Of a stretch of DNA of 64,000 nt, positions 1-64,000 are shown one piece after another; positions within the stretch are counted from its first letter, which is position 1; the number at the start of each line of letters is the position of its first letter. The notes below the pieces were generated by a model, which did no database searches, was not told where the DNA came from, and worked only from the letters and a program-made list of their open reading frames with translations. Source of the DNA: an uncultured delta proteobacterium (GTDB lineage Bacteria; Desulfobacterota; Binatia; Binatales; Binataceae); contig CAWJET010000001.1 of the NCBI GenBank assembly GCA_963842085.1, positions 1,728,001 to 1,792,000 on the forward strand, in the 5' to 3' direction. Made by a program: the position numbers and the translations under genes.

Positions 1-1
1 G

Positions 2-678
2 GACGAAATCGGCGAGATGCCCAGGGGGTTGCAGGCGAAACTCCTGCGCGTGCTCGAAGACGGCGTGGTGCGGCCGGTGGGAGCGGACCGGGCAACGCGG
101 GTCAATGTGCGCGTGATCGCGGCGAGCAACGTCGACCTGGCCGACGCCGTGGCAAAGGGCGCGTTTCGCGAGGACCTCTTCTATCGCCTGCAGGTGGTGC
201 CGATCGTGATTGCGCCGCTGCGCGAGCGTCGCTCGGATATCCCGCTGCTCACCGAGCACTTTTTGGAGCGCATCCGCGAGCGCCCACCCGGGCGCGAAAT
301 CGAAATCAGCCGCGAGGCGATGGTGGCGCTATGGTCGTACGATTGGCCGGGCAATGTGCGCGAGCTCGAGGATATGGTCGAGCGCCTGGCGATCCTGTGC
401 GAGAGCTCGATTATCGACACCTCGATTCTGCCGGAGAACCTGGTGCGCGACCGGCGACGCCTCCGGTCAGGGTCAAGTTGAGTGACGGCGGATTAAACCT
501 CAACAACTTGGTACGGGAATTGGAAGGTAGGTTGATCAACGATGCGCTCAAGCAAACCGGCGGCAACAAACAGGCGGCGGCGCGCTTGCTCGGACTCAAG
601 CGGACCACATTTTCCGCGAAGCTGAGGCGTTGCGGCGTGATAGCTCCGGCCGCTTTGGACGAAAGCGAGAAAGGTTAG
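2..678 (+). CDS. sigma54-dependent Fis-family (NtrC-like) transcriptional activator, 5'-partial, with an apparent frameshift near 440-455
   Basis: Frame 2 reads DEIGEM..LQAKLLRVLE..RVIAASN..FREDLFYRL..WPGNVREL (AAA+ activator motifs). The Fis HTH (ALKQTGGNKQAAARLLGLKRTT) continues in frame 1 to 678. Confidence 0.9.
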   Translation, partial: RNRRDAQGVAGETPARARRRRGAAGGSGPGNAGQCARDRGEQRRPGRRRGKGRVSRGPLLSPAGGADRDCAAARASLGYPAAHRALFGAHPRAPTRARNRNQPRGDGGAMVVRLAGQCARARGYGRAPGDPVRELDYRHLDSAGEPGARPATPPVRVKLSDGGLNLNNLVRELEGRLINDALKQTGGNKQAAARLLGLKRTTFSAKLRRCGVIAPAALDESEKG

Positions 679-694
679 GCGAGCAGGGAACTGT

Positions 695-1147
695 ATGGAT
701 GAAGGACTAAGGTCGCCTCAGATAATGGTGGTTGACGACGATCAGGACACCGTCGCAATCCTCGCCCGCCATTTGCAGCGCGAAGGCTTTGTCCCAATAG
801 AGGCCAACTCCGGAGCGCAGTGTCTCAAACTGGTTCAGGAAAACGAAGTCGACGTGATCCTCCTCGACCTCATGATGCCTGATATGGACGGCTTCCAGGT
901 GGTAAAGGCGCTCAGACAAAATCCCCTGACTGCCGAAATCCCAATCATCATGATTACCGCGCGCGACGATTTGGACGCGCGCGCCGAGGGGATGCGCTTG
1001 GGTGTCAGCGATTTTCTGGCCAAGCCGGTATTCCGCCGACAGCTCGCCGGCCGCGTCCGTGCCCAGCTCGAAGTGGTCGAGACCTCGCGCAATGCGACCG
1101 CCGCGATCGATCGCCTCGAAGCGGTGCGCAGGAATCGCTCGCAGTAA
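695..1147 (+). CDS. single-domain response regulator (receiver domain)
   Basis: VVDDD, LLDLMMPDMDG, IIMITA and FLAKP receiver motifs. Confidence 0.95.
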   Translation: MDEGLRSPQIMVVDDDQDTVAILARHLQREGFVPIEANSGAQCLKLVQENEVDVILLDLMMPDMDGFQVVKALRQNPLTAEIPIIMITARDDLDARAEGMRLGVSDFLAKPVFRRQLAGRVRAQLEVVETSRNATAAIDRLEAVRRNRSQ

Positions 1148-1309
1148 AAGCTCGCTCCAGGATTGCCGATCAGACTCCAGAGCTTGTTCTGCCGCAGCGC
1201 GCGCGCTGCACCCGATCGCATTGCCATCCCCTTACCCCTTCGACTACAAATTAGTTGCTGAGGGTCGCTTTCCGCGATCCTCGTCCGTGAGAACGAGGAG
1301 GACTTCGCG

Positions 1310-1678
1310 ATGGACGGTGAGGGCCGAAGACCGCAAGCCAACATAATTGCGGCGCTTACCTACCTGCTGGGCTTCGTCACCGGCCTGATTTTTCTGTACC
1401 TCGAGCCATATAATCAGGACGAATTCATTCGCTTCCACGCGCGCCAATCAATTGGCTTTTCGGTCGCGTGGTTTGCCATCGCCGTTGTCTTTGGGGTATT
1501 TATCGCAGTCCTGCCCCATGGATTGGGGGCGCTGTTCAATTTCATTCTGACCCTAATCGATATCGCTCTGGCCGTGTACTGGGTTTTCCTGATGTACAAG
1601 GCCTACAACGGCGAGCGCTACCGGATTCCCGAGCTGGCCGACATCGTCGACAGCATTGCGGGAACTCCCGCCGCGTAA
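1310..1678 (+). CDS. DUF4870-like small membrane protein
   Basis: ALTYLLGFVTGLIF..FIRFHARQS..KAYNGERYRIP pattern; three hydrophobic segments; GAGGA RBS upstream. Confidence 0.85.
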   Translation: MDGEGRRPQANIIAALTYLLGFVTGLIFLYLEPYNQDEFIRFHARQSIGFSVAWFAIAVVFGVFIAVLPHGLGALFNFILTLIDIALAVYWVFLMYKAYNGERYRIPELADIVDSIAGTPAA

Positions 1679-1689
1679 CGGCGCTTCTG

Positions 1690-1727
1690 TCTCCTCTCCG
1701 TATCAGGGAGAGGATGAAGGTGAGGGT
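1690..1727. repeat. REP-like palindrome of the CCTCTCC..GGAGAGG family
   Basis: ctcctctccgtatcagggagaggatgaaggtgagggt between convergent genes; similar to copies at 5753 and 5817. Confidence 0.5.
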
Positions 1728-1839
1728 CTCTGCACGGCGTGCAATTTTCGCACGCGATTCAAGATTCTGCCTCTTTGAGAACGCGCTCCGAGGCTATTCT
1801 CCTGATCGCGATGCCCGCTTCCGCACTACGTCGAGAACT

Positions 1840-4005
1840 CTACTTGGTCGGGACTGTCGCACCTGCGGTCTTCCCTGCAGCCGCTGCGTCAGACGTTTCG
1901 CCGGCCGGTTGTCCATTGGCGTCCGCTGCTTGATCGGTCCCGTCTTCGGCCGCCGCCGGCGATGGGACGACCTGTGACTGGATGTTCGCGGTGCCCTGCT
2001 GCGCCAGACGCAGGCTCGGCTCGCGGTTGATCGCGTCGAGCACGCGGCGCGAAATTTCGTCGGTGATTTGCGGCGCGGTGTAGGTCTCGGCCGGATAGCG
2101 AATGACTATTTCCAGGCCGGTCTGGCTCAGACGCAGGCGGCTTTGCGGCTTGGGCGTCTCGAGCATGATATTGAGGTCGCGCTCGAGATGCCGGTAGTCG
2201 CGCATCACGCGGTCGCGATAGCGCGCGAACACTTCGTCGACGGCGTCGAGCAGCCGCTTCTCTGCCAGCCGGTAATCGACGTCGGGCGCGAGCGTCAGCC
2301 GCACTTCGTTCCAGACGAAGCTGGTCCCGGGCGCCTGCTTGAAAAAGTTGCCCGACGGCTGAAACACGATCGCGTTGGAGAACACCGCCACCCGGCCGGT
2401 GGGCCCGCGATGCGTCCCGCTGCCGCCGAGTTCCATCAGCGATAATTTCACCAGCCCGATATCGATCACGTCGCCGGTCACGTTGCCGATTTGAACGCGG
2501 TCGCCGGCCTTGATTCCGAAGCGCCCGATCAGAAAGAAGTAGCCGGCGATCGACAGAATCACGTTCTGCAGCGCGACCGCGATACCGGCGGCGGCAAATC
2601 CCACCACCGTTGCGGCCGATCCGATCTCGTCGGCGAAATTCAGCAGCAGGATGATCACGATGAGCAATCCGAGCACCAGGCGCCGCGCCGCCATCACCTG
2701 CCCGCGGCGCCGGATGTCGGTCACGTAGCGATTCGTCAGCCATCGCCACGCCATCGCGCCGAGGAAGATCAGAAGCAGGGTGCCGCCGAGTACGATCAGG
2801 CGGATGACGAGGCTGCGGAATTCCCGGTTCCTGCGCTGTACGACCGCGGCATGCCAGCGGCCCACGTTGTTGCTGTAAATGCCCAGCAGCACGATCTGCT
2901 TGCTGAGCGGCAGCGCCGCTGCGCTCAGGAGCTTGTGCTCTTCGAGCAGGTTCTCGAATGCCTTCCTGCGGTCTTTCAGAGTCGCGATGTCGGCGGCGCC
3001 GGCGCCCTGCGCCAGTGCGCTGCCGCGCGCGTCGAGGCTGGAGATCAAGCTGATGATCGATTTGCGGACGCCGGCGGCGCGCGCGGACAGCCCTTGCGCG
3101 AGCGCGACGTTCTGGTCCAGGGCGTCGAGCTTGTTGCTGAGCGCGAACAGTTCGGTGACGAGGCTGATAATCCCGGCGGGCTCGGCTCTCGCCGCGAAGG
3201 CCTTCTCGACCGGGATGGCCAGCGCTTTCTTGTTGCTGTCGGAAATCGATTGCTCGAGCTCGTCTATTTGAGAGGCGAGCGTACCGGCCTGGTCGGGCGA
3301 CGAGCTGCCGCTTTCGAACTGCGCGACTGCGTTGAGTGCGTCGAGGCGCGCCCGGTTGAGATCGAGTTCGCTCTGCGCGCCTTGAATTTCGGACGTGATA
3401 GTCGCGCGTTGGCGCGCGGGCGCCTTGGCGAGCTGCCCCTGCAAATCCTTGATGCGTGCGCCGAGTTTGGCCGCGGCGGCATCGAGCGTCGCGGCACTCT
3501 GCGTGACATTGCCCAAGCCGGCGGCGCCTGAAGGCGAGGTGCTGGGTCCGGCAGCGGCGGCGCTTGGGTTGAACTTGGCGATATACGCCGCTTGCGCGTG
3601 TGCGTATTCGAAAGCCAGCTGCAGGACTTCGCCGGCTACCTGGCGGTCATCGGCAAAAAAAAGCGTCTCGTCCGGGTCGCTCACGAGCTGCCCCTCTACG
3701 CCGAGATGCCCATACCAGTTGATCACGTCGGTCAGGTACGCGATGACGCCGTGCGCATCGGGCGGCGACGCGCCCGCCGACGCGCCGACTGCCGCAGGAC
3801 TCGACGCCGCCGCAGGCTGCGCCGTGGCGCTCGCACCGGCGCCCCGCACCGCCGCCGATGGCGCCGCAGCCGCGCCTTGCGACCCGGTCGCAGGACTCTG
3901 CGCGAATGCGGACGCGCTCGCAATTGCCAGCACAATCGCAAACGCACCTGCGACGCCGAGGCGCATTACGGCCGAGAGAATCAAAGTCCTGCAGCGAAGA
4001 CGCAT
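1840..4005 (-). CDS. MscS-family mechanosensitive channel with large N-terminal periplasmic helical domain
   Basis: Signal peptide, Ala-rich linker, coiled-coil region, then GIAVALQN..IKAGDRVQIGNVTGDVIDIG MscS motif; exact start uncertain. Confidence 0.9.
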   Translation of the reverse strand: MRLRCRTLILSAVMRLGVAGAFAIVLAIASASAFAQSPATGSQGAAAAPSAAVRGAGASATAQPAAASSPAAVGASAGASPPDAHGVIAYLTDVINWYGHLGVEGQLVSDPDETLFFADDRQVAGEVLQLAFEYAHAQAAYIAKFNPSAAAAGPSTSPSGAAGLGNVTQSAATLDAAAAKLGARIKDLQGQLAKAPARQRATITSEIQGAQSELDLNRARLDALNAVAQFESGSSSPDQAGTLASQIDELEQSISDSNKKALAIPVEKAFAARAEPAGIISLVTELFALSNKLDALDQNVALAQGLSARAAGVRKSIISLISSLDARGSALAQGAGAADIATLKDRRKAFENLLEEHKLLSAAALPLSKQIVLLGIYSNNVGRWHAAVVQRRNREFRSLVIRLIVLGGTLLLIFLGAMAWRWLTNRYVTDIRRRGQVMAARRLVLGLLIVIILLLNFADEIGSAATVVGFAAAGIAVALQNVILSIAGYFFLIGRFGIKAGDRVQIGNVTGDVIDIGLVKLSLMELGGSGTHRGPTGRVAVFSNAIVFQPSGNFFKQAPGTSFVWNEVRLTLAPDVDYRLAEKRLLDAVDEVFARYRDRVMRDYRHLERDLNIMLETPKPQSRLRLSQTGLEIVIRYPAETYTAPQITDEISRRVLDAINREPSLRLAQQGTANIQSQVVPSPAAAEDGTDQAADANGQPAGETSDAAAAGKTAGATVPTK

Positions 4006-4123
4006 CGCGGTTAGTCGGGACCCGGCGAGCGCACGCCCGCTCCGATCCGAAAATTAACCTTACCACGCGTCAACGCGACAGTTCGATTGGCGGCAGACTG
4101 TCGGCTTGGACCGTATCCCCAAG

Positions 4124-4241
4124 CCCCTTCTAACAGGGATGACGTCCCGCATCTTTTCTTAGCATCGGGTGCAGGGGATGCGCCGGGGGCGATCGCCCCT
4201 GCCCAAGGAAGCGTGAAACCCACCGCGGGTTTCACATTCAA
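4124..4241 (+). repeat. dispersed repeat family A, copy 1 (contains GTGAAACCC-N5-GGGTTTCAC hairpin)
   Basis: Near-identical to the reverse complement of 5413..5497 and to 7023..7095. Confidence 0.85.
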
Positions 4242-4249
4242 GTTCTGTT

Positions 4250-5311
4250 CTACCCCGCCGCCGGCGCCAGATCTGCGTAGCGCGCGGGCGGCGTCCACGG
4301 CGTGCCGAGCGCATCGAACTCGCGCATCAGCGCGTCGATGTCGCCGACGTTGGCGGTCCTGCGGATCAGATCGCGGACCATCACGGGCCGCTCGTTCAGC
4401 CGCTGACGAAGCATCGCGCGAATCCCGCGCTCCGCAAGGTCGTTGACGACCTTGCGCCCGGAGACGGGCTTGCCGTCGAGCGTGAGCAGCGTGCGCGCCT
4501 GGATTTCGGACAGCGCCGTGCGCAGGTACTCGACGTGCGGCGCTTCGTCGGAGCGGATGTAGCGCACCAGGTTGGCGGCGTCGTCGGGCGCATCGGAGAC
4601 TTCGGGATCGGACAGGATTTCCTCGGCCCACGCGAACGTCGACGCAGCAAAGACCTCGATCGCCAGCACGTTGACCATGAAACGAATCAACCGCTGGACC
4701 GGCTCGCCAAGCTCGGGGAAAAGCGCCGCAGGCTGCCCGGCGCCGCGCCGCGCGATAAGGTTGGCGTAAATTTCGGGCGAGATTGCGGGATTGGATAGCG
4801 CCGCGTCGCGCGCCGCGTCCCACATCTGGCGATGGCCGCCCTCTTCGGTCCATCCCGCTTCGTCGCGCGCGTGCGCTTCGAACAGGCCGCTCGTGAGATG
4901 GGCCAGCGCGGTGCCTGCCGTGTCCTCGCGGATGAAGGTGTTAAGCGGCGGCACCGGCAGGTCGCGAATCATCGCGCCGAAGCCCTCGACGATCGCGATT
5001 TCCGACAGCCATCGCACAAACGGCTCGCGCACACCCGACCGCAGCAGAAATTTCACCTGCGCAACATTAGGCACCTGCGGCGAGACGGTGTCAGCCGGAA
5101 TCTCAAACAGCGCCGTCCCCGAAGTTGCGACATGCTGCTCCTGCCAGGCCTCGATCGCCGGCACCCGAAACGCAGTCCGCGGCGACCGGTAATTGCCGTC
5201 CGCATCGAACCCGCCATGGCACTTAACGCCCTTGACGATGAGCGGCTCGCGCGTCGGCACGTTGGCGAGTATTTCTTCGGTGGAAAAGTTCAATCGCGAT
5301 TCATGAGCCAT
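4250..5311 (-). CDS. ferritin-like (di-iron carboxylate) hypothetical protein
   Basis: 353 aa with E and ExxH-like ligands: IVEGFG, HARDEAG..GH, IEVFA, SDEAPHV. Confidence 0.75.
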   Translation of the reverse strand: MAHESRLNFSTEEILANVPTREPLIVKGVKCHGGFDADGNYRSPRTAFRVPAIEAWQEQHVATSGTALFEIPADTVSPQVPNVAQVKFLLRSGVREPFVRWLSEIAIVEGFGAMIRDLPVPPLNTFIREDTAGTALAHLTSGLFEAHARDEAGWTEEGGHRQMWDAARDAALSNPAISPEIYANLIARRGAGQPAALFPELGEPVQRLIRFMVNVLAIEVFAASTFAWAEEILSDPEVSDAPDDAANLVRYIRSDEAPHVEYLRTALSEIQARTLLTLDGKPVSGRKVVNDLAERGIRAMLRQRLNERPVMVRDLIRRTANVGDIDALMREFDALGTPWTPPARYADLAPAAG

Positions 5312-5412
5312 CGAAAGTTCACCTGGTTTCGTGCGTCGCTGCTATTCGCCTAACATACGTTAGGGTCGGGAAATGAGTCAACGAGGTGCGGGGAAGCGGG
5401 AACTTAATTTCA

Positions 5413-5497
5413 ATGAAACCCGCCGTGGGTTTCACACTTCCTTGGGCAGGGGCGATCGCCCCCGAAAGATGCGGGACTTCGTCACTGTTAGAAGGGG
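5413..5497 (-). repeat. dispersed repeat family A, copy 2 (inverted relative to copy 1)
   Basis: tgaaacccgccgtgggtttcacacttccttgggcaggggcgatcgcccc..aaagatgcgggac..ctgttagaagggg. Confidence 0.85.
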
Positions 5498-5526
5498 TTG
5501 GCAAGGAAATGGTGGCGCTGTCTTCG

Positions 5527-5737
5527 TGTCATTCTAGAGCGAATTTGCCGGACTCCGATCTGATTGATAAAAAGAGAGGGCTCGCGTTCGAGACACAGCT
5601 TTCCGGAGCCGGGATTCTTCGCTCCGCGGACTCCGCTCTGAATGACACAAGGAAGAGGTCTTAATTTTGAGGTCGCCTTTCATTCCGAGTTCTTTGTCCT
5701 TTTTGTCATTCAGAGCCGCTGCGGCGAAGAATCCCGG
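5527..5737. repeat. repeat family B (TGTCATTC..GAATCCCGG / CCGGGATTC..GAATGACA) units
   Basis: 5609..5647 and 5704..5737 are inverted copies of each other; partial unit at 5527; same family at 58518..58606. Confidence 0.8.
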
Positions 5738-5752
5738 ATCCGCTTGTCTGAT

Positions 5753-5856
5753 TCCCCCTTTCCGCCCCGGAAAGGGGGTTAGAGGGATAGGACGCCGGAC
5801 GCGCTTCGACTTCTTTTCCCCTTCCCCATTTTTCCTGGGGAAGGGGTCAGGGGTTT
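5753..5856. repeat. repeat family C, two CCCC(T)TTCC..GGAA(A)GGGG hairpin units
   Basis: ccccctttccgccccggaaaggggg and ccccttccccatttttcctggggaagggg. Confidence 0.7.
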
Positions 5857-6477
5857 ACTCAGGTAACTCGCGAAATCGAGACGGCTATCGCGTTTTTCAA
5901 AGGGCGAGTAAATAAGGTGCGTCGGCAACTGGGGAAGAACGATCACGAGATCGTCACAATCACCGCGTTGCGAGGCGCGTGCATCACCTTCGCGGAAGGT
6001 ATCGGCGGGGTTAAGTATGGCACACGACCCGTACCGGTGGCGGAGGCGCGGATTCCGCTCATAAGGGAATACGCGACGGAGTGGTTGCGCGAGGTCACGG
6101 CTGCGATTGGACCTGCGATGGAAGATTCACAGAGCTTGGCTGCGGCGCCAACGGTGCTTGCCGCGATCGGCGCGGTCGGTCACGAGCTGCTTGACTTCAA
6201 CGATCGAGTTGCCCGCGCAGCGCGAACGGAGTCCTTGATCGAGCAACTGAAATCCGTCGACTGGCGGCGCGGTAAGCATTGGGAAGGAATCGCCGGAAAG
6301 TACACGCCCAAGGGCAGCTTCTCGGTTGGCGGCAGCAAGGAAACCGCCTATGCAGTATACGCCGCATTGAAAGATCGGAATTCCCCAAGCTACGGAACGA
6401 TTCGGCATCAGACCTCTCAGCCCGATGCTGGAGAAACAACTCAGAGTACGGGAGAAGTAACTCAGGCTCAGGCTTGA
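5857..6477 (+). pseudogene. 5'-truncated DndB/DGQHR-like protein fragment
   Basis: The frame is open from the repeat edge (TQVTREIETAIAFFKGRVNKVRRQL..) with no RBS. The C-terminal DWRRGKHWEGIAGKYT..FSVGGSKE resembles DndB-like proteins from recall; the DGQHR motif itself is absent. Confidence 0.5.
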
Positions 6478-6500
6478 GAAGACGTTTCAGCGATACCACA

Positions 6501-6530
6501 CGGGAGCCGGAGTGCCGTAGCTCCGGCTCT
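6501..6530. terminator. hairpin, probable terminator
   Basis: gggagccggag-tgccgtag-ctccggctctc inverted repeat just after the 6477 stop. Confidence 0.5.
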
Positions 6531-6644
6531 CGGCTGTCTCGGCGAGTTTGGCGCGTTACGATTTTTCAGTTCGACAGATCGTCGAGTTCCTTGAGGATTC
6601 GGTGATTAACTTTTCGTCTTCGTGTGTCAATTCGATTGATTGTA

Positions 6645-6692
6645 GTGAAACCCGCCGCGGGTTTCACTCTTCCATGGCCAGGGGTGCCCCCT
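6645..6692 (-). repeat. dispersed repeat family A, copy 3 (partial)
   Basis: gtgaaacccgccgcgggtttcactcttccatggccaggggtgccccc. Confidence 0.75.
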
Positions 6693-7022
6693 GAACTTTT
6701 CAGCCTTATGCAGTAACGCCCGCCGTGTTATCCAATAGTGGATGAGCAACCATCGGGACGCCTCACGCTCGCGCACTCGCACCAAATCCCGTCGCGACTC
6801 GGCATTGTGCCGGAGGTGACAACTCACGCCGCGTAAAATATTAATTTTGATGGAACGAACCCACCGACAGTAGTGCTATCTTCCCATCACCACTACGTAT
6901 GGTATTTTTCGTCTCAAAAGCGAAAACTCAATTACATCCTTTTTCACTCGAAAACCAGACGAACCGCGCATCAAACGTTCACCTTCCGGCGATCTTTGCC
7001 AGCGCCGGACCTGTCCTTCACT

Positions 7023-7095
7023 GGGTGCAGGGGATGCGCCGGGGGCGATCACCCCTGCCGAAGGAGGTGTGGAACCCACCGCGGGTTTCACATTC
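7023..7095 (+). repeat. dispersed repeat family A, copy 4
   Basis: gggtgcaggggatgcgccgggggcgatcacccctgcc..aacccaccgcgggtttcacattc matches 4167..4239. Confidence 0.85.
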
Positions 7096-7194
7096 GATCA
7101 AGTTCTGCCCATGCCTACGGTGCTGACCGCATTGCCGCTCGCAGTCTTTTGCATCCGGATCGGGGCCTTTGTAGCTTAACCAAGGATTTCTTCG

Positions 7195-8775
7195 ATGGCT
7201 GCCACCCCTAAACCACCGCAACCGACCCACGAGGTCCACGAGTTCTCCTCGACGCGTAAGTGGGTGATCGCGTTCTCCGTGATGCTCGGCACCGTGCTCG
7301 AGGTGCTCGACTCGTCGATTGTCAACGTCTCGCTGCCGCATATGCAGGGCAGCTTCTCGGCCAGCGTCGACGAGATTGCGTGGGTCGTTACGTCGTACCT
7401 GGTCGCGGCGGGAATCATGATCCCGATGACCGGGTGGATCGCCGAGCGCTTCGGGCGCAAGCGCTACTTCGTCGCGGCGATCGCGATGTTTATCGTGTCA
7501 TCGGCGCTGTGCGGCGTGGCGCAATCGCTCAACCAGATCGTGTTTTTCCGCCTGATGCAGGGGGCGGCGGGCGCGGCGATGATGCCGTTGTCGCAGGCCA
7601 TCCTGATGGAGACGTTCCCGCCGCGCGAGCAGGCGATGGCGATGGCGGTGTGGGGAATCGGCATGATGGTCGCGCCAATCATGGGGCCGACGATCGGCGG
7701 CTATATCACCGACGCGTGGAGCTGGCGCTGGAATTTCTACATCAACGTGCCGATCGGCACGCTGGCGGCGTTCATGGTCTATCGCTTCGTCGACGACCCG
7801 GCGTATATGCGCAACCTGCGGCGCGGGCGCGTCGACCTGCTCGGTATCGCCTGTCTGTTCGTCTCGCTCGGCCTTGGCGAAATCGTGCTGGATCGCGGCG
7901 AGCGCGCCGACTGGTTCCACAGCGGATGGGTGGTTTACTGCACGGCGGCCGCGCTCACCGCGCTCGCGATCCTGATCTATCACGAGCTGCACACCAAGGA
8001 CCCGATCGTCGATCTCTCGATTCTCGAGAACATGAACTTCACGCTGCCGGTGACGCTGGTGATTTTTCTGACCTTCACGCTCTACGGCACTGCTATTCTG
8101 AATCCCGTGTTCCTGCAGGAGACGCTCGGCTACACGGCGTCGAAGGCCGGGCTGGTGATGGCGCCGCGCGGCTTCGGCACGATGGCTTCGATGATCGTGC
8201 TCGGCACGATCGCGCGCCGCGGTGGCGACATCCGGCCGCTGGTCGGCATCGGCTTCATCCTGGTCGCGCTCGCGATGTGGCAGATGTCGGGGCTGAATCT
8301 CGCCTCCGACGTGCGGCGAATCGTGTGGCCCACAGTTGTACAGGGAGTGGGAACCGGGTTGATATTCCCGGGCTTGTCGGCTGCCGCGCTGAGCTCGATG
8401 GAGAAGTTCAAGATGGGGCGCGCGGCAAGTCTCTATGCGGTCACGCGCAACCTGGGCGCCGCGATCGGCACCTCATACCTGACCACCCTGCTGATACATC
8501 GCCAGCAGGTCAATCAAAGCTACCTCGTCCAGCACATCACGGTTTTCACGCTGCCGCATATGCAGATGCCGGGCGGTCTCAACCTGGGCAATGAATTCGC
8601 GATGGGGCACAAGCACGGCATGGCGATGCTGTACGGAATGGTGCAGCGGCAGGCGGCGATGCTGTCGTTCAACGACATCTACCGAATCCTGTGCGTGCTG
8701 ATGCTCGTGCTGGTGCCGACGTTCCTGCTCCTCCAGCGCGACACGCGCAATCTGCCGGCCGAAGCGGCCCATTAG
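7195..8775 (+). CDS. DHA2-family (EmrB/QacA) MFS efflux transporter
   Basis: LEVLDSSIVNVSLP, WVVTSYL, FGRKRY, WRWNFYINVPIG; about 14 TM segments. Confidence 0.95.
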   Translation: MAATPKPPQPTHEVHEFSSTRKWVIAFSVMLGTVLEVLDSSIVNVSLPHMQGSFSASVDEIAWVVTSYLVAAGIMIPMTGWIAERFGRKRYFVAAIAMFIVSSALCGVAQSLNQIVFFRLMQGAAGAAMMPLSQAILMETFPPREQAMAMAVWGIGMMVAPIMGPTIGGYITDAWSWRWNFYINVPIGTLAAFMVYRFVDDPAYMRNLRRGRVDLLGIACLFVSLGLGEIVLDRGERADWFHSGWVVYCTAAALTALAILIYHELHTKDPIVDLSILENMNFTLPVTLVIFLTFTLYGTAILNPVFLQETLGYTASKAGLVMAPRGFGTMASMIVLGTIARRGGDIRPLVGIGFILVALAMWQMSGLNLASDVRRIVWPTVVQGVGTGLIFPGLSAAALSSMEKFKMGRAASLYAVTRNLGAAIGTSYLTTLLIHRQQVNQSYLVQHITVFTLPHMQMPGGLNLGNEFAMGHKHGMAMLYGMVQRQAAMLSFNDIYRILCVLMLVLVPTFLLLQRDTRNLPAEAAH

Positions 8776-9639
8776 GAAAAAAATTTTCGAGAGCTTAAAT
8801 CTTTTTCAGCGGACCGCGACTGGACTTGCGGTCATCGCCCGTGCAACGGAGGATTTGTTCTCTTAATCCTGGCGCGCTCATCGATCGCCACGCGACGCAT
8901 CGGGATCCGCCGCCGTTGGCGGCCACACCCGCAAGTGTCGCATACGCGACAAACCCCAGCCCGGCTTGGAGCACGCTGGATCATTTATTCCGATTCGCTT
9001 GCGGGTAGACGTGTCGAACCGCCGATAGAAGCTCATTAGCGCATCTCATTTTGCGGCAGTGGGCGCGATTCGATCGCGCGTGAAAAAGGGCACTTGGGCC
9101 ACCGGTTGTCAAGTTCGCCGTCGAATCTTAATCGCTCGCACGATGTTGCCCGACCACGGTACGCGCGCTAGTTAAGATGCCATCTAACTGATCGTTAGTC
9201 TTGGTGGCCTGAAAACGTCGCGCGGAACGCAACCGCCAAGTCGGGGGATTTGACGACCGAGTCGACGCGCGCATTATCCATCGAGCTGCTGCTTGGTTTG
9301 AGTTGTGGTGCGGGCAGGCGGGCGGGCATCGCGAGATGCCGAGCGGGCTGATGGTCCGATGAAAAGAGCCGGTGCGCATGGCGCAGTTTTGCTTTGGCGC
9401 TTTTCGATCTCGCAGCCCTGAACTCGGCGCCGCCGGGCGCCGCGGCGGGCGTTGTTGGCGCGACGCGAAGGCTCCTGGACGACGCATTTCCTGCTCTCCC
9501 CGAATCGATTTCTCACGCATTACTCGCGGTTCCAATTCAAAATTTGAAATATCTGTCCGACGGCCCCTGATGGTGTCCGGCGGCAAGGCCGCGCGCGCGG
9601 CATGCCGACCGGAACTCGAAGCCCTGGGAGGTTGAGACT

Positions 9640-10338
9640 GTGCGAAACGGACCCCTGGTTCATCGACGCGCCCACTCATCGCGATTTGCCTACGGCGCGC
9701 CGTCGCCATTGGAGCGTCTCCAATCACTGTCGGTGTTCGGCAGCCCGCGGACGTTTTCGCGCCCGGCGCGCACCGCCCCAACCGAGCCCGCGCCGTTGGA
9801 GACGCAGCGTTTGCAGCTCGGTAGCCGCCTGCCGATCAACCTGCGTCACTTCCTGGCCGAGCAACTGGGGACCTCGATGCGGATCGAGGACGACTCCATC
9901 GTCGCGCTCGAGCCGCGCTCGAATGAAACGCTGATGCGCGAGCTGGCGCGCGCGATTCGCCGTTTTTCCGCCGAGCGCGCGCGCGAAGCATGGTGTGAAT
10001 GCGCGATGGGCCTTGATCGTCTCGAGCGCGAGTTCTTCGCCGCGCCCAGCGACGACCGCGGACCGGTAGTGCTGTGCCTGCGATGCTCGTGCGTGGGCGC
10101 CGGTCCTCTCGATCAGCACTGCGGTAGCAGATGCCTGCCGGTCCACCTGGGCGCCGAGGTGCGGGCGCAGCAGCTCGAAGGCAAGTGCGTCGATGGGACG
10201 CTGACGCCCGACGCGTTGCACCGCGCGGTCGAGAATTTCCGCCTCCACCGCGCAGAAGGCGGTCTGCCTCATTATGATTTGGACTGCTACGTCGCAGGCG
10301 GGCAGGTGATTTTCACCTGGCGCCCTCTACCGGCGTAG
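9640..10338 (+). CDS. hypothetical Cys-rich protein
   Basis: GGAGG RBS before GTG; GC-biased codon usage; several Cys (CEC, CLRCSC, HCGSRC). Confidence 0.6.
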   Translation: MRNGPLVHRRAHSSRFAYGAPSPLERLQSLSVFGSPRTFSRPARTAPTEPAPLETQRLQLGSRLPINLRHFLAEQLGTSMRIEDDSIVALEPRSNETLMRELARAIRRFSAERAREAWCECAMGLDRLEREFFAAPSDDRGPVVLCLRCSCVGAGPLDQHCGSRCLPVHLGAEVRAQQLEGKCVDGTLTPDALHRAVENFRLHRAEGGLPHYDLDCYVAGGQVIFTWRPLPA

Positions 10339-10344
10339 TTTACA

Positions 10345-10468
10345 TCGCGGGCAGGAAGGGAAATTTTCAGCCGCTTGTCGGCACTCAAGCGGATTCACTG
10401 ACGTAACGAAGTCGCGGGCAGGAAGGGAAATTTTCGCCCGACTAACGGCACAAAAGCGGATTCACTGA
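10345..10468. repeat. two-copy tandem repeat (57-bp unit, 67-bp period) downstream of rpsU
   Basis: tcgcgggcaggaagggaaattttc-N10-cggcac-N2-aagcggattcactga at 10345 and 10412. Confidence 0.9.
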
Positions 10469-10474
10469 AAAGAG

Positions 10475-10672
10475 TTACATCGCCGAGGCGCGACGGCGGC
10501 GCTGCTCCTTGCGGCGGCGGCGCTGGGCCTCGGAACGCTTGCGTTTGCGGCGGACGCTGGGCTTCTCGTAAAAAGCCCGCTTCTTCATCTCTTTGAAAAC
10601 GCCCTCCTTGGCCAGCTTGCGTTTGAGCACTCGCATCGCCTGATCAAGAGAGCCTTCGACCCGAATTTCCAT
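10475..10672 (-). CDS. rpsU: 30S ribosomal protein bS21
   Basis: SLDQAMRVLKRKLAKEG..FYEKPSVRRKRK; GGAGG RBS. Confidence 0.97.
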   Translation of the reverse strand: MEIRVEGSLDQAMRVLKRKLAKEGVFKEMKKRAFYEKPSVRRKRKRSEAQRRRRKEQRRRRASAM

Positions 10673-10919
10673 AGTCCTCCGTCCGTCCGGTGTTTAGCCT
10701 ATCGAGGATAGGTCCGCCCCCGGTCAGAGTCAACCGGCGATTCCCGCAGGACCGCATACGTTTCATATAACAGGAGGCAGGGGTCACCCCTGCCGCGGGG
10801 GCCCGGGTCGAAGACCCCCGCATTCAATCGATCAGTGTGATGCGCTCTTCATGCGCATCGCGTACCTCTGGTAATGATCGGGGATTGCCGCTGCGCGGCG
10901 CGCGCAAAGGAGCTTCGAG

Positions 10920-11699
10920 ATGGATTTGGGTTTGACGGGAAAGGTCGCAATGGTGACGGGCGCCAGCCGCGGACTGGGCCGCGCAATGGCTCATGCGCTC
11001 GCAGACGAGGGGATGTACTTGAGCGTATGCGCGCGCACGCAGCAGACACTCACCGAAGCGGTCGCCGCGCTGACGCAGACCGGGTTGGCACCTCGGCCGG
11101 CGATGGGATTCGTCGGCGACGTGACCAAGACCGGCGATGCGCAAAGGTGGGTCGACGAGACAGTGAAAAAATTCGGCGGAATCGACGTGCTCGTCAACAA
11201 CGCGGGCGCGGCGCGGCCGGGCGCGCTCGCGGAAATCCCCGAGTCGGCATGGCAGGAGCAATTCGATCTGAACCTGTTCGCGCCCGTGCGGCTGGCGCGC
11301 CTGTGCGCCGCCCACATGGAAAAGCGCGGCGGCGGCTCGATCATCAATATCGGTTCGATCTACGGGCGCGAGTCGGGCGGACCGCTGACCTACAACGCGT
11401 CGAAGGCGGCGCTGCATTCGTTCAGCAAGATGCTCGCGCGCGAATACGCGCCGAAAAATATTCGCGTCAACACGGTAGCACCGGGGTCGATACTCACGCC
11501 GGGCGGAAACTGGGAGCGGCGCTTTCGCGAGAATCCGGCCTTCGAGAAGGATTTCATCAGCCACGAGATGCCGGCCGGGCGCCTGGGCCGTCCCGACGAA
11601 GTCGCGTATGCAGTCGTGATGCTCGCGTCGCCGCGCGCGAGCTGGATTACGGGCGCCAATATTCCGGTGGACGGCGCGCAGGGACGCTCGATCCTCTGA
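10920..11699 (+). CDS. SDR-family oxidoreductase
   Basis: TGASRGLG, NNAG, YNASK, PVDG. Confidence 0.95.
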   Translation: MDLGLTGKVAMVTGASRGLGRAMAHALADEGMYLSVCARTQQTLTEAVAALTQTGLAPRPAMGFVGDVTKTGDAQRWVDETVKKFGGIDVLVNNAGAARPGALAEIPESAWQEQFDLNLFAPVRLARLCAAHMEKRGGGSIINIGSIYGRESGGPLTYNASKAALHSFSKMLAREYAPKNIRVNTVAPGSILTPGGNWERRFRENPAFEKDFISHEMPAGRLGRPDEVAYAVVMLASPRASWITGANIPVDGAQGRSIL

Positions 11700-12802
11700 T
11701 GATGCGGCCGCGCTCTTTTCACTGGTCCCTGCTGGCGATTGCGGCCCTTTCGATCATCGGATGCAGCGCGCCGCTGCCGAGCACCGAACTTCCGCCCGCA
11801 CGGTACATCCAGCCGGTCCCGGAGTTTCCCGAGTTTCACGACTACCGCGGAATCATTGACCTGCCGATCAAAACGACAGGGATGGATCAATCTGGAATCG
11901 CGGACCTTGCGAGGACGGCGCAAATCGATTTCATTTTTCTTGCCGATCGCGTCCAGCCGGGTGATACCGACTTCGGCATCGGCGGATTCACCAACGACAT
12001 TCTTTTCATTCCGGGCGGAGCGTTCGACGTCGGCGGCAGCCGGATTATCGCGGTGAACGTTCACGATCCGATCAAGCCGAACCTCGCGCCCAACGATTTG
12101 ATTGCGGCGATTCACGACCGGGGCGGGCTTGCAATCGCAGCCGACCCGGCGAAGTTCGAGTCGTCGGCCGACTACGCGCTCGCGGATGCGATGGAAGTTT
12201 ACAACCAGCGCTCGGCGTGGCTCGCGCAAAATCCCGCCGCGCTCTACTTGCGCGCGATTTTTTTCGGCACCGATCATTTTCTGACAGGACTCGACCTTCG
12301 CCCCGAGGCGAACCTCGCGCTCTACGATCGAATGACGACGGGAGCGCGGCTGTCGATGCTCGCGGGGATGGGCGCGCCCGATAACCTGAGCGTGCTCGGC
12401 GCGAAGGTCGGTACGCTGCCGCAACTCTTTCTGTTCTGCACCACCCATCTGCTCGCGCGCTCGCGCGACGCGGCGCCGCTGCTCGAGGCCCTCCGTCTCG
12501 GACATTCGTACGCGAGCTTCGACTATCTCGGCTATGTGGGCGCGTTCGCGTTTTTCGCACGCCTGGGAGACACGATGGCAATGATGGGCGACGAAGTGCA
12601 TCTGGCGCCGGGACTGACGCTCAAGGCCGAACTGCCCGCGCCGGCAGATCGAATCGTTATGTATCAGAACGGCGCTGAAGTGGCGGCGGCCGAGAATGCG
12701 ACGACGCTCGAGTTCGCGCCGAAGTCCCCGGGCGCGTACCGAATCGAAGCCTATCGCAGCGGCAAGCTATGGATCATGTCGAATCCCTTGTACGTACGCT
12801 GA
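11699..12802 (+). CDS. lipoprotein with PHP-like (CehA/McbA-type) fold
   Basis: Start overlaps the SDR stop (TGATG); lipobox IIGC; AMEVYN and C-terminal GAYRIEAY..WIMSNPLYV typical of this family. Confidence 0.7.
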   Translation: MMRPRSFHWSLLAIAALSIIGCSAPLPSTELPPARYIQPVPEFPEFHDYRGIIDLPIKTTGMDQSGIADLARTAQIDFIFLADRVQPGDTDFGIGGFTNDILFIPGGAFDVGGSRIIAVNVHDPIKPNLAPNDLIAAIHDRGGLAIAADPAKFESSADYALADAMEVYNQRSAWLAQNPAALYLRAIFFGTDHFLTGLDLRPEANLALYDRMTTGARLSMLAGMGAPDNLSVLGAKVGTLPQLFLFCTTHLLARSRDAAPLLEALRLGHSYASFDYLGYVGAFAFFARLGDTMAMMGDEVHLAPGLTLKAELPAPADRIVMYQNGAEVAAAENATTLEFAPKSPGAYRIEAYRSGKLWIMSNPLYVR

Positions 12803-12941
12803 GCCTGGGCGAGGCGCGCCAGCGTGCGAGACCCCTGCGGCCGGCCGCCTCTCCCGTGAAAAAAACGGGCGAGGTAAGAGTCGCGCCCGCGCCACCGCCC
12901 CTGCTTGTTCAAATTTCGCGGGCGGGTTACTTACTTGAGTC

Positions 12942-13817
12942 ATGGATATTGGAAAAATTGGAATCTGGTTCTTTCTCGACGCGATGACCGCGCCGGACAG
13001 CGCCGAGTTCGCCCGGCAGGTCGAGAAGAATGGCTACAAGGCTCTGTGGATTCCCGAGGCGGTCGGCCGCGAGCCGTTCGCGCACGCCGCGTATCTGCTC
13101 AGCCATACCGACCGGCTTTCGCTCGCCACCGGCATCGCGAATATCTGGGCGCGCGACGCCGTCACGATGGCGGCCGCGTCGAAGACTGTCGCCGAACTTT
13201 CCGGCGGCCGCTTTCTGCTCGGCATCGGCGTCAGTCACAAGCCGCTGGTCTCGAACCTGCGCGGCCACAGCTACGACAAGCCCTACAGTTACATGAAAGA
13301 GTATCTGCCGAAGATGAAGGGCGCGCTCTACCTGGCGCCGGCGCCCAAGGAGCCCGTGCCGGTGGTGCTCGCCGCGTTGCATCCCAAGATGCTCGCATTA
13401 TCGGCGGCCGAGGCGAACGGGACACACACCTACTTCGTGCCGCCCGAGCATACCGCCAAGGCACGCGCGCAAATCGGACCCAATGCGATGCTGTGCGCGG
13501 CGCAGGCCGTCATCCTCGAGACCGACGCCGTCAAGGCTCGCAAGGCGGCGCGCGAGTACATGAAGACCTATGTTCCGCGCCTGCCCAACTACACCAACAA
13601 CCTGAAAGCGCTCGGATGGGCCGACAAGGAATTCGAAAACGGATGCTCGGATCGGCTGGTTGACGCGATCGTGGCGTGGGGTACCGAGGACAAGATTCGC
13701 GATCGCATCGACGCGCACCTGAAAGCCGGCGCCTCTCACGTCTGCGTCCTGCCGCTCCGCGCCGACGGTGCGCCACAGCCCGATATGCGCGCAGTCCAGG
13801 CGTTCGCGCAGCGCTGA
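12942..13817 (+). CDS. LLM-class (probably F420-dependent) oxidoreductase
   Basis: ALWIPEAVGREPF, ATGIANIWARD, GRFLLGIGVSH. Confidence 0.9.
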   Translation: MDIGKIGIWFFLDAMTAPDSAEFARQVEKNGYKALWIPEAVGREPFAHAAYLLSHTDRLSLATGIANIWARDAVTMAAASKTVAELSGGRFLLGIGVSHKPLVSNLRGHSYDKPYSYMKEYLPKMKGALYLAPAPKEPVPVVLAALHPKMLALSAAEANGTHTYFVPPEHTAKARAQIGPNAMLCAAQAVILETDAVKARKAAREYMKTYVPRLPNYTNNLKALGWADKEFENGCSDRLVDAIVAWGTEDKIRDRIDAHLKAGASHVCVLPLRADGAPQPDMRAVQAFAQR

Positions 13818-13827
13818 GCAGTTGTCG

Positions 13828-14223
13828 ATGCGCCAATTTTTTTCCGCGTTGCCCCTGGTCGTCCTCGCAATCACACTCGGCGGATGCGCGTCACACAACG
13901 AGCAGCAGGCGGAGCAGGCCGAAGCTGCGGCCGCCAAGGCTCAGCAGGCTGCCGAACACGCCGAACAATCCGCGGCCCAGGCGCAAATCGCCGCAGACAA
14001 AGCGACCGAGGCCGCGAACAGAGCGACCGTGGCGGTGCAGGATGCGACCAGGGAAATCAACCGCGTCGCCGACCATCTCGATCGAATGGAACGTGAGCGC
14101 GAAGCGGCCACGCACGGGCGGCGGCTCTCGCACGTGACCAAGGCGGTGAAGAAGGCCGCGACGGAGAGGGCCGCTGCCCCGTCGGGATCGCCCGCGGCGG
14201 CTCCATCGCCTTCGACGAAATAG
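13828..14223 (+). CDS. alanine-zipper (OprI/Lpp-like) lipoprotein
   Basis: Lipobox LGGC followed by Ala/Gln heptad-like repeats. Confidence 0.75.
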   Translation: MRQFFSALPLVVLAITLGGCASHNEQQAEQAEAAAAKAQQAAEHAEQSAAQAQIAADKATEAANRATVAVQDATREINRVADHLDRMEREREAATHGRRLSHVTKAVKKAATERAAAPSGSPAAAPSPSTK

Positions 14224-14242
14224 TGCGCGACGGTCGAACGCA

Positions 14243-15262
14243 GTGGCTGAGCCAATCAAATCGCAACCAGCCCGCACACCGACCGAAGCCGACATTCGCG
14301 CCGAAAATCTCGCTCCGCAAGTCCGCCGCCACGCCTGGATCAATATCGCGGGCCCGCTCGCCGCAGTCTTTCTCGGAATTTTCGCCGCTGCGATGTACCT
14401 GCGGCCGGTCGACGTCCTGCGATGGATTCAGATCTCGCGGCTGGGATGGTCGGGCGTGACGCAGAACGAGCTTGCGCTGAAGGACGGCCTGATCACTTAT
14501 CTCATCACCGGCGGTTACTCGGAGGAGGAACCGGTCGTGATGATCCACGGGCTCGGCCCAAATGCCGCGCTGGTATGGCGCGGGATCATGCCGCCGGTGG
14601 CAGACGCGCACTACAAGGTGATCGCGCCCAACCTACCCGGTTTCGCCTCGTCGGATCACAAGCAGGTCAACTATTCGATCGCGTACCAGGCCGAAGCCGT
14701 CGCGCAGATGATCGACGAGTTGAAGCTCGACCACGTCAACCTGGTCGGCAACGATCTCGGCGCGGACATCGCGCTCTACTACGCCGTCGAGCATCCCGAC
14801 AAAGTCGAGAGGATGGTCCTGGTGTCGGGCGGCCTGGTGGGTGCGCGCGGCGCTGAAAAACTTCGCATGGGGATGCTGCCGACGACGCCCGAGGCGATCC
14901 GCGCACAGGTCGAGGCAAGCTTCTTCGATTTGCCGCCGATGCCCGACTTCATATACCAGCGCATGATGGGGGAACTGAGCGGCGACCTGCAGGCCGAGAC
15001 CGACATGATCAATTCCGTTCCGCGTGACGAGGCGCACATCCGCTCAAAACTGGGCCAGGTCTTCAACACACTGACGATCATAATGTGGGGCGCGAAAAAC
15101 CCGTACTTCTCGAAGGCCGAAGGCGAGGCGCTGCACGCGGCGATGCCCGGTTCGGCAACGGTGGTCTTCAAAACGTCGGGCGCCTACCCGCAACTCGAGC
15201 ATCCCGACGATTTCGCCGAGTCGCTAATCTTCGTAATCAAGCAGGAAGAAGGCGGCCGCTAA
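14243..15262 (+). CDS. membrane-anchored alpha/beta hydrolase-fold protein
   Basis: N-terminal TM helix, VMIHGLG, APNLPGF, elbow GNDLG. Confidence 0.85.
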   Translation: MAEPIKSQPARTPTEADIRAENLAPQVRRHAWINIAGPLAAVFLGIFAAAMYLRPVDVLRWIQISRLGWSGVTQNELALKDGLITYLITGGYSEEEPVVMIHGLGPNAALVWRGIMPPVADAHYKVIAPNLPGFASSDHKQVNYSIAYQAEAVAQMIDELKLDHVNLVGNDLGADIALYYAVEHPDKVERMVLVSGGLVGARGAEKLRMGMLPTTPEAIRAQVEASFFDLPPMPDFIYQRMMGELSGDLQAETDMINSVPRDEAHIRSKLGQVFNTLTIIMWGAKNPYFSKAEGEALHAAMPGSATVVFKTSGAYPQLEHPDDFAESLIFVIKQEEGGR

Positions 15263-15310
15263 CTGTCTGGCGCCTCACACGTTATTTGCACGTTATTTGA
15301 TGGTAGAGGT

Positions 15311-16333
15311 TCAGGGCAGGCTTTTGCGCGCCGCGCAGTGGCCATCCGTCGGATCAAGCTTGCCCTCCGACCATACTCGATCCCAATGCAGCGGTCTCGT
15401 ATCCCGCTGATCGTAAGGGGGCACTCGGACACATCGGCAGTTGGCATCCTTGAGCGGCACGTTCATCACCAGGTACTCGGTGACCACGGACTGTTCGAGT
15501 GCCTGCGCGGCGTTAAGGGGAACGTTTCCTCCCTTGCTTACGAGGTAACTGTCTTCGACTGAGTAGCCCAGGCCGGAAAAGGCTGGTCCTATCCCGTACA
15601 GATCATAGAGAACGTTGGCGCCCGTAGTGCTGCCCGTGGCCAGGAAGGGGGTGCCCGTAAATTGAAAAATAGCCGCACCAGTATTGACAGCGTTCTGCAA
15701 CACCAGTGGCACCGCAGTGTTTTTCTGGTCGGAGAAAGCCCGGGAGGCGCAGTAAACCCGTTGGTCAACCGGATAGGTGGAATCGAGATCGGGTGTGGGG
15801 CAATCGGCCGGCGTGTATCCCATCAAGTCCGCCAGATCCGAAGTTGCGAACACGAATATATTCGGCCAGCTGGCCACTCTCGGCTGCACTTGGCTTAAGT
15901 CCGAAGGTTTGCAACGCATTGCTACCAGGTCGTTACTACTCGGATTGGGATCATCGCTGCCCACAAAGTGCGCGTCGTCTATCGCCGGCAGCGGTGGCTG
16001 GTACAGTACGGAAGCGCTCATGAACGCGCGAGCCTGGACGAGTTTGACCTGGTAAACTTTGTCCGTCCTTCCGATGTTGGTCACCGGGGCGGCTTTGCTG
16101 GTGAACAACACTCGGGTGAAATCGTGGGTGACAGCAAGGCCGCTAGTGGGATCGGAGCTGCGGGTGTTGTCGACTACCGTCGCGGGCGCCGGCGGCGCTG
16201 CCCGCGCCGTACCAAGCGCGCCAGCGGCGATAAACATGGCCAACAGCGTGGTCGCCGCACGCCCGGTGCCGGCGTGCCGCCGAGCGGTTCGGGACTTACA
16301 ACCACCACTCAGCTTTCCTCCCGATGTCTTCAC
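15311..16333 (-). CDS. secreted hypothetical protein
   Basis: AAGGGG RBS before GTG at 16333; signal peptide ending ARA; six Cys in the mature part; codon usage looks atypical. Confidence 0.7.
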   Translation of the reverse strand: MKTSGGKLSGGCKSRTARRHAGTGRAATTLLAMFIAAGALGTARAAPPAPATVVDNTRSSDPTSGLAVTHDFTRVLFTSKAAPVTNIGRTDKVYQVKLVQARAFMSASVLYQPPLPAIDDAHFVGSDDPNPSSNDLVAMRCKPSDLSQVQPRVASWPNIFVFATSDLADLMGYTPADCPTPDLDSTYPVDQRVYCASRAFSDQKNTAVPLVLQNAVNTGAAIFQFTGTPFLATGSTTGANVLYDLYGIGPAFSGLGYSVEDSYLVSKGGNVPLNAAQALEQSVVTEYLVMNVPLKDANCRCVRVPPYDQRDTRPLHWDRVWSEGKLDPTDGHCAARKSLP

Positions 16334-16671
16334 GGTTTCCCCCTTGAGAAATGTGCAACTGGCTAAGCAACCATTGGACCATCCACAAAGCCTCGGGAAG
16401 GGTTGAAGAAGCGCTCCAAACAGGGACCCGAAAAGTGGCGGAATCGCCACCTGAGTGTCGCAGTCGCAGCGTGAGTCATGGCGATGCTGGCGAGCAGACT
16501 CAGCCACCGATTTGGGTCATTTCACATTGCCGGGGATGCGACCGCCGGAGGCGAGTAAAAGGGGTTGAAGCGTGCGGGGGCCGCCCCCTGCTAATGGCTG
16601 CGGCTTGCGTGGCGCGCAGTCGTCTGCGATAAGCGAGTCTGAAAATTTAGACCCGCGAGGAATCGACTACG

Positions 16672-17318
16672 ATGAAGCTCTACAATTTGAATCTCTCCAA
16701 CTTTGCCACCAAGTCCCGGCTCGTGATCTACGAAAAGGGACTCAACATCGAAATGGCGCCGATTCCCGGCGGCGATCTCCACTCGCCCGAATACGCGAAG
16801 GTCAATCCGCTCGGCAAAACCCCGGCGCTCGACGCCGACGGCCTGCTTATTCCCGAGTCCGAGGTCATCAACGAGTACCTCGAAGACAAGTACCCCACTC
16901 CGCCGCTGCTGCCCAAGAGCGCCGAGGGCCGCGCCAAAGTGCGAATTCTGACGCGATTCCACGACCTCTACCTCGAGCCACCGCTGCGCGCGCTGTTCGG
17001 CCAGATGAATCCGAAGACTCGCGACGAAAAAGTCTCGGCGAGAAGGTGACCGACCTCAAAAATCGCCTCGACCAGCTTGAGAAGATGCTCGCTGATGGAG
17101 GTTTCGCGTGCGGCTCCGACTTCACGCTCGCCGATTGCGCGCTCGCGCCCACGATGTTCTTCGTGACCAACCTGGGGCCCGCCTTCGGCGTCAAAGCGCT
17201 GGAAGGACACCCGAAACTCACGGCGTGGTGGACTCACGTCCAGACGCGCCCGTCGGTAAAGAAGGGCCTCGGCGAGATGGCCGAAGCGCTGGCCGCGATG
17301 CAGCGCGGCGGGCGTTGA
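16672..17318 (+). CDS. glutathione S-transferase with apparent 1-nt deletion near 17034
   Basis: N-domain (NPLGKTPAL..ESEVINEYL) in 16672..17049; C-domain (FTLADCALAP..PKLTAWW..RPSV) in the -1 frame ending at 17318. Confidence 0.85.
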
Positions 17319-17339
17319 GGATCGCAAGGACAACAGTCG

Positions 17340-18101
17340 ATGTCTTATCTCGATCGCGACGGCGTGTGCATCTACTACGAACAGCGCGGCGCCGGGCCCG
17401 CCGTTCTGCTCTCGCACGGCTACAGCGCCAGCGCGCGCATGTGGCAAGGTCAAATGGATGCGCTGTCGGACCGCTACCACCTGATCGCCTGGGACATGCG
17501 CGGCCACGACCGTTCCGACTCGCCCGACGATCCGGCGCTCTACTCGCACGAAGCGACCATCGCCGATATGGCCGCGGTGCTCGATGCTTGCGGCGCGAAC
17601 CGCGCCGTCATAGCAGGCTTGTCGCTGGGCGGGTTCATGTCGCTGGCGTTTCACCTGGCGCATCCCGCCCGCACGACGGCGCTGATACTGTTCGACACCG
17701 GTCCAGGCTACAGGAAAGACGATGGGCGCGCGGCATGGAACCGGCTCGCGGACAACATGGCAGTGGCTTACGAGAAGAAGGGACTCGCGGCGGCCGGCAC
17801 CGGCGCCGAAGTGAGCGTCGCGCACCATCGCAGCGCGCAAGGGCTGGCGCATGCGGCGCGCGGGATGCTGGCGCAGAAAGACGGCCGCGTGATCGAGTCG
17901 CTTGCGTCAATCGCGGTACCGACGCTGGTGCTGGTCGGCGAAAATGACCAGCAGTTCCGGCCGTCGGCGGATTACATGGCGGCAAAGATTCCCGGCGCGG
18001 AGAAAGTGATCCTCGAGCGCGCGGGCCATGCCGCCAATATCGATCAGCCTGCCGCGTTCAACGCCGCCGTACGCGCATTCCTCGAGCGCGCGACTGCCTA
18101 G
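17340..18101 (+). CDS. alpha/beta hydrolase
   Basis: LSHGY, WDMRGH, GLSLGG nucleophile elbow, AGHAANID catalytic His. Confidence 0.92.
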   Translation: MSYLDRDGVCIYYEQRGAGPAVLLSHGYSASARMWQGQMDALSDRYHLIAWDMRGHDRSDSPDDPALYSHEATIADMAAVLDACGANRAVIAGLSLGGFMSLAFHLAHPARTTALILFDTGPGYRKDDGRAAWNRLADNMAVAYEKKGLAAAGTGAEVSVAHHRSAQGLAHAARGMLAQKDGRVIESLASIAVPTLVLVGENDQQFRPSADYMAAKIPGAEKVILERAGHAANIDQPAAFNAAVRAFLERATA

Positions 18102-18279
18102 CCGCATCGCCAAAATCGGTTCGCCAAGTTTTCGCCGCCCTGCTGGAGAACAGCGCCGCAAATCGGCATTATGTAGGTGGGGGCCGATAATCGTTCCCGG
18201 TCAAATTAGCGACAAGTCTGCAGACCTGATTTGATCATGTGGGAAACTGCTCCGAGATTGCTTTAGGACTGACGTTAGC

Positions 18280-20727
18280 ATGGCTGTTCCTCCACTTTCC
18301 GAAGTTAATCGCAACCTGTTCAACAAGCTCATCGATCACCACATCCGTTTCTCGCTGGCCAAGCTGCGGATCGACTTGTCGAAGCATGACTGGTACCGCG
18401 CGACAGCGCTGGTGGTGCGCGACATGCTGGTCGAGAAGATGCTGGCGACGCGGTTGCGCTTCGATCGCAACAACTCGAAGAAGCTCTATTACCTGTCGCT
18501 GGAATTTCTGATCGGCCGCTCGCTGGAAAACAATCTCTTCAACCTCGGCATCATCGACACCTGCCGCGATTTCCTGGCCGAGAACGGAATTGACCTGCAA
18601 ATGCTGTTCGATGAGGAGCCCGACGCGGCGCTGGGCAACGGTGGCCTGGGCCGGCTGGCCGCATGTTTTCTTGACTCGCTGGCAATGCTCGATCTGCCGG
18701 GTTATGCGTATGGGATCAACTACGAATACGGACTGTTCCGCCAGGAGATTCGCGGCGGCTACCAGGTCGAGCGGCCCGACGCGTGGCAGCGCGAAACATC
18801 GCCATGGCTGGTGCCGCGCCCGGAGCAGTCGTGCATAATTCGGGTCTACGGGCGCATCGAGCACCGCATCGACAAATACGGCGAATACAATCCGGCCTGG
18901 GTCGATTGGCGCGTGCTGGTCGGCGTGCCGTCCGATCTGGCGATCGCGGGATTTGGCGGACGCACGGTGAACTTTGTGCGCCTGTATTCGGCCGGTGCGT
19001 CGGATGAATTCGACATGCAGATCTTCAACGCCGGCGACTACATGAAGGCCGTCGAGCAGAAGATGCTTTCCGAAACCATCTCGAAAGTGCTGTACCCGTC
19101 CGACGCGGTGGCGGCGGGCCGCGAACTCCGGCTGCTGCAGGAATACTTCTTCGTGGCCTGCGCGGTGCAGGACATAGTACAGGGATTCGTCGCTCGCGGT
19201 GAAGATTTTAGTGATTTTTCGTCGCAAGTGGCTATTCAACTCAATGATACTCATCCCGCATTGACTATTGCGGAGCTGATGCGCGTTTTTATCGACGAGT
19301 ACGACCTCGAGTGGGCGACGGCGTGGGAGATTACCCGCGCCACGGTCGCATATACTAATCACACCCTGCTGCCCGAAGCGCTGGAAAAGTGGCCGGTGAG
19401 CCTGCTCGAACGAGTCGTGCCGCGCCATCTGCAGATCATCTATGAGATCAACCGGCGCTTTCTGGCCGACGCGGGCACGGTCTGGCGCGACGATCCGGAA
19501 CGCCTCAAGCGCGTGTCGATCGTCCAGGAGGGCTACGAAGCCCAGGTCCGCATGGCGCACCTTGCGATCGTCGGCAGCCATTCGGTCAACGGCGTGTCGA
19601 AGTTGCACACCGAACTCATCAAGACGCGGCTGGTGCCCGACTTTTATCAACTATGGCCCGAAAGGTTCAGCAACAAGACCAACGGCGTCACGCAACGGCG
19701 ATGGCTGCTGATGGCAAATCCGGGCCTCGCCAGCCTGCTCGACGCGACGATCGGCGTGGGATGGGCGACAGACCTCGCACAGTTGAGCGCGGTTGAAAAG
19801 TTCGCGGACGACGCCGAGTTTCAGCGCCGCTTCAGGGCGATCAAGCGCACCAACAAGGAGCGGCTGGCCAGGATCGTGAATCGGTTTGCCGCCGTGGACG
19901 TCGATCCCGCCGCGATGTTCGACATCCAGGCCAAGCGTATCCACGAATACAAGCGTCAACTCCTGATGGCGCTGGGAATCGTGCATCAGTACCTGCGGCT
20001 GGTCGAGGACGGCGTCGAACCGCCGGCGCCGCGCACGTACCTGCTCGCCGGCAAGGCCGCGCCGGGCTACTGGGCGGCGAAGATGATCATCAAGTTGATC
20101 AACAGCCTCGGCGCGGTGATCAACAACGACCCGAAGACGCGCGAATTGATCAAGGTCGCCTTCCTGCCGGATTACCGGGTCTCGCTCGCGGAAAAAATAA
20201 TTCCAGCCGCCGACGTTTCCGAACAGATCTCCACCGCCGGCCGCGAAGCGTCGGGCACCGGCAACATGAAGTTCGCAATGAACGGCGCGCTGACGGTGGG
20301 GACTCTCGATGGCGCGAATATCGAGATTCGAGAAGCCGTCGGCGCGGAGAATATATTCATCTTCGGCCTGACCGCCGGCCAGATCGAGGAATTAGCCTCA
20401 AACGGTGCGTACCGGCCGCGCGACTACTACGAGGCTGACCCGCGACTCAAGCGGGTGCTCGATGAGTTGGCGTCCGATCGCTTTTGTCCCGCCGAGCCGG
20501 GCCTGTTCAGATGGGTTCGCGACGTGCTGGTCGGCCGCGATGACTACTTCCTGATGGCGGATTTCGGATCCTATATCGATATCCAGTCGAAGGTATTGAC
20601 TGAGTATCAACATCCGGAGGTCTGGACGCGAAAGGCTATACTCAATCTGGCGCGCATTGGTGCATTCTCGAGCGATCGCGCGGTGACGGAATACGCTCGC
20701 GAGATATGGCACCTCGCCCAGTCATGA
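18280..20727 (+). CDS. glgP: glycogen/starch phosphorylase
   Basis: LGNGGLGRLAACF, QLNDTHP, KRIHEYKRQ, EASGTGNMKF (PLP lysine). Confidence 0.98.
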   Translation: MAVPPLSEVNRNLFNKLIDHHIRFSLAKLRIDLSKHDWYRATALVVRDMLVEKMLATRLRFDRNNSKKLYYLSLEFLIGRSLENNLFNLGIIDTCRDFLAENGIDLQMLFDEEPDAALGNGGLGRLAACFLDSLAMLDLPGYAYGINYEYGLFRQEIRGGYQVERPDAWQRETSPWLVPRPEQSCIIRVYGRIEHRIDKYGEYNPAWVDWRVLVGVPSDLAIAGFGGRTVNFVRLYSAGASDEFDMQIFNAGDYMKAVEQKMLSETISKVLYPSDAVAAGRELRLLQEYFFVACAVQDIVQGFVARGEDFSDFSSQVAIQLNDTHPALTIAELMRVFIDEYDLEWATAWEITRATVAYTNHTLLPEALEKWPVSLLERVVPRHLQIIYEINRRFLADAGTVWRDDPERLKRVSIVQEGYEAQVRMAHLAIVGSHSVNGVSKLHTELIKTRLVPDFYQLWPERFSNKTNGVTQRRWLLMANPGLASLLDATIGVGWATDLAQLSAVEKFADDAEFQRRFRAIKRTNKERLARIVNRFAAVDVDPAAMFDIQAKRIHEYKRQLLMALGIVHQYLRLVEDGVEPPAPRTYLLAGKAAPGYWAAKMIIKLINSLGAVINNDPKTRELIKVAFLPDYRVSLAEKIIPAADVSEQISTAGREASGTGNMKFAMNGALTVGTLDGANIEIREAVGAENIFIFGLTAGQIEELASNGAYRPRDYYEADPRLKRVLDELASDRFCPAEPGLFRWVRDVLVGRDDYFLMADFGSYIDIQSKVLTEYQHPEVWTRKAILNLARIGAFSSDRAVTEYAREIWHLAQS

Positions 20728-20752
20728 TTTGACCGGCGGTGCCCGAGAGAGA

Positions 20753-21103
20753 TCAAAGATCGCCGGCGCGACGTAATTTTTCGGAGACTTCCTTCATCAC
20801 TATCTGAGGCAGCCGGCCGAGCGGCCGCAGCAGCCGGCGTCGATCGACCGCCCGCGACTGATCGATCATCACCTCGCACGCGTGGGCGTTGCCGGCCATC
20901 CTCTTCGGCAGCTCCACACGCAGGACGTTCTCTCCGGCCAGCCGGGTTGTGCATGGAAGGATCCACGTACTGGGATGGTCCGTCTCATTCAGGAGGTCCG
21001 ATTGCACCACGACGACCGGCCGGACCTTTCCCGGTTCGCTACCACGGCGCGGATTCAGGTCCGCCGCCCAGAGCTCGCCTCTCCGCGGTAAGCGGTCAAG
21101 CAT
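20753..21103 (-). CDS. PemK/MazF-family toxin
   Basis: RGELWAADLNPRRGSEPGKVRPVVVVQSD..ILPCTT..IDQSRAVD. Confidence 0.92.
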   Translation of the reverse strand: MLDRLPRRGELWAADLNPRRGSEPGKVRPVVVVQSDLLNETDHPSTWILPCTTRLAGENVLRVELPKRMAGNAHACEVMIDQSRAVDRRRLLRPLGRLPQIVMKEVSEKLRRAGDL

Positions 21104-21356
21104 CTTCGAGGCCGTCGCCCGCCAACTGATCGAGTTGCTCCACAGCCTCGAGAGCGGAGGACCGCACGCGCGCCGAAGCCTCCCTGAATTGCCGGCGCAG
21201 TTCCTCTCGGGAGACGGATTCTTCCAGCAGCTTCAGCGAGCGGCGAATAACTTCCGTATTGGACCGGACCTTGAGCAGCCGGCGCAATCGCCGGACCTGT
21301 GCATGCTCCGCCGCGGGCAAGGTAAACGACGACTTCCGAACGGCATTAGACTTCAT
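21096..21356 (-). CDS. putative antitoxin (RHH/CopG-like)
   Basis: Overlaps the toxin start; SSFTLP..SNTEVIRRSLKLLEE; acidic C-terminus. Confidence 0.75.
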   Translation of the reverse strand: MKSNAVRKSSFTLPAAEHAQVRRLRRLLKVRSNTEVIRRSLKLLEESVSREELRRQFREASARVRSSALEAVEQLDQLAGDGLEDA

Positions 21357-21419
21357 GCTTATTTCATACCTCAAGCGAATCTCGGGGCGCAAACGGATAC
21401 CGACACGCGGCGAGGTGCG

Positions 21420-23018
21420 TCATTCGATGACCGCTTCGGCCGGCTCGGGCACGCCGGTTTTCGGCAAAAGGAATAGAAACGGCAAAACCACTACCAACAG
21501 CACCGCCATCAGCCAGAAACAATCGTTGTAGGCCATCATCGTCGCCTGATGATTCACAACTTGATCGAGCATCGCGAGGTCCGGGCGTTGCCCAGCCATC
21601 GCAGCGACTCCATGACTTCCCAGAAAACTCTGAAACTGGGCGTCGGTCGCGCGGAACGCGGGATTGGTGCCGCGCACTGCGCCGACCAGCTCCGAGTGAT
21701 GAACCTGCGAGCGTCGCGCGAGCAGCGTCGCGAGCGTCGCGTAAGCGACATTGCCGGAAACGCGCCGCGAGAGCGTGTACAGGCTTGATGCGCCAGTCAT
21801 CTGCGAGCGTGGCATGGTGCTCAGCGAGACCGTGCTCATCGTCACCATCGAAGCGCCCATCCCGATTCCCGTCATCACCAGAATCGGCAGAAAGTTGAAG
21901 AACCCGACGTCGAGCGTGAAATGACCGAGCTTCCAGTAACCCACGACCAGGGCGACAATCCCCGCGCCGATCAGGGTCCGCGGACTAATGAGATTGTAGA
22001 GACGTCCGACTATCGGCATCGTCAACAACATCGCGACCGCGCGTGGCATGAGGACCATTCCGGCCTGATACGCCGGGTAGTTGAGCAGGTTCTCAGTGAA
22101 TTGCGGCAGCAGAAAACTCGATCCAAAAAGTGCAAAGCCAACCATCATCCCGAGCCCCGAGCCCACGCTCAGCGGTACGTTGCGAAACAGCCGCAGGTTC
22201 ATTATCGGCTCGTCAGAGTGGAGTTCCCACGTAACCAGCGCCAGAAGGGCGATCACTGTGACCACCGAGCCCGCCACGATCCAGTTGTTGGAAAACCAGT
22301 CCACATCCTGACCGCGTTCGAGGACAACTTGCATCGTGGTGAGGCCCACAGTCAGCAGGCCGATCCCGGTCCAGTCGACGTTGGCGACGCCGCGCTTCAA
22401 GTACGGCGGGTCGGTCACGAACGCGCTCACCATCAGCAAGCCGACGACGCAGAATGGAACATTGATGTAAAAGACCCACTGCCAGCCATAGTTGTCGACC
22501 AGCCATCCTCCAATCACCGGACCGATCGCCGGGGCCAGCACGACGCCCATGCTGTAAATCGCCATCGCCATGCCCTGTTCGGCAGGAGGAAAGGTCTCGC
22601 GCGCGATTGCCTGCGAGCATGGCATCAGGCTCCCGCCGCCGATCCCCTGCAGAACGCGATAGGTTATCATTTGGGTGAAGGTCTTCGAGGTTCCCGCCAG
22701 GACCGAACCCAGCGTGAATACGATCATCGAGGCAAGGAACAGGCGCTTGCGGCCGAGCAGCGTGGTGCACCACGCCGACATCGTGATCATTATGATTTCG
22801 GCAATGCTGTAGGCGGTCGAGACCCAGGTGATGGTGAGCAGGTCCTGGCCGAAGCTGCCCATCATGTGCGGCAGCGCGACGTTCACGACCGTCGCGTCCA
22901 TGACCGACAGGAAGGTGCCGATCATCACTGACGCCGCTACCAGCCACTTGCCGGCCGGTATCGGTTCGCCGCCGACGCTCGCTGCCTGGAGCGGTACTCG
23001 TGCAATCGGATTTGCCAC
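21420..23018 (-). CDS. DHA2-family MFS efflux transporter
   Basis: MDATVVNVALPH, LGRKRLF, WQWVFYINVP; start approximate. Confidence 0.95.
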   Translation of the reverse strand: MANPIARVPLQAASVGGEPIPAGKWLVAASVMIGTFLSVMDATVVNVALPHMMGSFGQDLLTITWVSTAYSIAEIIMITMSAWCTTLLGRKRLFLASMIVFTLGSVLAGTSKTFTQMITYRVLQGIGGGSLMPCSQAIARETFPPAEQGMAMAIYSMGVVLAPAIGPVIGGWLVDNYGWQWVFYINVPFCVVGLLMVSAFVTDPPYLKRGVANVDWTGIGLLTVGLTTMQVVLERGQDVDWFSNNWIVAGSVVTVIALLALVTWELHSDEPIMNLRLFRNVPLSVGSGLGMMVGFALFGSSFLLPQFTENLLNYPAYQAGMVLMPRAVAMLLTMPIVGRLYNLISPRTLIGAGIVALVVGYWKLGHFTLDVGFFNFLPILVMTGIGMGASMVTMSTVSLSTMPRSQMTGASSLYTLSRRVSGNVAYATLATLLARRSQVHHSELVGAVRGTNPAFRATDAQFQSFLGSHGVAAMAGQRPDLAMLDQVVNHQATMMAYNDCFWLMAVLLVVVLPFLFLLPKTGVPEPAEAVIE

Positions 23019-23078
23019 AGAGAGCCCTTTCCGATCGCTACCGCATGCCGCCAAACACCGCAAGCACGGACCCGTGGC

Positions 23079-23205
23079 CTAGCAGGTTGCGGAAAAAGGG
23101 TTTTTGACTCCTGATGACATTGATCCAAGACGCATTCTCGTGATCGTAGTAATGCTTACTCTTCGCCGAAATCGTCTTTCATTGAGTTTTTCCGCAACCT
23201 GCTAG
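23079..23205. mobile_element. MITE / non-autonomous IS derivative with CTAG flanks
   Basis: CTAG-CAGGTTGCGGAAAAA...TTTTTCCGCAACCTG-CTAG: perfect 15-bp terminal inverted repeats around 119 bp with no transposase. Confidence 0.8.
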
Positions 23206-23454
23206 AGCGTTGGAAACCAACCCATTAGTCACTCGGAAAATTATTTTAGCCAATCTAACGACTCATGCGCGCGGCGTACCACAGCTACCACTGAATAGAC
23301 CCGATCGACGTGAATAATCGATCGCGGGCGAAGCGTCTAATTTAATAGACAAACCATAAAACCGTCCGGCCTTGGGACGTGACCGAGCGGCACTTAAAAA
23401 ATTTCAACTGCGGCGCGCGTCGTCTCCACCGCGAGCCACGCAATGGAGGTTTTT

Positions 23455-24132
23455 ATGCTAAGGCCAGGCAGGGACAAAGGTCTCGCTACGCCGATTCCAC
23501 TCGGCCTGGCGGGCCTGGCGACTTCCACCTTTCTGATTGGAGTCGCGATGATTTTCCAGTCGCGCGCATCGTTGGGTCCGTATGTGACCCAGGCGATCAT
23601 GTTCGGCGGATTGGCTGAGATTCTCGCCGGAATGTGGGCGTTTCCGTACGGTGATCCGATCGCGGCCACCTCGTTTACGTTTCTTGGTACTTTCTTCGTA
23701 TGGTGGGCGCTTTCGCACATGACCGTTTTCGGAGTTCATGCCGATACCGTCGCCGCGGTAAACAGCATGGCGATGGTGTTCATCGTCACGGGCGTGGTGA
23801 CGCTGTGTATGTGGATCGCGTCCTTCTATGAGTACGCGGTGTTCAATCTGGTCTTGTTGTTCCTCTGGATCGGACTCGGTCTCGCCGGAGTCGGAATGTT
23901 TACCGGAGCGGCCGCACTGGGCGTTCTCGGTGGCATCTCGTTGGCGGTTTCGGGTCTGTTCGGCGGCTACGCCTCATTTGCCGAGGTGTACAATGCGACC
24001 AGCCTCCAGGAGGTCGTGCCGATTGGCGAGTCCAAGGCGGTGCGCGAGCGGGTTGAGCATGATGAGCACGAGCGGATTCGCCGGCTTCACGCTACCAATG
24101 GCGAGTCTCATTCATCCAGCTTGAGCGCCTAG
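23455..24132 (+). CDS. SatP/YaaH/GPR1-FUN34 family acetate/succinate channel
   Basis: LATPIPLGLAG, FGGLAEILAGMW, six TM segments, YASFAEVYN. Confidence 0.85.
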   Translation: MLRPGRDKGLATPIPLGLAGLATSTFLIGVAMIFQSRASLGPYVTQAIMFGGLAEILAGMWAFPYGDPIAATSFTFLGTFFVWWALSHMTVFGVHADTVAAVNSMAMVFIVTGVVTLCMWIASFYEYAVFNLVLLFLWIGLGLAGVGMFTGAAALGVLGGISLAVSGLFGGYASFAEVYNATSLQEVVPIGESKAVRERVEHDEHERIRRLHATNGESHSSSLSA

Positions 24133-24331
24133 GTTCACCGCCGCGTTCTAACGTGCGGCCTCAGCCACCTCGGGCGCCAGTCTGACAGAGCTTCACAGGC
24201 GAGCAGCAGAGTCCTTTTGAGTATGCTGCTCGCCGCCTAACAGGTCAGCGTTTCCTTCGCCTGAAATGGGATACCCGGCTTCAGAGTGAAACCCTGAAGG
24301 CGATCGCGCGTCCTATCTATAGGATAGAAAG

Positions 24332-24640
24332 ATGAGGAAAAATCTTGTGATGGGTCTTGGTGGTCTCGCAGCAATCGTGGCCGATTACGTCGTTGTAGCG
24401 TCAATCGTAGGTCTGCTGCTGCTCACTCGGTGGATTGGAGTCGGCTGGACTTTGGATGTTCTGACGGTTTTGCTCATCAGCTATGGAATCGTTGCCTGGT
24501 TCTATGGCAAGCGGTTCAGTGCATTCTTGAACCGTCAAGATGACATGCGTTCAGATTCGATCGCCGTCAGGAATCCTGATCGGCGCGCGTCAATCAAGGC
24601 CACAACTGCCGTACGGTCCCGAGGATCGGGTTCCCGCTGA
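24332..24640 (+). CDS. small hypothetical membrane protein
   Basis: AGGA RBS; two hydrophobic segments. Confidence 0.55.
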   Translation: MRKNLVMGLGGLAAIVADYVVVASIVGLLLLTRWIGVGWTLDVLTVLLISYGIVAWFYGKRFSAFLNRQDDMRSDSIAVRNPDRRASIKATTAVRSRGSGSR

Positions 24641-24764
24641 GCCGATCCGAATTGGCAAGCTGGAAAAGCTGTCGGCCGCTGCGTATCATCGGACGCCAGA
24701 TTTTCAGCGCACGAACACGATATTCGGATCGGAGAGCAGTATCTCTGCGGCCACCGAGCCTGTC

Positions 24765-25328
24765 ATGACCGTCGAACACCGGATCGACCTCAAGTGCCAT
24801 CCGTCGACACGCCCCGACGCGGTGCGCACCATCGAGGTGCTCGTACGCCGGTTGACCAGCGCTGAACTCCAGATGACCTTCTGCCTCGACGGAGACATTT
24901 CCCGAATCCGGATCCCTTCGCCGGGCGCGCCGCGTATCAATACACAGCTCTGGCGCCACACCTGCTTCGAGGCCTTCATCGCGGTGGAAGGGCAAGCGGC
25001 GTACCACGAGTTCAACTTCGCGCCGTCGGGGGAGTGGGCCCTCTACGCCTTCAGCGGCTATCGCAACGGCGGTCCCGTTGCGAACGAAACGACGCGCCCG
25101 CACATTGCCGTCCGCTCAACCGACAGTCGGCTTGAGCTTGACGCCCTTGTCAGACTCGATAGCTTGTCGGCCATCCACCCACGAGCTTCGCTGCGTATCG
25201 GGCTCTCGGCGGTCATCGAGGCGAGCGATGGACTTTCGTACTGGGCCCTTCGTCATCGGGCAGACAAACCGGATTTTCATGACGCCGATGGATTCGCGCT
25301 GCTGCTTGAGCCGCCGAAATTCCGATGA
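24765..25328 (+). CDS. DOMON-like domain protein
   Basis: LWRHTCFEAFI..YHEFNFAPSGEWALYAFSGYR..LSAVIE..SYWAL.H..KPDFH. Confidence 0.88.
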   Translation: MTVEHRIDLKCHPSTRPDAVRTIEVLVRRLTSAELQMTFCLDGDISRIRIPSPGAPRINTQLWRHTCFEAFIAVEGQAAYHEFNFAPSGEWALYAFSGYRNGGPVANETTRPHIAVRSTDSRLELDALVRLDSLSAIHPRASLRIGLSAVIEASDGLSYWALRHRADKPDFHDADGFALLLEPPKFR

Positions 25329-26053
25329 AGCACGCGCAACCACGAGGTCTCAGCCGGCGGCGCGTCGAGCGGCTTCTATCGCAAACGAAGCATGACCATT
25401 CCGCCGCTCGCCGAATTAACGTTCTCTCCCGCCGTTTCCTTGGACATCCCTACAAACCAAATCCGCTGATTGGCTCGGCCGACACCGCCGAAGTGTTCAC
25501 GGCGTCTCTCGACGGATTCGACTGTGTCACCTACATCGAAACCGTTTTGGCCCTCGCCCGCGCTTCCAATGTAGATGACTTCACCGAGTGGCTGCGAAAG
25601 ATTCGGTATGAGCGAGGTCGCATTCAATGGGAACGGCGGAATCACTACATGACGCTCTGGATTCGCAACAATCTCCGCCAAGGGATAATCAGGCCGGTTT
25701 CAATGCCGGCGGTCCCCACGCTCAGCCGGGAACGCGTTCTGGATGTTGTACCGGGACTCGCTCCACAGCGGACGCGCGTGAAATGTGTCCCGAAGCCGGG
25801 ATTGCCACGGCTCGAACGATATTTGCAAACCGGCGACCTGATTTTTTTTGCGTCGACGCGCAAGCATCTCGACGTCTTTCATGCTGGGATCATCGTGCGC
25901 GACGGCAGAAAAGTTTTCATGCGTCATGCGTCGCGCAGCCGGGGCTTGGTCGTGGAACAGAAATTGAGCGAATTTCTCAAGGCCAATCGGATGGCCGGCG
26001 TCATCGTCGTGCGGCCGCAGCCGGTGACGCGACGCATCGCGGTTGGCAGCTAA
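25325..26053 (+). CDS. DUF1460 / NlpC-P60-like N-acetylmuramoyl-L-alanine amidase
   Basis: FLGHPY, FDCVTYIETVLAL (catalytic Cys), RNHY, LDVFHAGI, HAS; ATGA overlap with upstream gene. Confidence 0.88.
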   Translation: MKHAQPRGLSRRRVERLLSQTKHDHSAARRINVLSRRFLGHPYKPNPLIGSADTAEVFTASLDGFDCVTYIETVLALARASNVDDFTEWLRKIRYERGRIQWERRNHYMTLWIRNNLRQGIIRPVSMPAVPTLSRERVLDVVPGLAPQRTRVKCVPKPGLPRLERYLQTGDLIFFASTRKHLDVFHAGIIVRDGRKVFMRHASRSRGLVVEQKLSEFLKANRMAGVIVVRPQPVTRRIAVGS

Positions 26054-26321
26054 GATGAGGGCTCTGGACCGTTACGGATTTCATCGGGGCTTGGGGTGAA
26101 CTCTTTCGCCTGATACCGACGCATTTGGCGTGCTACGCTCGCGTTATGGATAACTGCCAGGATGACCGATACTCGCGTGTCCCGCTCGCAGTTGGCTGCC
26201 GCCGGCTCCCGACAAAAAGAATTTTTGACGGAACGAAGCTACCGCTGGTGGTGGCTCCGTGTCAGAACCACAACAAGTGGTATAAAATCGCCATTCCGCC
26301 CGTATTCGGTCAGTCATAATC

Positions 26322-27596
26322 GTGAACATCGTCTATCCAGAGCACTACTCCACCGCCAACATTCAGCGACTCCTCGACGCTGCCGATTCCGACGTTCTCT
26401 TTCTCGGTGACCGGCGTGTGAACATCGAACCCGGGCCGCGCATGTTCGGTCGAATGGCGCAGGTCATACGCGAAACCGGCGCCGGCTGGGTATATGCCGA
26501 CGCGGTAGGCCATCCTCGTATCGACTATCAACGCGGGAGCATCCGCGACGGTTTCGACTTTGGCCCGGTAGTCGGTGTGTCGGTTCAGGCCGCGCGTCAG
26601 TCAGGAATCGACAGCGCCTTGAAATGGGGAGCCTTATACGACCTGCGGTTAAGGATTTCGGAAAAACACCCCATCGTGCGGATTCCCGAACCGTTGTACA
26701 GCGCATCGATGATTGATGCGCGCCCGACGGGTCAAAAGCAATTCGATTATGTCGATCCGCGCAATCGCGATTATCAAATCGAAATGGAGCGCATCGCGAC
26801 GGCGCATCTCAAACGAATCGGCGCCTGGTTGAAGCCGCGCTTCGAGAACGTTCCCACTGCGGCGGAAACATTTCCAGTAAAAGCCAGCGTCGTCATCCCG
26901 GTTCGGAATCGCGAGCGGACAATCCTCGACGCCGTTCAAAGCGCCCTCGTCCAGCGCGCGGATTTCGAATTCAATGTGATCGTCGTCGATAACCATTCGA
27001 CCGATCGGACGACCGAAATCCTGCTCGGGATTGGCGACTCGCGGGTCAAGCACATCGTCCCCGAACGCCGGGACCTTGGCATCGGCGGATGCTGGAACGA
27101 GGCGATTTACTCCACGGACTGCGGACAATACGCCATCCAACTTGATTCTGACGACCTGTACGTCAACGACGGCGTCCTTCGCCGGATTGTTGCAGAACTT
27201 GAAGCTGGGCCTTATGCGATGGTCATAGGCTCCTATACGATGGTCGATTTTTCGTTGAAGGAGATACCGCCCGGTCTAATCGATCACCGCGAGTGGAGTC
27301 GCGAGAACGGAAGAAACAATGCACTCCGCATCAATGGTCTCGGCGCTCCGCGCGCGTTCAATACATCGGTTCTGCGCGGTATCGGATTTCCGAACGTCAG
27401 CTATGGCGAGGATTACGCCGTAGCGTTGCGCGTCAGCCGTGATTATGAGATCGGCCGGATCTACGAGTCCGTTTATCTTTGCCGCCGTTGGGAAGGCAAT
27501 AGCGACAGCGCCCTGCCGCTCGAGGTGGCGAATCGATACGACCAATATAAGGACTGGCTCCGAACGATCGAGATTCAGGCTCGAATGCGGCAATGA
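26322..27596 (+). CDS. family 2 glycosyltransferase (Bacteroidetes-type)
   Basis: SVVIPVRNRERTI, VVDNHSTD, LDSDD, NGLGAPRAF, SYGEDY; FDYVDPRNR motif. Confidence 0.92.
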   Translation: MNIVYPEHYSTANIQRLLDAADSDVLFLGDRRVNIEPGPRMFGRMAQVIRETGAGWVYADAVGHPRIDYQRGSIRDGFDFGPVVGVSVQAARQSGIDSALKWGALYDLRLRISEKHPIVRIPEPLYSASMIDARPTGQKQFDYVDPRNRDYQIEMERIATAHLKRIGAWLKPRFENVPTAAETFPVKASVVIPVRNRERTILDAVQSALVQRADFEFNVIVVDNHSTDRTTEILLGIGDSRVKHIVPERRDLGIGGCWNEAIYSTDCGQYAIQLDSDDLYVNDGVLRRIVAELEAGPYAMVIGSYTMVDFSLKEIPPGLIDHREWSRENGRNNALRINGLGAPRAFNTSVLRGIGFPNVSYGEDYAVALRVSRDYEIGRIYESVYLCRRWEGNSDSALPLEVANRYDQYKDWLRTIEIQARMRQ

Positions 27597-28486
27597 TCGA
27601 CGCAATAGAAGAACTGTTCAAACGGCAGGCGCGGGCATGGCCGCAGCTCGCGAAAGGCGTTGACGGCCTGGCGCGCGCGAAGACTCGGCCGGTCCGGCTC
27701 GATTGGTTCGACATCTTCATCCGTCACATTCCCCATCGTATGGGTAGCACAACGGCGTCGGTCGACCGCGAGTCGATTGCCAAACGCCCCTGCTTCCTGT
27801 GTGCGGCGAATCTACCTTCGGAGGAAGAGGGTCTGCAGTTCGATGAGAACTTCACGCTCTACTGCAATCCGTTTCCAATCGTGGATCATCACCTCACGAT
27901 CGCTCACAGAGAACACGTCTTGCAGCGCATCGCCAACCAGTTCGGAAATATGCTCGACCTTGCTGCCGCCCTCGCCGGATGTTTCGTCATATATAACGGT
28001 CCGGAGTGCGGAGCATCCGCGCCAGACCACATGCACTTTCAGGCAGGCTCGCGAAGATTGTTTCCGATCGAGAAGGACACCGCTCGACTGACTGGCGTCA
28101 CCGTGCCGAATTACGGGAGAAATGTGTTTCTGTTTCGCGGACGGGATCGATCTGCTTTGATCGGTCGAATGGATCGTGCGATCGATCTGCTCGCCGAAAC
28201 GACGGGCAAACCGGCGGAACCTCTGATCAACATCGCGGTTTTTTGTGAGAGAGGGGAGTGGGTCACATTTCTGTTTCCGCGAGGAAAACATCGGCCGCAG
28301 GTCTTCTATACGGGCGAACTTACGGTCAGTCCGGCATCGATTGATTTGTGCGGAATATTTGTTGTGCCGCTGGCGCACGATTTCGAACGAATCACCGGTG
28401 ACGCCGTCGCCGCAATTTTTCGAGAGATCACTTTGCCTGACGATCAGTTTCAGCAAGTCGCCCGTAAGCTGGAGAGTGAGCGTTGA
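27593..28486 (+). CDS. DUF4922 protein (HIT-like nucleotide-sugar phosphorylase fold)
   Basis: RPCFLC, NPFPI..HLTI..H, YNGPECGASAPDHMHFQAG; ATGA overlap. Confidence 0.88.
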   Translation: MIDAIEELFKRQARAWPQLAKGVDGLARAKTRPVRLDWFDIFIRHIPHRMGSTTASVDRESIAKRPCFLCAANLPSEEEGLQFDENFTLYCNPFPIVDHHLTIAHREHVLQRIANQFGNMLDLAAALAGCFVIYNGPECGASAPDHMHFQAGSRRLFPIEKDTARLTGVTVPNYGRNVFLFRGRDRSALIGRMDRAIDLLAETTGKPAEPLINIAVFCERGEWVTFLFPRGKHRPQVFYTGELTVSPASIDLCGIFVVPLAHDFERITGDAVAAIFREITLPDDQFQQVARKLESER

Positions 28487-29721
28487 ACGTATCGGTCGGG
28501 CTGATCGAAGGACAATCCGCCGTCGAAGTCGAATTGACGGGTACGTTTGCGGATGCTTCCGGCAAGCCGTACGCCGCCGGGCGCTACAGATTTACTTCCG
28601 ACGTTAAGCTCACGCCGTCGGACCCGGCATCGTGCGCGTTCGCGCTGGACGACGTCACGATCGGAATCGGATTTCATTGGCAACGCAAGGAGCGCCAGGT
28701 GTTCCGCGGGGCTTTTCGCCTCGTGAAACGAGAAGCCGGGCTGACGGTGACTAATGATGTTTCGCTCGAAGACTACGTCACGAGCGTGATTTCATCCGAG
28801 ATGAGCGCGTCCTGTCCGATCGAAATGCTGAAAGCTCACGCGGTGATTTCGCGCAGCTGGCTGTGGTTTCCGAAAGCAAATCCCTTGCGCTCCGGGAGCG
28901 GGCAGCGTCTCAATTCCCACGAAATCCTTCGCTGGTACGGCCGCGAAGCGCATCCGGATTTCGACGTGTGTGCCGACGACCACTGCCAGCGCTATCAGGG
29001 CATCACAAAAGCGTTCTCACCAGCGGCAGCCGAAGCGGTTCGCGCGACGGCCGGCGAGTTTCTCCGTTACAAGGGCGCTATCTGCGACGCACGGTTTTCC
29101 AAATCCTGCGGCGGAATAACCGAGCGCTACGCGACCGCCTGGGAAGATGAAGATATTCCCTATCTTGAATCAATCGACGACGGCCCGGCGCAGTCGTGCT
29201 CTTACACTCCTGAGACATGGATACGTTCAAGCCCGCCAGCTTACTGCAATACCCACGATTCGGAGCTTCTCTCACGCGTTCTTCCGGGATTCGATCGGGA
29301 GACCCGGGATTTCTATCGTTGGCGGGTCGAGTACACGCTCGAAGAACTTGCCGATCTGATCAGATCCAGGCTTGGCGCGGATCTTGGTCCGATTCGCGAG
29401 CTGCAGGCGCTCGCGCGCGGACCCTCAGGCCGAATATGTCGGCTGAAGATTACCGGAGAACGCGACTACATCATCATCGGTAAAGAACTGGAAATTCGCC
29501 GCGCCTTATCGCGCACACATCTTTACAGCTCTGCATTCGTCGTGGACCAGGAGGCCGGCCGCTTGGTCTTGAGAGGAGCCGGCTGGGGACATGGTGTCGG
29601 CCTATGCCAGATTGGGGCAGCAGTCATGGCAAATGAGGGCAAGACTTACACAGAAATCTTGCAGCATTACTATCGTGGAACCACTGTCAGGCCATCGCCT
29701 GCGCCGCGGCAAAGGCGCTAA
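28483..29721 (+). CDS. SpoIID/LytB-domain lytic transglycosylase
   Basis: LEDYVTSVISSEM, LKAHAVISRS, CADDHCQRYQG, GWGHGVGLCQIGA..ILQHYY. Confidence 0.93.
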   Translation: MNVSVGLIEGQSAVEVELTGTFADASGKPYAAGRYRFTSDVKLTPSDPASCAFALDDVTIGIGFHWQRKERQVFRGAFRLVKREAGLTVTNDVSLEDYVTSVISSEMSASCPIEMLKAHAVISRSWLWFPKANPLRSGSGQRLNSHEILRWYGREAHPDFDVCADDHCQRYQGITKAFSPAAAEAVRATAGEFLRYKGAICDARFSKSCGGITERYATAWEDEDIPYLESIDDGPAQSCSYTPETWIRSSPPAYCNTHDSELLSRVLPGFDRETRDFYRWRVEYTLEELADLIRSRLGADLGPIRELQALARGPSGRICRLKITGERDYIIIGKELEIRRALSRTHLYSSAFVVDQEAGRLVLRGAGWGHGVGLCQIGAAVMANEGKTYTEILQHYYRGTTVRPSPAPRQRR

Positions 29722-31223
29722 TGCGGAGGAAGCGCCGCCGCGATAGGTCCGCGGAGTGCCTGGTTTGCGACTGTGGGTGTTCGCTCACTGGTCGTCGCCA
29801 CGATCGGATCTGCGGGCGTCCCCCCTGCGCGTTCAGACCTGAGCGTCACGTCGCGCGCGATTCCTTCCTCGTCGTTTACTACTTCCCCGGCACGAAACCA
29901 GTCGATGGCATCATCAATCCTACTGGCCTGCGCAAAGGCCCGCACTGCTGCGATTCCACCGGTGCCTTTGCGGTATATATCTCTCTCGCTCTCGAGGAAA
30001 ATCCGCCCATCGTCAAGCTGGGCCAGCATCAGGGGCAGGTAAAGTGTTTCGCCGCGATCATCCAGATCGACGGCGTTGAACAGCGCTTCGATATCGTCGG
30101 GATGCAACCGGATGCACCCATGGGTTCGGTAGCTGTACACGCTGATGGGATGATTGGTGCCGTGAATCCCGATTATAGGGAAACTCAGCCCGATCCAGTA
30201 TTTGCCGAGCGGATTGTCGGGTCCGGGTTCGATCTCGTCCACGACCTCCCTGCCCTGTTCTTGCTCTTCCCGCTGAATCGACGCCGGCAAGCGCCAGGTC
30301 GGATCTTCGCGCATCTGGATCACCCTGAACACGCCGATGGCTAATCCCATCGGTATACGGACCAGAAGGTTAAAGGCGGTGACGGCCAGGGACAGCGCGA
30401 ACAGATCATCCCTGCTGCCGAAGCGGGCAAAAGCCAGGGTGAAGACCAACTGAGTCGTTCCGATTCCACCTGGTGAGAACGGCGAATTTCCGATCGCAAC
30501 AATGAATGGCGTCAGTGCCAACGTCTGCATGAGCGGGACCTCGATATGAAAGCTGACGAACTGTCCATAGAGCGCAAAGCCCGCTACCAGGACGATTAGA
30601 AATCTGATGCCGAGGAGCTTGATGTAATGGGACGACCGCGCCATGCGGAAACTCGCCATCGAGGGCCGTTCGTAGAGCCATCGGAGCCAATTGCCAGCGC
30701 GGAGCCACGAACCCCATAAGAGCCAAAACGATGCGATGAGACAACCCGCGCCCAGCACGCCTGCGGCGTAGTTGAGACCCAGCCGAATCGGTGACGTCGG
30801 CACGAGGGCGATCGCCAGGAGCGACAATGTGGTCAGCAGCATGGCGTCGAGATAGCCCTGGAACAACAAGGTGCATCCGCCCATTATCCAGGGCACGCGC
30901 TTGCGTGCGTGCAGAAAGAGCACGAACGCGCCGCTCGCGACGTAGGAGTTCACAATCTGAAGAAAATAGGCCGCAGCCATGGTCGGAAGCAGTTCGACAA
31001 CTCCGGTCGGATCGTGAAAATAACTGAACAAGCGGGAATACAAGACGGTTTCGCCGATAAACCAGAATAGAAAGCCGCCCAGGCTGGCAATGATAAAAAT
31101 CCAGAGCGTGGCGTGATTTCCGGCGCCGGCCACCTGCCTCCAGGAGACGCCGCGCGCCGCGTAGCATACGATTGCCGCCGCAATCGCATATGCTACTAGG
31201 TTTTGCACTACCGTTTTGCGCAC
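29718..31223 (-). CDS. fusion of lysylphosphatidylglycerol-synthase-type TM (flippase-like) domain and C-terminal L,D-transpeptidase (YkuD) domain
   Basis: About 8 TM helices with PFSPGGIGT, then PTW..GPDNPLGKYWIGL..IGIHGTN..THGCIRL; start approximate. Confidence 0.75.
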   Translation of the reverse strand: MRKTVVQNLVAYAIAAAIVCYAARGVSWRQVAGAGNHATLWIFIIASLGGFLFWFIGETVLYSRLFSYFHDPTGVVELLPTMAAAYFLQIVNSYVASGAFVLFLHARKRVPWIMGGCTLLFQGYLDAMLLTTLSLLAIALVPTSPIRLGLNYAAGVLGAGCLIASFWLLWGSWLRAGNWLRWLYERPSMASFRMARSSHYIKLLGIRFLIVLVAGFALYGQFVSFHIEVPLMQTLALTPFIVAIGNSPFSPGGIGTTQLVFTLAFARFGSRDDLFALSLAVTAFNLLVRIPMGLAIGVFRVIQMREDPTWRLPASIQREEQEQGREVVDEIEPGPDNPLGKYWIGLSFPIIGIHGTNHPISVYSYRTHGCIRLHPDDIEALFNAVDLDDRGETLYLPLMLAQLDDGRIFLESERDIYRKGTGGIAAVRAFAQASRIDDAIDWFRAGEVVNDEEGIARDVTLRSERAGGTPADPIVATTSERTPTVANQALRGPIAAALPPH

Positions 31224-31548
31224 CAAACTTTTACTCGCTCTGGCACGACAGTTTACCCGTCGCGGAACGTGTATTACAGGCTGTTCATCACCAGCACGAT
31301 GCACGCCGCGCAGATTTTCCTGTGGATCCTGAAAGGCGGGGCCGGACCTTGATCGATCTCGCCAGACCAAACGGCGGATTGCAGGTCAGGTGACCCGTCG
31401 AACATTACAATCGGTTCTCTGCGGAACATTAGTTGAGAATGCCGATGCTGGTAAGGTCCGAGTGTCTGGCCTGATAATTGTACTCTACATATCGGTGAGA
31501 TCCGGAGAACAGCCAGCGGCGACGCCAACCAATTAGAGGGTATAAATC

Positions 31549-32100
31549 ATGTTCAAATTCACGCACTCATCAGCGCGCACAATCGCGACGGCAGCCCTGT
31601 TCGGCGCTGTCGTTCTCTACGGGCCTTTCGCTATCGCTGCGGGCGGTTTCGCTGGCTCGGCGTCCACAGTCCAACCTGGCTCTGCACCGGAGATTCTGGC
31701 GCAAGCCTCCGCGTCGCCAGCAACGACGGAACCAGCGCCGGCACCGGGGACCGCTGAGGCTCGTGATCCTGTCGAGGCGCACATCAAGGAACTGCATAAC
31801 AAACTCCACATCACGGCCGCCCAGCAGACTCAATGGGATAGCCTCGTGCAGGTGATGCGAGATAACGCGAAGGCGATGATCGATCTGCAAAAGCAAAGAA
31901 AAGAGGACGTCAGCACGATGACGGCTGTCGACGCCGTAAAATCCTATCAGGCGGTCATCGAAGCGCATGAGAAAGGAATGGAGAAATTCGTTCCAGCCTT
32001 TGAGGCTTTGTATGACAGCATGTCGGACGCGCAGAAAAAGACCGCCGACGCCATGTTCCGAAGCCGGGTGCGTTCCGCGGCGGCAAAAGGCAGCAAGTGA
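31549..32100 (+). CDS. Spy/CpxP-family (LTXXQ) periplasmic protein
   Basis: Signal peptide; LHITAAQQTQW..LYDSMSDAQKKTAD. Confidence 0.88.
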   Translation: MFKFTHSSARTIATAALFGAVVLYGPFAIAAGGFAGSASTVQPGSAPEILAQASASPATTEPAPAPGTAEARDPVEAHIKELHNKLHITAAQQTQWDSLVQVMRDNAKAMIDLQKQRKEDVSTMTAVDAVKSYQAVIEAHEKGMEKFVPAFEALYDSMSDAQKKTADAMFRSRVRSAAAKGSK

Positions 32101-32173
32101 CTGACAATCGGGTACTACAATACGCAACCCGCCGACATGTCGCGATTCGCTCCAAGGAAAATGGAGAGTCACC

Positions 32174-32500
32174 ATGAAAAAGTACTCGGTAAACAAGATA
32201 AGTAAAATTGCAATTGCGGTCGGTTTAGGTGTCATGATGTGCGGTGCTGCAGTAAGTCCTGCATTCGCCGACGACCACGGCCGCGGACATCAAGAGGAGC
32301 GCCACGGAGATCAGGGCAGAGGCGACGATCGCGATCGGGGCGGAGTCTATGTAGCGCCGGTGCCTGACTACTATTATGCGCCCCAACCCAACTACTACTA
32401 CGCGCCTGAGCCGGACTACTACAATTACAACTACCCGCCCCAGCCGGAGTACTATCCGCCACCACCGTCGCAGGGCATAGATCTCTTCTTCGGGTTCTAA
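32174..32500 (+). CDS. small secreted Pro/Tyr-rich protein
   Basis: GGAGA RBS, signal peptide ending AFA, repeated (D/N)YYYAP units. Confidence 0.75.
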   Translation: MKKYSVNKISKIAIAVGLGVMMCGAAVSPAFADDHGRGHQEERHGDQGRGDDRDRGGVYVAPVPDYYYAPQPNYYYAPEPDYYNYNYPPQPEYYPPPPSQGIDLFFGF

Positions 32501-32559
32501 AAAGGATTCGGCTAGATCAAGTATTTCAGATTAGCCAAAGCTGAAATCAGGAGAATACG

Positions 32560-32943
32560 ATGTCCCTTAGATTTTTGTTGGTTGTCGAATTGCTATTGCT
32601 TCTGGCCGGTGGGCTTACGATGCAGGCCTACGGAGCCTCTTGTGCGGAAGCGCAGCGAATCCGGAACGTCTATTGGAACGATCTCAACACCGGGCATCCC
32701 TCCGCCGCTGCTGACCTTAAGAGTCAAAACGAGTGGGCGTTCCGCGGCACTTGTGGGTCCTACGATATGTATAACTATGGTGACTACGACCACGATCGTC
32801 ATTGGCACGACTCGGACTGGTGGGTCGGCCATGATCAAGGTTGGGTCAAGCAGCATCATCCGAACTGGATGAAGCAACACGAACATCACGATAACGGCCA
32901 CGGCCAGGATCACAGCCAGGGTCATGGTCACGATAACCATTAG
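32560..32943 (+). CDS. small secreted His-rich protein
   Basis: AGGAG RBS, signal peptide, WHDSDWW..WVKQHHPNW and His-rich tail. Confidence 0.7.
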   Translation: MSLRFLLVVELLLLLAGGLTMQAYGASCAEAQRIRNVYWNDLNTGHPSAAADLKSQNEWAFRGTCGSYDMYNYGDYDHDRHWHDSDWWVGHDQGWVKQHHPNWMKQHEHHDNGHGQDHSQGHGHDNH

Positions 32944-33000
32944 TCTTCCCGCGACCTGAATTGGAGAAGTTCGCCGGATCCCAGTTCAAATCTTGCAGTT

Positions 33001-33230
33001 ATGGGCGCCGTCTTCGCCAACGCTCCGATTGAGCCAGCCGCCGTGGCCGTTCGGATCGCGAAGATCCATGGTGAACTTCCGATGCTCTGTGTCGGTGTCT
33101 CCCAAGCCACCGTGTCGCGCTACATGCCTGCTCGAAGCCGACGGTCAGGACAATGGCGGCGGACTTTTCTTCGCAATCAAGCCATGGCCTTCCCAGGGCG
33201 ACGCGTGAGAGCCACTCCGCATCGACAGCG
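33001..33230 (+). pseudogene. degenerate rve-type integrase/transposase remnant
   Basis: KIHGEL..VSQATVSRYMP..RTFLRNQA matches the WGAPRIHGELLKLG..VSQATVSRYM..WRTFLRN motif of IS integrase-core proteins; decayed. Confidence 0.7.
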
Positions 33231-33281
33231 AGGACTAAACTGTTGTAAAGAGACTCGAACGCTAGAACAGGAGTCCTTTGC

Positions 33282-33932
33282 ATGGCACTGAAGATCGTCG
33301 GCGCCGGATTCGGACGAACCGGCACGCTCTCACTCAAAAGCGCGCTCGAGAAACTAGGCTTCGGCCCCTGTTATCACATGGCGGAAGTTTTTCCTCGGCC
33401 TGAGCACGTCGCGATGTGGCATCGGCTGGCATTCGGGCATCCGATGGACTGGGACGAGATCTTCCGCGGCTTCCGCGCGACGGTCGACTGGCCGGCGGCG
33501 CGATGGTGGCGCGAAATCGCCGCATACTATCCGAATGCGAAAGTGCTGCTCTCGGTGCGCGATCCGGAAGCCTGGTACAGGAGCATGAGCGAGACAATTT
33601 ACCAGCCGATGAAATCGCCAGCGCCCGACGGCGCACCGGAACTCGTCCGGCTCCAGACCGAGATGGCCCGAAAGGCAGTGCTAGCCGAGACCTTCGACAA
33701 CCGCTTCGAGGACAAGGCTCACGCGATAGAGGTGTTCAAGCGGCACAATCAGGAAGTGCGCGCCACGATCGATCCTGCGCGCCTGCTCGAGTTCGACGTG
33801 CGGCAAGGATGGGCGCCGCTGTGCCGTTTCCTCGAGGTGCCTATACCTGACGAACCGTTCCCGCGGCTCAACGACACCGCGACAACTCAGGCAATGATCC
33901 GGCTCATGCAGGAATCAATCGGCAAAGGCTGA
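33282..33932 (+). CDS. sulfotransferase-family (P-loop) protein
   Basis: GAGFGRTGTLSLKSALEKLGFGPCYHM, VDWP, GWAPLCRFL..PFPRLN. Confidence 0.92.
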   Translation: MALKIVGAGFGRTGTLSLKSALEKLGFGPCYHMAEVFPRPEHVAMWHRLAFGHPMDWDEIFRGFRATVDWPAARWWREIAAYYPNAKVLLSVRDPEAWYRSMSETIYQPMKSPAPDGAPELVRLQTEMARKAVLAETFDNRFEDKAHAIEVFKRHNQEVRATIDPARLLEFDVRQGWAPLCRFLEVPIPDEPFPRLNDTATTQAMIRLMQESIGKG

Positions 33933-34152
33933 TTGCTAGCGTCCGCGACCTGCGGCCTGGTAGCTGCGTTCCGCATTTGCCGGTTTCGATGCTTCGAGTT
34001 TTTTAGGATACCGCTCTACGTCAGGCATGAACGCCGGATGCTGACGCAGTCAACACGCCTTTGGGTCCCAGATCGCGGGCGATGGACTCGGCGAGAATTC
34101 GTTGCGCTGCCTCGGACCTACACCGGTCACGATTGCAACTGGGCTCGTGTCA

Positions 34153-35364
34153 TTATCCACCAGCTGATTCCTTTTTGGACTGACTGTTGATGACACGGCT
34201 GTTTTCGAAGTGCGCTATGGCGTACGCGTCGTAGCCGATCTCTTCGAGGAGGGAGGCACTGTCCGCGCCTAGTTGAGGCGCCAGCCTGCGCACGGCAGTG
34301 GGCGTGCGATCGAAGCGAGCCGCCGCCCTCGGCATGCGGACTCTCCCGAGCGCCTCGCTGTCAAACTCTTCGAGGATATGGTTCTCACGGACCTGGCGGT
34401 CGTGCAGCAGTTCGAAACGGCTGACAACCGGCGCCGACGGAACATCGTTGGCGAGCAACCGCGGCAGGATTTCGTCGGCGCGCCACTTCTCTAGCTCCGC
34501 CGAGGTTATGGCGCGGCGCTCGACGGCATTGATCGATCGATCGCGCGCGGTCTTGAAATGAGGATCGTTGATGAGATCCTGCCGATTGAGCGCCCGGCAC
34601 ATGCCGGCCCATTCGTCGTCCGACAGCGCAGCCGCGGTTATGTAACGGTCCTGCGTGGCGAATACCAGATCGGGACCCACCTCGCCGTCCGAGGGATCGG
34701 TCTCGGCACCTACAAAGGTCAAACTCGGCATCGCCTCGGGCCACAGATAAGAGATCATCGCGTCCAGCATAGAGAGCCGCACGTGCTGTCCCTGGCCGGT
34801 GCGCTCGCGCGCGAAAAGCGCCGCGGTTATGGCCTGGGCCGCGGTCAGAGCGGTCGTGTAGTCGGCTATGATAGTTCGCACCATCCGTGGACGCCCAGTG
34901 TCCCTGTCACGCTGGATATCCGCGAGGCCCGACATAGCTTGAATCACGGGGTCATAGGCGCGCTGGTTGGCATAAGGGCCGGCGGTTCCATACCCCGTGA
35001 TCGACACGTAGACAATGTCGCGCCGGATAGCTCTCACTACCTCCTCGCCGAGTCCCATGCGCTCCGCAATGCCCGGACGAAAGTTGTGAGCAAACACTTG
35101 CGCGGTAGCTATCAGCTTCTTTACGATTTCGAGACCATCGGTTGACTTGAGATCGACCGCTAGCGAGCGCTTATTGCGGTTGCAGCTCAGGAAGGATGCG
35201 TTGATCCCGTTGCGGCCCCGGCTGAAGTGACGCATAAGGTCGCCATCTGGCGATTCGATCTTGATAACGTCGGCACCCTGGTCGGCAAGCATCATGGTCG
35301 CGACAGGTCCCGCGACCATTGTCGTCAGATCTAATATCCGCACTCCTTCAAGCGCACCCGGCAT
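34153..35364 (-). CDS. CaiB/BaiF family III CoA transferase
   Basis: LEGVRILDL..AGP..LADQGADVIKIE, NRNKRS, NFRPG, AYD. Confidence 0.95.
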   Translation of the reverse strand: MPGALEGVRILDLTTMVAGPVATMMLADQGADVIKIESPDGDLMRHFSRGRNGINASFLSCNRNKRSLAVDLKSTDGLEIVKKLIATAQVFAHNFRPGIAERMGLGEEVVRAIRRDIVYVSITGYGTAGPYANQRAYDPVIQAMSGLADIQRDRDTGRPRMVRTIIADYTTALTAAQAITAALFARERTGQGQHVRLSMLDAMISYLWPEAMPSLTFVGAETDPSDGEVGPDLVFATQDRYITAAALSDDEWAGMCRALNRQDLINDPHFKTARDRSINAVERRAITSAELEKWRADEILPRLLANDVPSAPVVSRFELLHDRQVRENHILEEFDSEALGRVRMPRAAARFDRTPTAVRRLAPQLGADSASLLEEIGYDAYAIAHFENSRVINSQSKKESAGG

Positions 35365-35397
35365 TTACCTGCTCCTCGCAGCTGATCTCATCCTAGG

Positions 35398-36039
35398 TTA
35401 TCCCATCGCTGGAAAATTCCTTTCGAGAGCTTTCCGATATGCCGGCCGGACAACTATGCGCGAGCGATACTCATGCAGCGTGTCAGACAGGGGAATTCGG
35501 TCGGTCACCGCCCAATCGAGGCAAGTCATCAGAAGGATATCGGCGACGCTGAACTGGTCTCCCATAAGATATCGCCCCGACTTTGCGATCGTTGGAGCCA
35601 TCGCTTCGGCATTCTCCATGAAGTAGCTCCTGGCGGCCTCGACGGCCTTAGGCGCCGCGCCATAGATGTGCTCCAACCCTACGTGGCGGCGCATCACGTA
35701 GAGCGAGCCGGCGTCAAGCTCAGTCGCGATGAAATAACACCACTCGTTCAGAGCGGCCCGACTCTCAGGATTGCGAGGCGCTGCCATCAATTCGGGACTG
35801 GCAAAGGTCTCACTCAAGTACTGAATAATCGCGGCGCTCTCGGTCAGTATGAAAGCGCCGTGGCGAAGGACCGGAATCTTATGCCTGGGATTGAGCCGCA
35901 CAAATTCGTCGGTCTTGGTCTCTCCCGTGCGCGAGCCGATCGCATGGTAGTCATAATCCAGGCCCAGTTCGAGCAACATCCAATGAGGCCGCATCGTGCG
36001 GCTGGTCCCGACTCCCCACAGAGTTAAGTCATGCTTCAT
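35398..36039 (-). CDS. glutathione S-transferase
   Basis: GTSRTMRPHW, LNPRHKIPVL, ESAAI, FSVADI. Confidence 0.92.
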   Translation of the reverse strand: MKHDLTLWGVGTSRTMRPHWMLLELGLDYDYHAIGSRTGETKTDEFVRLNPRHKIPVLRHGAFILTESAAIIQYLSETFASPELMAAPRNPESRAALNEWCYFIATELDAGSLYVMRRHVGLEHIYGAAPKAVEAARSYFMENAEAMAPTIAKSGRYLMGDQFSVADILLMTCLDWAVTDRIPLSDTLHEYRSRIVVRPAYRKALERNFPAMG

Positions 36040-36061
36040 AGCAATCGCTCGCGCTCGCGGC

Positions 36062-36799
36062 CTAGAATTTTTCCTTGAACGGCCTGATATCGAGCTGGTG
36101 GCTCCACGCGCTGCGATCCTGATGTGCCAGGTACCAGAACGCGTCGGCGATCGCGGACGGCTTGAGGAAGTCTTCGTCCTGGGAGTCGGGGCGGAACTTC
36201 CTGAGCAGCGGCATATCGATGCCACCGTCCACGTTTACGTACGCGACGTGGATGCCTTGAGGATGAAGGTCGCGCGACATCACCTCGGCGAGGCCCCGCA
36301 CTGCAAACTTCGCCGGCGCGAACGCCGCGGAGGTCGGCCACGGCCGGACGCCGGCAGTCGCGCCGGTGATCAAAATCGAGCCGCTGCCGCGCGCGAGCAT
36401 TTCAGGCACGACCTGGCGCGCCCACAGAAACGCTCCTAAGGTGTGCAATCGCCACGTTTCCTCGAAGACCTTAGGCGTCGTTTCCATCAAGCGGCCCATC
36501 GGACGCCGGCCGCCATTGTAGATCAGGATCTCGATCGGACCGAGTTCGCGGGTGATTCCTTGATGCGCGGCCGCGACTTCCGCTTCGACAGTAGCGTCGC
36601 TCTGGATTGGAAGCGCGACGCCGCCGGCCGCCTTGATCTCGCCGGTAGTCTTTCCAATGATTTCTGCGCTCCTGGCGATGAGCGCAACCTTGTAGCCCGC
36701 GGCGAAGCGCAGCGCCAAGGCCATGCCAAGCCCTTCGCCGACGCCGACCACCACGCACACTTTGCCCGATTTAACCGAGGTAGAATCGTTCATAATCAT
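36062..36799 (-). CDS. SDR-family oxidoreductase
   Basis: GVGEGLG, TGATA, FAPAKFAVRGL, GIHVA. Confidence 0.92.
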   Translation of the reverse strand: MIMNDSTSVKSGKVCVVVGVGEGLGMALALRFAAGYKVALIARSAEIIGKTTGEIKAAGGVALPIQSDATVEAEVAAAHQGITRELGPIEILIYNGGRRPMGRLMETTPKVFEETWRLHTLGAFLWARQVVPEMLARGSGSILITGATAGVRPWPTSAAFAPAKFAVRGLAEVMSRDLHPQGIHVAYVNVDGGIDMPLLRKFRPDSQDEDFLKPSAIADAFWYLAHQDRSAWSHQLDIRPFKEKF

Positions 36800-36817
36800 T
36801 TCCCGCCGGCTCTATTG

Positions 36818-36858
36818 ATGACGCTCGTCATGTTTGGTATATTAATGACGTGCGTAAT
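36818..36858. promoter_or_regulatory. tandem TetR-type operators in a divergent promoter
   Basis: ATGACG-ct-CGTCAT (36818..36831) and ATGACG-tg-CGTAAT (36845..36858). Confidence 0.65.
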
Positions 36859-36899
36859 CATATGTGTCAAGGACCGAGCGACAGAATCCGGGGAGCTGG

Positions 36900-37502
36900 A
36901 TGCGAGTTTCGAAAGAAAGGGCTGCGCAGAACCGCGAACGAATCCTGACTTCCGCCGCGCGACTGTTCCGCGAACACGGCATCGGCGCCACCGGAGTTGA
37001 CTCGATCACCGAGGATGCAGGCCTGACCCACGGCGGGCTCTACAGCCAGTTCGGATCCAAGGAGGCGATCGCGGCCGAAGCGATTCGCTTTGCGCTGGCG
37101 CGGGGCAAGCGCGTCTGGCAGCGAACGGTCGAACGCCACCCGGGAAAGCGGGCGCTTCCCGCGATCGTTGAGAGTTACCTTTCTCCCGCCCATCGCGACG
37201 CACCCGGCAACGGTTGCGTGGTCGCGGCACTCGGCACGGACATCGCCAGGCAGCCCCGACGCGTTCGTCACGCTTTCACCATGCAGTTGAAAGATGATCT
37301 TGAATTCCTGTCCCGGCTGATGCCGGATGACGGCCACGCACGGCGCTACCAAAACGCGCTGGTCGCGTTCGCTTCCATGGCCGGCGCGCTGATTCTCGCG
37401 CGTGCGGTCGACGACGAGGCGCTTTCAGATTTGATATTGAAGAGCACCGCCAAGCGAGTGGTCAAGGCTGCAAAAGTCCGGGCAGGCGTCCGCCGGTCCT
37501 AG
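36900..37502 (+). CDS. TetR/AcrR-family regulator
   Basis: NRERILTSAARLFREHG..AGLTHGGLYSQFGSKE; GGGAG RBS. Confidence 0.95.
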   Translation: MRVSKERAAQNRERILTSAARLFREHGIGATGVDSITEDAGLTHGGLYSQFGSKEAIAAEAIRFALARGKRVWQRTVERHPGKRALPAIVESYLSPAHRDAPGNGCVVAALGTDIARQPRRVRHAFTMQLKDDLEFLSRLMPDDGHARRYQNALVAFASMAGALILARAVDDEALSDLILKSTAKRVVKAAKVRAGVRRS

Positions 37503-37520
37503 ACGCAAGGAGGATTACCC

Positions 37521-38264
37521 TTGGAACACCGAAATGCCACGGCAGCAGTCATAGGAGCCGGCGATTACATCGGCGGCGCAATCGCCAAAAAATTCGCAGC
37601 CGAGGGCTTCACCGTCTTTGCGGGCCGCCGCCAGGGCGACAGACTCGCGCCATTGGTCGCCGAGGTCCAGGCGAACGGCGGCCGAATCTCTGCGCGCTCG
37701 CTGGACGCGCGCAAGGAAGATGACCTCACCGCTTTTCTGCAGGACGCCGACAAGCAAGCGCCGCTCGAGGTTTGCATCTTCAATATCGGCGCTAACGTCA
37801 ATTTCCCGTTGCTCGAGACGACCGATCGCGTGTTCCGCAAGGTCTGGGAGATGGCCTGCTACTCCGGGTTCGTCGCGGGCAGAGAGGCGGCCCGCCTGAT
37901 GCTTCCGCACGGGCGCGGATCTATTTTCTTTACGGGCGCCACCGCCAGTATGCGCGGCGGAGTCGGCTATGCGGCATTCGCGGCTGCGAAATTCGGTCTG
38001 CGCGCGGTTGCACAAAGCGCGGCGCGGGAACTCGGCCCGAAGAATATCCATGTCGCTCATCTGGTGATCGACGCTGGAGTGGATACGGCGTGGGTGCGCG
38101 ATCGAATCAGGGAACGCGAGGGCGACGAGGCGATGAAGAACCTCGACCCTGGACGGCTCATGCGGCCGGCGGCCGTGGCCGAGGCATATTGGCAGCTCTA
38201 CCAGCAGCCGCGTGACGCGTGGACCTTCGAGCAGGAGATCCGTCCCTTCGGAGAAAAATGGTGA
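37521..38264 (+). CDS. SDR-family oxidoreductase
   Basis: GAGDYIG, FNIGAN, FTGATAS, FAAAKFGLRA. Confidence 0.93.
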   Translation: MEHRNATAAVIGAGDYIGGAIAKKFAAEGFTVFAGRRQGDRLAPLVAEVQANGGRISARSLDARKEDDLTAFLQDADKQAPLEVCIFNIGANVNFPLLETTDRVFRKVWEMACYSGFVAGREAARLMLPHGRGSIFFTGATASMRGGVGYAAFAAAKFGLRAVAQSAARELGPKNIHVAHLVIDAGVDTAWVRDRIREREGDEAMKNLDPGRLMRPAAVAEAYWQLYQQPRDAWTFEQEIRPFGEKW

Positions 38265-38268
38265 GACC

Positions 38269-38874
38269 ATGGTCAAGGTGGAATTTCATTTCGATTTCGG
38301 CAGTCCCAACGCCTATCTGAGCCACCTCGTGATTCCTGAAATCGAAAAGCGCGCGGGGGTGAAGTTCGAATACGTGCCCGTGCTGCTGGGCGGGGTCTTC
38401 AAGCTGACCAACAATCGCTCGCCGGCGCAAAGCCTGGCCGGCATCAAAAACAAGCCCGAGTACGAAAGGCTCGAGATGGCGCGCTTCATCAAACGTCACC
38501 GGATTACGCGATTTCAGAGCAATCCGTTTTTTCCCGTGAACACCCTTATGATGATGCGCGGGGCGATCGCCGCGCGGACGCTGGGCGTGTTCGAACGCTA
38601 CGTGGACGAGATGTTCCGGAACATGTGGGCTGATCCCAAAAAGATGGACGACCCCAGCGTGTTCCGCGCGGCGCTCGACGAGGCGGGGCTACCGACCGCG
38701 CGAATCCTCGAGCTGATCGAAACTCAGCCGGTGAAGGACCAACTGCTCGACAACACGAATCGCTCGGTCGGGCGCGGCACGTTCGGTTCGCCGACTTTCT
38801 ACGTCGGCAACGAGATCTTCTTCGGCAAGGATCGCCTGCGCGACGTCGAGGAAATGATCCTGGGGTCGGGCTAG
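38269..38874 (+). CDS. 2-hydroxychromene-2-carboxylate isomerase / kappa-GST (DsbA family)
   Basis: FDFGSPNAYL, GTFGSPTF..FFGKDRL. Confidence 0.93.
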   Translation: MVKVEFHFDFGSPNAYLSHLVIPEIEKRAGVKFEYVPVLLGGVFKLTNNRSPAQSLAGIKNKPEYERLEMARFIKRHRITRFQSNPFFPVNTLMMMRGAIAARTLGVFERYVDEMFRNMWADPKKMDDPSVFRAALDEAGLPTARILELIETQPVKDQLLDNTNRSVGRGTFGSPTFYVGNEIFFGKDRLRDVEEMILGSG

Positions 38875-38982
38875 TCAAATCCAATAATCTCGTGACAAGT
38901 GCGTCGCTCCTTCCCTTTGCCCTAAGCCGGGGAACGGCCTAGGCTGTGTGATCCCAGAATATTGGCATCGGAGGGTTGACTC

Positions 38983-39513
38983 ATGTCTGGCGACGACGAT
39001 GACCGCGAGATGCTGTTAGATGACGAACACCCCGGCCCACAAGTTCTCGAGTCCGCGCTTGCCAACACTGTCCTTAGCGAAGTCGTATCGCAACCGGCGC
39101 TGACGGTCTCCGCATCGACCACGCTTGCCGACGCGATCCACCTGATGCAACGGGAGCGGCGGGCCTGCGTGCTGGTCATGGAGAACGACCGCCTCGCCGG
39201 CATCTTCACCGAGCGCGACGTCCTGATGAAGGTGGCGGGACAACCGCTCGACCTCGCCCGCACTCCCGTGTCGGTGTCGATGACCGCCGATCCGTTCACG
39301 CTCCCAGCCGACGCGAATGTGGCGTTCGCGCTCAGCAAGATGGTGCTCGAGGGGTTCCGCCACATTCCGCTGGTCGACGACGACGGCCGTCCTACGGCGG
39401 TGGTCTCGATGCGCAACCTGATCGAGTATCTCGGCGAAATTTACTCGCGCGAGCTGCTGACTATGCCGCCCGAGCCGCATCAGCATCGCTTCAAGAGCCG
39501 CGAAGGGGCCTGA
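38983..39513 (+). CDS. CBS-domain protein
   Basis: LAGIFTERD, GFRHIPLVDDDG. Confidence 0.92.
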   Translation: MSGDDDDREMLLDDEHPGPQVLESALANTVLSEVVSQPALTVSASTTLADAIHLMQRERRACVLVMENDRLAGIFTERDVLMKVAGQPLDLARTPVSVSMTADPFTLPADANVAFALSKMVLEGFRHIPLVDDDGRPTAVVSMRNLIEYLGEIYSRELLTMPPEPHQHRFKSREGA

Positions 39514-39533
39514 ACTCTTCATCCTTCACCTCG

Positions 39534-40136
39534 ATGCGGTTAAAGCACCTTCGCGCGCCGGCTCTCCTGCTGACTCTTGCGCTGGTGCTCGGCGGGCTAT
39601 CGGGATGCGGCATCAACAAGATTCCTACCCTCGATGAGCAGGTGAAGGCCGCCTGGAGCGAGGTGCTGAACCAGTATCAGCGGCGTGCCGACCTCATTCC
39701 GAACCTCGTCGAGACGGTCAAGGGCTATGCGCACCAGGAGCAGACCGTCCTGACCCAGGTGACTGAGGCGCGCGCGCATGCCACGCAGATGCAGCTTCCG
39801 GCGGACATTCTGTCGAACCCGCAGGCGTTTCACCAGTTCGAGCAGAACCAGGCGGCCGTTACCGGCGCGCTCGGCCGCCTGCTCGCGGTAGCGGAGGCGT
39901 ATCCCGACCTCAAGTCGAATCAAAACTTCCTCGCGCTTCAATCGCAGCTCGAGGGCACCGAGAATCGAATCGCCGTGGCACGCCGGGATTACATTATTGC
40001 GGTGCAGAACTACAACACCATACTCAGGACCATTCCAGGACGATGGGTAGCGGCGATCGTCTACCCTGACATGAAGGTTCGCGAGACCTTCACGATCACC
40101 GAGCAAGCCCAACAGGTACCCCAGGTCAAGTTCTGA
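39534..40136 (+). CDS. lemA: LemA family protein
   Basis: QYQRRADLIPNLVETVKGYA, YPDLKSNQNF, LEGTENRIAVARRDY. Confidence 0.95.
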   Translation: MRLKHLRAPALLLTLALVLGGLSGCGINKIPTLDEQVKAAWSEVLNQYQRRADLIPNLVETVKGYAHQEQTVLTQVTEARAHATQMQLPADILSNPQAFHQFEQNQAAVTGALGRLLAVAEAYPDLKSNQNFLALQSQLEGTENRIAVARRDYIIAVQNYNTILRTIPGRWVAAIVYPDMKVRETFTITEQAQQVPQVKF

Positions 40137-40951
40137 TGCGCACTCGCTGCGCATGGGCGAGCAGCGTCATTGGAGCGGCGAATGCGCTGCTCATCCTGTC
40201 CCTGATCCTCGCGTCACCGGCGCTCGCCTCCGAAGCGAAGTTTCCGCCGCTCACGGGTCGCGTCGTCGATGATGCGGGCGTCCTGAACTCTTACACCGTG
40301 GGCGAACTCACCCTCATGCTGGCCGACCACGAGCGCATCACCGGCGAGCAAGTCGTGGTGGTCACCCTGCGTTCGCTCCAGGGATACCCGATCGAAGACT
40401 TCGGCTATCAGCTGGGCCGTCACTGGGGCATCGGGCAGAAAGGTAAGAATAACGGCGCGCTGCTAATCGTGGTTCCGAAGGAACACAAAGTTCGAATCGA
40501 AGTCGGCTACGGCCTCGAAGGAACCCTCACCGACGCGACCAGCCGGACCATCATCGAGCAATCTATCCTGCCCGCATTCCGACGCGGAGATTACAACTTC
40601 GGCGTTCTGGCCGGCACGCAAGCTATCCTGCAAGTGCTGGGTGGCAATGCGCTCAGCGCGGAGCCGGTGTCGCATCCGGTCGCAAATTCGGCGGCGGCCA
40701 CAGAGGGATTCGTTGTAGTGTGGTGCCTGCTGTTCTTTGGTCCGTGGCTAATTTTCTTCATCAACTGGTTCCGCCATCGCCATGACCCGATTTGGTGGGC
40801 CCAACACCGAGGTGCTCTCATCCTCCAGCGGGTCAACGGAGGCAGCCGATCTTCAAGCTGGGGCGGCGGAGGCGGAGGAGGTGGAGACGGCGGGGGCTTC
40901 TCCGGTGGCGGCGGATCGTTTGGCGGAGGCGGCGCCTCGGGTTCCTGGTGA
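40136..40951 (+). CDS. TPM-domain (YgcG-like) protein
   Basis: LTGRVVDDAG, WGIGQKG.NNG, RIEVGYGLEG, Gly-rich tail GGGGASGSW. Confidence 0.93.
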   Translation: MRTRCAWASSVIGAANALLILSLILASPALASEAKFPPLTGRVVDDAGVLNSYTVGELTLMLADHERITGEQVVVVTLRSLQGYPIEDFGYQLGRHWGIGQKGKNNGALLIVVPKEHKVRIEVGYGLEGTLTDATSRTIIEQSILPAFRRGDYNFGVLAGTQAILQVLGGNALSAEPVSHPVANSAAATEGFVVVWCLLFFGPWLIFFINWFRHRHDPIWWAQHRGALILQRVNGGSRSSSWGGGGGGGGDGGGFSGGGGSFGGGGASGSW

Positions 40952-41541
40952 TGGCATTGAATCGGCTTACCACCAGTGAGCGCGATCGTATCGAGGCCGC
41001 GATGAAAAGTGTCGGAGATCGGACCAGCGCCGACTTCGCGCTGGTGATCGTTCCGGCGAGCGATCGCTATACGCTCTATCCCGTTCTATGGGCCGCGATC
41101 ATCGCGCTTTCGGCGACGGGCATCGTCGCTCTGCTACGCCCCGGGTACACGATCCTTACCGACTTTCTAATCAATGGCGCGCTCTTCATCGCACTGGCCC
41201 TGGTACTTGACTGGATGCCGCTCCGGATGCGGCTCGTCCCGTCCGAAGTGAAGTGCAGACATGCGCGCGAACTGGCGCATCGCGAGTTTGCAGTCCGAAT
41301 CGTCGCGCCGGGCACGCATCGCGACGGCGTGATGTTCTTTGTTTCCATCGCCGAGCGTTACGTGGAAATCCTGGCCGATCGCGACACCCACGCCCTCGCG
41401 CCCGCCGGAACCTGGAACAAAATCGTCGATGAATTCCTGGCAACTGTAAAAGCCGGCCGCGTCGCCGACGGCGTTCTCCATGCCGTCGAGGCCTGCGGCG
41501 CCATCCTTGAGGAACACCATCCCGCCGCGAGCGCATCGTAA
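40951..41541 (+). CDS. TPM-domain membrane protein
   Basis: Translationally coupled; GVMFFVSIAERYVEILAD. Confidence 0.88.
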   Translation: MALNRLTTSERDRIEAAMKSVGDRTSADFALVIVPASDRYTLYPVLWAAIIALSATGIVALLRPGYTILTDFLINGALFIALALVLDWMPLRMRLVPSEVKCRHARELAHREFAVRIVAPGTHRDGVMFFVSIAERYVEILADRDTHALAPAGTWNKIVDEFLATVKAGRVADGVLHAVEACGAILEEHHPAASAS

Positions 41542-41581
41542 TCCTTGACGCGGCGCACGCGCCCGCGCTAACCCCACAGCT

Positions 41582-42451
41582 ATGCAAACGGTACACGCTG
41601 CCGACATCGAATGGGGCGAAGTTTCGGGGCATCGCTCGGGCGGGATCGAGTTCAAACGCTTGCTCCAAGGCACACCCGGCACGCCCGATAATTTCGAGCT
41701 GAGTATCGTGCGAACGGCCGGCGACTACTTCACCCCGCGCCATCGCCACAATTTCGACCAGGTCCGTTTCTGCCTAGAAGGCGCGATGAACTACGCACCC
41801 GGCAAGGATCTCAAGGCCGGCACCGTCGGTTACTTTCCCGAGGGCACCTTCTACGGCCCGCAGTCCGACACCAGCAAATCCGTCGTGTTGCTGCTGCAGA
41901 TGGGCGGGTCGGCCGGCTACGGCTTCATGAGCTATCAGCAGTTGCACGCGGGCTACGAAAAGCTGTCCGACCTCGGTCGATTCGATGGCGGAGTCTTCAC
42001 GCGCTCCACTCCTGACGGCCGCGTCATTCGCAAGGACGGCTACGAGGCGATTTGGGAGCACGTCAACGGCCGCCCCGTCGAGTATCCGGCGCCGCGCTAC
42101 GAGGAGCCGGTGGTCATTCATCCCGAGGGCTTCGGATGGCTTGCGACGCGCGACCCGGGCTTCGAGTTGAAGCACATGGCAACGTTCGGCGAGCGCGCCG
42201 TGAACATCGGACAGATCCGCGCCACGCGCGGAGCGCGTCACCTCGTCGATCGGCATCGCGCGCCCGAGCTCCTGCTCGTCGAGCGCGGTGCGATTCGCGA
42301 CGTTACCTCGGGCGAGGTGCTCGACACTCACTCGGCGTTCCGCGTCGATCCCGCCGACACCGGCCGCGCACTCGAAGTCGTGGAAGACTGCGTGCTGTTC
42401 TTCGTCCAGCTTCCGAAATTCGACACGAAATCGGCAGCCGCAGCCGCCTGA
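41582..42451 (+). CDS. cupin-like hypothetical protein
   Basis: TPRHRHNFDQVRF..GYFPEGTFYGPQ cupin-type motif. Confidence 0.8.
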   Translation: MQTVHAADIEWGEVSGHRSGGIEFKRLLQGTPGTPDNFELSIVRTAGDYFTPRHRHNFDQVRFCLEGAMNYAPGKDLKAGTVGYFPEGTFYGPQSDTSKSVVLLLQMGGSAGYGFMSYQQLHAGYEKLSDLGRFDGGVFTRSTPDGRVIRKDGYEAIWEHVNGRPVEYPAPRYEEPVVIHPEGFGWLATRDPGFELKHMATFGERAVNIGQIRATRGARHLVDRHRAPELLLVERGAIRDVTSGEVLDTHSAFRVDPADTGRALEVVEDCVLFFVQLPKFDTKSAAAAA

Positions 42452-42486
42452 GCGCTGCACGCGGCTGACTACTGGAGGCCCTCACG

Positions 42487-43488
42487 ATGGCATCAACGAC
42501 CGCAATACCGCGCGCGCACGGCGCCCGCACTCCCAAACCGCGCGCACGCGGTGGCCGCGCTAAGACGCCTGCGGGATTCCATCAATCGTGGTACGCGATC
42601 GCGCGCTCCGACGAAGTTGGCCTCGGCGAAGTGATCGGCCGCGACTTCCTCGACGGCCGGGCGATCGCCTATCGCGGCGAGAACGGCCAGGCCGTCGTGA
42701 TGAACGCGTATTGCCGCCATCTCGGCGCCGACTTGAGCATGGGCAAAGTCGTCGGCAACGACATCCGATGCGCGTTCCATCATTGGCAATACGGTGCCGA
42801 CGGCGGATGCACCAAAATTCCCGCGTCCGAAAAAATTCCCAAGGCTGCAAGAGTGTTCAAATTTCCGAGCGCCGAGAAGTGGGGACTGATTTGGGCGTTC
42901 AACGGAACCACGCCGCTGTTCGACGTGCCCGAATTCGTCGGCTACGCCGAGCCCGACCTCGACGTCCGCACCGCGGAGGCATTCGATTTGCCGGTCGAGC
43001 CGTGGGTGCCCTTCACCAACTCGATGGATTTTCAGCATCTGCGCGTCCTGCACGGTCTCAAGATTGAATGCGACCCCGACGCGATCGACGTCGGCGACTA
43101 CCGCATCCAGTATGATGTGCGCTTCGAGGATCCCAACCTCGGCGTCTTCGATCAGCGAATCCGCGTGACCGGCACCAACACGATCGCGCTGGCAGGACGC
43201 CTCAACGGCATGGCGATTCTCTCGATGGCGACCGGGACGCCGACGCCCGACGGCCGCACCCACGGATGGTCCGTCACGGCGACGCCGAAGTCCGAGGGCA
43301 ACGACGCCGAGCGCGAGCAGCGGCTCCAGATCGGCGAGGCATTCTTCCGCCGCCTCATCCAGGAAGACGAGCCCATCATGCAGACCATCCGCTTTCACGA
43401 CGGCTTGCTGATCGACGCCGACCGCGCGCTCGCGCGCTTCCTGCAATACGTGCGGCGCTTTCCAACCGCGCGACCCGCCGCGGATTAA
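42487..43488 (+). CDS. Rieske non-heme iron oxygenase alpha subunit (KshA/VanA-like)
   Basis: CRHLG..CAFHHW Rieske ligands; NSMDFQHLRVLHG mononuclear Fe motif. Confidence 0.92.
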   Translation: MASTTAIPRAHGARTPKPRARGGRAKTPAGFHQSWYAIARSDEVGLGEVIGRDFLDGRAIAYRGENGQAVVMNAYCRHLGADLSMGKVVGNDIRCAFHHWQYGADGGCTKIPASEKIPKAARVFKFPSAEKWGLIWAFNGTTPLFDVPEFVGYAEPDLDVRTAEAFDLPVEPWVPFTNSMDFQHLRVLHGLKIECDPDAIDVGDYRIQYDVRFEDPNLGVFDQRIRVTGTNTIALAGRLNGMAILSMATGTPTPDGRTHGWSVTATPKSEGNDAEREQRLQIGEAFFRRLIQEDEPIMQTIRFHDGLLIDADRALARFLQYVRRFPTARPAAD

Positions 43489-43507
43489 CCGACAGGAGGC
43501 AAATAAA

Positions 43508-44287
43508 ATGGCTCGTCTGACCGGCAAGGTAGCGTTAATCGTCGGCGGCGGTGCGGACGGCCCGGCTAAAGCGGGCGACAAGCTCTCGATCGGCAACGGC
43601 CGCGCCACCGCAATCATGTGCGCGCGCGAAGGCGCGTCCGTGATGGTCGCCGATCGCTCGCTCGAGCTCGCGCAGCAGACCGCCGCCGCGATTCGCGACG
43701 AAGGTGGACGCGCCGACGCCGTCGCCGCCGACGTCAGCGTCGAGGAGCAATGCCGCGGCGCCGTCGAAGCCACGACGCGCGCGTTCTCCGCGCTCCATCT
43801 GCTCGTGAACAACGTCGGCATCGCCATCGGCGGCAACCTGTTGAAGACCAGCACCGAGCACTTCGATACGATGCTTGCCGTCAACCTCCGCAGCCATTTC
43901 CTGATGATGCGCTATGCAGTACCGGAAATTGCGAAAGCCGGCGGCGGCGCGATCGTCAACGTCTCGTCCCTGGCCGCGCTGCGCAGCAACTCGCAGATTT
44001 CCTACGAGGCGACCAAGGCCGCGCTGCTGGGACTCTCGCGCTCGGCCGCGGTTTCGCACGCGCGCGACAATATCCGGGTCAACACGATTCTGCCTGGACT
44101 TATCGACTCCTCGATGGTGCGACGGCTCGTCGGCGACCGCGAGAGCGCCGTCGCCCCGCGAATCCCGATGCGCCGGCAGGGCACGCCGTGGGAAATCGCA
44201 AATGCGATCGTCTTCCTCCTCTCCGACGACGCGTCCTACATCACCGGCACCGAATTGATCGTCGACGGCGGCCTCGCCGCACGCTGA
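43508..44287 (+). CDS. SDR-family oxidoreductase
   Basis: IGNGRA, NNVG, YEATK, VDGG. Confidence 0.93.
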   Translation: MARLTGKVALIVGGGADGPAKAGDKLSIGNGRATAIMCAREGASVMVADRSLELAQQTAAAIRDEGGRADAVAADVSVEEQCRGAVEATTRAFSALHLLVNNVGIAIGGNLLKTSTEHFDTMLAVNLRSHFLMMRYAVPEIAKAGGGAIVNVSSLAALRSNSQISYEATKAALLGLSRSAAVSHARDNIRVNTILPGLIDSSMVRRLVGDRESAVAPRIPMRRQGTPWEIANAIVFLLSDDASYITGTELIVDGGLAAR

Positions 44288-44304
44288 ACGCCGCGAGGTG
44301 AATC

Positions 44305-45315
44305 GTGCGCAAGGTGAAAGTTGGCTATCAGCTCGATTTCCGCAATCCACCCGGCTCGACGCTGTCGTTTCGCGACCTCTACCGCGAATCGCTCGCGCAG
44401 GTTGAGGCCGCCGAGCAGCTCGGCTTCGATTCCATCTGGCTCACCGAGCATCACTTTACCGACGACGGCTACCTGCCCGCGCTGATGCCCGCGGCGGCTG
44501 CGATCGCGGCGCGCACGACGCGCGTCACCATCGGCACCTACGTCCTGCTGGCGCCGTTTTTTCATCCGCTGAAGCTGGCGGAGGAGGCGGCCTTCGTCGA
44601 CGTAGTCTCGGGCGGTCGGCTTAGGCTGGGAATCGGTCTCGGTTATCGCGCCGAGGAGTTCGAGGGCTTCGGCGTGCCGCGCGCCCAGCGACTCGGTCGC
44701 ACGCTCGAGACCATCGAAATTCTCAAGCACGCGTGGACCGGCGAGCGATTCAGCTTCGACGGTAAATATTTCAAGTTCCGCGACGTGCGCGTGCTGCCGC
44801 GACCTGTAAGCCAGCCGCATCCCGAACTCCTGTGGGGCGCAGGCGCGGCCAAGTCGATTCGGCGCGCGGCCGAGCTCGATCTCGGGTTCGCATGCGTCGG
44901 CGGCCGCCGGGAAATCGGCATCTATCTCGAGGCGCTCAAGGCCGCGGGCAAGGACGTCGCGCGCTATAGCATCGTCAACAGCCGCGTAGTTTACGTCGCC
45001 GACAGCGAGGAGCAGGCGTGGCGCGACACGCGCGACGCGCTCATGTACCAGGCCGAGCTCTACGGGAAATGGCTCTCTGCCGCGGCAGGCACCACCGACC
45101 AGAGCAAGGTGCTGATTCGTCCTGACCCCGAGCGTCTCAGACGCACCAGCGTGCTGGGAACGGCCTCCGATGTCGCCGCGCGGCTCGGCGAAATACTCGA
45201 ATCGACCCCGATGACCGAGCTTATCGTCGTGACGCAGTTGCCGGGGCTCGATCCCGCCAAGGCGCGCCGCTCGCTCGACAGGTTCGGCGCCGAAATCCTG
45301 CCGCGTCTCAGGTAG
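44305..45315 (+). CDS. LLM-class flavin-dependent oxidoreductase
   Basis: GFDSIWLTEHH, HPLKLAEE, SGGRLRLGIGLGYR. Confidence 0.93.
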   Translation: MRKVKVGYQLDFRNPPGSTLSFRDLYRESLAQVEAAEQLGFDSIWLTEHHFTDDGYLPALMPAAAAIAARTTRVTIGTYVLLAPFFHPLKLAEEAAFVDVVSGGRLRLGIGLGYRAEEFEGFGVPRAQRLGRTLETIEILKHAWTGERFSFDGKYFKFRDVRVLPRPVSQPHPELLWGAGAAKSIRRAAELDLGFACVGGRREIGIYLEALKAAGKDVARYSIVNSRVVYVADSEEQAWRDTRDALMYQAELYGKWLSAAAGTTDQSKVLIRPDPERLRRTSVLGTASDVAARLGEILESTPMTELIVVTQLPGLDPAKARRSLDRFGAEILPRLR

Positions 45316-45328
45316 CCTGGCTGTCGGA

Positions 45329-45360
45329 AAAAGAAAGCCCCCGGAGTTACCGGGGGGCTG
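45329..45360 (-). terminator. intrinsic terminator between convergent genes
   Basis: agcccccgg-agtta-ccggggggct hairpin preceded by an A-rich run (U tract on the minus strand). Confidence 0.65.
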
Positions 45361-45379
45361 TCGATCTCACAATTCTACA

Positions 45380-47695
45380 TCACGGCAGGTCTGGCGAGAT
45401 TGTGGCAATCGACTCTCTCATGGCTTTTAGCTGGTTGAAGATTCCCAGCAGCTTCGTGCGATCGCGATGCTTGCCGGCCTTTTGCAACTCGACCTGGAGG
45501 TTCTGCGCCTGGGTCTGAACGGTGAGGTAATCGTCCGGCACGGCCACGTGCGCTCCCGCAATGACGCGGTCAACGTCGCCAAGATCCGAGGTGCAGTTGA
45601 GGACCGGTACTGTAATGGGCAAGCCGGCATCAATTCGATTGATGGAATCGTCCACCAGCCGCTCGCAATCGGCGATGCTGTATACAGTGCTCAACGCGCG
45701 CAGGAAGAAGCCGATCTGATTCAATACCTGCTGCGTGTCGCCGCCAGTATAAGTGCTGGCCAGGTTGGTCAGCGACAAAGCTCCGCAACCCGTCCCACCA
45801 GGGCAGCCTCTGCCTCTTGGGGGAGCAGAGGGAAACCCGGCGTCTAGAGACTCGTCGAAGGCGGTGGTGAAGTAGAACGACGCGGCGTCCTCGATATTGG
45901 TGGCGATTCCGCTGTCGTGGAAGAACGCATTCTTGCGAGGGGCTTCGATGATCGACTGGATGTTAAAATCGCCCTGAAACGCCCCCTGATCCTGGGGGAT
46001 CACGACCGGGGAAACCACCTCATTTAGCGGAAGCGAGCCACCGGGGCCCGAAAAACCGGCAAACGGATCGCCAACTTCCCTCAAGGCATCCGTGTTAGTG
46101 CTGGTGATGAAGTTTCTTCCTGCTTTGCTTAGCCGCTGACTGGCGATTCCAAGATTGAGCCAGGTGATTTCGTTATCTACCACCGTGTCTCCGATCACGG
46201 TTGGCCAAGCCGGCTCGACCGCGCCGGAGGTTCCAACGGCACCGGCGCTGCTGGTGTAGGCGAGGAAGAGATACGGATTGGTCGCATCGGTCGGCGTTAC
46301 GACGCCCCATCGCGAATTGTTCGGCGAGCCGATTGCCGGGACGTAGGTTTGACCGGGCTGCCATGTCGTCGCGACATTTTCCGGGCTGACGACCAGAGCT
46401 GGCGCTAAGGCGGGTTCTCCGCGAATGCCATCGGCAGTAGCCTGCGCCCCGCCGTTGAAATGGCAGAGATTACAGCTCGCACGGCTGTCGAGAAAGATTG
46501 CCTTGCCCGTCTCCGCAACAGCGTCGTTGAAGGTGATTACGCTTTGCGAGAATGAAGTCTGAGTTCCGTTCCTGCCTGTGGCGAAAGCGCTGGCCGAGAA
46601 CTGCGCGCCCGTGCAAATCGCCGAGGGAGCCGAGTTGGAACAGAGCGCGAGTTCGAATTGGCGGCCTAGGTATTCCTGGAATGCTGCCATCGCGTCGAGT
46701 TCGGCGGCAGTTGGGCATCGAAAATCGGGGCCGGGAACCCGGTTCAGGCTGCGCGTAAAATGTTTGCGGACCGCGCCAAGTGAAAATGTCCGGAGCGCAA
46801 GCGTGAGATCGGTCGGACGCGCCGCAAACTCATTGATCGCGTCAACGCAGTCGGCGTTCTTCGGAGAATTGGCAATTATCGACGGATCGATCAGGGCACC
46901 GTCTCCACCCCATCCAAGTTCAATATCCCGGGTGCCGTCGTCGGCGACGCCTCCTCCGATAGCTGCACCCGGACAAGGTGCAGCAACTATCATGAAGCCG
47001 CCGCTGCCTGTGCCCGAGGTCACCGACGCGAAAGTGAACTGCGTCGCCGAGAGCACGCCGGAGGCTGTAGTAGGCGCGATCAGGCCAGTTACCGTTGCGG
47101 TCGCATTGAATCCATCAATCGAATTGTTTTCGAATGAGATTGTCTCTCCTTCGAAAAGCTCCATGGGTTCGATCATCGTCACGGTAGCAGTCGCACCGTC
47201 GCCCGTGATCGAGGAAACCACCCCGGAATTCACGCAGAGGTTCGAGGTCGTAAACGCCAAACCTCCGAGCGCCATCGAAGCCCGGAGCGGACCTTCGGGG
47301 TTGTTGACGTTGCCCGGGGGTCCGTTCGCGATGTTGAACAACGTTAGCTTCTGAACTGTCGTCGGGTTTTCAAGATTCGGGTTCTTAGTCGCCAGAACCA
47401 GGTTCCTGTCGTGAGCACTCATCGAGGCGAGGTCCGAGGGAGCCAGGCCGTAGTCGTGCTCGGGTATATGGCAGGTCTTGCAGGTGCGGCCGTTGCCGTT
47501 GAATGTTTCCTGGGTGAAAAGCTTGAATCCCTTATCGATCAGCTTTGCGCCCTTTACGTCAAATGCCGACGCGGTCGGCGAGCCAGCCAACCCCCATGCC
47601 AGCAGTGCCAAGGCATGGATTGTGAGGGTTGACCGCCAGGTGCTTTGTCTTGCGACTCGCTTGCGGCAGGAAATCAGCCGGTGCTGCAGTTTCAT
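45380..47695 (-). CDS. secreted di-heme c-type cytochrome (CCP/MauG-like architecture) with inserted domains
   Basis: GGGAGG RBS, signal peptide, ETFNGNGRTCKTCH and CNLCHFNGG heme motifs, AFFHD. Confidence 0.8.
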   Translation of the reverse strand: MKLQHRLISCRKRVARQSTWRSTLTIHALALLAWGLAGSPTASAFDVKGAKLIDKGFKLFTQETFNGNGRTCKTCHIPEHDYGLAPSDLASMSAHDRNLVLATKNPNLENPTTVQKLTLFNIANGPPGNVNNPEGPLRASMALGGLAFTTSNLCVNSGVVSSITGDGATATVTMIEPMELFEGETISFENNSIDGFNATATVTGLIAPTTASGVLSATQFTFASVTSGTGSGGFMIVAAPCPGAAIGGGVADDGTRDIELGWGGDGALIDPSIIANSPKNADCVDAINEFAARPTDLTLALRTFSLGAVRKHFTRSLNRVPGPDFRCPTAAELDAMAAFQEYLGRQFELALCSNSAPSAICTGAQFSASAFATGRNGTQTSFSQSVITFNDAVAETGKAIFLDSRASCNLCHFNGGAQATADGIRGEPALAPALVVSPENVATTWQPGQTYVPAIGSPNNSRWGVVTPTDATNPYLFLAYTSSAGAVGTSGAVEPAWPTVIGDTVVDNEITWLNLGIASQRLSKAGRNFITSTNTDALREVGDPFAGFSGPGGSLPLNEVVSPVVIPQDQGAFQGDFNIQSIIEAPRKNAFFHDSGIATNIEDAASFYFTTAFDESLDAGFPSAPPRGRGCPGGTGCGALSLTNLASTYTGGDTQQVLNQIGFFLRALSTVYSIADCERLVDDSINRIDAGLPITVPVLNCTSDLGDVDRVIAGAHVAVPDDYLTVQTQAQNLQVELQKAGKHRDRTKLLGIFNQLKAMRESIATISPDLP

Positions 47696-48200
47696 CGCAA
47701 ATCCTCCCGTTAAGACAAGCAGGCCAATCCGCACATTTGGACCGCAACGTAGTCGCCACTCGCCGGCGTGGCGGTCGCTCGACCGGGTTCGGCGCCGAAG
47801 TCCTGCCGCGTCTCAGGCAGCTTCGATTCCGGAAGAAGAAAACCCCGAGTTGATGGGGTTTTCGGTTCACACGACCAAGTTGATCCCGGTCCCCTTGGGA
47901 CAGTTGCCGGAAGATTCATCGCAGAAAACTATCGGTAGAGTCAATCGTTTTATTGAACCTACTTTAGATAACAATCGCATATCTCGCTATTTTGCATCTT
48001 AGACACTCATTGGCGGAGTGCATGATGTCGGCTCGTGACCTGAGGTTCGCACGCTTCATTGGCCCTCTTCCAATGAATATTGCGCGGGCACAAACGTCTC
48101 ATGCGGCGCAGCTAGCTCGTAACCAGCAGACGTTCCCGCCAGAGCGCGGCCCGGCGGCTGCGTTTGCCGAATGCTCCGGCGCCATCGTAGAGTGAGTTGC

Positions 48201-49049
48201 ATGCCGGTCGCATACATCCCCCGTACCCGCGAGCTCTACAGCGAGTTCACTCCCTACCGATGGGTCGAGAACGAATCCGCGCCGTTCACTCCGCTGACCA
48301 AGCCTATCGCCGAGTGCAGAGTCGCCATGATCAGTTCGGGCGGAATCATGTATCGCGATCAGCCGCGCTTCCATCGCGAAGACGCATCGTACCGCCGCAT
48401 CCCCGTTCACGCGCGCGCTGACGAACTCAGCGTGTGGCACTTCGGCTATCCCACTCGCGACGCCGAGCGCGACGTGAACTGCGTCTTCCCGCTCGCGCGG
48501 ATGCGTGAGCTCGAAGCGGCCGGCGTGATCGGCGAACTCGCCGACCCCGTGTTCAGCTTCATGGGCGGCATCTATTCGGCGCGGAAAGTCCGCGACGAAC
48601 TTGCGCCGCAAATCGTCGACGAGCTCAAGCGCGCCCACGCCGACGCCTTCTTCCTCGTCCCCGCATGACCCGTCTGCCATCAGTCCGTTGGACTGATCGC
48701 ACGCGCAGTCGAAGCAGCGGGAATTCCCACGCTCTCAATGACTTCGGCGCTCGACATCACTCAGTCGGTCAAGCCGCCGCGCGCGGTGTTCCTCAATTTC
48801 CCGCTCGGCCATCAGACTGGCCCGCCCGATCAACCCGAACTGCAACGCCGGATCGTTACCGACGCGATGCGCGCGTTCGAGACCATTACCGCTCCCGCGA
48901 CAATCGTCGAGCTGTCCTACGTCTGGGACGCCAACGATCGCTCGTGGGAAGAAATCGACTACACCAAGGGATGGATGCCGGCGCGTCCGTCGCGCGAAGC
49001 TGCCGACGCACTCGAAGTCGAGCGCCAGTCCAAATTCCGCCGCAGCTAG
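48201..49049 (+). CDS. selenoprotein of the proline/glycine/sarcosine/betaine reductase B (PrdB/GrdB-like) family; Sec at UGA 48666..48668
   Basis: ORFs 48171..48668 and 48738..49049 share a frame. Readthrough gives LVPA-U-PVCHQSVGLIARAVEAAGIPT..PPRAVFLNFPLGH. N-part has RVAMISSGG, DASYRRIP, DVNCVFPL, FSFMG. Confidence 0.88.
48679..48697 (+). promoter_or_regulatory. putative bacterial SECIS element
   Basis: Perfect 8-bp stem ATCAGTCC-GTT-GGACTGAT; G-starting apical loop 18 nt downstream of the UGA. Confidence 0.75.
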
Positions 49050-49139
49050 TTCCGCACTCCACATCTCGCACTTTGCGACCGGCGCGAGTAGTTTCATCCG
49101 AGCGGCCGCCGCGGCGCGGCAACCACACGGGGAGGCGCG

Positions 49140-49538
49140 ATGTATATGGTTGGATATCACGAACTCGAGATCGTAACGCTGCTGGCGTTGCTCGAATACT
49201 CGATACTAGGCGTGATGGTTGGACGCGCGCGGCTAACGTATGGCGTCGAGGCGCCTGCGACCACCGGCAATCCCGACTTCGAGCGCTACTTCCGCGTCCA
49301 TGTAAACACGCTCGAGAGTCTCATCGTTTTCATCCCCGCAGTGTGGATTTTCTCGCTGACGGTGAGCTACCACTTCGGCGTCGCACTCGGATTGCTGTTC
49401 GTAATCGCGCGCATTATCTACGCATCGGGCTACCTGAGTGCGGCGTCCAAGCGCGCACCGGGCGCGATCGCCACCGCGGTGATTAACGGCATCCTGGTGC
49501 TGGGCGCCCTGATCACAATCACAATCAAAGCACTGTAA
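49140..49538 (+). CDS. MAPEG family protein
   Basis: VGRARLTYGVEAPATTGNPDFERYFRVHVNTLE. Confidence 0.93.
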   Translation: MYMVGYHELEIVTLLALLEYSILGVMVGRARLTYGVEAPATTGNPDFERYFRVHVNTLESLIVFIPAVWIFSLTVSYHFGVALGLLFVIARIIYASGYLSAASKRAPGAIATAVINGILVLGALITITIKAL

Positions 49539-49700
49539 CTCGCGGAATCTGGAACTCGGTCAATTACCCGGCAACGGGCGAAGCAAAGAAGAGCCGGGAA
49601 TTCTTCCACCTTAACAAGTTCTAAAGTTCCTTCCGCTTTACCTCCTGCCCCCGCCACGGTTAAAGTTCTCTTTGATTCAATCATCGAGGAGAGTTCACTC

Positions 49701-50222
49701 ATGGCGGAAGAACGCAAAGGCGCCGTTACGATGCGGGGAAACCCGATGACCCTGGTGGGCCCCGAAATCAAGGTCGGACAAAAAGCACCCAACTTCACCG
49801 TCGTCGGCAAGGGGATGCAGCCGGCGACACTCGATCAATTCAAGGGCAAGGTCAAAATCATCACGACCGTGCCCTCGCTCGACACTCCCGTTTGCGACGC
49901 CGAAACGCGCCGCTTCAACGTCGAGGCGAGCAACTTGCCCGGCGACGTGCAGATTCTCTCGGTCTCGATGGACCTGCCGTTTGCGCAAGCACGATGGTGC
50001 GGCGCGGCCGGCGTGGACAAGGTCACCACGCTAAGCGACTGGCGCAGCGCTAACTTCGGCACCAGCTACGGCGCGTTGATCAAGGAACTGCATCTGCTGG
50101 CGCGAGCCGTCTTCGTCGTGGACAAGAACGACAACGTCACCTACGTCGAATACGTCAAGGAGATCGCCAACCAGCCCAACTTCGAGGCCGCGCTGGAAGC
50201 AGCCAAAAAAGCCGCCGCCTGA
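49701..50222 (+). CDS. tpx: thiol peroxidase (atypical 2-Cys peroxiredoxin)
   Basis: VPSLDTPVCD, SMDLPFAQARWCG, LLARAVFVVD. Confidence 0.96.
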   Translation: MAEERKGAVTMRGNPMTLVGPEIKVGQKAPNFTVVGKGMQPATLDQFKGKVKIITTVPSLDTPVCDAETRRFNVEASNLPGDVQILSVSMDLPFAQARWCGAAGVDKVTTLSDWRSANFGTSYGALIKELHLLARAVFVVDKNDNVTYVEYVKEIANQPNFEAALEAAKKAAA

Positions 50223-50364
50223 TCCCTCGTCCGTTATACGCGAGAGGCGGCCGACCGCCCGGCGGCCGGTAGGTGAAGGTTCTGCCGCCGCTGCACGAGG
50301 CTAATACAACCCGCGGGCGGACGTGTCATCGGCGCGTCCGCCCATGATAGATCTTCCTTTCTTC

Positions 50365-51144
50365 ATGCCAACTTCCGCACCCAATCACCACGCCTTCACC
50401 GACGCACTCAAGCGCGGCCTCTACGAGGCCATTTTTCGACGCCGCGACATCCGCGAGTTCATCGCCGATCCGATTCCCGACGAGGTGCTCGCGCGGGTGC
50501 TGGTCGCGGCCCACCATGCGGCCAGCGTCGGCTTCACGCAGCCGTGGGACTTCGTCGTCGTGCGCGACCCTGAGCGGCGCCGCCGTGTGAAGGAAGTGTT
50601 CGAAGCCGAGCGTCAGAAGAATGCGGCCCAGTTCAGCGGCGCGCGGCGCGAAAAATATCTCTCGCTCAAGCTCGAGGGCATCCTCGAAGCCCCGCTCAAC
50701 CTGATCGTCACCTGCAAGCCCGATCGCTTTGGCCCCGCCGTGCTCGGCAAGACCAGCATCCGCGACGTCGAGGTTTACTCGGCGTGCCTGGCGGTCGAAA
50801 ATCTGTGGCTCACCGCGCGCGCCGAAGGCCTCGGCATAGGATGGGTCAGTATCCTGCGCAACGACGCGCTCGCCGAAATTTTCGGCATCCCCGATGACGT
50901 CATTCCCATCGCCTATCTGTGCGTCGGCTACGTCCACGAATTTCCCGACCGCCCCATTCTCGCCAGTGCGGATTGGGCACAACGCCTGCCGCCGCGCTCG
51001 TTGATTCACTTCGATTCGTGGAACGACGCCGGCGAGCGCAACTCACCCGCCGCCGAGTCCCTGCTCAAAAAGATCGACGATCACTCCATCTGGATGTCGA
51101 TCTTCCCCGAAGATTCCCCGGACAAACCGCCCTCCCGCGAATGA
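50365..51144 (+). CDS. bluB: 5,6-dimethylbenzimidazole synthase
   Basis: RRRDIREF, AHHAASVGFTQPWDF, LKLEGILEAP, NLWLTARAEGLGIGWVS; start approximate. Confidence 0.92.
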   Translation: MPTSAPNHHAFTDALKRGLYEAIFRRRDIREFIADPIPDEVLARVLVAAHHAASVGFTQPWDFVVVRDPERRRRVKEVFEAERQKNAAQFSGARREKYLSLKLEGILEAPLNLIVTCKPDRFGPAVLGKTSIRDVEVYSACLAVENLWLTARAEGLGIGWVSILRNDALAEIFGIPDDVIPIAYLCVGYVHEFPDRPILASADWAQRLPPRSLIHFDSWNDAGERNSPAAESLLKKIDDHSIWMSIFPEDSPDKPPSRE

Positions 51145-51158
51145 CCGCCGCAACCTGG

Positions 51159-51932
51159 TCAGGCGTTGCTGTTCCGAGCTAACGTGCGTAGTCCCCACAA
51201 GACTGTGACGATTACGGCCGCGAATGTGACGATCAGGCTGGAGACTCGCGGATCGTAATAGGAACCGTAGATCGGAAACAGTTGCCAGCTGAGGTTTGAC
51301 GTGGCGTGGAACAGCGCCGCGGCGAATACGCTCTTGCCCGTATTGTTGTACAGCCAGACGATGAGAACACGGAACGCAACCGTGAAGAGACTGTGCCAAG
51401 CGATCCATACCAAAGATCTGTTCGCCTCGATCAACGGCACGAAGTGCCAGGCCGCCCACACCAACCCCAATAGAATGCCGGCCCCGAGCGCGCCCCACCG
51501 ATCCTGCATCGGGTCAGTGATGTATCCCGACCAGCCCAGCTCTTCACCCAAAGCGCTGATGAAGAACGAAGCGAGCATGACGATTGTTCCCAGAACCTTA
51601 AACTGCGGGGCCGGAAGAGGCGCCCCCATCAGGCGCATCAGCCCATACGACAAGGCATAGATGCCGGGCATCAGAAGGATGATCGGCGCATACCAGACCT
51701 TTGCTCTGATTCGCTTGTAGTCGAAGGATCGCTCCAGCAGCTCGGTCACGCCCGCGGTCTTGTTCTCTTTGTAAACGAAAATCAGCGCCGCCGTCATCGG
51801 GCACACGAACATGAGTGCAGCCAGCGGGAGCCCCTGTGACAGCTGTAGCCCCGTCGCGGCGCCGGCTAACCAGAACGGGATAGAGAGCCCGAAAACCAAC
51901 AAGAAGAACTTGAGCGGCGATCTATTGTCCAT
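51159..51932 (-). CDS. CPBP (Abi/CAAX) intramembrane metalloprotease
   Basis: GEELGWSG, WAAWH, FHATSN. Confidence 0.92.
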   Translation of the reverse strand: MDNRSPLKFFLLVFGLSIPFWLAGAATGLQLSQGLPLAALMFVCPMTAALIFVYKENKTAGVTELLERSFDYKRIRAKVWYAPIILLMPGIYALSYGLMRLMGAPLPAPQFKVLGTIVMLASFFISALGEELGWSGYITDPMQDRWGALGAGILLGLVWAAWHFVPLIEANRSLVWIAWHSLFTVAFRVLIVWLYNNTGKSVFAAALFHATSNLSWQLFPIYGSYYDPRVSSLIVTFAAVIVTVLWGLRTLARNSNA

Positions 51933-52031
51933 ATCGTGTCAGAGTTTCATGATCTCGCCATGACGCGTGTTGCATCTGGTCCTGAGACTTTTGGCGCCCG
52001 AACTTCTTGAGCTTCATAACACTACGAAACA

Positions 52032-53573
52032 GTGAAAAGAGAACCCAATGCTCTGACGTCGCAACGCCCGGATTGGCGCCTCGTCGGCGGCTTCGCGGCG
52101 CTTACCATCCTGATCCATTTCCTGACTAACGGCGCCTACGGATATTTCCGCGACGAGTTGTATTTCATTGACTGCGGCAACCATCTGGCGTGGGGATACG
52201 TCGATCTGCCGCCGATGGTCGCGCTGGTCGCCAGGCTGAGCCGCGCCACGATGGGCGACTCGCTCTTTGCAATCCGGTTTTTTCCGGCGCTGGCCGGCGG
52301 CGCGACCGTCGCCATCGCCGGCATCCTCGCATGGGAATTCGGCGGCGGCCGTTTCGCGCAAGCGCTCGCGATGCTGGCGGCGATGCTTGCTCCGATCTAC
52401 CTCGCGCTCGGCAACCTGCTCACGATGAACGCCTTCGATCCGATCTTCTGGATGGGATGCGTGTGGGCGCTGATTCGGTTGATCAAGAGCGGCGATCCGC
52501 GATGGTGGCTGATATTCGGCGCGTCGGCGGGACTCGGGCTCGAGAACAAGGAGTCGATAGTTTTCCTTGGCTTCGGCATCGTCGCCGGACTCGCGCTGGT
52601 GCCGGAGCGCAAGCTGATGTTCAACCGATGGTTCGTGCTTGGCGGCATCGTCGCGTCGTTGCTCTTCATGCCGACGCTGGTCTGGCAGGCGATGCACCAC
52701 TTTCCGATGTACGAGGAACTGACCAACGTCAAAGCCAGCACCAAGAACGCGCCCATGACGCTGCTCAGCTTCTTCGGCGCGCAAACGCTTTTGATGTCGC
52801 CGCCTTCGGTCGTTCTCTGGGTAAGCGGCCTCTACTTCCTCCTGGTCTCGGCGCGCGGCCATCAGTTCCGCACGATAGGAATCGCCTATCTCGTGATCTA
52901 CGTCACTTTCGTGCTGATGAAGGGCAAGGTCTATTACATCGCGCCATTCTTCCCGGTCCTGTTGGGCGCGGGCGCAGTTCAACTCGAATCGATCGCTGCG
53001 CGCGGGTGGCGTCCCGCGATTCGCTATGCGCTTCCCGCCGTGATCCTCATCGTCGGCCTGATTGTTGCGCCTCTGGCGATTCCGGTGTTACCGGTCGAAA
53101 CCTTCATACGCTATCAGCGCGCACTCGGCATTGAGGTTAAAACTGAGACTCGCAAGACGACCGACCTGCCGCAAAACTATGCCGACATGTTCGGATGGCC
53201 CGAGATGACCGCGACGGTCGCGAAGGTCTACGATTCACTACCTCCGGACCAGCTCGCCAGCACCACGATCTTCGCCCAGAACTACGGCGAGGCCGGCGCG
53301 ATCGATTTCTTCGGCCCGCGCTACGGCCTGCCTAAGGCAATCAGCGGCCACATGAGCTATTACATCTGGGGCCCCGGCAATCGCGATGCCAACGTCGTGA
53401 TCGCCATCGGCGCAGGCGAACCAACCTTGAAGCGCCTCTTCGCAAGCGTCGAGCAGGTAGCAACAACAGGCACCAAATACTCGATGCCAGACGAACACGT
53501 CCCGGTCTACCTATGCCGCAACCCAAAGCTCTCGCTCAAGCAAATGTGGCCGCTGGCAAAAGTCTATCGCTAG
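52032..53573 (+). CDS. GT39/ArnT-like (PMT-2) membrane glycosyltransferase
   Basis: YGYFRDELYF..LAWGYVDLPP, NYGEAGAID, SGHMSYYIWG. Confidence 0.9.
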   Translation: MKREPNALTSQRPDWRLVGGFAALTILIHFLTNGAYGYFRDELYFIDCGNHLAWGYVDLPPMVALVARLSRATMGDSLFAIRFFPALAGGATVAIAGILAWEFGGGRFAQALAMLAAMLAPIYLALGNLLTMNAFDPIFWMGCVWALIRLIKSGDPRWWLIFGASAGLGLENKESIVFLGFGIVAGLALVPERKLMFNRWFVLGGIVASLLFMPTLVWQAMHHFPMYEELTNVKASTKNAPMTLLSFFGAQTLLMSPPSVVLWVSGLYFLLVSARGHQFRTIGIAYLVIYVTFVLMKGKVYYIAPFFPVLLGAGAVQLESIAARGWRPAIRYALPAVILIVGLIVAPLAIPVLPVETFIRYQRALGIEVKTETRKTTDLPQNYADMFGWPEMTATVAKVYDSLPPDQLASTTIFAQNYGEAGAIDFFGPRYGLPKAISGHMSYYIWGPGNRDANVVIAIGAGEPTLKRLFASVEQVATTGTKYSMPDEHVPVYLCRNPKLSLKQMWPLAKVYR

Positions 53574-53720
53574 AAATGCGCCACAGAGCAGTGCTTCAAA
53601 GCGTGCTCGACGGGGCGCATCAACGCGATTGCTCACGTGGCCGGCAAATGAATTCTCGCCGACCGAGCACCGCGATCGCGTCCTTGTAAGCTGCCGCCGA
53701 GCATGATGCGATCACGCGGC

Positions 53721-54785
53721 ATGTCTTTGCTCAAACAAACTATCGCCTCGATCCTTCCGCTCGACAACGAAGCGGCGTGGGCCGCCGACGCGCGCCTGAA
53801 CTCTCTCACCAAGCCGCCCGGCAGCCTCGGCCATCTCGAGGAACTCGTGCGCCGCTACGCCGCAATCCGCCACGACGAGTCGGTGAAATCCGGGCGCGGC
53901 GCAATCGCCGTCTTCGTCGCCGATCACGGCGTCGCGGACGAGGGCGTCAGCGCGTTTCCGCAGGCCGTCACCGCCGAGATGCTTCGCAATATCGCCGCCG
54001 GCGGCGCCGCGATCAGCGTGCTCGCGCGTCGCTTCGGCTACGCGCTCAAAGTCGTCGATGTAGGCGTCAAAACCGATACCAGCGCCCAGCCGCTTAAGGG
54101 CGTGACTTATCGTCGCGTCGGCGCCGGCACCCGCAACTTTTTAGACGGCCCGGCGATGACGCCCGAAGAGACCACGCGCGCACTCGAAATCGGAATCGAA
54201 ATCGCTCGCGAGCTAGCCGATAGCGGCGCGACGCTTATCGGCATCGGCGAGATGGGAATTGCGAACAGCACGCCCGCCGCCGCAATCCTCTGCGCGCTGA
54301 CCGCAATCCCGCCCGACTTGATAGTGGGACGCGGCACCGGCCTCGACGACGCCGGCGTCCGCCGCAAAATCGAAGTGGTCACGCGCGCGCTCGAGATTCA
54401 TCGCGACGCGCTGGCATCGGGCGAATCGATGCTGGCGGCGCTCGGCGGTTTCGAGATAGCCGCGATGGCCGGGGTGTGCATCGGCGGCGCGGCATTCAAC
54501 GTCCCGGTGGTGGTTGACGGTTATATCGCGACGGCCGCCGCCGCGGTCGCGGAGAAGATTCATCCTCGGCTGTTCGATCATCTTTTTTTCAGCCATCGCT
54601 CGGCCGAAGGCGGGCATGCGCTCGCGCTCGATCATTTCAAGCTCCGTCCAGTTCTCGATCTGGACCTCAGACTCGGCGAGGGCACCGGCGCCGCGCTCGC
54701 GATGAACGTGATCGACTCCGCGCTCGACCTGCTCCACAACATGGCGACCTTCGCGGGCGCCGGCGTGTCCGGCAAAGTGCGATGA
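53721..54785 (+). CDS. cobT: nicotinate-nucleotide--dimethylbenzimidazole phosphoribosyltransferase
   Basis: LTKPPGSLG, ADHGV, GEMGIANST, GRGTG, LRLGEGTGA. Confidence 0.96.
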   Translation: MSLLKQTIASILPLDNEAAWAADARLNSLTKPPGSLGHLEELVRRYAAIRHDESVKSGRGAIAVFVADHGVADEGVSAFPQAVTAEMLRNIAAGGAAISVLARRFGYALKVVDVGVKTDTSAQPLKGVTYRRVGAGTRNFLDGPAMTPEETTRALEIGIEIARELADSGATLIGIGEMGIANSTPAAAILCALTAIPPDLIVGRGTGLDDAGVRRKIEVVTRALEIHRDALASGESMLAALGGFEIAAMAGVCIGGAAFNVPVVVDGYIATAAAAVAEKIHPRLFDHLFFSHRSAEGGHALALDHFKLRPVLDLDLRLGEGTGAALAMNVIDSALDLLHNMATFAGAGVSGKVR

Positions 54786-55552
54786 GCGACGACGCCTGCG
54801 CGCCGTCCGGCGGGCTCCCGACCGAACTGCGGCTCGCATTAAGCTTCCTCACGATCGTTCCGGTGATCGATCAGCGTCGCGCATCCGAGGATACCGTCGC
54901 CGCATCGTTCGCATGGTTCCCGATTGTCGGATTCGTCCTCGGCGCCGCGCTAGCCGCTGAGGATTGGCTGCTCGCTCAAATTTTCGCGCAAGTGATTCGC
55001 TCGGTTCTCATCATCGTCTCGCTCACCGTCATCACCGGCGCGGTTCATCTGGACGGACTGGCGGACACGGCCGACGCACTCGGCGCGGGACGCGACCGCG
55101 AGCGCGCCCTCGACATCCTCCGCGACAGCCGCGTCGGGACGTTCGGCGCAAGCGCAATTTTCTTCGACCTCACGCTGAAAATTCTCGCGCTCTCGACGCT
55201 CGCCGGCTATCGCCGGTACGCCGCTCTGCTTTTGGCACCGATGCTCGCACGGTGGGCGATGGTGCTGGTCGCATCTGGACTGCCGTATCTGCGCGCCTCC
55301 GGCGCAGGCTCGACGCTGCTCAGCAGCAAAAGACTGGGTTCGCGCGTTGTCTTCGTCGCGATTTTTACGATCGTCGCGATGCTGATGCTTGGCGGGTTGC
55401 GCACGACCGCGCTGGCGACATTGGTCGCAATCGCAATCGTGTTCGCGATGCGATTGTTCTACCGGCGATGGCTGGGCGGAGTGTCGGGCGACTTGATCGG
55501 CGCCTGCGGCGAGCTGGTCGAGATCGCCGTCCTCGTCACGATGGCATCGTGA
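54782..55552 (+). CDS. cobS: adenosylcobinamide-GDP ribazoletransferase (cobalamin synthase)
   Basis: TGAVHLDGLADTAD, DSRVGTFG, GGVSGDLIGA. Confidence 0.95.
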   Translation: MSDDACAPSGGLPTELRLALSFLTIVPVIDQRRASEDTVAASFAWFPIVGFVLGAALAAEDWLLAQIFAQVIRSVLIIVSLTVITGAVHLDGLADTADALGAGRDRERALDILRDSRVGTFGASAIFFDLTLKILALSTLAGYRRYAALLLAPMLARWAMVLVASGLPYLRASGAGSTLLSSKRLGSRVVFVAIFTIVAMLMLGGLRTTALATLVAIAIVFAMRLFYRRWLGGVSGDLIGACGELVEIAVLVTMAS

Positions 55553-55555
55553 CGG

Positions 55556-56077
55556 CTATTTCACCCTGAGCGGATATCCCGTAACCATCAGCAGCACCTG
55601 GTCCGCGACGGCCGCGACTCTCTGATTGGTCCATCCCAACAGGTCGCGGAACCGGCGCGACTCCGCATGATCCGTCGGCACGATTCCCGCTCCAACTTCA
55701 TCGGTCACGACGATGCTCGCGAACGGTGCATTCGTCAGCGCCGCCGCGAGCTTGTCCGCCTCGGCGAGAATCGTCCCGTCGTCCGTCCCGTGCCGCTGCA
55801 TCAGGTTGGAGATCCACAGCGTCAGGCAATCGAGCACGACCAAGTCGGCGCCGGTGCGGAGCTTCTCGAGCGCAGCGACAACCTGCACCGGCTCCTCGAC
55901 GGTTTGAAAGTCCGGCGGCCGCGTGGTGCGATGAAATTCGATTCGCGCCGACATTTCGTCGTCGAGCGCCTGCCCGGTCGCGACGAAGAATTTTCGTTGA
56001 TACGGGAGCGCGAGCTTCAACGCCTGCATGCTCTTGCCGCTGCGCGCGCCGCCGGTGATTAGCGTGATCGTGCCCAT
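55556..56077 (-). CDS. cobU: bifunctional adenosylcobinamide kinase / guanylyltransferase
   Basis: TGGARSGKS, DCLTLWISN, EVGAGIVP, FRDLLGWTNQ. Confidence 0.96.
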   Translation of the reverse strand: MGTITLITGGARSGKSMQALKLALPYQRKFFVATGQALDDEMSARIEFHRTTRPPDFQTVEEPVQVVAALEKLRTGADLVVLDCLTLWISNLMQRHGTDDGTILAEADKLAAALTNAPFASIVVTDEVGAGIVPTDHAESRRFRDLLGWTNQRVAAVADQVLLMVTGYPLRVK

Positions 56078-56143
56078 GCGAATCATCAAGCCTACACGAT
56101 CGCGTCGCACGTGACGAAAATTTTCGCTCGACTCGAACTCGGG

Positions 56144-56172
56144 TTGACTGCACGCGGTACCGCGCGTAACGT
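56144..56172 (+). promoter_or_regulatory. putative sigma70 promoter for the riboswitch-btuB transcript
   Basis: TTGACT-N17-TAACGT immediately 5' of the riboswitch. Confidence 0.55.
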
Positions 56173-56180
56173 CTGCGACG

Positions 56181-56316
56181 CACCCGGTGCACGGGAAGCC
56201 GGTTCAAATCCGGCGCTGCCCCGCAACTGTGTGGGGGGACGACGGCCCATCACGCCACCGCTTGAGCGGGAAGGCGGGCCCGAGGAGGAACCCCAAGCCA
56301 GGAGACCGGCCGGGTC
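56181..56316 (+). ncRNA. cobalamin riboswitch
   Basis: GGGAAgccggTTCAAATccgg-CGCTGCCCCGCAACTGT..GCCAC..GGGAAGG..AAGCCAGGAGACC B12 box upstream of btuB. Confidence 0.93.
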
Positions 56317-56367
56317 ACGAACTGTCTGCCTTCCGCGGGGAGGGTGGCCTCAGGCACGAATTTCCTG

Positions 56368-56406
56368 AAGCCCGATCCCTCGATTCGCGAGGGGTCGGGT
56401 TTTTTC
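56368..56406 (+). terminator. riboswitch-associated intrinsic terminator
   Basis: gcccgatccctcg-attcg-cgaggggtcgggt followed by a T run. Confidence 0.8.
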
Positions 56407-56459
56407 TTGCCTGATCGCTCCTCCGCGTGCGCGGCAGCCTTTGAACTCGGAGGGAGTTC

Positions 56460-58508
56460 ATGCGGTCTTTTAATTGGATCCTGCCAACGATAGTCGCGTT
56501 AACGCTTTTAGTGCCGATCGCACATGCCGAGCAGCCTGCGTCCGCGCCTTCAGCGTCGCAGACCCGGAACAAAAAACCAGTGCCGGCAAAGAAGAAAGCC
56601 CATCCGCCGACGACGAAGCAGGAGGCGCAGAAGTTGACTCCGGTGGTCGTCACGGCGACGCGAATCCCACAGCCGATCGCCGATATCGGTACGACGATCA
56701 CGGTCGTCGAAGACCCGCAAATCCAGGAGCAGAAGATCGGCCGGGTCGAGAACGTGCTGCGCGAGGTGCCCGGCGTGCAGGTTACACAAAGCGGCTCGCC
56801 TGGCGCGGAGACCGACGTCTCGATTCGCGGTGCGACGCCGTCGCAGACGCTGGTGCTTGTGGATGGGGTCGAAGTAAACGCGGGCGCGACCGGCAGCTTC
56901 GACCTGGCCAACCTGACTACGGACAACCTCGATCGCGTCGAGATTTTGCGCGGTGCGGGCGGTTCGCTGTACGGCTCGCAGGCTATAGGCGGCGTCGTCA
57001 ACGTGCTGTCGCAGGAAGGCGAGGGCCCGCCGACGGCGAGCCTGCTTTCAGGCGGCGGCAATCGCGCGACCAGCGAGCAGGTCGCGACCGTCAGCGGCGC
57101 CGAGGGAAATCTCGGCTATTCCGGCGCCGTGTCGTACTTCTCGACCGACGGGTTTCGTCCGGTCAACGACAACTCCGACAATCTCGCGCTCAACGGGCGG
57201 CTCGACTACCACTTTGGCGACGACACCGTGCTCCGGGGCTTCGCGCGTTACATCGCGTCGAACGTGAGCCTGCCGAACTTCAACGTTTTTTCAGGGTCTG
57301 ACCTCGACCCAACCGCGCATGAGCGCAATGAGTTCATGCTGTTCAAGGGCGAAATCGAGCATCACTTCGGCGAGAAGTTGCTGGTGCGCACTAACTCGTT
57401 TTTCGTGCGCCAGGATCAGCGTACGACGTCAGTTCCGTATCAGGGCGCGATGAGCAGCGAGGAGGATCGCATCCCCGACGAGACTCGCGGCGGACTTATC
57501 GAGGCGCTCTACACCTGGGGCGCCGGCTTTCGCACGCTGGCAGGATTCGAGTTCAGGGATTTGTGGGTCCGCTCGGATAGCATCTCGACGTTCCTGAACT
57601 TCGCCCCGCCTCCCCACTTCTCCACGTCGACCAGCCTGTACCGCGCGCGCCGCCAGGAATACGCGGGTTACCTCGAGCAGGAAGGCAGTTTTTTCAACGG
57701 CCACGTTCTGCTGACTGGCGGATTTCGCGTCGATGGCAACAGCCAGTTCGGCAAGGAGGTCAGCCCTGCGTGGTCGGTCGCGATTCCGATTACCCAAATC
57801 TCGACCACCTTGCGCGGCAGTTACAGCGAAGGCTTTCGCGCGCCGGCATTCGACGAGCTGTACTTCCCGAACTTCGGCAATCCCAATCTGAAGCCCGAGA
57901 TTTCGAGCGAGTACGACGGCGGATTCACCACCAATTTCGGCGAGCGTGCGTCTTTCACCGCGACCTATTTCTCGCGCCGCGTGAAGAACCTGATTGTCAC
58001 AGTGCCGTGCCCGTCGTGCCTCTTCGGTTCGGAAGCGGGCAATGCGGCGCGCGTTGATGTGCAAGGGGTGGAGATCGTGCCGAGTCTGACGCTCGTCAAG
58101 GGGCTCACGCTCAGCGGCAACGTGACTGTTCTCGACGAGACTCACGCCGATGCGGCCGGCTCAACGGCGGCACCCCTGCGCGTGGCAAAGCATACGGCAT
58201 CGGCGCTGCTGCAATACGTGCGGAGCGCGAATTTTCTTCCGCACGATCGGATCACAGCCAGCGTGAACTACATCTTCATCGGCGATCGCGACGACATCAC
58301 GGTCGAGTCCACGGTCGCGAATCACTCTGCGTACAGCCTCGTGAACGCGGTCGTCTCGTACGCGATGGGAATCCCGCTCAAGCATGTGCGCAACGAGGAA
58401 ATTTTCACGCGCGTGAATAACTTCATGGACCGCGACTATTCGGAGGCGTTCGGATTCAAAGCGCCGACGATTAACGTGCTGGCGGGGGTGAAGCTGGATT
58501 TCGACTAG
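56460..58508 (+). CDS. btuB: TonB-dependent cobalamin receptor
   Basis: Signal peptide, TonB box VVVTATR, plug motif RVEILRGAGGSLYGSQAIGGVVN, GNPNLKPE; lies behind a B12 riboswitch. Confidence 0.9.
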   Translation: MRSFNWILPTIVALTLLVPIAHAEQPASAPSASQTRNKKPVPAKKKAHPPTTKQEAQKLTPVVVTATRIPQPIADIGTTITVVEDPQIQEQKIGRVENVLREVPGVQVTQSGSPGAETDVSIRGATPSQTLVLVDGVEVNAGATGSFDLANLTTDNLDRVEILRGAGGSLYGSQAIGGVVNVLSQEGEGPPTASLLSGGGNRATSEQVATVSGAEGNLGYSGAVSYFSTDGFRPVNDNSDNLALNGRLDYHFGDDTVLRGFARYIASNVSLPNFNVFSGSDLDPTAHERNEFMLFKGEIEHHFGEKLLVRTNSFFVRQDQRTTSVPYQGAMSSEEDRIPDETRGGLIEALYTWGAGFRTLAGFEFRDLWVRSDSISTFLNFAPPPHFSTSTSLYRARRQEYAGYLEQEGSFFNGHVLLTGGFRVDGNSQFGKEVSPAWSVAIPITQISTTLRGSYSEGFRAPAFDELYFPNFGNPNLKPEISSEYDGGFTTNFGERASFTATYFSRRVKNLIVTVPCPSCLFGSEAGNAARVDVQGVEIVPSLTLVKGLTLSGNVTVLDETHADAAGSTAAPLRVAKHTASALLQYVRSANFLPHDRITASVNYIFIGDRDDITVESTVANHSAYSLVNAVVSYAMGIPLKHVRNEEIFTRVNNFMDRDYSEAFGFKAPTINVLAGVKLDFD

Positions 58509-58517
58509 GCCTGCTTC

Positions 58518-58606
58518 TTGTCATTCTGAGCGGAGCGAAGGAATCCCGGTAACTGTGCGAAGGCAAGTATCACATCCGGGATTCTTTGCTTCGCTCAGAA
58601 TGACAA
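58518..58606. repeat. repeat family B inverted pair between convergent btuB and glnE
   Basis: ttgtcattctgagcggagcgaaggaatcccgg..ccgggattctttgcttcgctcagaatgacaa. Confidence 0.85.
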
Positions 58607-58620
58607 AGTGGACGCGCGCA

Positions 58621-61587
58621 TCAAGTTCCGCTCGCTTGCGCGGCGGCGAAATAACGCTCGAAGATTGCGCGGATTCGATCGCGGCGCTCGGACAGCTCGG
58701 CGAGCATTCGCGCGGCACCGTCTGCGCCTTCGAATCCCATCCGGCGGGCTAGCGGGCGCAGACCCGTCACGGAGGTCGGGATTGCCCAAGCGGGCTGATC
58801 GCTCTCGATGCGGAGCCGATTTTCCAGCCGCGCCAAAAACCGGTAGTCGTCTTCGAGAGCGTCCGCGTCGGCGGGCGCCAGCAGATTTAGGCTGCCGAGC
58901 GCCTCGAGCAATCCGATCGTGTCGCGCACGCGCAGCTCCGGATGGCGATGGCCGTGAGACAGCGCCATCATCTGCGCCAGGAACTCGACATCCACCAGAC
59001 CGCCGTGACCCTGCTTGATGTTGAGCCGGGTCTTGTCCTCGGCGCCGATTTCCATCTCCATCCGGTGGCGCATCGCGGCGATTTCGCCGACCTCGGCCGC
59101 CGTCAGTCCGCGGCCGTACACGAATTCCTGGCGCGCCGCTTCGACTTCGCGGCCCAGTTCGCGGTCGCCGGTTATCACGCGCGCGCGCACCAGCGCCTGG
59201 CGCTCCCAGACCGCCGAACTTTGCCGATGATAGTCGCGAAAGCCCGCGAGCGACGTAACCAGCGGACCCGCGTTGCCTGACGGCCGCAGGCGCAGATCGA
59301 GCTTATAGGCGTAACCTTCGCGCGTGCGCGATTCGAGGATCGCGATCAACTTCTGAGTTATTCTTGATGCAATTTCGCGGCTGCCGGCGGCGACTTCCGC
59401 GCGATCGTCATAGACAAAGATCAAGTCGAGGTCGGAGTTGTATGACATTTCACCGGCGCCGAGCCGGCCCATCGCAATCGCGCACAGCCGCATCGTGGCC
59501 GGAATCGCGAAGCGAGCCTCGGTCTGGATTCGCGCGAGCGCCATCGCCTCGTCCAGCACTGTTTCGGCCAGCGTCGTGAGCTCGCGTTCGACGTCGAACA
59601 GTTCAAGGTCCCCGGCCAGGTCGGCGATTGCGATGCGCAAAAACTCCTGATGGCGAAACGTGCGGAGCGCGTCGAGCTTGCTCTCGAAATCGGGACTCGC
59701 GGCGATCAATCCCGCCAGCTCGTCGCGGAGTTCAGCCGGACTGCGCCGCGTCGCCGCGAGGTCGGAGCGCACGAGCGTATCGAGCATGTCGGGATGGCGG
59801 ATGAAGATGGTCGAGAGGTAGGCGCTCGAGGCGAACAGCCGCAGCAGGATGCGCCGGGTTGCGGGATGCTGCTCGAGCAGCGCCAGGAACGAGGTCCGCG
59901 CGCCGATCGCAGCGATGAGCTCGGCCAGGTTCATCAGCGCGAGATCGGGATCAGGCAGCCTGCCTATCTCATCGATCAGCATCGGGCCCAGGCGTTCGAG
60001 CAGCTCGCGACGGCGCGGGCTGGTCGGCGCATGCGAGGGTCCGCGCGCGAGCAGCTCGAGATGGCGCGCGCTTTGGTCGGCGCGGGCAAAGCCGAGCTCG
60101 CGCAGGTAGCGGGTCGAGGAGTCCGGGTCGAGGGCGGAGTTCCACGCCAGCTCCGCCGCGGAGGACACAGAACGGGTCGATTCTTCGTCGCCGCCGGCGA
60201 GAGTCTCGCGGAATTGCAGCTCGATCAGCGCGCGATGCGACTTCAATTTCTCGCTGAATTTCTCGAGTGAGCCCGCGCGCTTGCCAAATCCCAGCCGCGC
60301 GGCAAGCGCGCGCATCCCGTCCTGGTCGGCGGGCAGCACATGGGTCTGCAGGCCGGCGACGATTTGCAGCTTGTGTTCGACGTCGCGCAGGAACAGGTAC
60401 GCGTCGGAAAGTTCACGCGCGCGTTTCGACGGCAGGTAGCCGAGCGAATCGAGCTTGTCGAGCGCGGCGACAGTCTGCTCGACTCGAAGCCGGGGGTCGC
60501 GTCCACCGTAGATCAGCGTGAGCGCCTGCACGATGAATTCGAGCTCGCGGATCCCGCCGCGGCCGAGCTTGATGTTGCGCTCGACCATCGCGGGCGTTTT
60601 CAGTTCCGCCTCGATCTGATGCTTCATCGCGCGCAACTGGCGCAACGTGTCGAAATCGAGGTAGCTGCGAAACACAAAGTGATTCAGCTCGGCGCGCAGT
60701 TGATGGCCGATCTCGAGCGCGCCAGCGACCGGCCGTGCGCGCAGCAGCGCGGCGCGCTCCCACGTCTCGCCAAGATTCTCGTAGTAGTTGATCGCGCCTT
60801 CAATCGGCGTAACCAGCGGCGCGAAACGGCCGCCGGGCCGCAGGCGCAGATCGATTCGAAAGCATCGTGCCGACAAAATTTCGGTAAACCACTCGCCCAG
60901 GCGCGCCGCCGCTTCGGAACTATCCGGCGAGCCCGAGGACGCGTGAAGATAAACCAAATCGACGTCCGAGCTAAGGTTCAGTTCGCGCGCCCCAAGCTTG
61001 CCCATCGCCAGGATGCAGAATCGCCCAATCTCGCCCGCGCGTTCGCCCAGGAACCGAGTCGCAAGTTCGAGCGCGGTGCGAACGCATTCGTCGGCCAGCT
61101 CCGACATCGCGAGCGCCGTCTCGCCGACACTGATCCGGTCGAGCAGATCGGCAATCGCCACCTGGACCATCGTGCGGCGCATGAAACGCCCGAGCACCGC
61201 GGCCGCGGTCTGCCGGTCCGGCGCGTCGATCGCGGCGCGTTCCGTTCGCATTGCGGCGACCAGCCCGTCGATAGTCTGGGCGCGCGCGTCGAGAAAAATT
61301 TTCGCCCAATCCGCGCCGGCCAAGGACAACTCGGTCGCGATCAGCTCCGATGAACCGAGGCAAAAAATCAGGTCGCCGCCCGCGGCGCGATCGCGCAGCA
61401 CCTCCTTCAACGCGGCGGCGGAAATCTCGGCAAGCTTGGTTAGAAACGCGAGCGCCAATTGGTCGTCCGGCGCGCGATCCTTGACCGCGGCGAGCGCACT
61501 ATTCGCCAGGCGATCGTTGGCCAGGCGGTCCCTCAACCGATCGGCGAGGACGGTGTGCTGCGACGATTGCGCGGCCTTGCGTGGCAT
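58621..61587 (-). CDS. glnE: glutamine synthetase adenylyltransferase / adenylyl-removing enzyme
   Basis: Two NT domains: MGKLGARELNLSSDVDL..DLRLRP and MGRLGAGEMSYNSDLDL..DLRLRPSG; start 61587 or 61614. Confidence 0.95.
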   Translation of the reverse strand: MPRKAAQSSQHTVLADRLRDRLANDRLANSALAAVKDRAPDDQLALAFLTKLAEISAAALKEVLRDRAAGGDLIFCLGSSELIATELSLAGADWAKIFLDARAQTIDGLVAAMRTERAAIDAPDRQTAAAVLGRFMRRTMVQVAIADLLDRISVGETALAMSELADECVRTALELATRFLGERAGEIGRFCILAMGKLGARELNLSSDVDLVYLHASSGSPDSSEAAARLGEWFTEILSARCFRIDLRLRPGGRFAPLVTPIEGAINYYENLGETWERAALLRARPVAGALEIGHQLRAELNHFVFRSYLDFDTLRQLRAMKHQIEAELKTPAMVERNIKLGRGGIRELEFIVQALTLIYGGRDPRLRVEQTVAALDKLDSLGYLPSKRARELSDAYLFLRDVEHKLQIVAGLQTHVLPADQDGMRALAARLGFGKRAGSLEKFSEKLKSHRALIELQFRETLAGGDEESTRSVSSAAELAWNSALDPDSSTRYLRELGFARADQSARHLELLARGPSHAPTSPRRRELLERLGPMLIDEIGRLPDPDLALMNLAELIAAIGARTSFLALLEQHPATRRILLRLFASSAYLSTIFIRHPDMLDTLVRSDLAATRRSPAELRDELAGLIAASPDFESKLDALRTFRHQEFLRIAIADLAGDLELFDVERELTTLAETVLDEAMALARIQTEARFAIPATMRLCAIAMGRLGAGEMSYNSDLDLIFVYDDRAEVAAGSREIASRITQKLIAILESRTREGYAYKLDLRLRPSGNAGPLVTSLAGFRDYHRQSSAVWERQALVRARVITGDRELGREVEAARQEFVYGRGLTAAEVGEIAAMRHRMEMEIGAEDKTRLNIKQGHGGLVDVEFLAQMMALSHGHRHPELRVRDTIGLLEALGSLNLLAPADADALEDDYRFLARLENRLRIESDQPAWAIPTSVTGLRPLARRMGFEGADGAARMLAELSERRDRIRAIFERYFAAAQASGT

Positions 61588-61698
61588 CAGGTTAACGATA
61601 ACAGACGCAGCCATGCGCGCGCCGCAAGTTTGCGATGGCCCAGTTCGCGCCGCCGATGTTAAAATCCGGGCGTCAAAATCCACCGAAGGAGTCACGCC

Positions 61699-62373
61699 GT
61701 GATCGTTCTCTATACCACCGAACGCGATTATCCGTGGGGCACGTTGCGCTCGACGCACGCCTGCAAGACCAAGGTCGTCCTCGAAGAGAAAAACATCCCG
61801 TACCGGATCGAGAACCTGCCGCCGGGAAATCTCTGGAAGAAACCGCCCGAGATGCTCGCGAAGCATCCGCTCGGCAAGGTGCCCTATATTGAGGATGGCG
61901 AGCTGGTGATTTTCGACTCGACGGTAATCGACGAGTACCTCGAGGAGCGCTACGGGCCGCCGCGCCTGATGCCGTCGGATCCGAAGCAGCGGATGCGCGT
62001 GCGCGAGATCGAGAATTTCGCCGACGAGGCGATGTTGATCGGCAGCGTGCCGCTTATCTGGCCGCCCTACTGGAGCCCGCCAGAAAAGCGCGATGCCGCA
62101 AGCATGGAGCGAGGGCGCGAGATGCTACGAACACGCGACCTGCCGTTCATCGAGCGCGTGCTCGGGCAGGCTGGCGCCGGCGGTTACGTGTGCGGAGAAT
62201 TTTCGCTGGCTGACGTGCCGCTGATGGCGCTGGCGATGGTGCTCGACGTTGACGCGATGAAGCTCGATGCGTTCCCACGAGTCGACAAGTATCTCAAGCG
62301 GCTGCGCGAGCGCCCGAGCTATCGCGCTATCAGCCCGCACACGAAGGTGGCCGAAGCAAGCTCGCGCGCCTGA
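61699..62373 (+). CDS. glutathione S-transferase
   Basis: HPLGKVP, FDSTVIDEYL, FSLADV; AAGGAG RBS. Confidence 0.92.
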   Translation: MIVLYTTERDYPWGTLRSTHACKTKVVLEEKNIPYRIENLPPGNLWKKPPEMLAKHPLGKVPYIEDGELVIFDSTVIDEYLEERYGPPRLMPSDPKQRMRVREIENFADEAMLIGSVPLIWPPYWSPPEKRDAASMERGREMLRTRDLPFIERVLGQAGAGGYVCGEFSLADVPLMALAMVLDVDAMKLDAFPRVDKYLKRLRERPSYRAISPHTKVAEASSRA

Positions 62374-62385
62374 CCCCGCGCAAGA

Positions 62386-63468
62386 TCAGGTATTCTGCGC
62401 GACAGTCCTTTTCGAGTGATGGGTCTTCGAGGAAGCGTGGTGATGTGACGCGTGCGACCTCCGCGAGCGTTTCGGCGGCGCGAAGTCGGTCTTGATCGGC
62501 GCGGGCCGAATGGCAGGCTCGTCCTCGATGCCCGGGAAGTACTTGTCCTCGTTGCGATGTACCTGCAAGGCGGCCAGGAACTCCGCGTAGTAATTCTTCA
62601 CGGCGAAGCCGAAATGCGGTCCCTGGTAATGCTCGACCATTTCCGAGTAGTCGCCGCCGTAAATTCCGGCCGCGCGTGCGATTCCGCCGGTGCCGTAGTT
62701 GTATGCCGTGATCGCCAGCGGCCAATCGCCGAGCGTCTCGTAGTTCGACCGCAGCAGCTTGGCGGCAGCTTGGGTCTCGCGCACCGGATTCAGGCGATCG
62801 TCGTGATAGCGCGTGATTCTCATGTAGTGCTTGCCGGTATCGCGCGTGAACTGCCAGATCCCGACCGCGCCCGCGCTCGAGCGCGAAGCGCCGTGGAAGC
62901 CCGACTCGACGTGCGCCAGAGTCACCAACTCGGGCGGGAGCCCCGCGCTGCGGAAAATCCGCTCCATCGTCGGCATATAGTAACGGCTGCGCAACAGCCC
63001 GTCGTGAAATTGTTCGCGCAGCCCTTCCTGCACGCGCAAGTTCTGCGCCGCGGCGGCGCAGGCGCTCGGCGGCTCGCCCTTGAACATCGCGGCGATTTGA
63101 CGCTCTTCGTCGTCGGCCGGTTCGCGTCCCGCAGCGAGGCGATTGAGGATATCGCCATATTTTATCTTGAGGTAGTCGTTCGCCCAGTCGATGTCGCTGC
63201 GGGTCGGCTGGCCGTCACCCGGAAGATGGAACACGCGGTAGATGCGGGACACGTCGTCGCGATCGACGACCACGAAGTCGCGTTCTGAGTACTTTGTAAA
63301 AACATTGACCCAGAAATCGACATTAGGCTCGATCGAAGCCGGGTGCGGGAACGGAAGCTTGGTTTCCGACGACGCGTTGGGCGGGGCCGCAATGCCGAAA
63401 ACAATCGCGAGCGTTAACGCCGCGACTGCCTTTACGATTCGGCTCGCTGCCAGCTTCGTTCCGAGCAA
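62386..63468 (-). CDS. MltD-like lytic transglycosylase (SLT domain)
   Basis: LAHVESGF, AGAVGIWQF, LAITAYNYG; start approximate. Confidence 0.9.
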   Translation of the reverse strand: MLGTKLAASRIVKAVAALTLAIVFGIAAPPNASSETKLPFPHPASIEPNVDFWVNVFTKYSERDFVVVDRDDVSRIYRVFHLPGDGQPTRSDIDWANDYLKIKYGDILNRLAAGREPADDEERQIAAMFKGEPPSACAAAAQNLRVQEGLREQFHDGLLRSRYYMPTMERIFRSAGLPPELVTLAHVESGFHGASRSSAGAVGIWQFTRDTGKHYMRITRYHDDRLNPVRETQAAAKLLRSNYETLGDWPLAITAYNYGTGGIARAAGIYGGDYSEMVEHYQGPHFGFAVKNYYAEFLAALQVHRNEDKYFPGIEDEPAIRPAPIKTDFAPPKRSRRSHASHHHASSKTHHSKRTVAQNT

Positions 63469-63665
63469 AATCTTCTCCCCGCGCTCGAGCCCCCATTCGA
63501 GCGCCCTTCCCGGCCACAAGCTCCCCGCCGGAAAAGATACTCTATGAATTAGCTGCCATTGCTCCAGTAGTCAACGAATTCCATGCCTAGGCTTCAGGTG
63601 AAACTTGCGATCACCCGTTTAAGACGCTGGCGGGTGGTGCTTGACATCGCGGGTGCGCCGATGTA

Positions 63666-63684
63666 ATTGAGAATCATTCTCAAT
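63666..63684. promoter_or_regulatory. Fur-box-like operator
   Basis: Perfect 9-1-9 palindrome ATTGAGAAT-C-ATTCTCAAT just downstream of a TTGACA -35 element. Confidence 0.8.
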
Positions 63685-63698
63685 CTCAGGAGCGCCTC

Positions 63699-64000
63699 GT
63701 GACTCTCAAGACCATTTCTACCGCCTCAGCCATCGCAATCGCTTCACTCGCAGTCCTCGCCGTATGTGCATCGTCATCAGCGCGCGCCGCCGGCGATTCG
63801 TCGCAACTGCGCTTCCACGCCGGTGCCGTTGAGCCCACAAGTCTGACGCTGCCTGCCAACACTCCCGTCCAACTGCAGGTCACCAATGATGGCGATGCGG
63901 CCGTCGAGTTCGAGAGCTTCGAGCTGCACCGCGAGCGCGTCGTGCAACCGGGACAGACGATCACCGTGTACCTCCCGGCGCTACCGCCCGGCACCTATCC
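63699..64000 (+). CDS. cupredoxin-domain periplasmic protein (EfeO-N/FtrB-like), 3'-partial
   Basis: Missing from the ORF track. AGGAG RBS, GTG, signal peptide, then EPTSLTLPANTPVQLQVTN..EFESFELHRERVVQPG..LPPGTY. Confidence 0.85.
   Translation, partial: MTLKTISTASAIAIASLAVLAVCASSSARAAGDSSQLRFHAGAVEPTSLTLPANTPVQLQVTNDGDAAVEFESFELHRERVVQPGQTITVYLPALPPGTY

Follow-up and report, generated by a model that had tools for sequence, protein, structure and literature searches.

A PrdB/GrdB-family selenoprotein gene with an in-frame UGA and a covarying SECIS-like hairpin, apparently stand-alone and apparently from Candidatus Binatus

The stretch of DNA analysed here, 64,000 nucleotides long and referred to below as the window, carries on its forward strand a complete coding sequence for a predicted PrdB/GrdB-family selenoprotein of 282 residues (48201–49049), ending in a TAG stop at 49047–49049. 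The single internal stop in this frame is a TGA at 48666–48668, codon 156, which is predicted to encode selenocysteine (Sec) in the context LVPA-U-PVCHQSVG; translation of the window frame around it reads ...FFLVPA-U-PVCHQSVGLIAR.... Under translation table 11 the region instead yields two ORFs, 48171–48668 and 48738–49049, which lie in one common frame. This is the arrangement described in the original prediction, made from the window sequence, and readthrough of the TGA does give the one 282-residue protein that it proposed, with a U156-x-x-C159 motif. The codon for Cys159, the presumed resolving cysteine, is at 48675–48677 (+). ATG 48201 rather than the upstream ATG 48171 was taken as the conserved start, because the same-genus orthologs and the full-length homolog P0011 all begin MPV/MPI-xYI.

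Upstream of the gene and on the same strand is a luciferase-like (LLM) oxidoreductase gene (44305–45315, +; Pfam PF00296, E 3.1e-61), while downstream there are genes for a MAPEG-family membrane protein (49140–49538, +; Pfam PF01124, E 5.8e-19) and the thiol peroxidase Tpx (49701–50222, +; NF001808, 214.7 bits against a cut-off of 123). The gene order of the genus is LLM oxidoreductase, PrdB-like gene, MAPEG, Tpx and BluB. Six same-genus orthologs have the LLM gene no more than 1.5 kb upstream; of the 17 same-genus loci searched, as far as their flanks reached, 16 have MAPEG 3' of the ortholog, and Tpx follows MAPEG at 15 same-genus ortholog loci. An LLM gene also lies directly upstream of a 50%-identical ortholog from another family (L083, in G035). 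Further along the window, the genes between 50323 and 55552 (+) comprise BluB, the aerobic 5,6-dimethylbenzimidazole synthase, two unrelated genes and then CobT and CobS; BluB, CobT and CobS belong to cobalamin lower ligand and nucleotide loop synthesis, and BluB follows Tpx in most same-genus loci. Between the LLM and selenoprotein genes is an ORF of 784 aa on the opposite strand (45380–47734, −) that has no Pfam, NCBIfam or PADLOC match. Its GC content is 57–61%, compared with 62–67% in the upstream LLM and SDR genes, it matched none of the ortholog loci, and it has the appearance of a genome-specific insertion. A scan of 47700–50400 for promoters and terminators gave counts at or below shuffle expectation and does not inform the operon boundaries.

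Conservation of the TGA was examined in a set of 21 loci made up of the window, 17 same-genus orthologs (80–92% identity), two orthologs from other families (approximately 50%) and one paralog from the same genome (43–44%). The TGA falls in one common alignment column at all 21. Twenty more distant copies from the same class were fetched, of which 19 could be aligned, and each of the 19 has both the TGA in this column and the motif, giving a total of 40 out of 40 homologous loci; L063 (G034:C152), a long GrdB-like copy, had no tblastn match and was excluded from the column check. The loci that retain the TGA span 31–92% identity in a 35-row alignment, with L056, L061 and L062 lying outside it. 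In a six-frame search, 29 of 41 related genomes proved to carry the gene, and every match covering codon 156 contains a TGA. Similarly, when 121 genomes were drawn evenly across the phylum, 35 had a match at E≤1e-20, and all 47 matches at this threshold contain a TGA and none is stop-free, the column being checked only for those that were fetched. Two same-genus genomes, G008 and G014, hold three short N-terminal fragments, none of which reaches codon 156. Among these, G014:C6:3207665-3207884 corresponds to ortholog residues 1–70 in two frames and G008:C68:16639-16836 to residues 1–66, and they may be decayed copies or assembly breaks.

Comparison with the 17 same-genus orthologs gave dN/dS values of 0.065–0.150 upstream and 0.089–0.227 downstream of the TGA, at dS of 0.35–1.05. 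The low ratios on both sides indicate that the two halves are translated in this frame and are under similar constraint. The first start codon downstream of the TGA is ATG 48738, and initiation there would leave residues 157–179 untranslated, a segment that includes PVCHQSVGLIAR, the block in which the family is most conserved. The original prediction had suggested that homologs should show either TGA or Cys at this column with conservation on both sides, and this is what was observed, with TGA at the 40 loci and Cys in the proteins P0011 and P0127.

A search with the whole protein against a collection of 5.8 billion proteins shows how the gene has been annotated. Among the 120 matches listed, 119 are 155–211 aa in length with a query coverage of 55%, the value that termination at the TGA would give. 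P0003 and P0037, both examined directly, have the C-terminus ...LVPA and so stop exactly before it. That gene callers would truncate the protein at the UGA had been anticipated, and the coverage of 55% in 119 of the 120 listed matches bears this out. The source names of these fragments are 'D-proline reductase (dithiol) PrdB' or 'glycine/sarcosine/betaine reductase selenoprotein B family protein [Candidatus Binatus sp. / Binataceae]'. Residues 150–282 used as the query returned 10 matches only, and P0123 and P0126 are C-terminal fragments called from an internal Met. The description of the gene as a 'hidden' selenoprotein therefore applies to its annotation only, since the family itself has long been known as a selenoprotein.

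The sole full-length protein among the matches listed for the whole-protein query, P0011 (291 aa, 54–56% identity), has Cys at the Sec column, as does the full-length P0127 (38–39% identity). Two other full-length proteins have a different residue, Ser in P0130 (39–40% identity) and Gly in P0131 (29% identity). Homologs with a non-Cys residue at this position had been named in advance as evidence against recoding; the only ones found are these two outliers, and the two closest full-length TGA-free homologs both have Cys. The Ser and Gly residues do indicate that the residue at the Sec column is not universal in the wider family, which counts against a universal catalytic role for it.

Downstream of the UGA is a SECIS element (48675–48701, +) comprising an apical stem, a GUU loop and a lower helix of 3 bp. 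The apical stem pairs 48679–48686 with 48690–48697 in eight perfect base pairs, the loop occupies 48687–48689, 18 nt after the TGA, and the lower helix pairs 48675–48677 with 48699–48701. The original prediction was correct as to the 8-bp perfect stem and the loop starting with G, but the distance of 18 nt that it gave for the hairpin is that of the apical loop, the stem itself following the UGA after a 10-nt spacer. The folding energy of a 71-nt stretch is −29.6 kcal/mol, against a shuffle mean of −19.1 (z −3.06; 3 of 200 shuffles as stable), and that of the 48 nt from the UGA is −21.5 kcal/mol. The bacterial SECIS model as quoted in PMC13188914 has an apical loop of 3–9 nt and an upper stem of 4–16 bp (Fig. 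2 legend), a G among the first two nucleotides of the loop (most often GG or GU), and a UGA-to-loop distance of 16–37 nt with a minimum free energy of −7.5 kcal/mol or lower. The element fits this model on all four counts (GUU, 8 bp, 18 nt and −21.5 kcal/mol), and the stem covaries, in agreement with the proposal of a SECIS-like hairpin. An Rfam scan of 48100–49200 at E≤10 returned no SECIS family, its sole match being a chance snoRNA on the other strand.

All 18 same-genus sequences share an identical 22-nt hairpin core, down to every synonymous site, despite dS of 0.35–1.05 elsewhere. Covariation was scored for the 8-bp apical stem and the 3-bp lower helix in 31 of the 40 sequences, after removal of eight same-genus rows identical to kept rows across the tested helix and of one exact duplicate. 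Across these 31 sequences, standard pairs occupy 91.8% of cells, compared with 26–35% when the 3' partner is slid by 1–3 columns, and five of the 11 pairs are altered on both sides (29 cells). The observed covariation score was reached by none of 500 column shuffles, and 26 of the 500 reached the observed number of pairs altered at both positions. Pair 15/31, for example, is U-A in 18 sequences, C-G in nine and G-C in two, and links the synonymous third base of a His codon with the first base of an Ile/Val codon; pair 19/27 is U-A in 17 and A-U in 12, and links the first base of a Ser/Thr codon with the synonymous third base of a Gly codon. The GU of the loop, which never varies, opens a Val codon that is likewise invariant, with much of the stem coding for the conserved HQSVGLI motif. 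Constraint on the protein thus accounts for some of the sequence conservation of the hairpin, and only the covarying positions provide clean evidence for RNA structure. Judged by sequence comparison, the hairpin is beyond chance, its real support being conservation together with covariation.

The genome from which the window derives (G000; 4.93 Mb in two contigs, 100% complete by marker genes) encodes the machinery that had been proposed as a check on recoding. Matches above the curated cut-offs were obtained for selA (558.5 bits), selB (367.5 bits), selD (379.7 bits) and tRNA-Sec (70.9 bits), the last of which was assigned the anticodon TCA by ARAGORN. The selD gene adjoins selB and itself carries one TGA, in frame within ...AAGUAGKLGP... 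(G000:C1:2099530-2102506; L010/L002), and would thus also encode a selenoprotein. The hairpin at the selD UGA is GGUCC-GGC-GGACC, with its loop 1 nt nearer to the UGA, and a GUCC-G..-GGAC core is common to this hairpin and that of the PrdB-like gene. TGA is also the ordinary terminal stop of orthologs L027, L032, L034, L041 and L042, which indicates that the code has not been reassigned.

Profile searches place the protein in the GRDB family. The Pfam model PF07355 matched with 44.7 bits against a gathering threshold of 22, over residues 23–153, the match being limited to this segment because the model ends at position 347. The PrdB model TIGR04483 aligned with residues 27–244, on both sides of the TGA, at 169.4 bits, which is below its equivalog cut-off of 300. 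The selenoprotein-B subfamily model TIGR01918 narrowly missed its cut-off (62.9 bits against 65.45), and the GrdB/GrdF/GrdH models matched with their C-terminal halves only, at 58–63 bits and approximately positions 211–433 of 431–435. For GrdB (TIGR01917) the match was confined to model positions 216–430, so that the protein lacks the full-length, two-part organisation of approximately 430 residues that characterises GrdB. Membership of the PrdB/GrdB family, on which the original prediction drew, is therefore upheld, whereas function as a PrdB or GrdB subunit is probably not, as no PrdA, GrdE or GrdA was found.

An AlphaFold2 model built from a 35-sequence alignment has a pLDDT of 93.7 and a pTM of 0.92. 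In this model Sec156 is positioned between a strand (149–153) and the N-terminus of a helix (157–172). The junction between a strand and the N-terminus of a helix is the usual placement of a redox-active Cys or Sec. Position 156 is Cys or Sec in 33 of the 35 aligned sequences and position 159 is Cys in 28, Asp in five and Gly in two, while Pro157 is present in 33 and His160 in 32. Asp91, Pro97, Pro136, Ala167, Glu171, Arg194 and Gly207 are invariant across all 35. Neither a sequence search of PDB chains (E≤0.01) nor a Foldseek search of the PDB (E≤0.001) returned any match. Candidate structural relatives from a wide VIA-align search were rejected, the best (Z 8.8, rmsd 3.7, 140 aligned residues) falling within the background of Z 7–8; the top matches were LacI/periplasmic-binding-type and short-chain-dehydrogenase-type proteins and reflect only a generic three-layer α/β arrangement.

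Partners of a reductase complex were sought in the genome and around homologous genes. Neither PF09338 (PrdA/GrdE) nor PF04723 (GrdA) had a match in the 100% complete genome G000, while both were found in G034, a positive control from the same class, which has four PF09338 matches. PF09338 was also found in none of 24 same-genus genomes and in one of 41 relatives, while 29 of these 41 carry the selenoprotein gene; the absence of PrdA/GrdE is as seen by one Pfam model, which a very divergent pyruvoyl partner would escape. No partner family recurred among 127 neighbouring ORFs of 20 diverse homologs, the ORFs being defined by a crude longest-ORF heuristic by which small genes may be missed, and none recurred in the neighbourhoods of L041, L042 and L043. 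With PrdA, GrdE and GrdA not found and no recurring partner, we read the protein as a stand-alone selenol/thiol oxidoreductase.

It might be argued that the TGA is a real stop, separating two genes or marking a pseudogene inactivated by nonsense mutation, since table 11 does yield two ORFs and the databases do contain the 155-aa N-terminal piece and, in rare cases, C-terminal pieces whose start was placed at an internal Met. We give this almost no credence: the TGA is kept at 40 of 40 loci while dS reaches about 1, the downstream dN/dS of 0.089–0.227 shows the second half to be translated in frame, a restart at ATG 48738 would leave out PVCHQSVGLIAR, where conservation in the family is highest, and full-length Cys homologs occur as single proteins. 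Decoding of the UGA as a residue other than Sec, through a reassigned code or through near-cognate suppression by Trp, Gly or Cys, is just as hard to credit. Comparative data alone cannot tell which amino acid is inserted, but use of TGA as the terminal stop of five orthologs, a genome with a dedicated tRNA-Sec, selA, selB and selD, the occurrence in close homologs of Cys, the counterpart of Sec, rather than Trp or Gly, and a covarying hairpin at SECIS geometry 3' of the codon all speak for Sec. Recoding of the UGA as Sec is accordingly supported by the TGA column, the covarying SECIS, the Sec machinery and the Cys homologs.

A further alternative accepts Sec and holds that the protein is a genuine PrdB subunit, or the B subunit of a glycine, betaine or sarcosine reductase, acting in a Stickland-type complex in which Sec would attack the α-carbon of a substrate bound to the pyruvoyl partner. 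The best NCBIfam match of the protein is indeed the PrdB model TIGR04483, at 169.4 bits, the public fragments bear the name 'D-proline reductase (dithiol) PrdB', and U-x-x-C is the motif listed for PrdB in PMC2398784 and PMC13188914. Against this, that score is far under the equivalog value of 300 and the 62.9 bits for the subfamily model are just under 65.45; searches for PF09338 and PF04723 drew a blank in the 100% complete genome but succeeded in G034; PF09338 occurs in 0 of 24 same-genus genomes and no such gene is among the 127 ORFs near 20 homologs; and the local neighbourhood consists of LLM, MAPEG, Tpx and BluB. We regard a subunit of this kind as improbable, and a true D-proline or glycine reductase subunit is probably not what is encoded here.

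We are therefore highly confident in the reading that the gene encodes a 282-residue PrdB/GrdB-family (GRDB) selenoprotein, apparently stand-alone, with UGA 156 predicted to be decoded as Sec through SelB and the hairpin and most likely with Sec/Cys redox chemistry. In the mechanism that we propose, SelB with Sec-tRNA(Sec) would bind the intragenic hairpin, which starts 11 nt after the UGA, and deliver Sec to the ribosome. In the finished protein Sec156 would attack a substrate or a disulfide, Cys159 would then resolve what results by forming a selenenylsulfide with Sec156, and re-reduction would fall to a thiol system. The placement of Sec156 and Cys159 at the N-terminus of a helix following a β-strand, in an α/β fold, makes a selenol/thiol redox cycle the most likely chemistry, and by analogy with the family and its motif a Sec156/Cys159 selenenylsulfide cycle is what we would most likely expect. 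A clade of paralogs has Asp at the +3 position (U-P-L-D), so a U-x-x-C selenenylsulfide cannot be the general mechanism of the whole family.

The family to which the protein belongs is not new. In the Sargasso Sea survey the 'proline reductase PrdB' family is given as the third most abundant, with 42 Sec and 1 Cys forms (PMC1088965), the GOS survey lists 235 Sec and 110 Cys forms (PMC2398784, Table 2), and the table in PMC1794560 places the family in non-Stickland Deltaproteobacteria such as Anaeromyxobacter dehalogenans and Geobacter uraniumreducens. Reviews count PrdB among the most widespread bacterial selenoproteins (PMC9312934, PMC13188914), with a mass of about 26 kDa (PMC13188914). As described by Zhang, Gladyshev and co-workers (PMC1088965, PMC2398784, PMC1794560), the catalogued family has pfam07355 and UxxC in common with the window protein and shows no essential difference from it; the strong bias of that family towards Sec has its parallel in the phylum sample analysed here, with TGA in 47 of 47 matches. 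The sections of these three papers that treat the family do not set orphan forms apart from true PrdB, and Binatia go unmentioned in them. Given that the PrdB family has figured in catalogues of abundant selenoproteins since 2005, the window gene is a further member of it, apparently from Candidatus Binatus. There is no new mechanism to invoke, the family, the recoding of UGA as Sec and the geometry of the SECIS all being textbook knowledge.

Against individual characterised systems the differences are more marked. PrdB of Clostridium sticklandii and Clostridioides difficile (TIGR04483) resembles the window protein over residues 27–244, in length and in having Sec within UxxC, but the window protein scores 169.4 against the cut-off of 300, with no PrdA found in its genome and no prd operon around its gene. 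GrdB, GrdF and GrdH (TIGR01917/TIGR01918) are alike in their C-terminal half and have Sec at the equivalent site, whereas the window protein is without the N-terminal half, at 282 aa compared with approximately 430. The motif given for GrdB is UxxCxxC (PMC13188914), in contrast to UxxC-H-Q-S in the window protein, and the GrdB partners GrdA and GrdE are not found in the window genome, while a Grd-type set is present in G034. That apparently true glycine/proline-reductase-type gene set lies on contigs C246, C159, C152, C69 and C66 of G034 and comprises the four PF09338 matches, a GrdA gene with an in-frame TGA and, alongside, long GrdB-like copies with TGA. Its presence indicates that complex-type and orphan forms both exist within the class.

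On balance we favour, with some reserve, a broader view in which short PrdB-like proteins that occur without PrdA, GrdA and GrdE make up a separate, almost obligately Sec-dependent family of stand-alone reductases that is mislabelled 'D-proline reductase' and truncated in databases. Searches of the full-text literature for PrdB-like and GrdB-like proteins returned nothing relevant, only unrelated papers on Synergistota, and found no paper on selenocysteine in Binatia or selenoproteins in Binatota, although the supplementary tables of surveys may list closer sequences. On the evidence of the present gene, Binatia-class bacteria would use Sec. The 155-residue 'D-proline reductase PrdB' fragment deposited near-universally in this lineage loses the active site, and its name suggests Stickland metabolism, of which these genomes show no other sign; to recognise the gene as encoding a complete, stand-alone selenoprotein sets the gene model right and draws attention to a widespread, Sec-biased enzyme family. 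If the stand-alone reading is true, the setting of LLM, MAPEG and thiol peroxidase genes in Candidatus Binatus hints at a redox or detoxification role rather than fermentation, a weak hint that applies at the level of the genus.

The same genome also carries a second PrdB-like selenoprotein gene (G000:C1:748664-749407; L043 1501-2292, +), the paralog of 43–44% identity. It has the TGA in the common column within the motif U-P-L-D, and its hairpin differs by two compensatory pair changes. This copy lies just 3' of a tRNA-Ser(GCT) gene and a phage-type integrase, with a rhodanese-like ORF next to it, and may therefore lie at the boundary of an integrated element.
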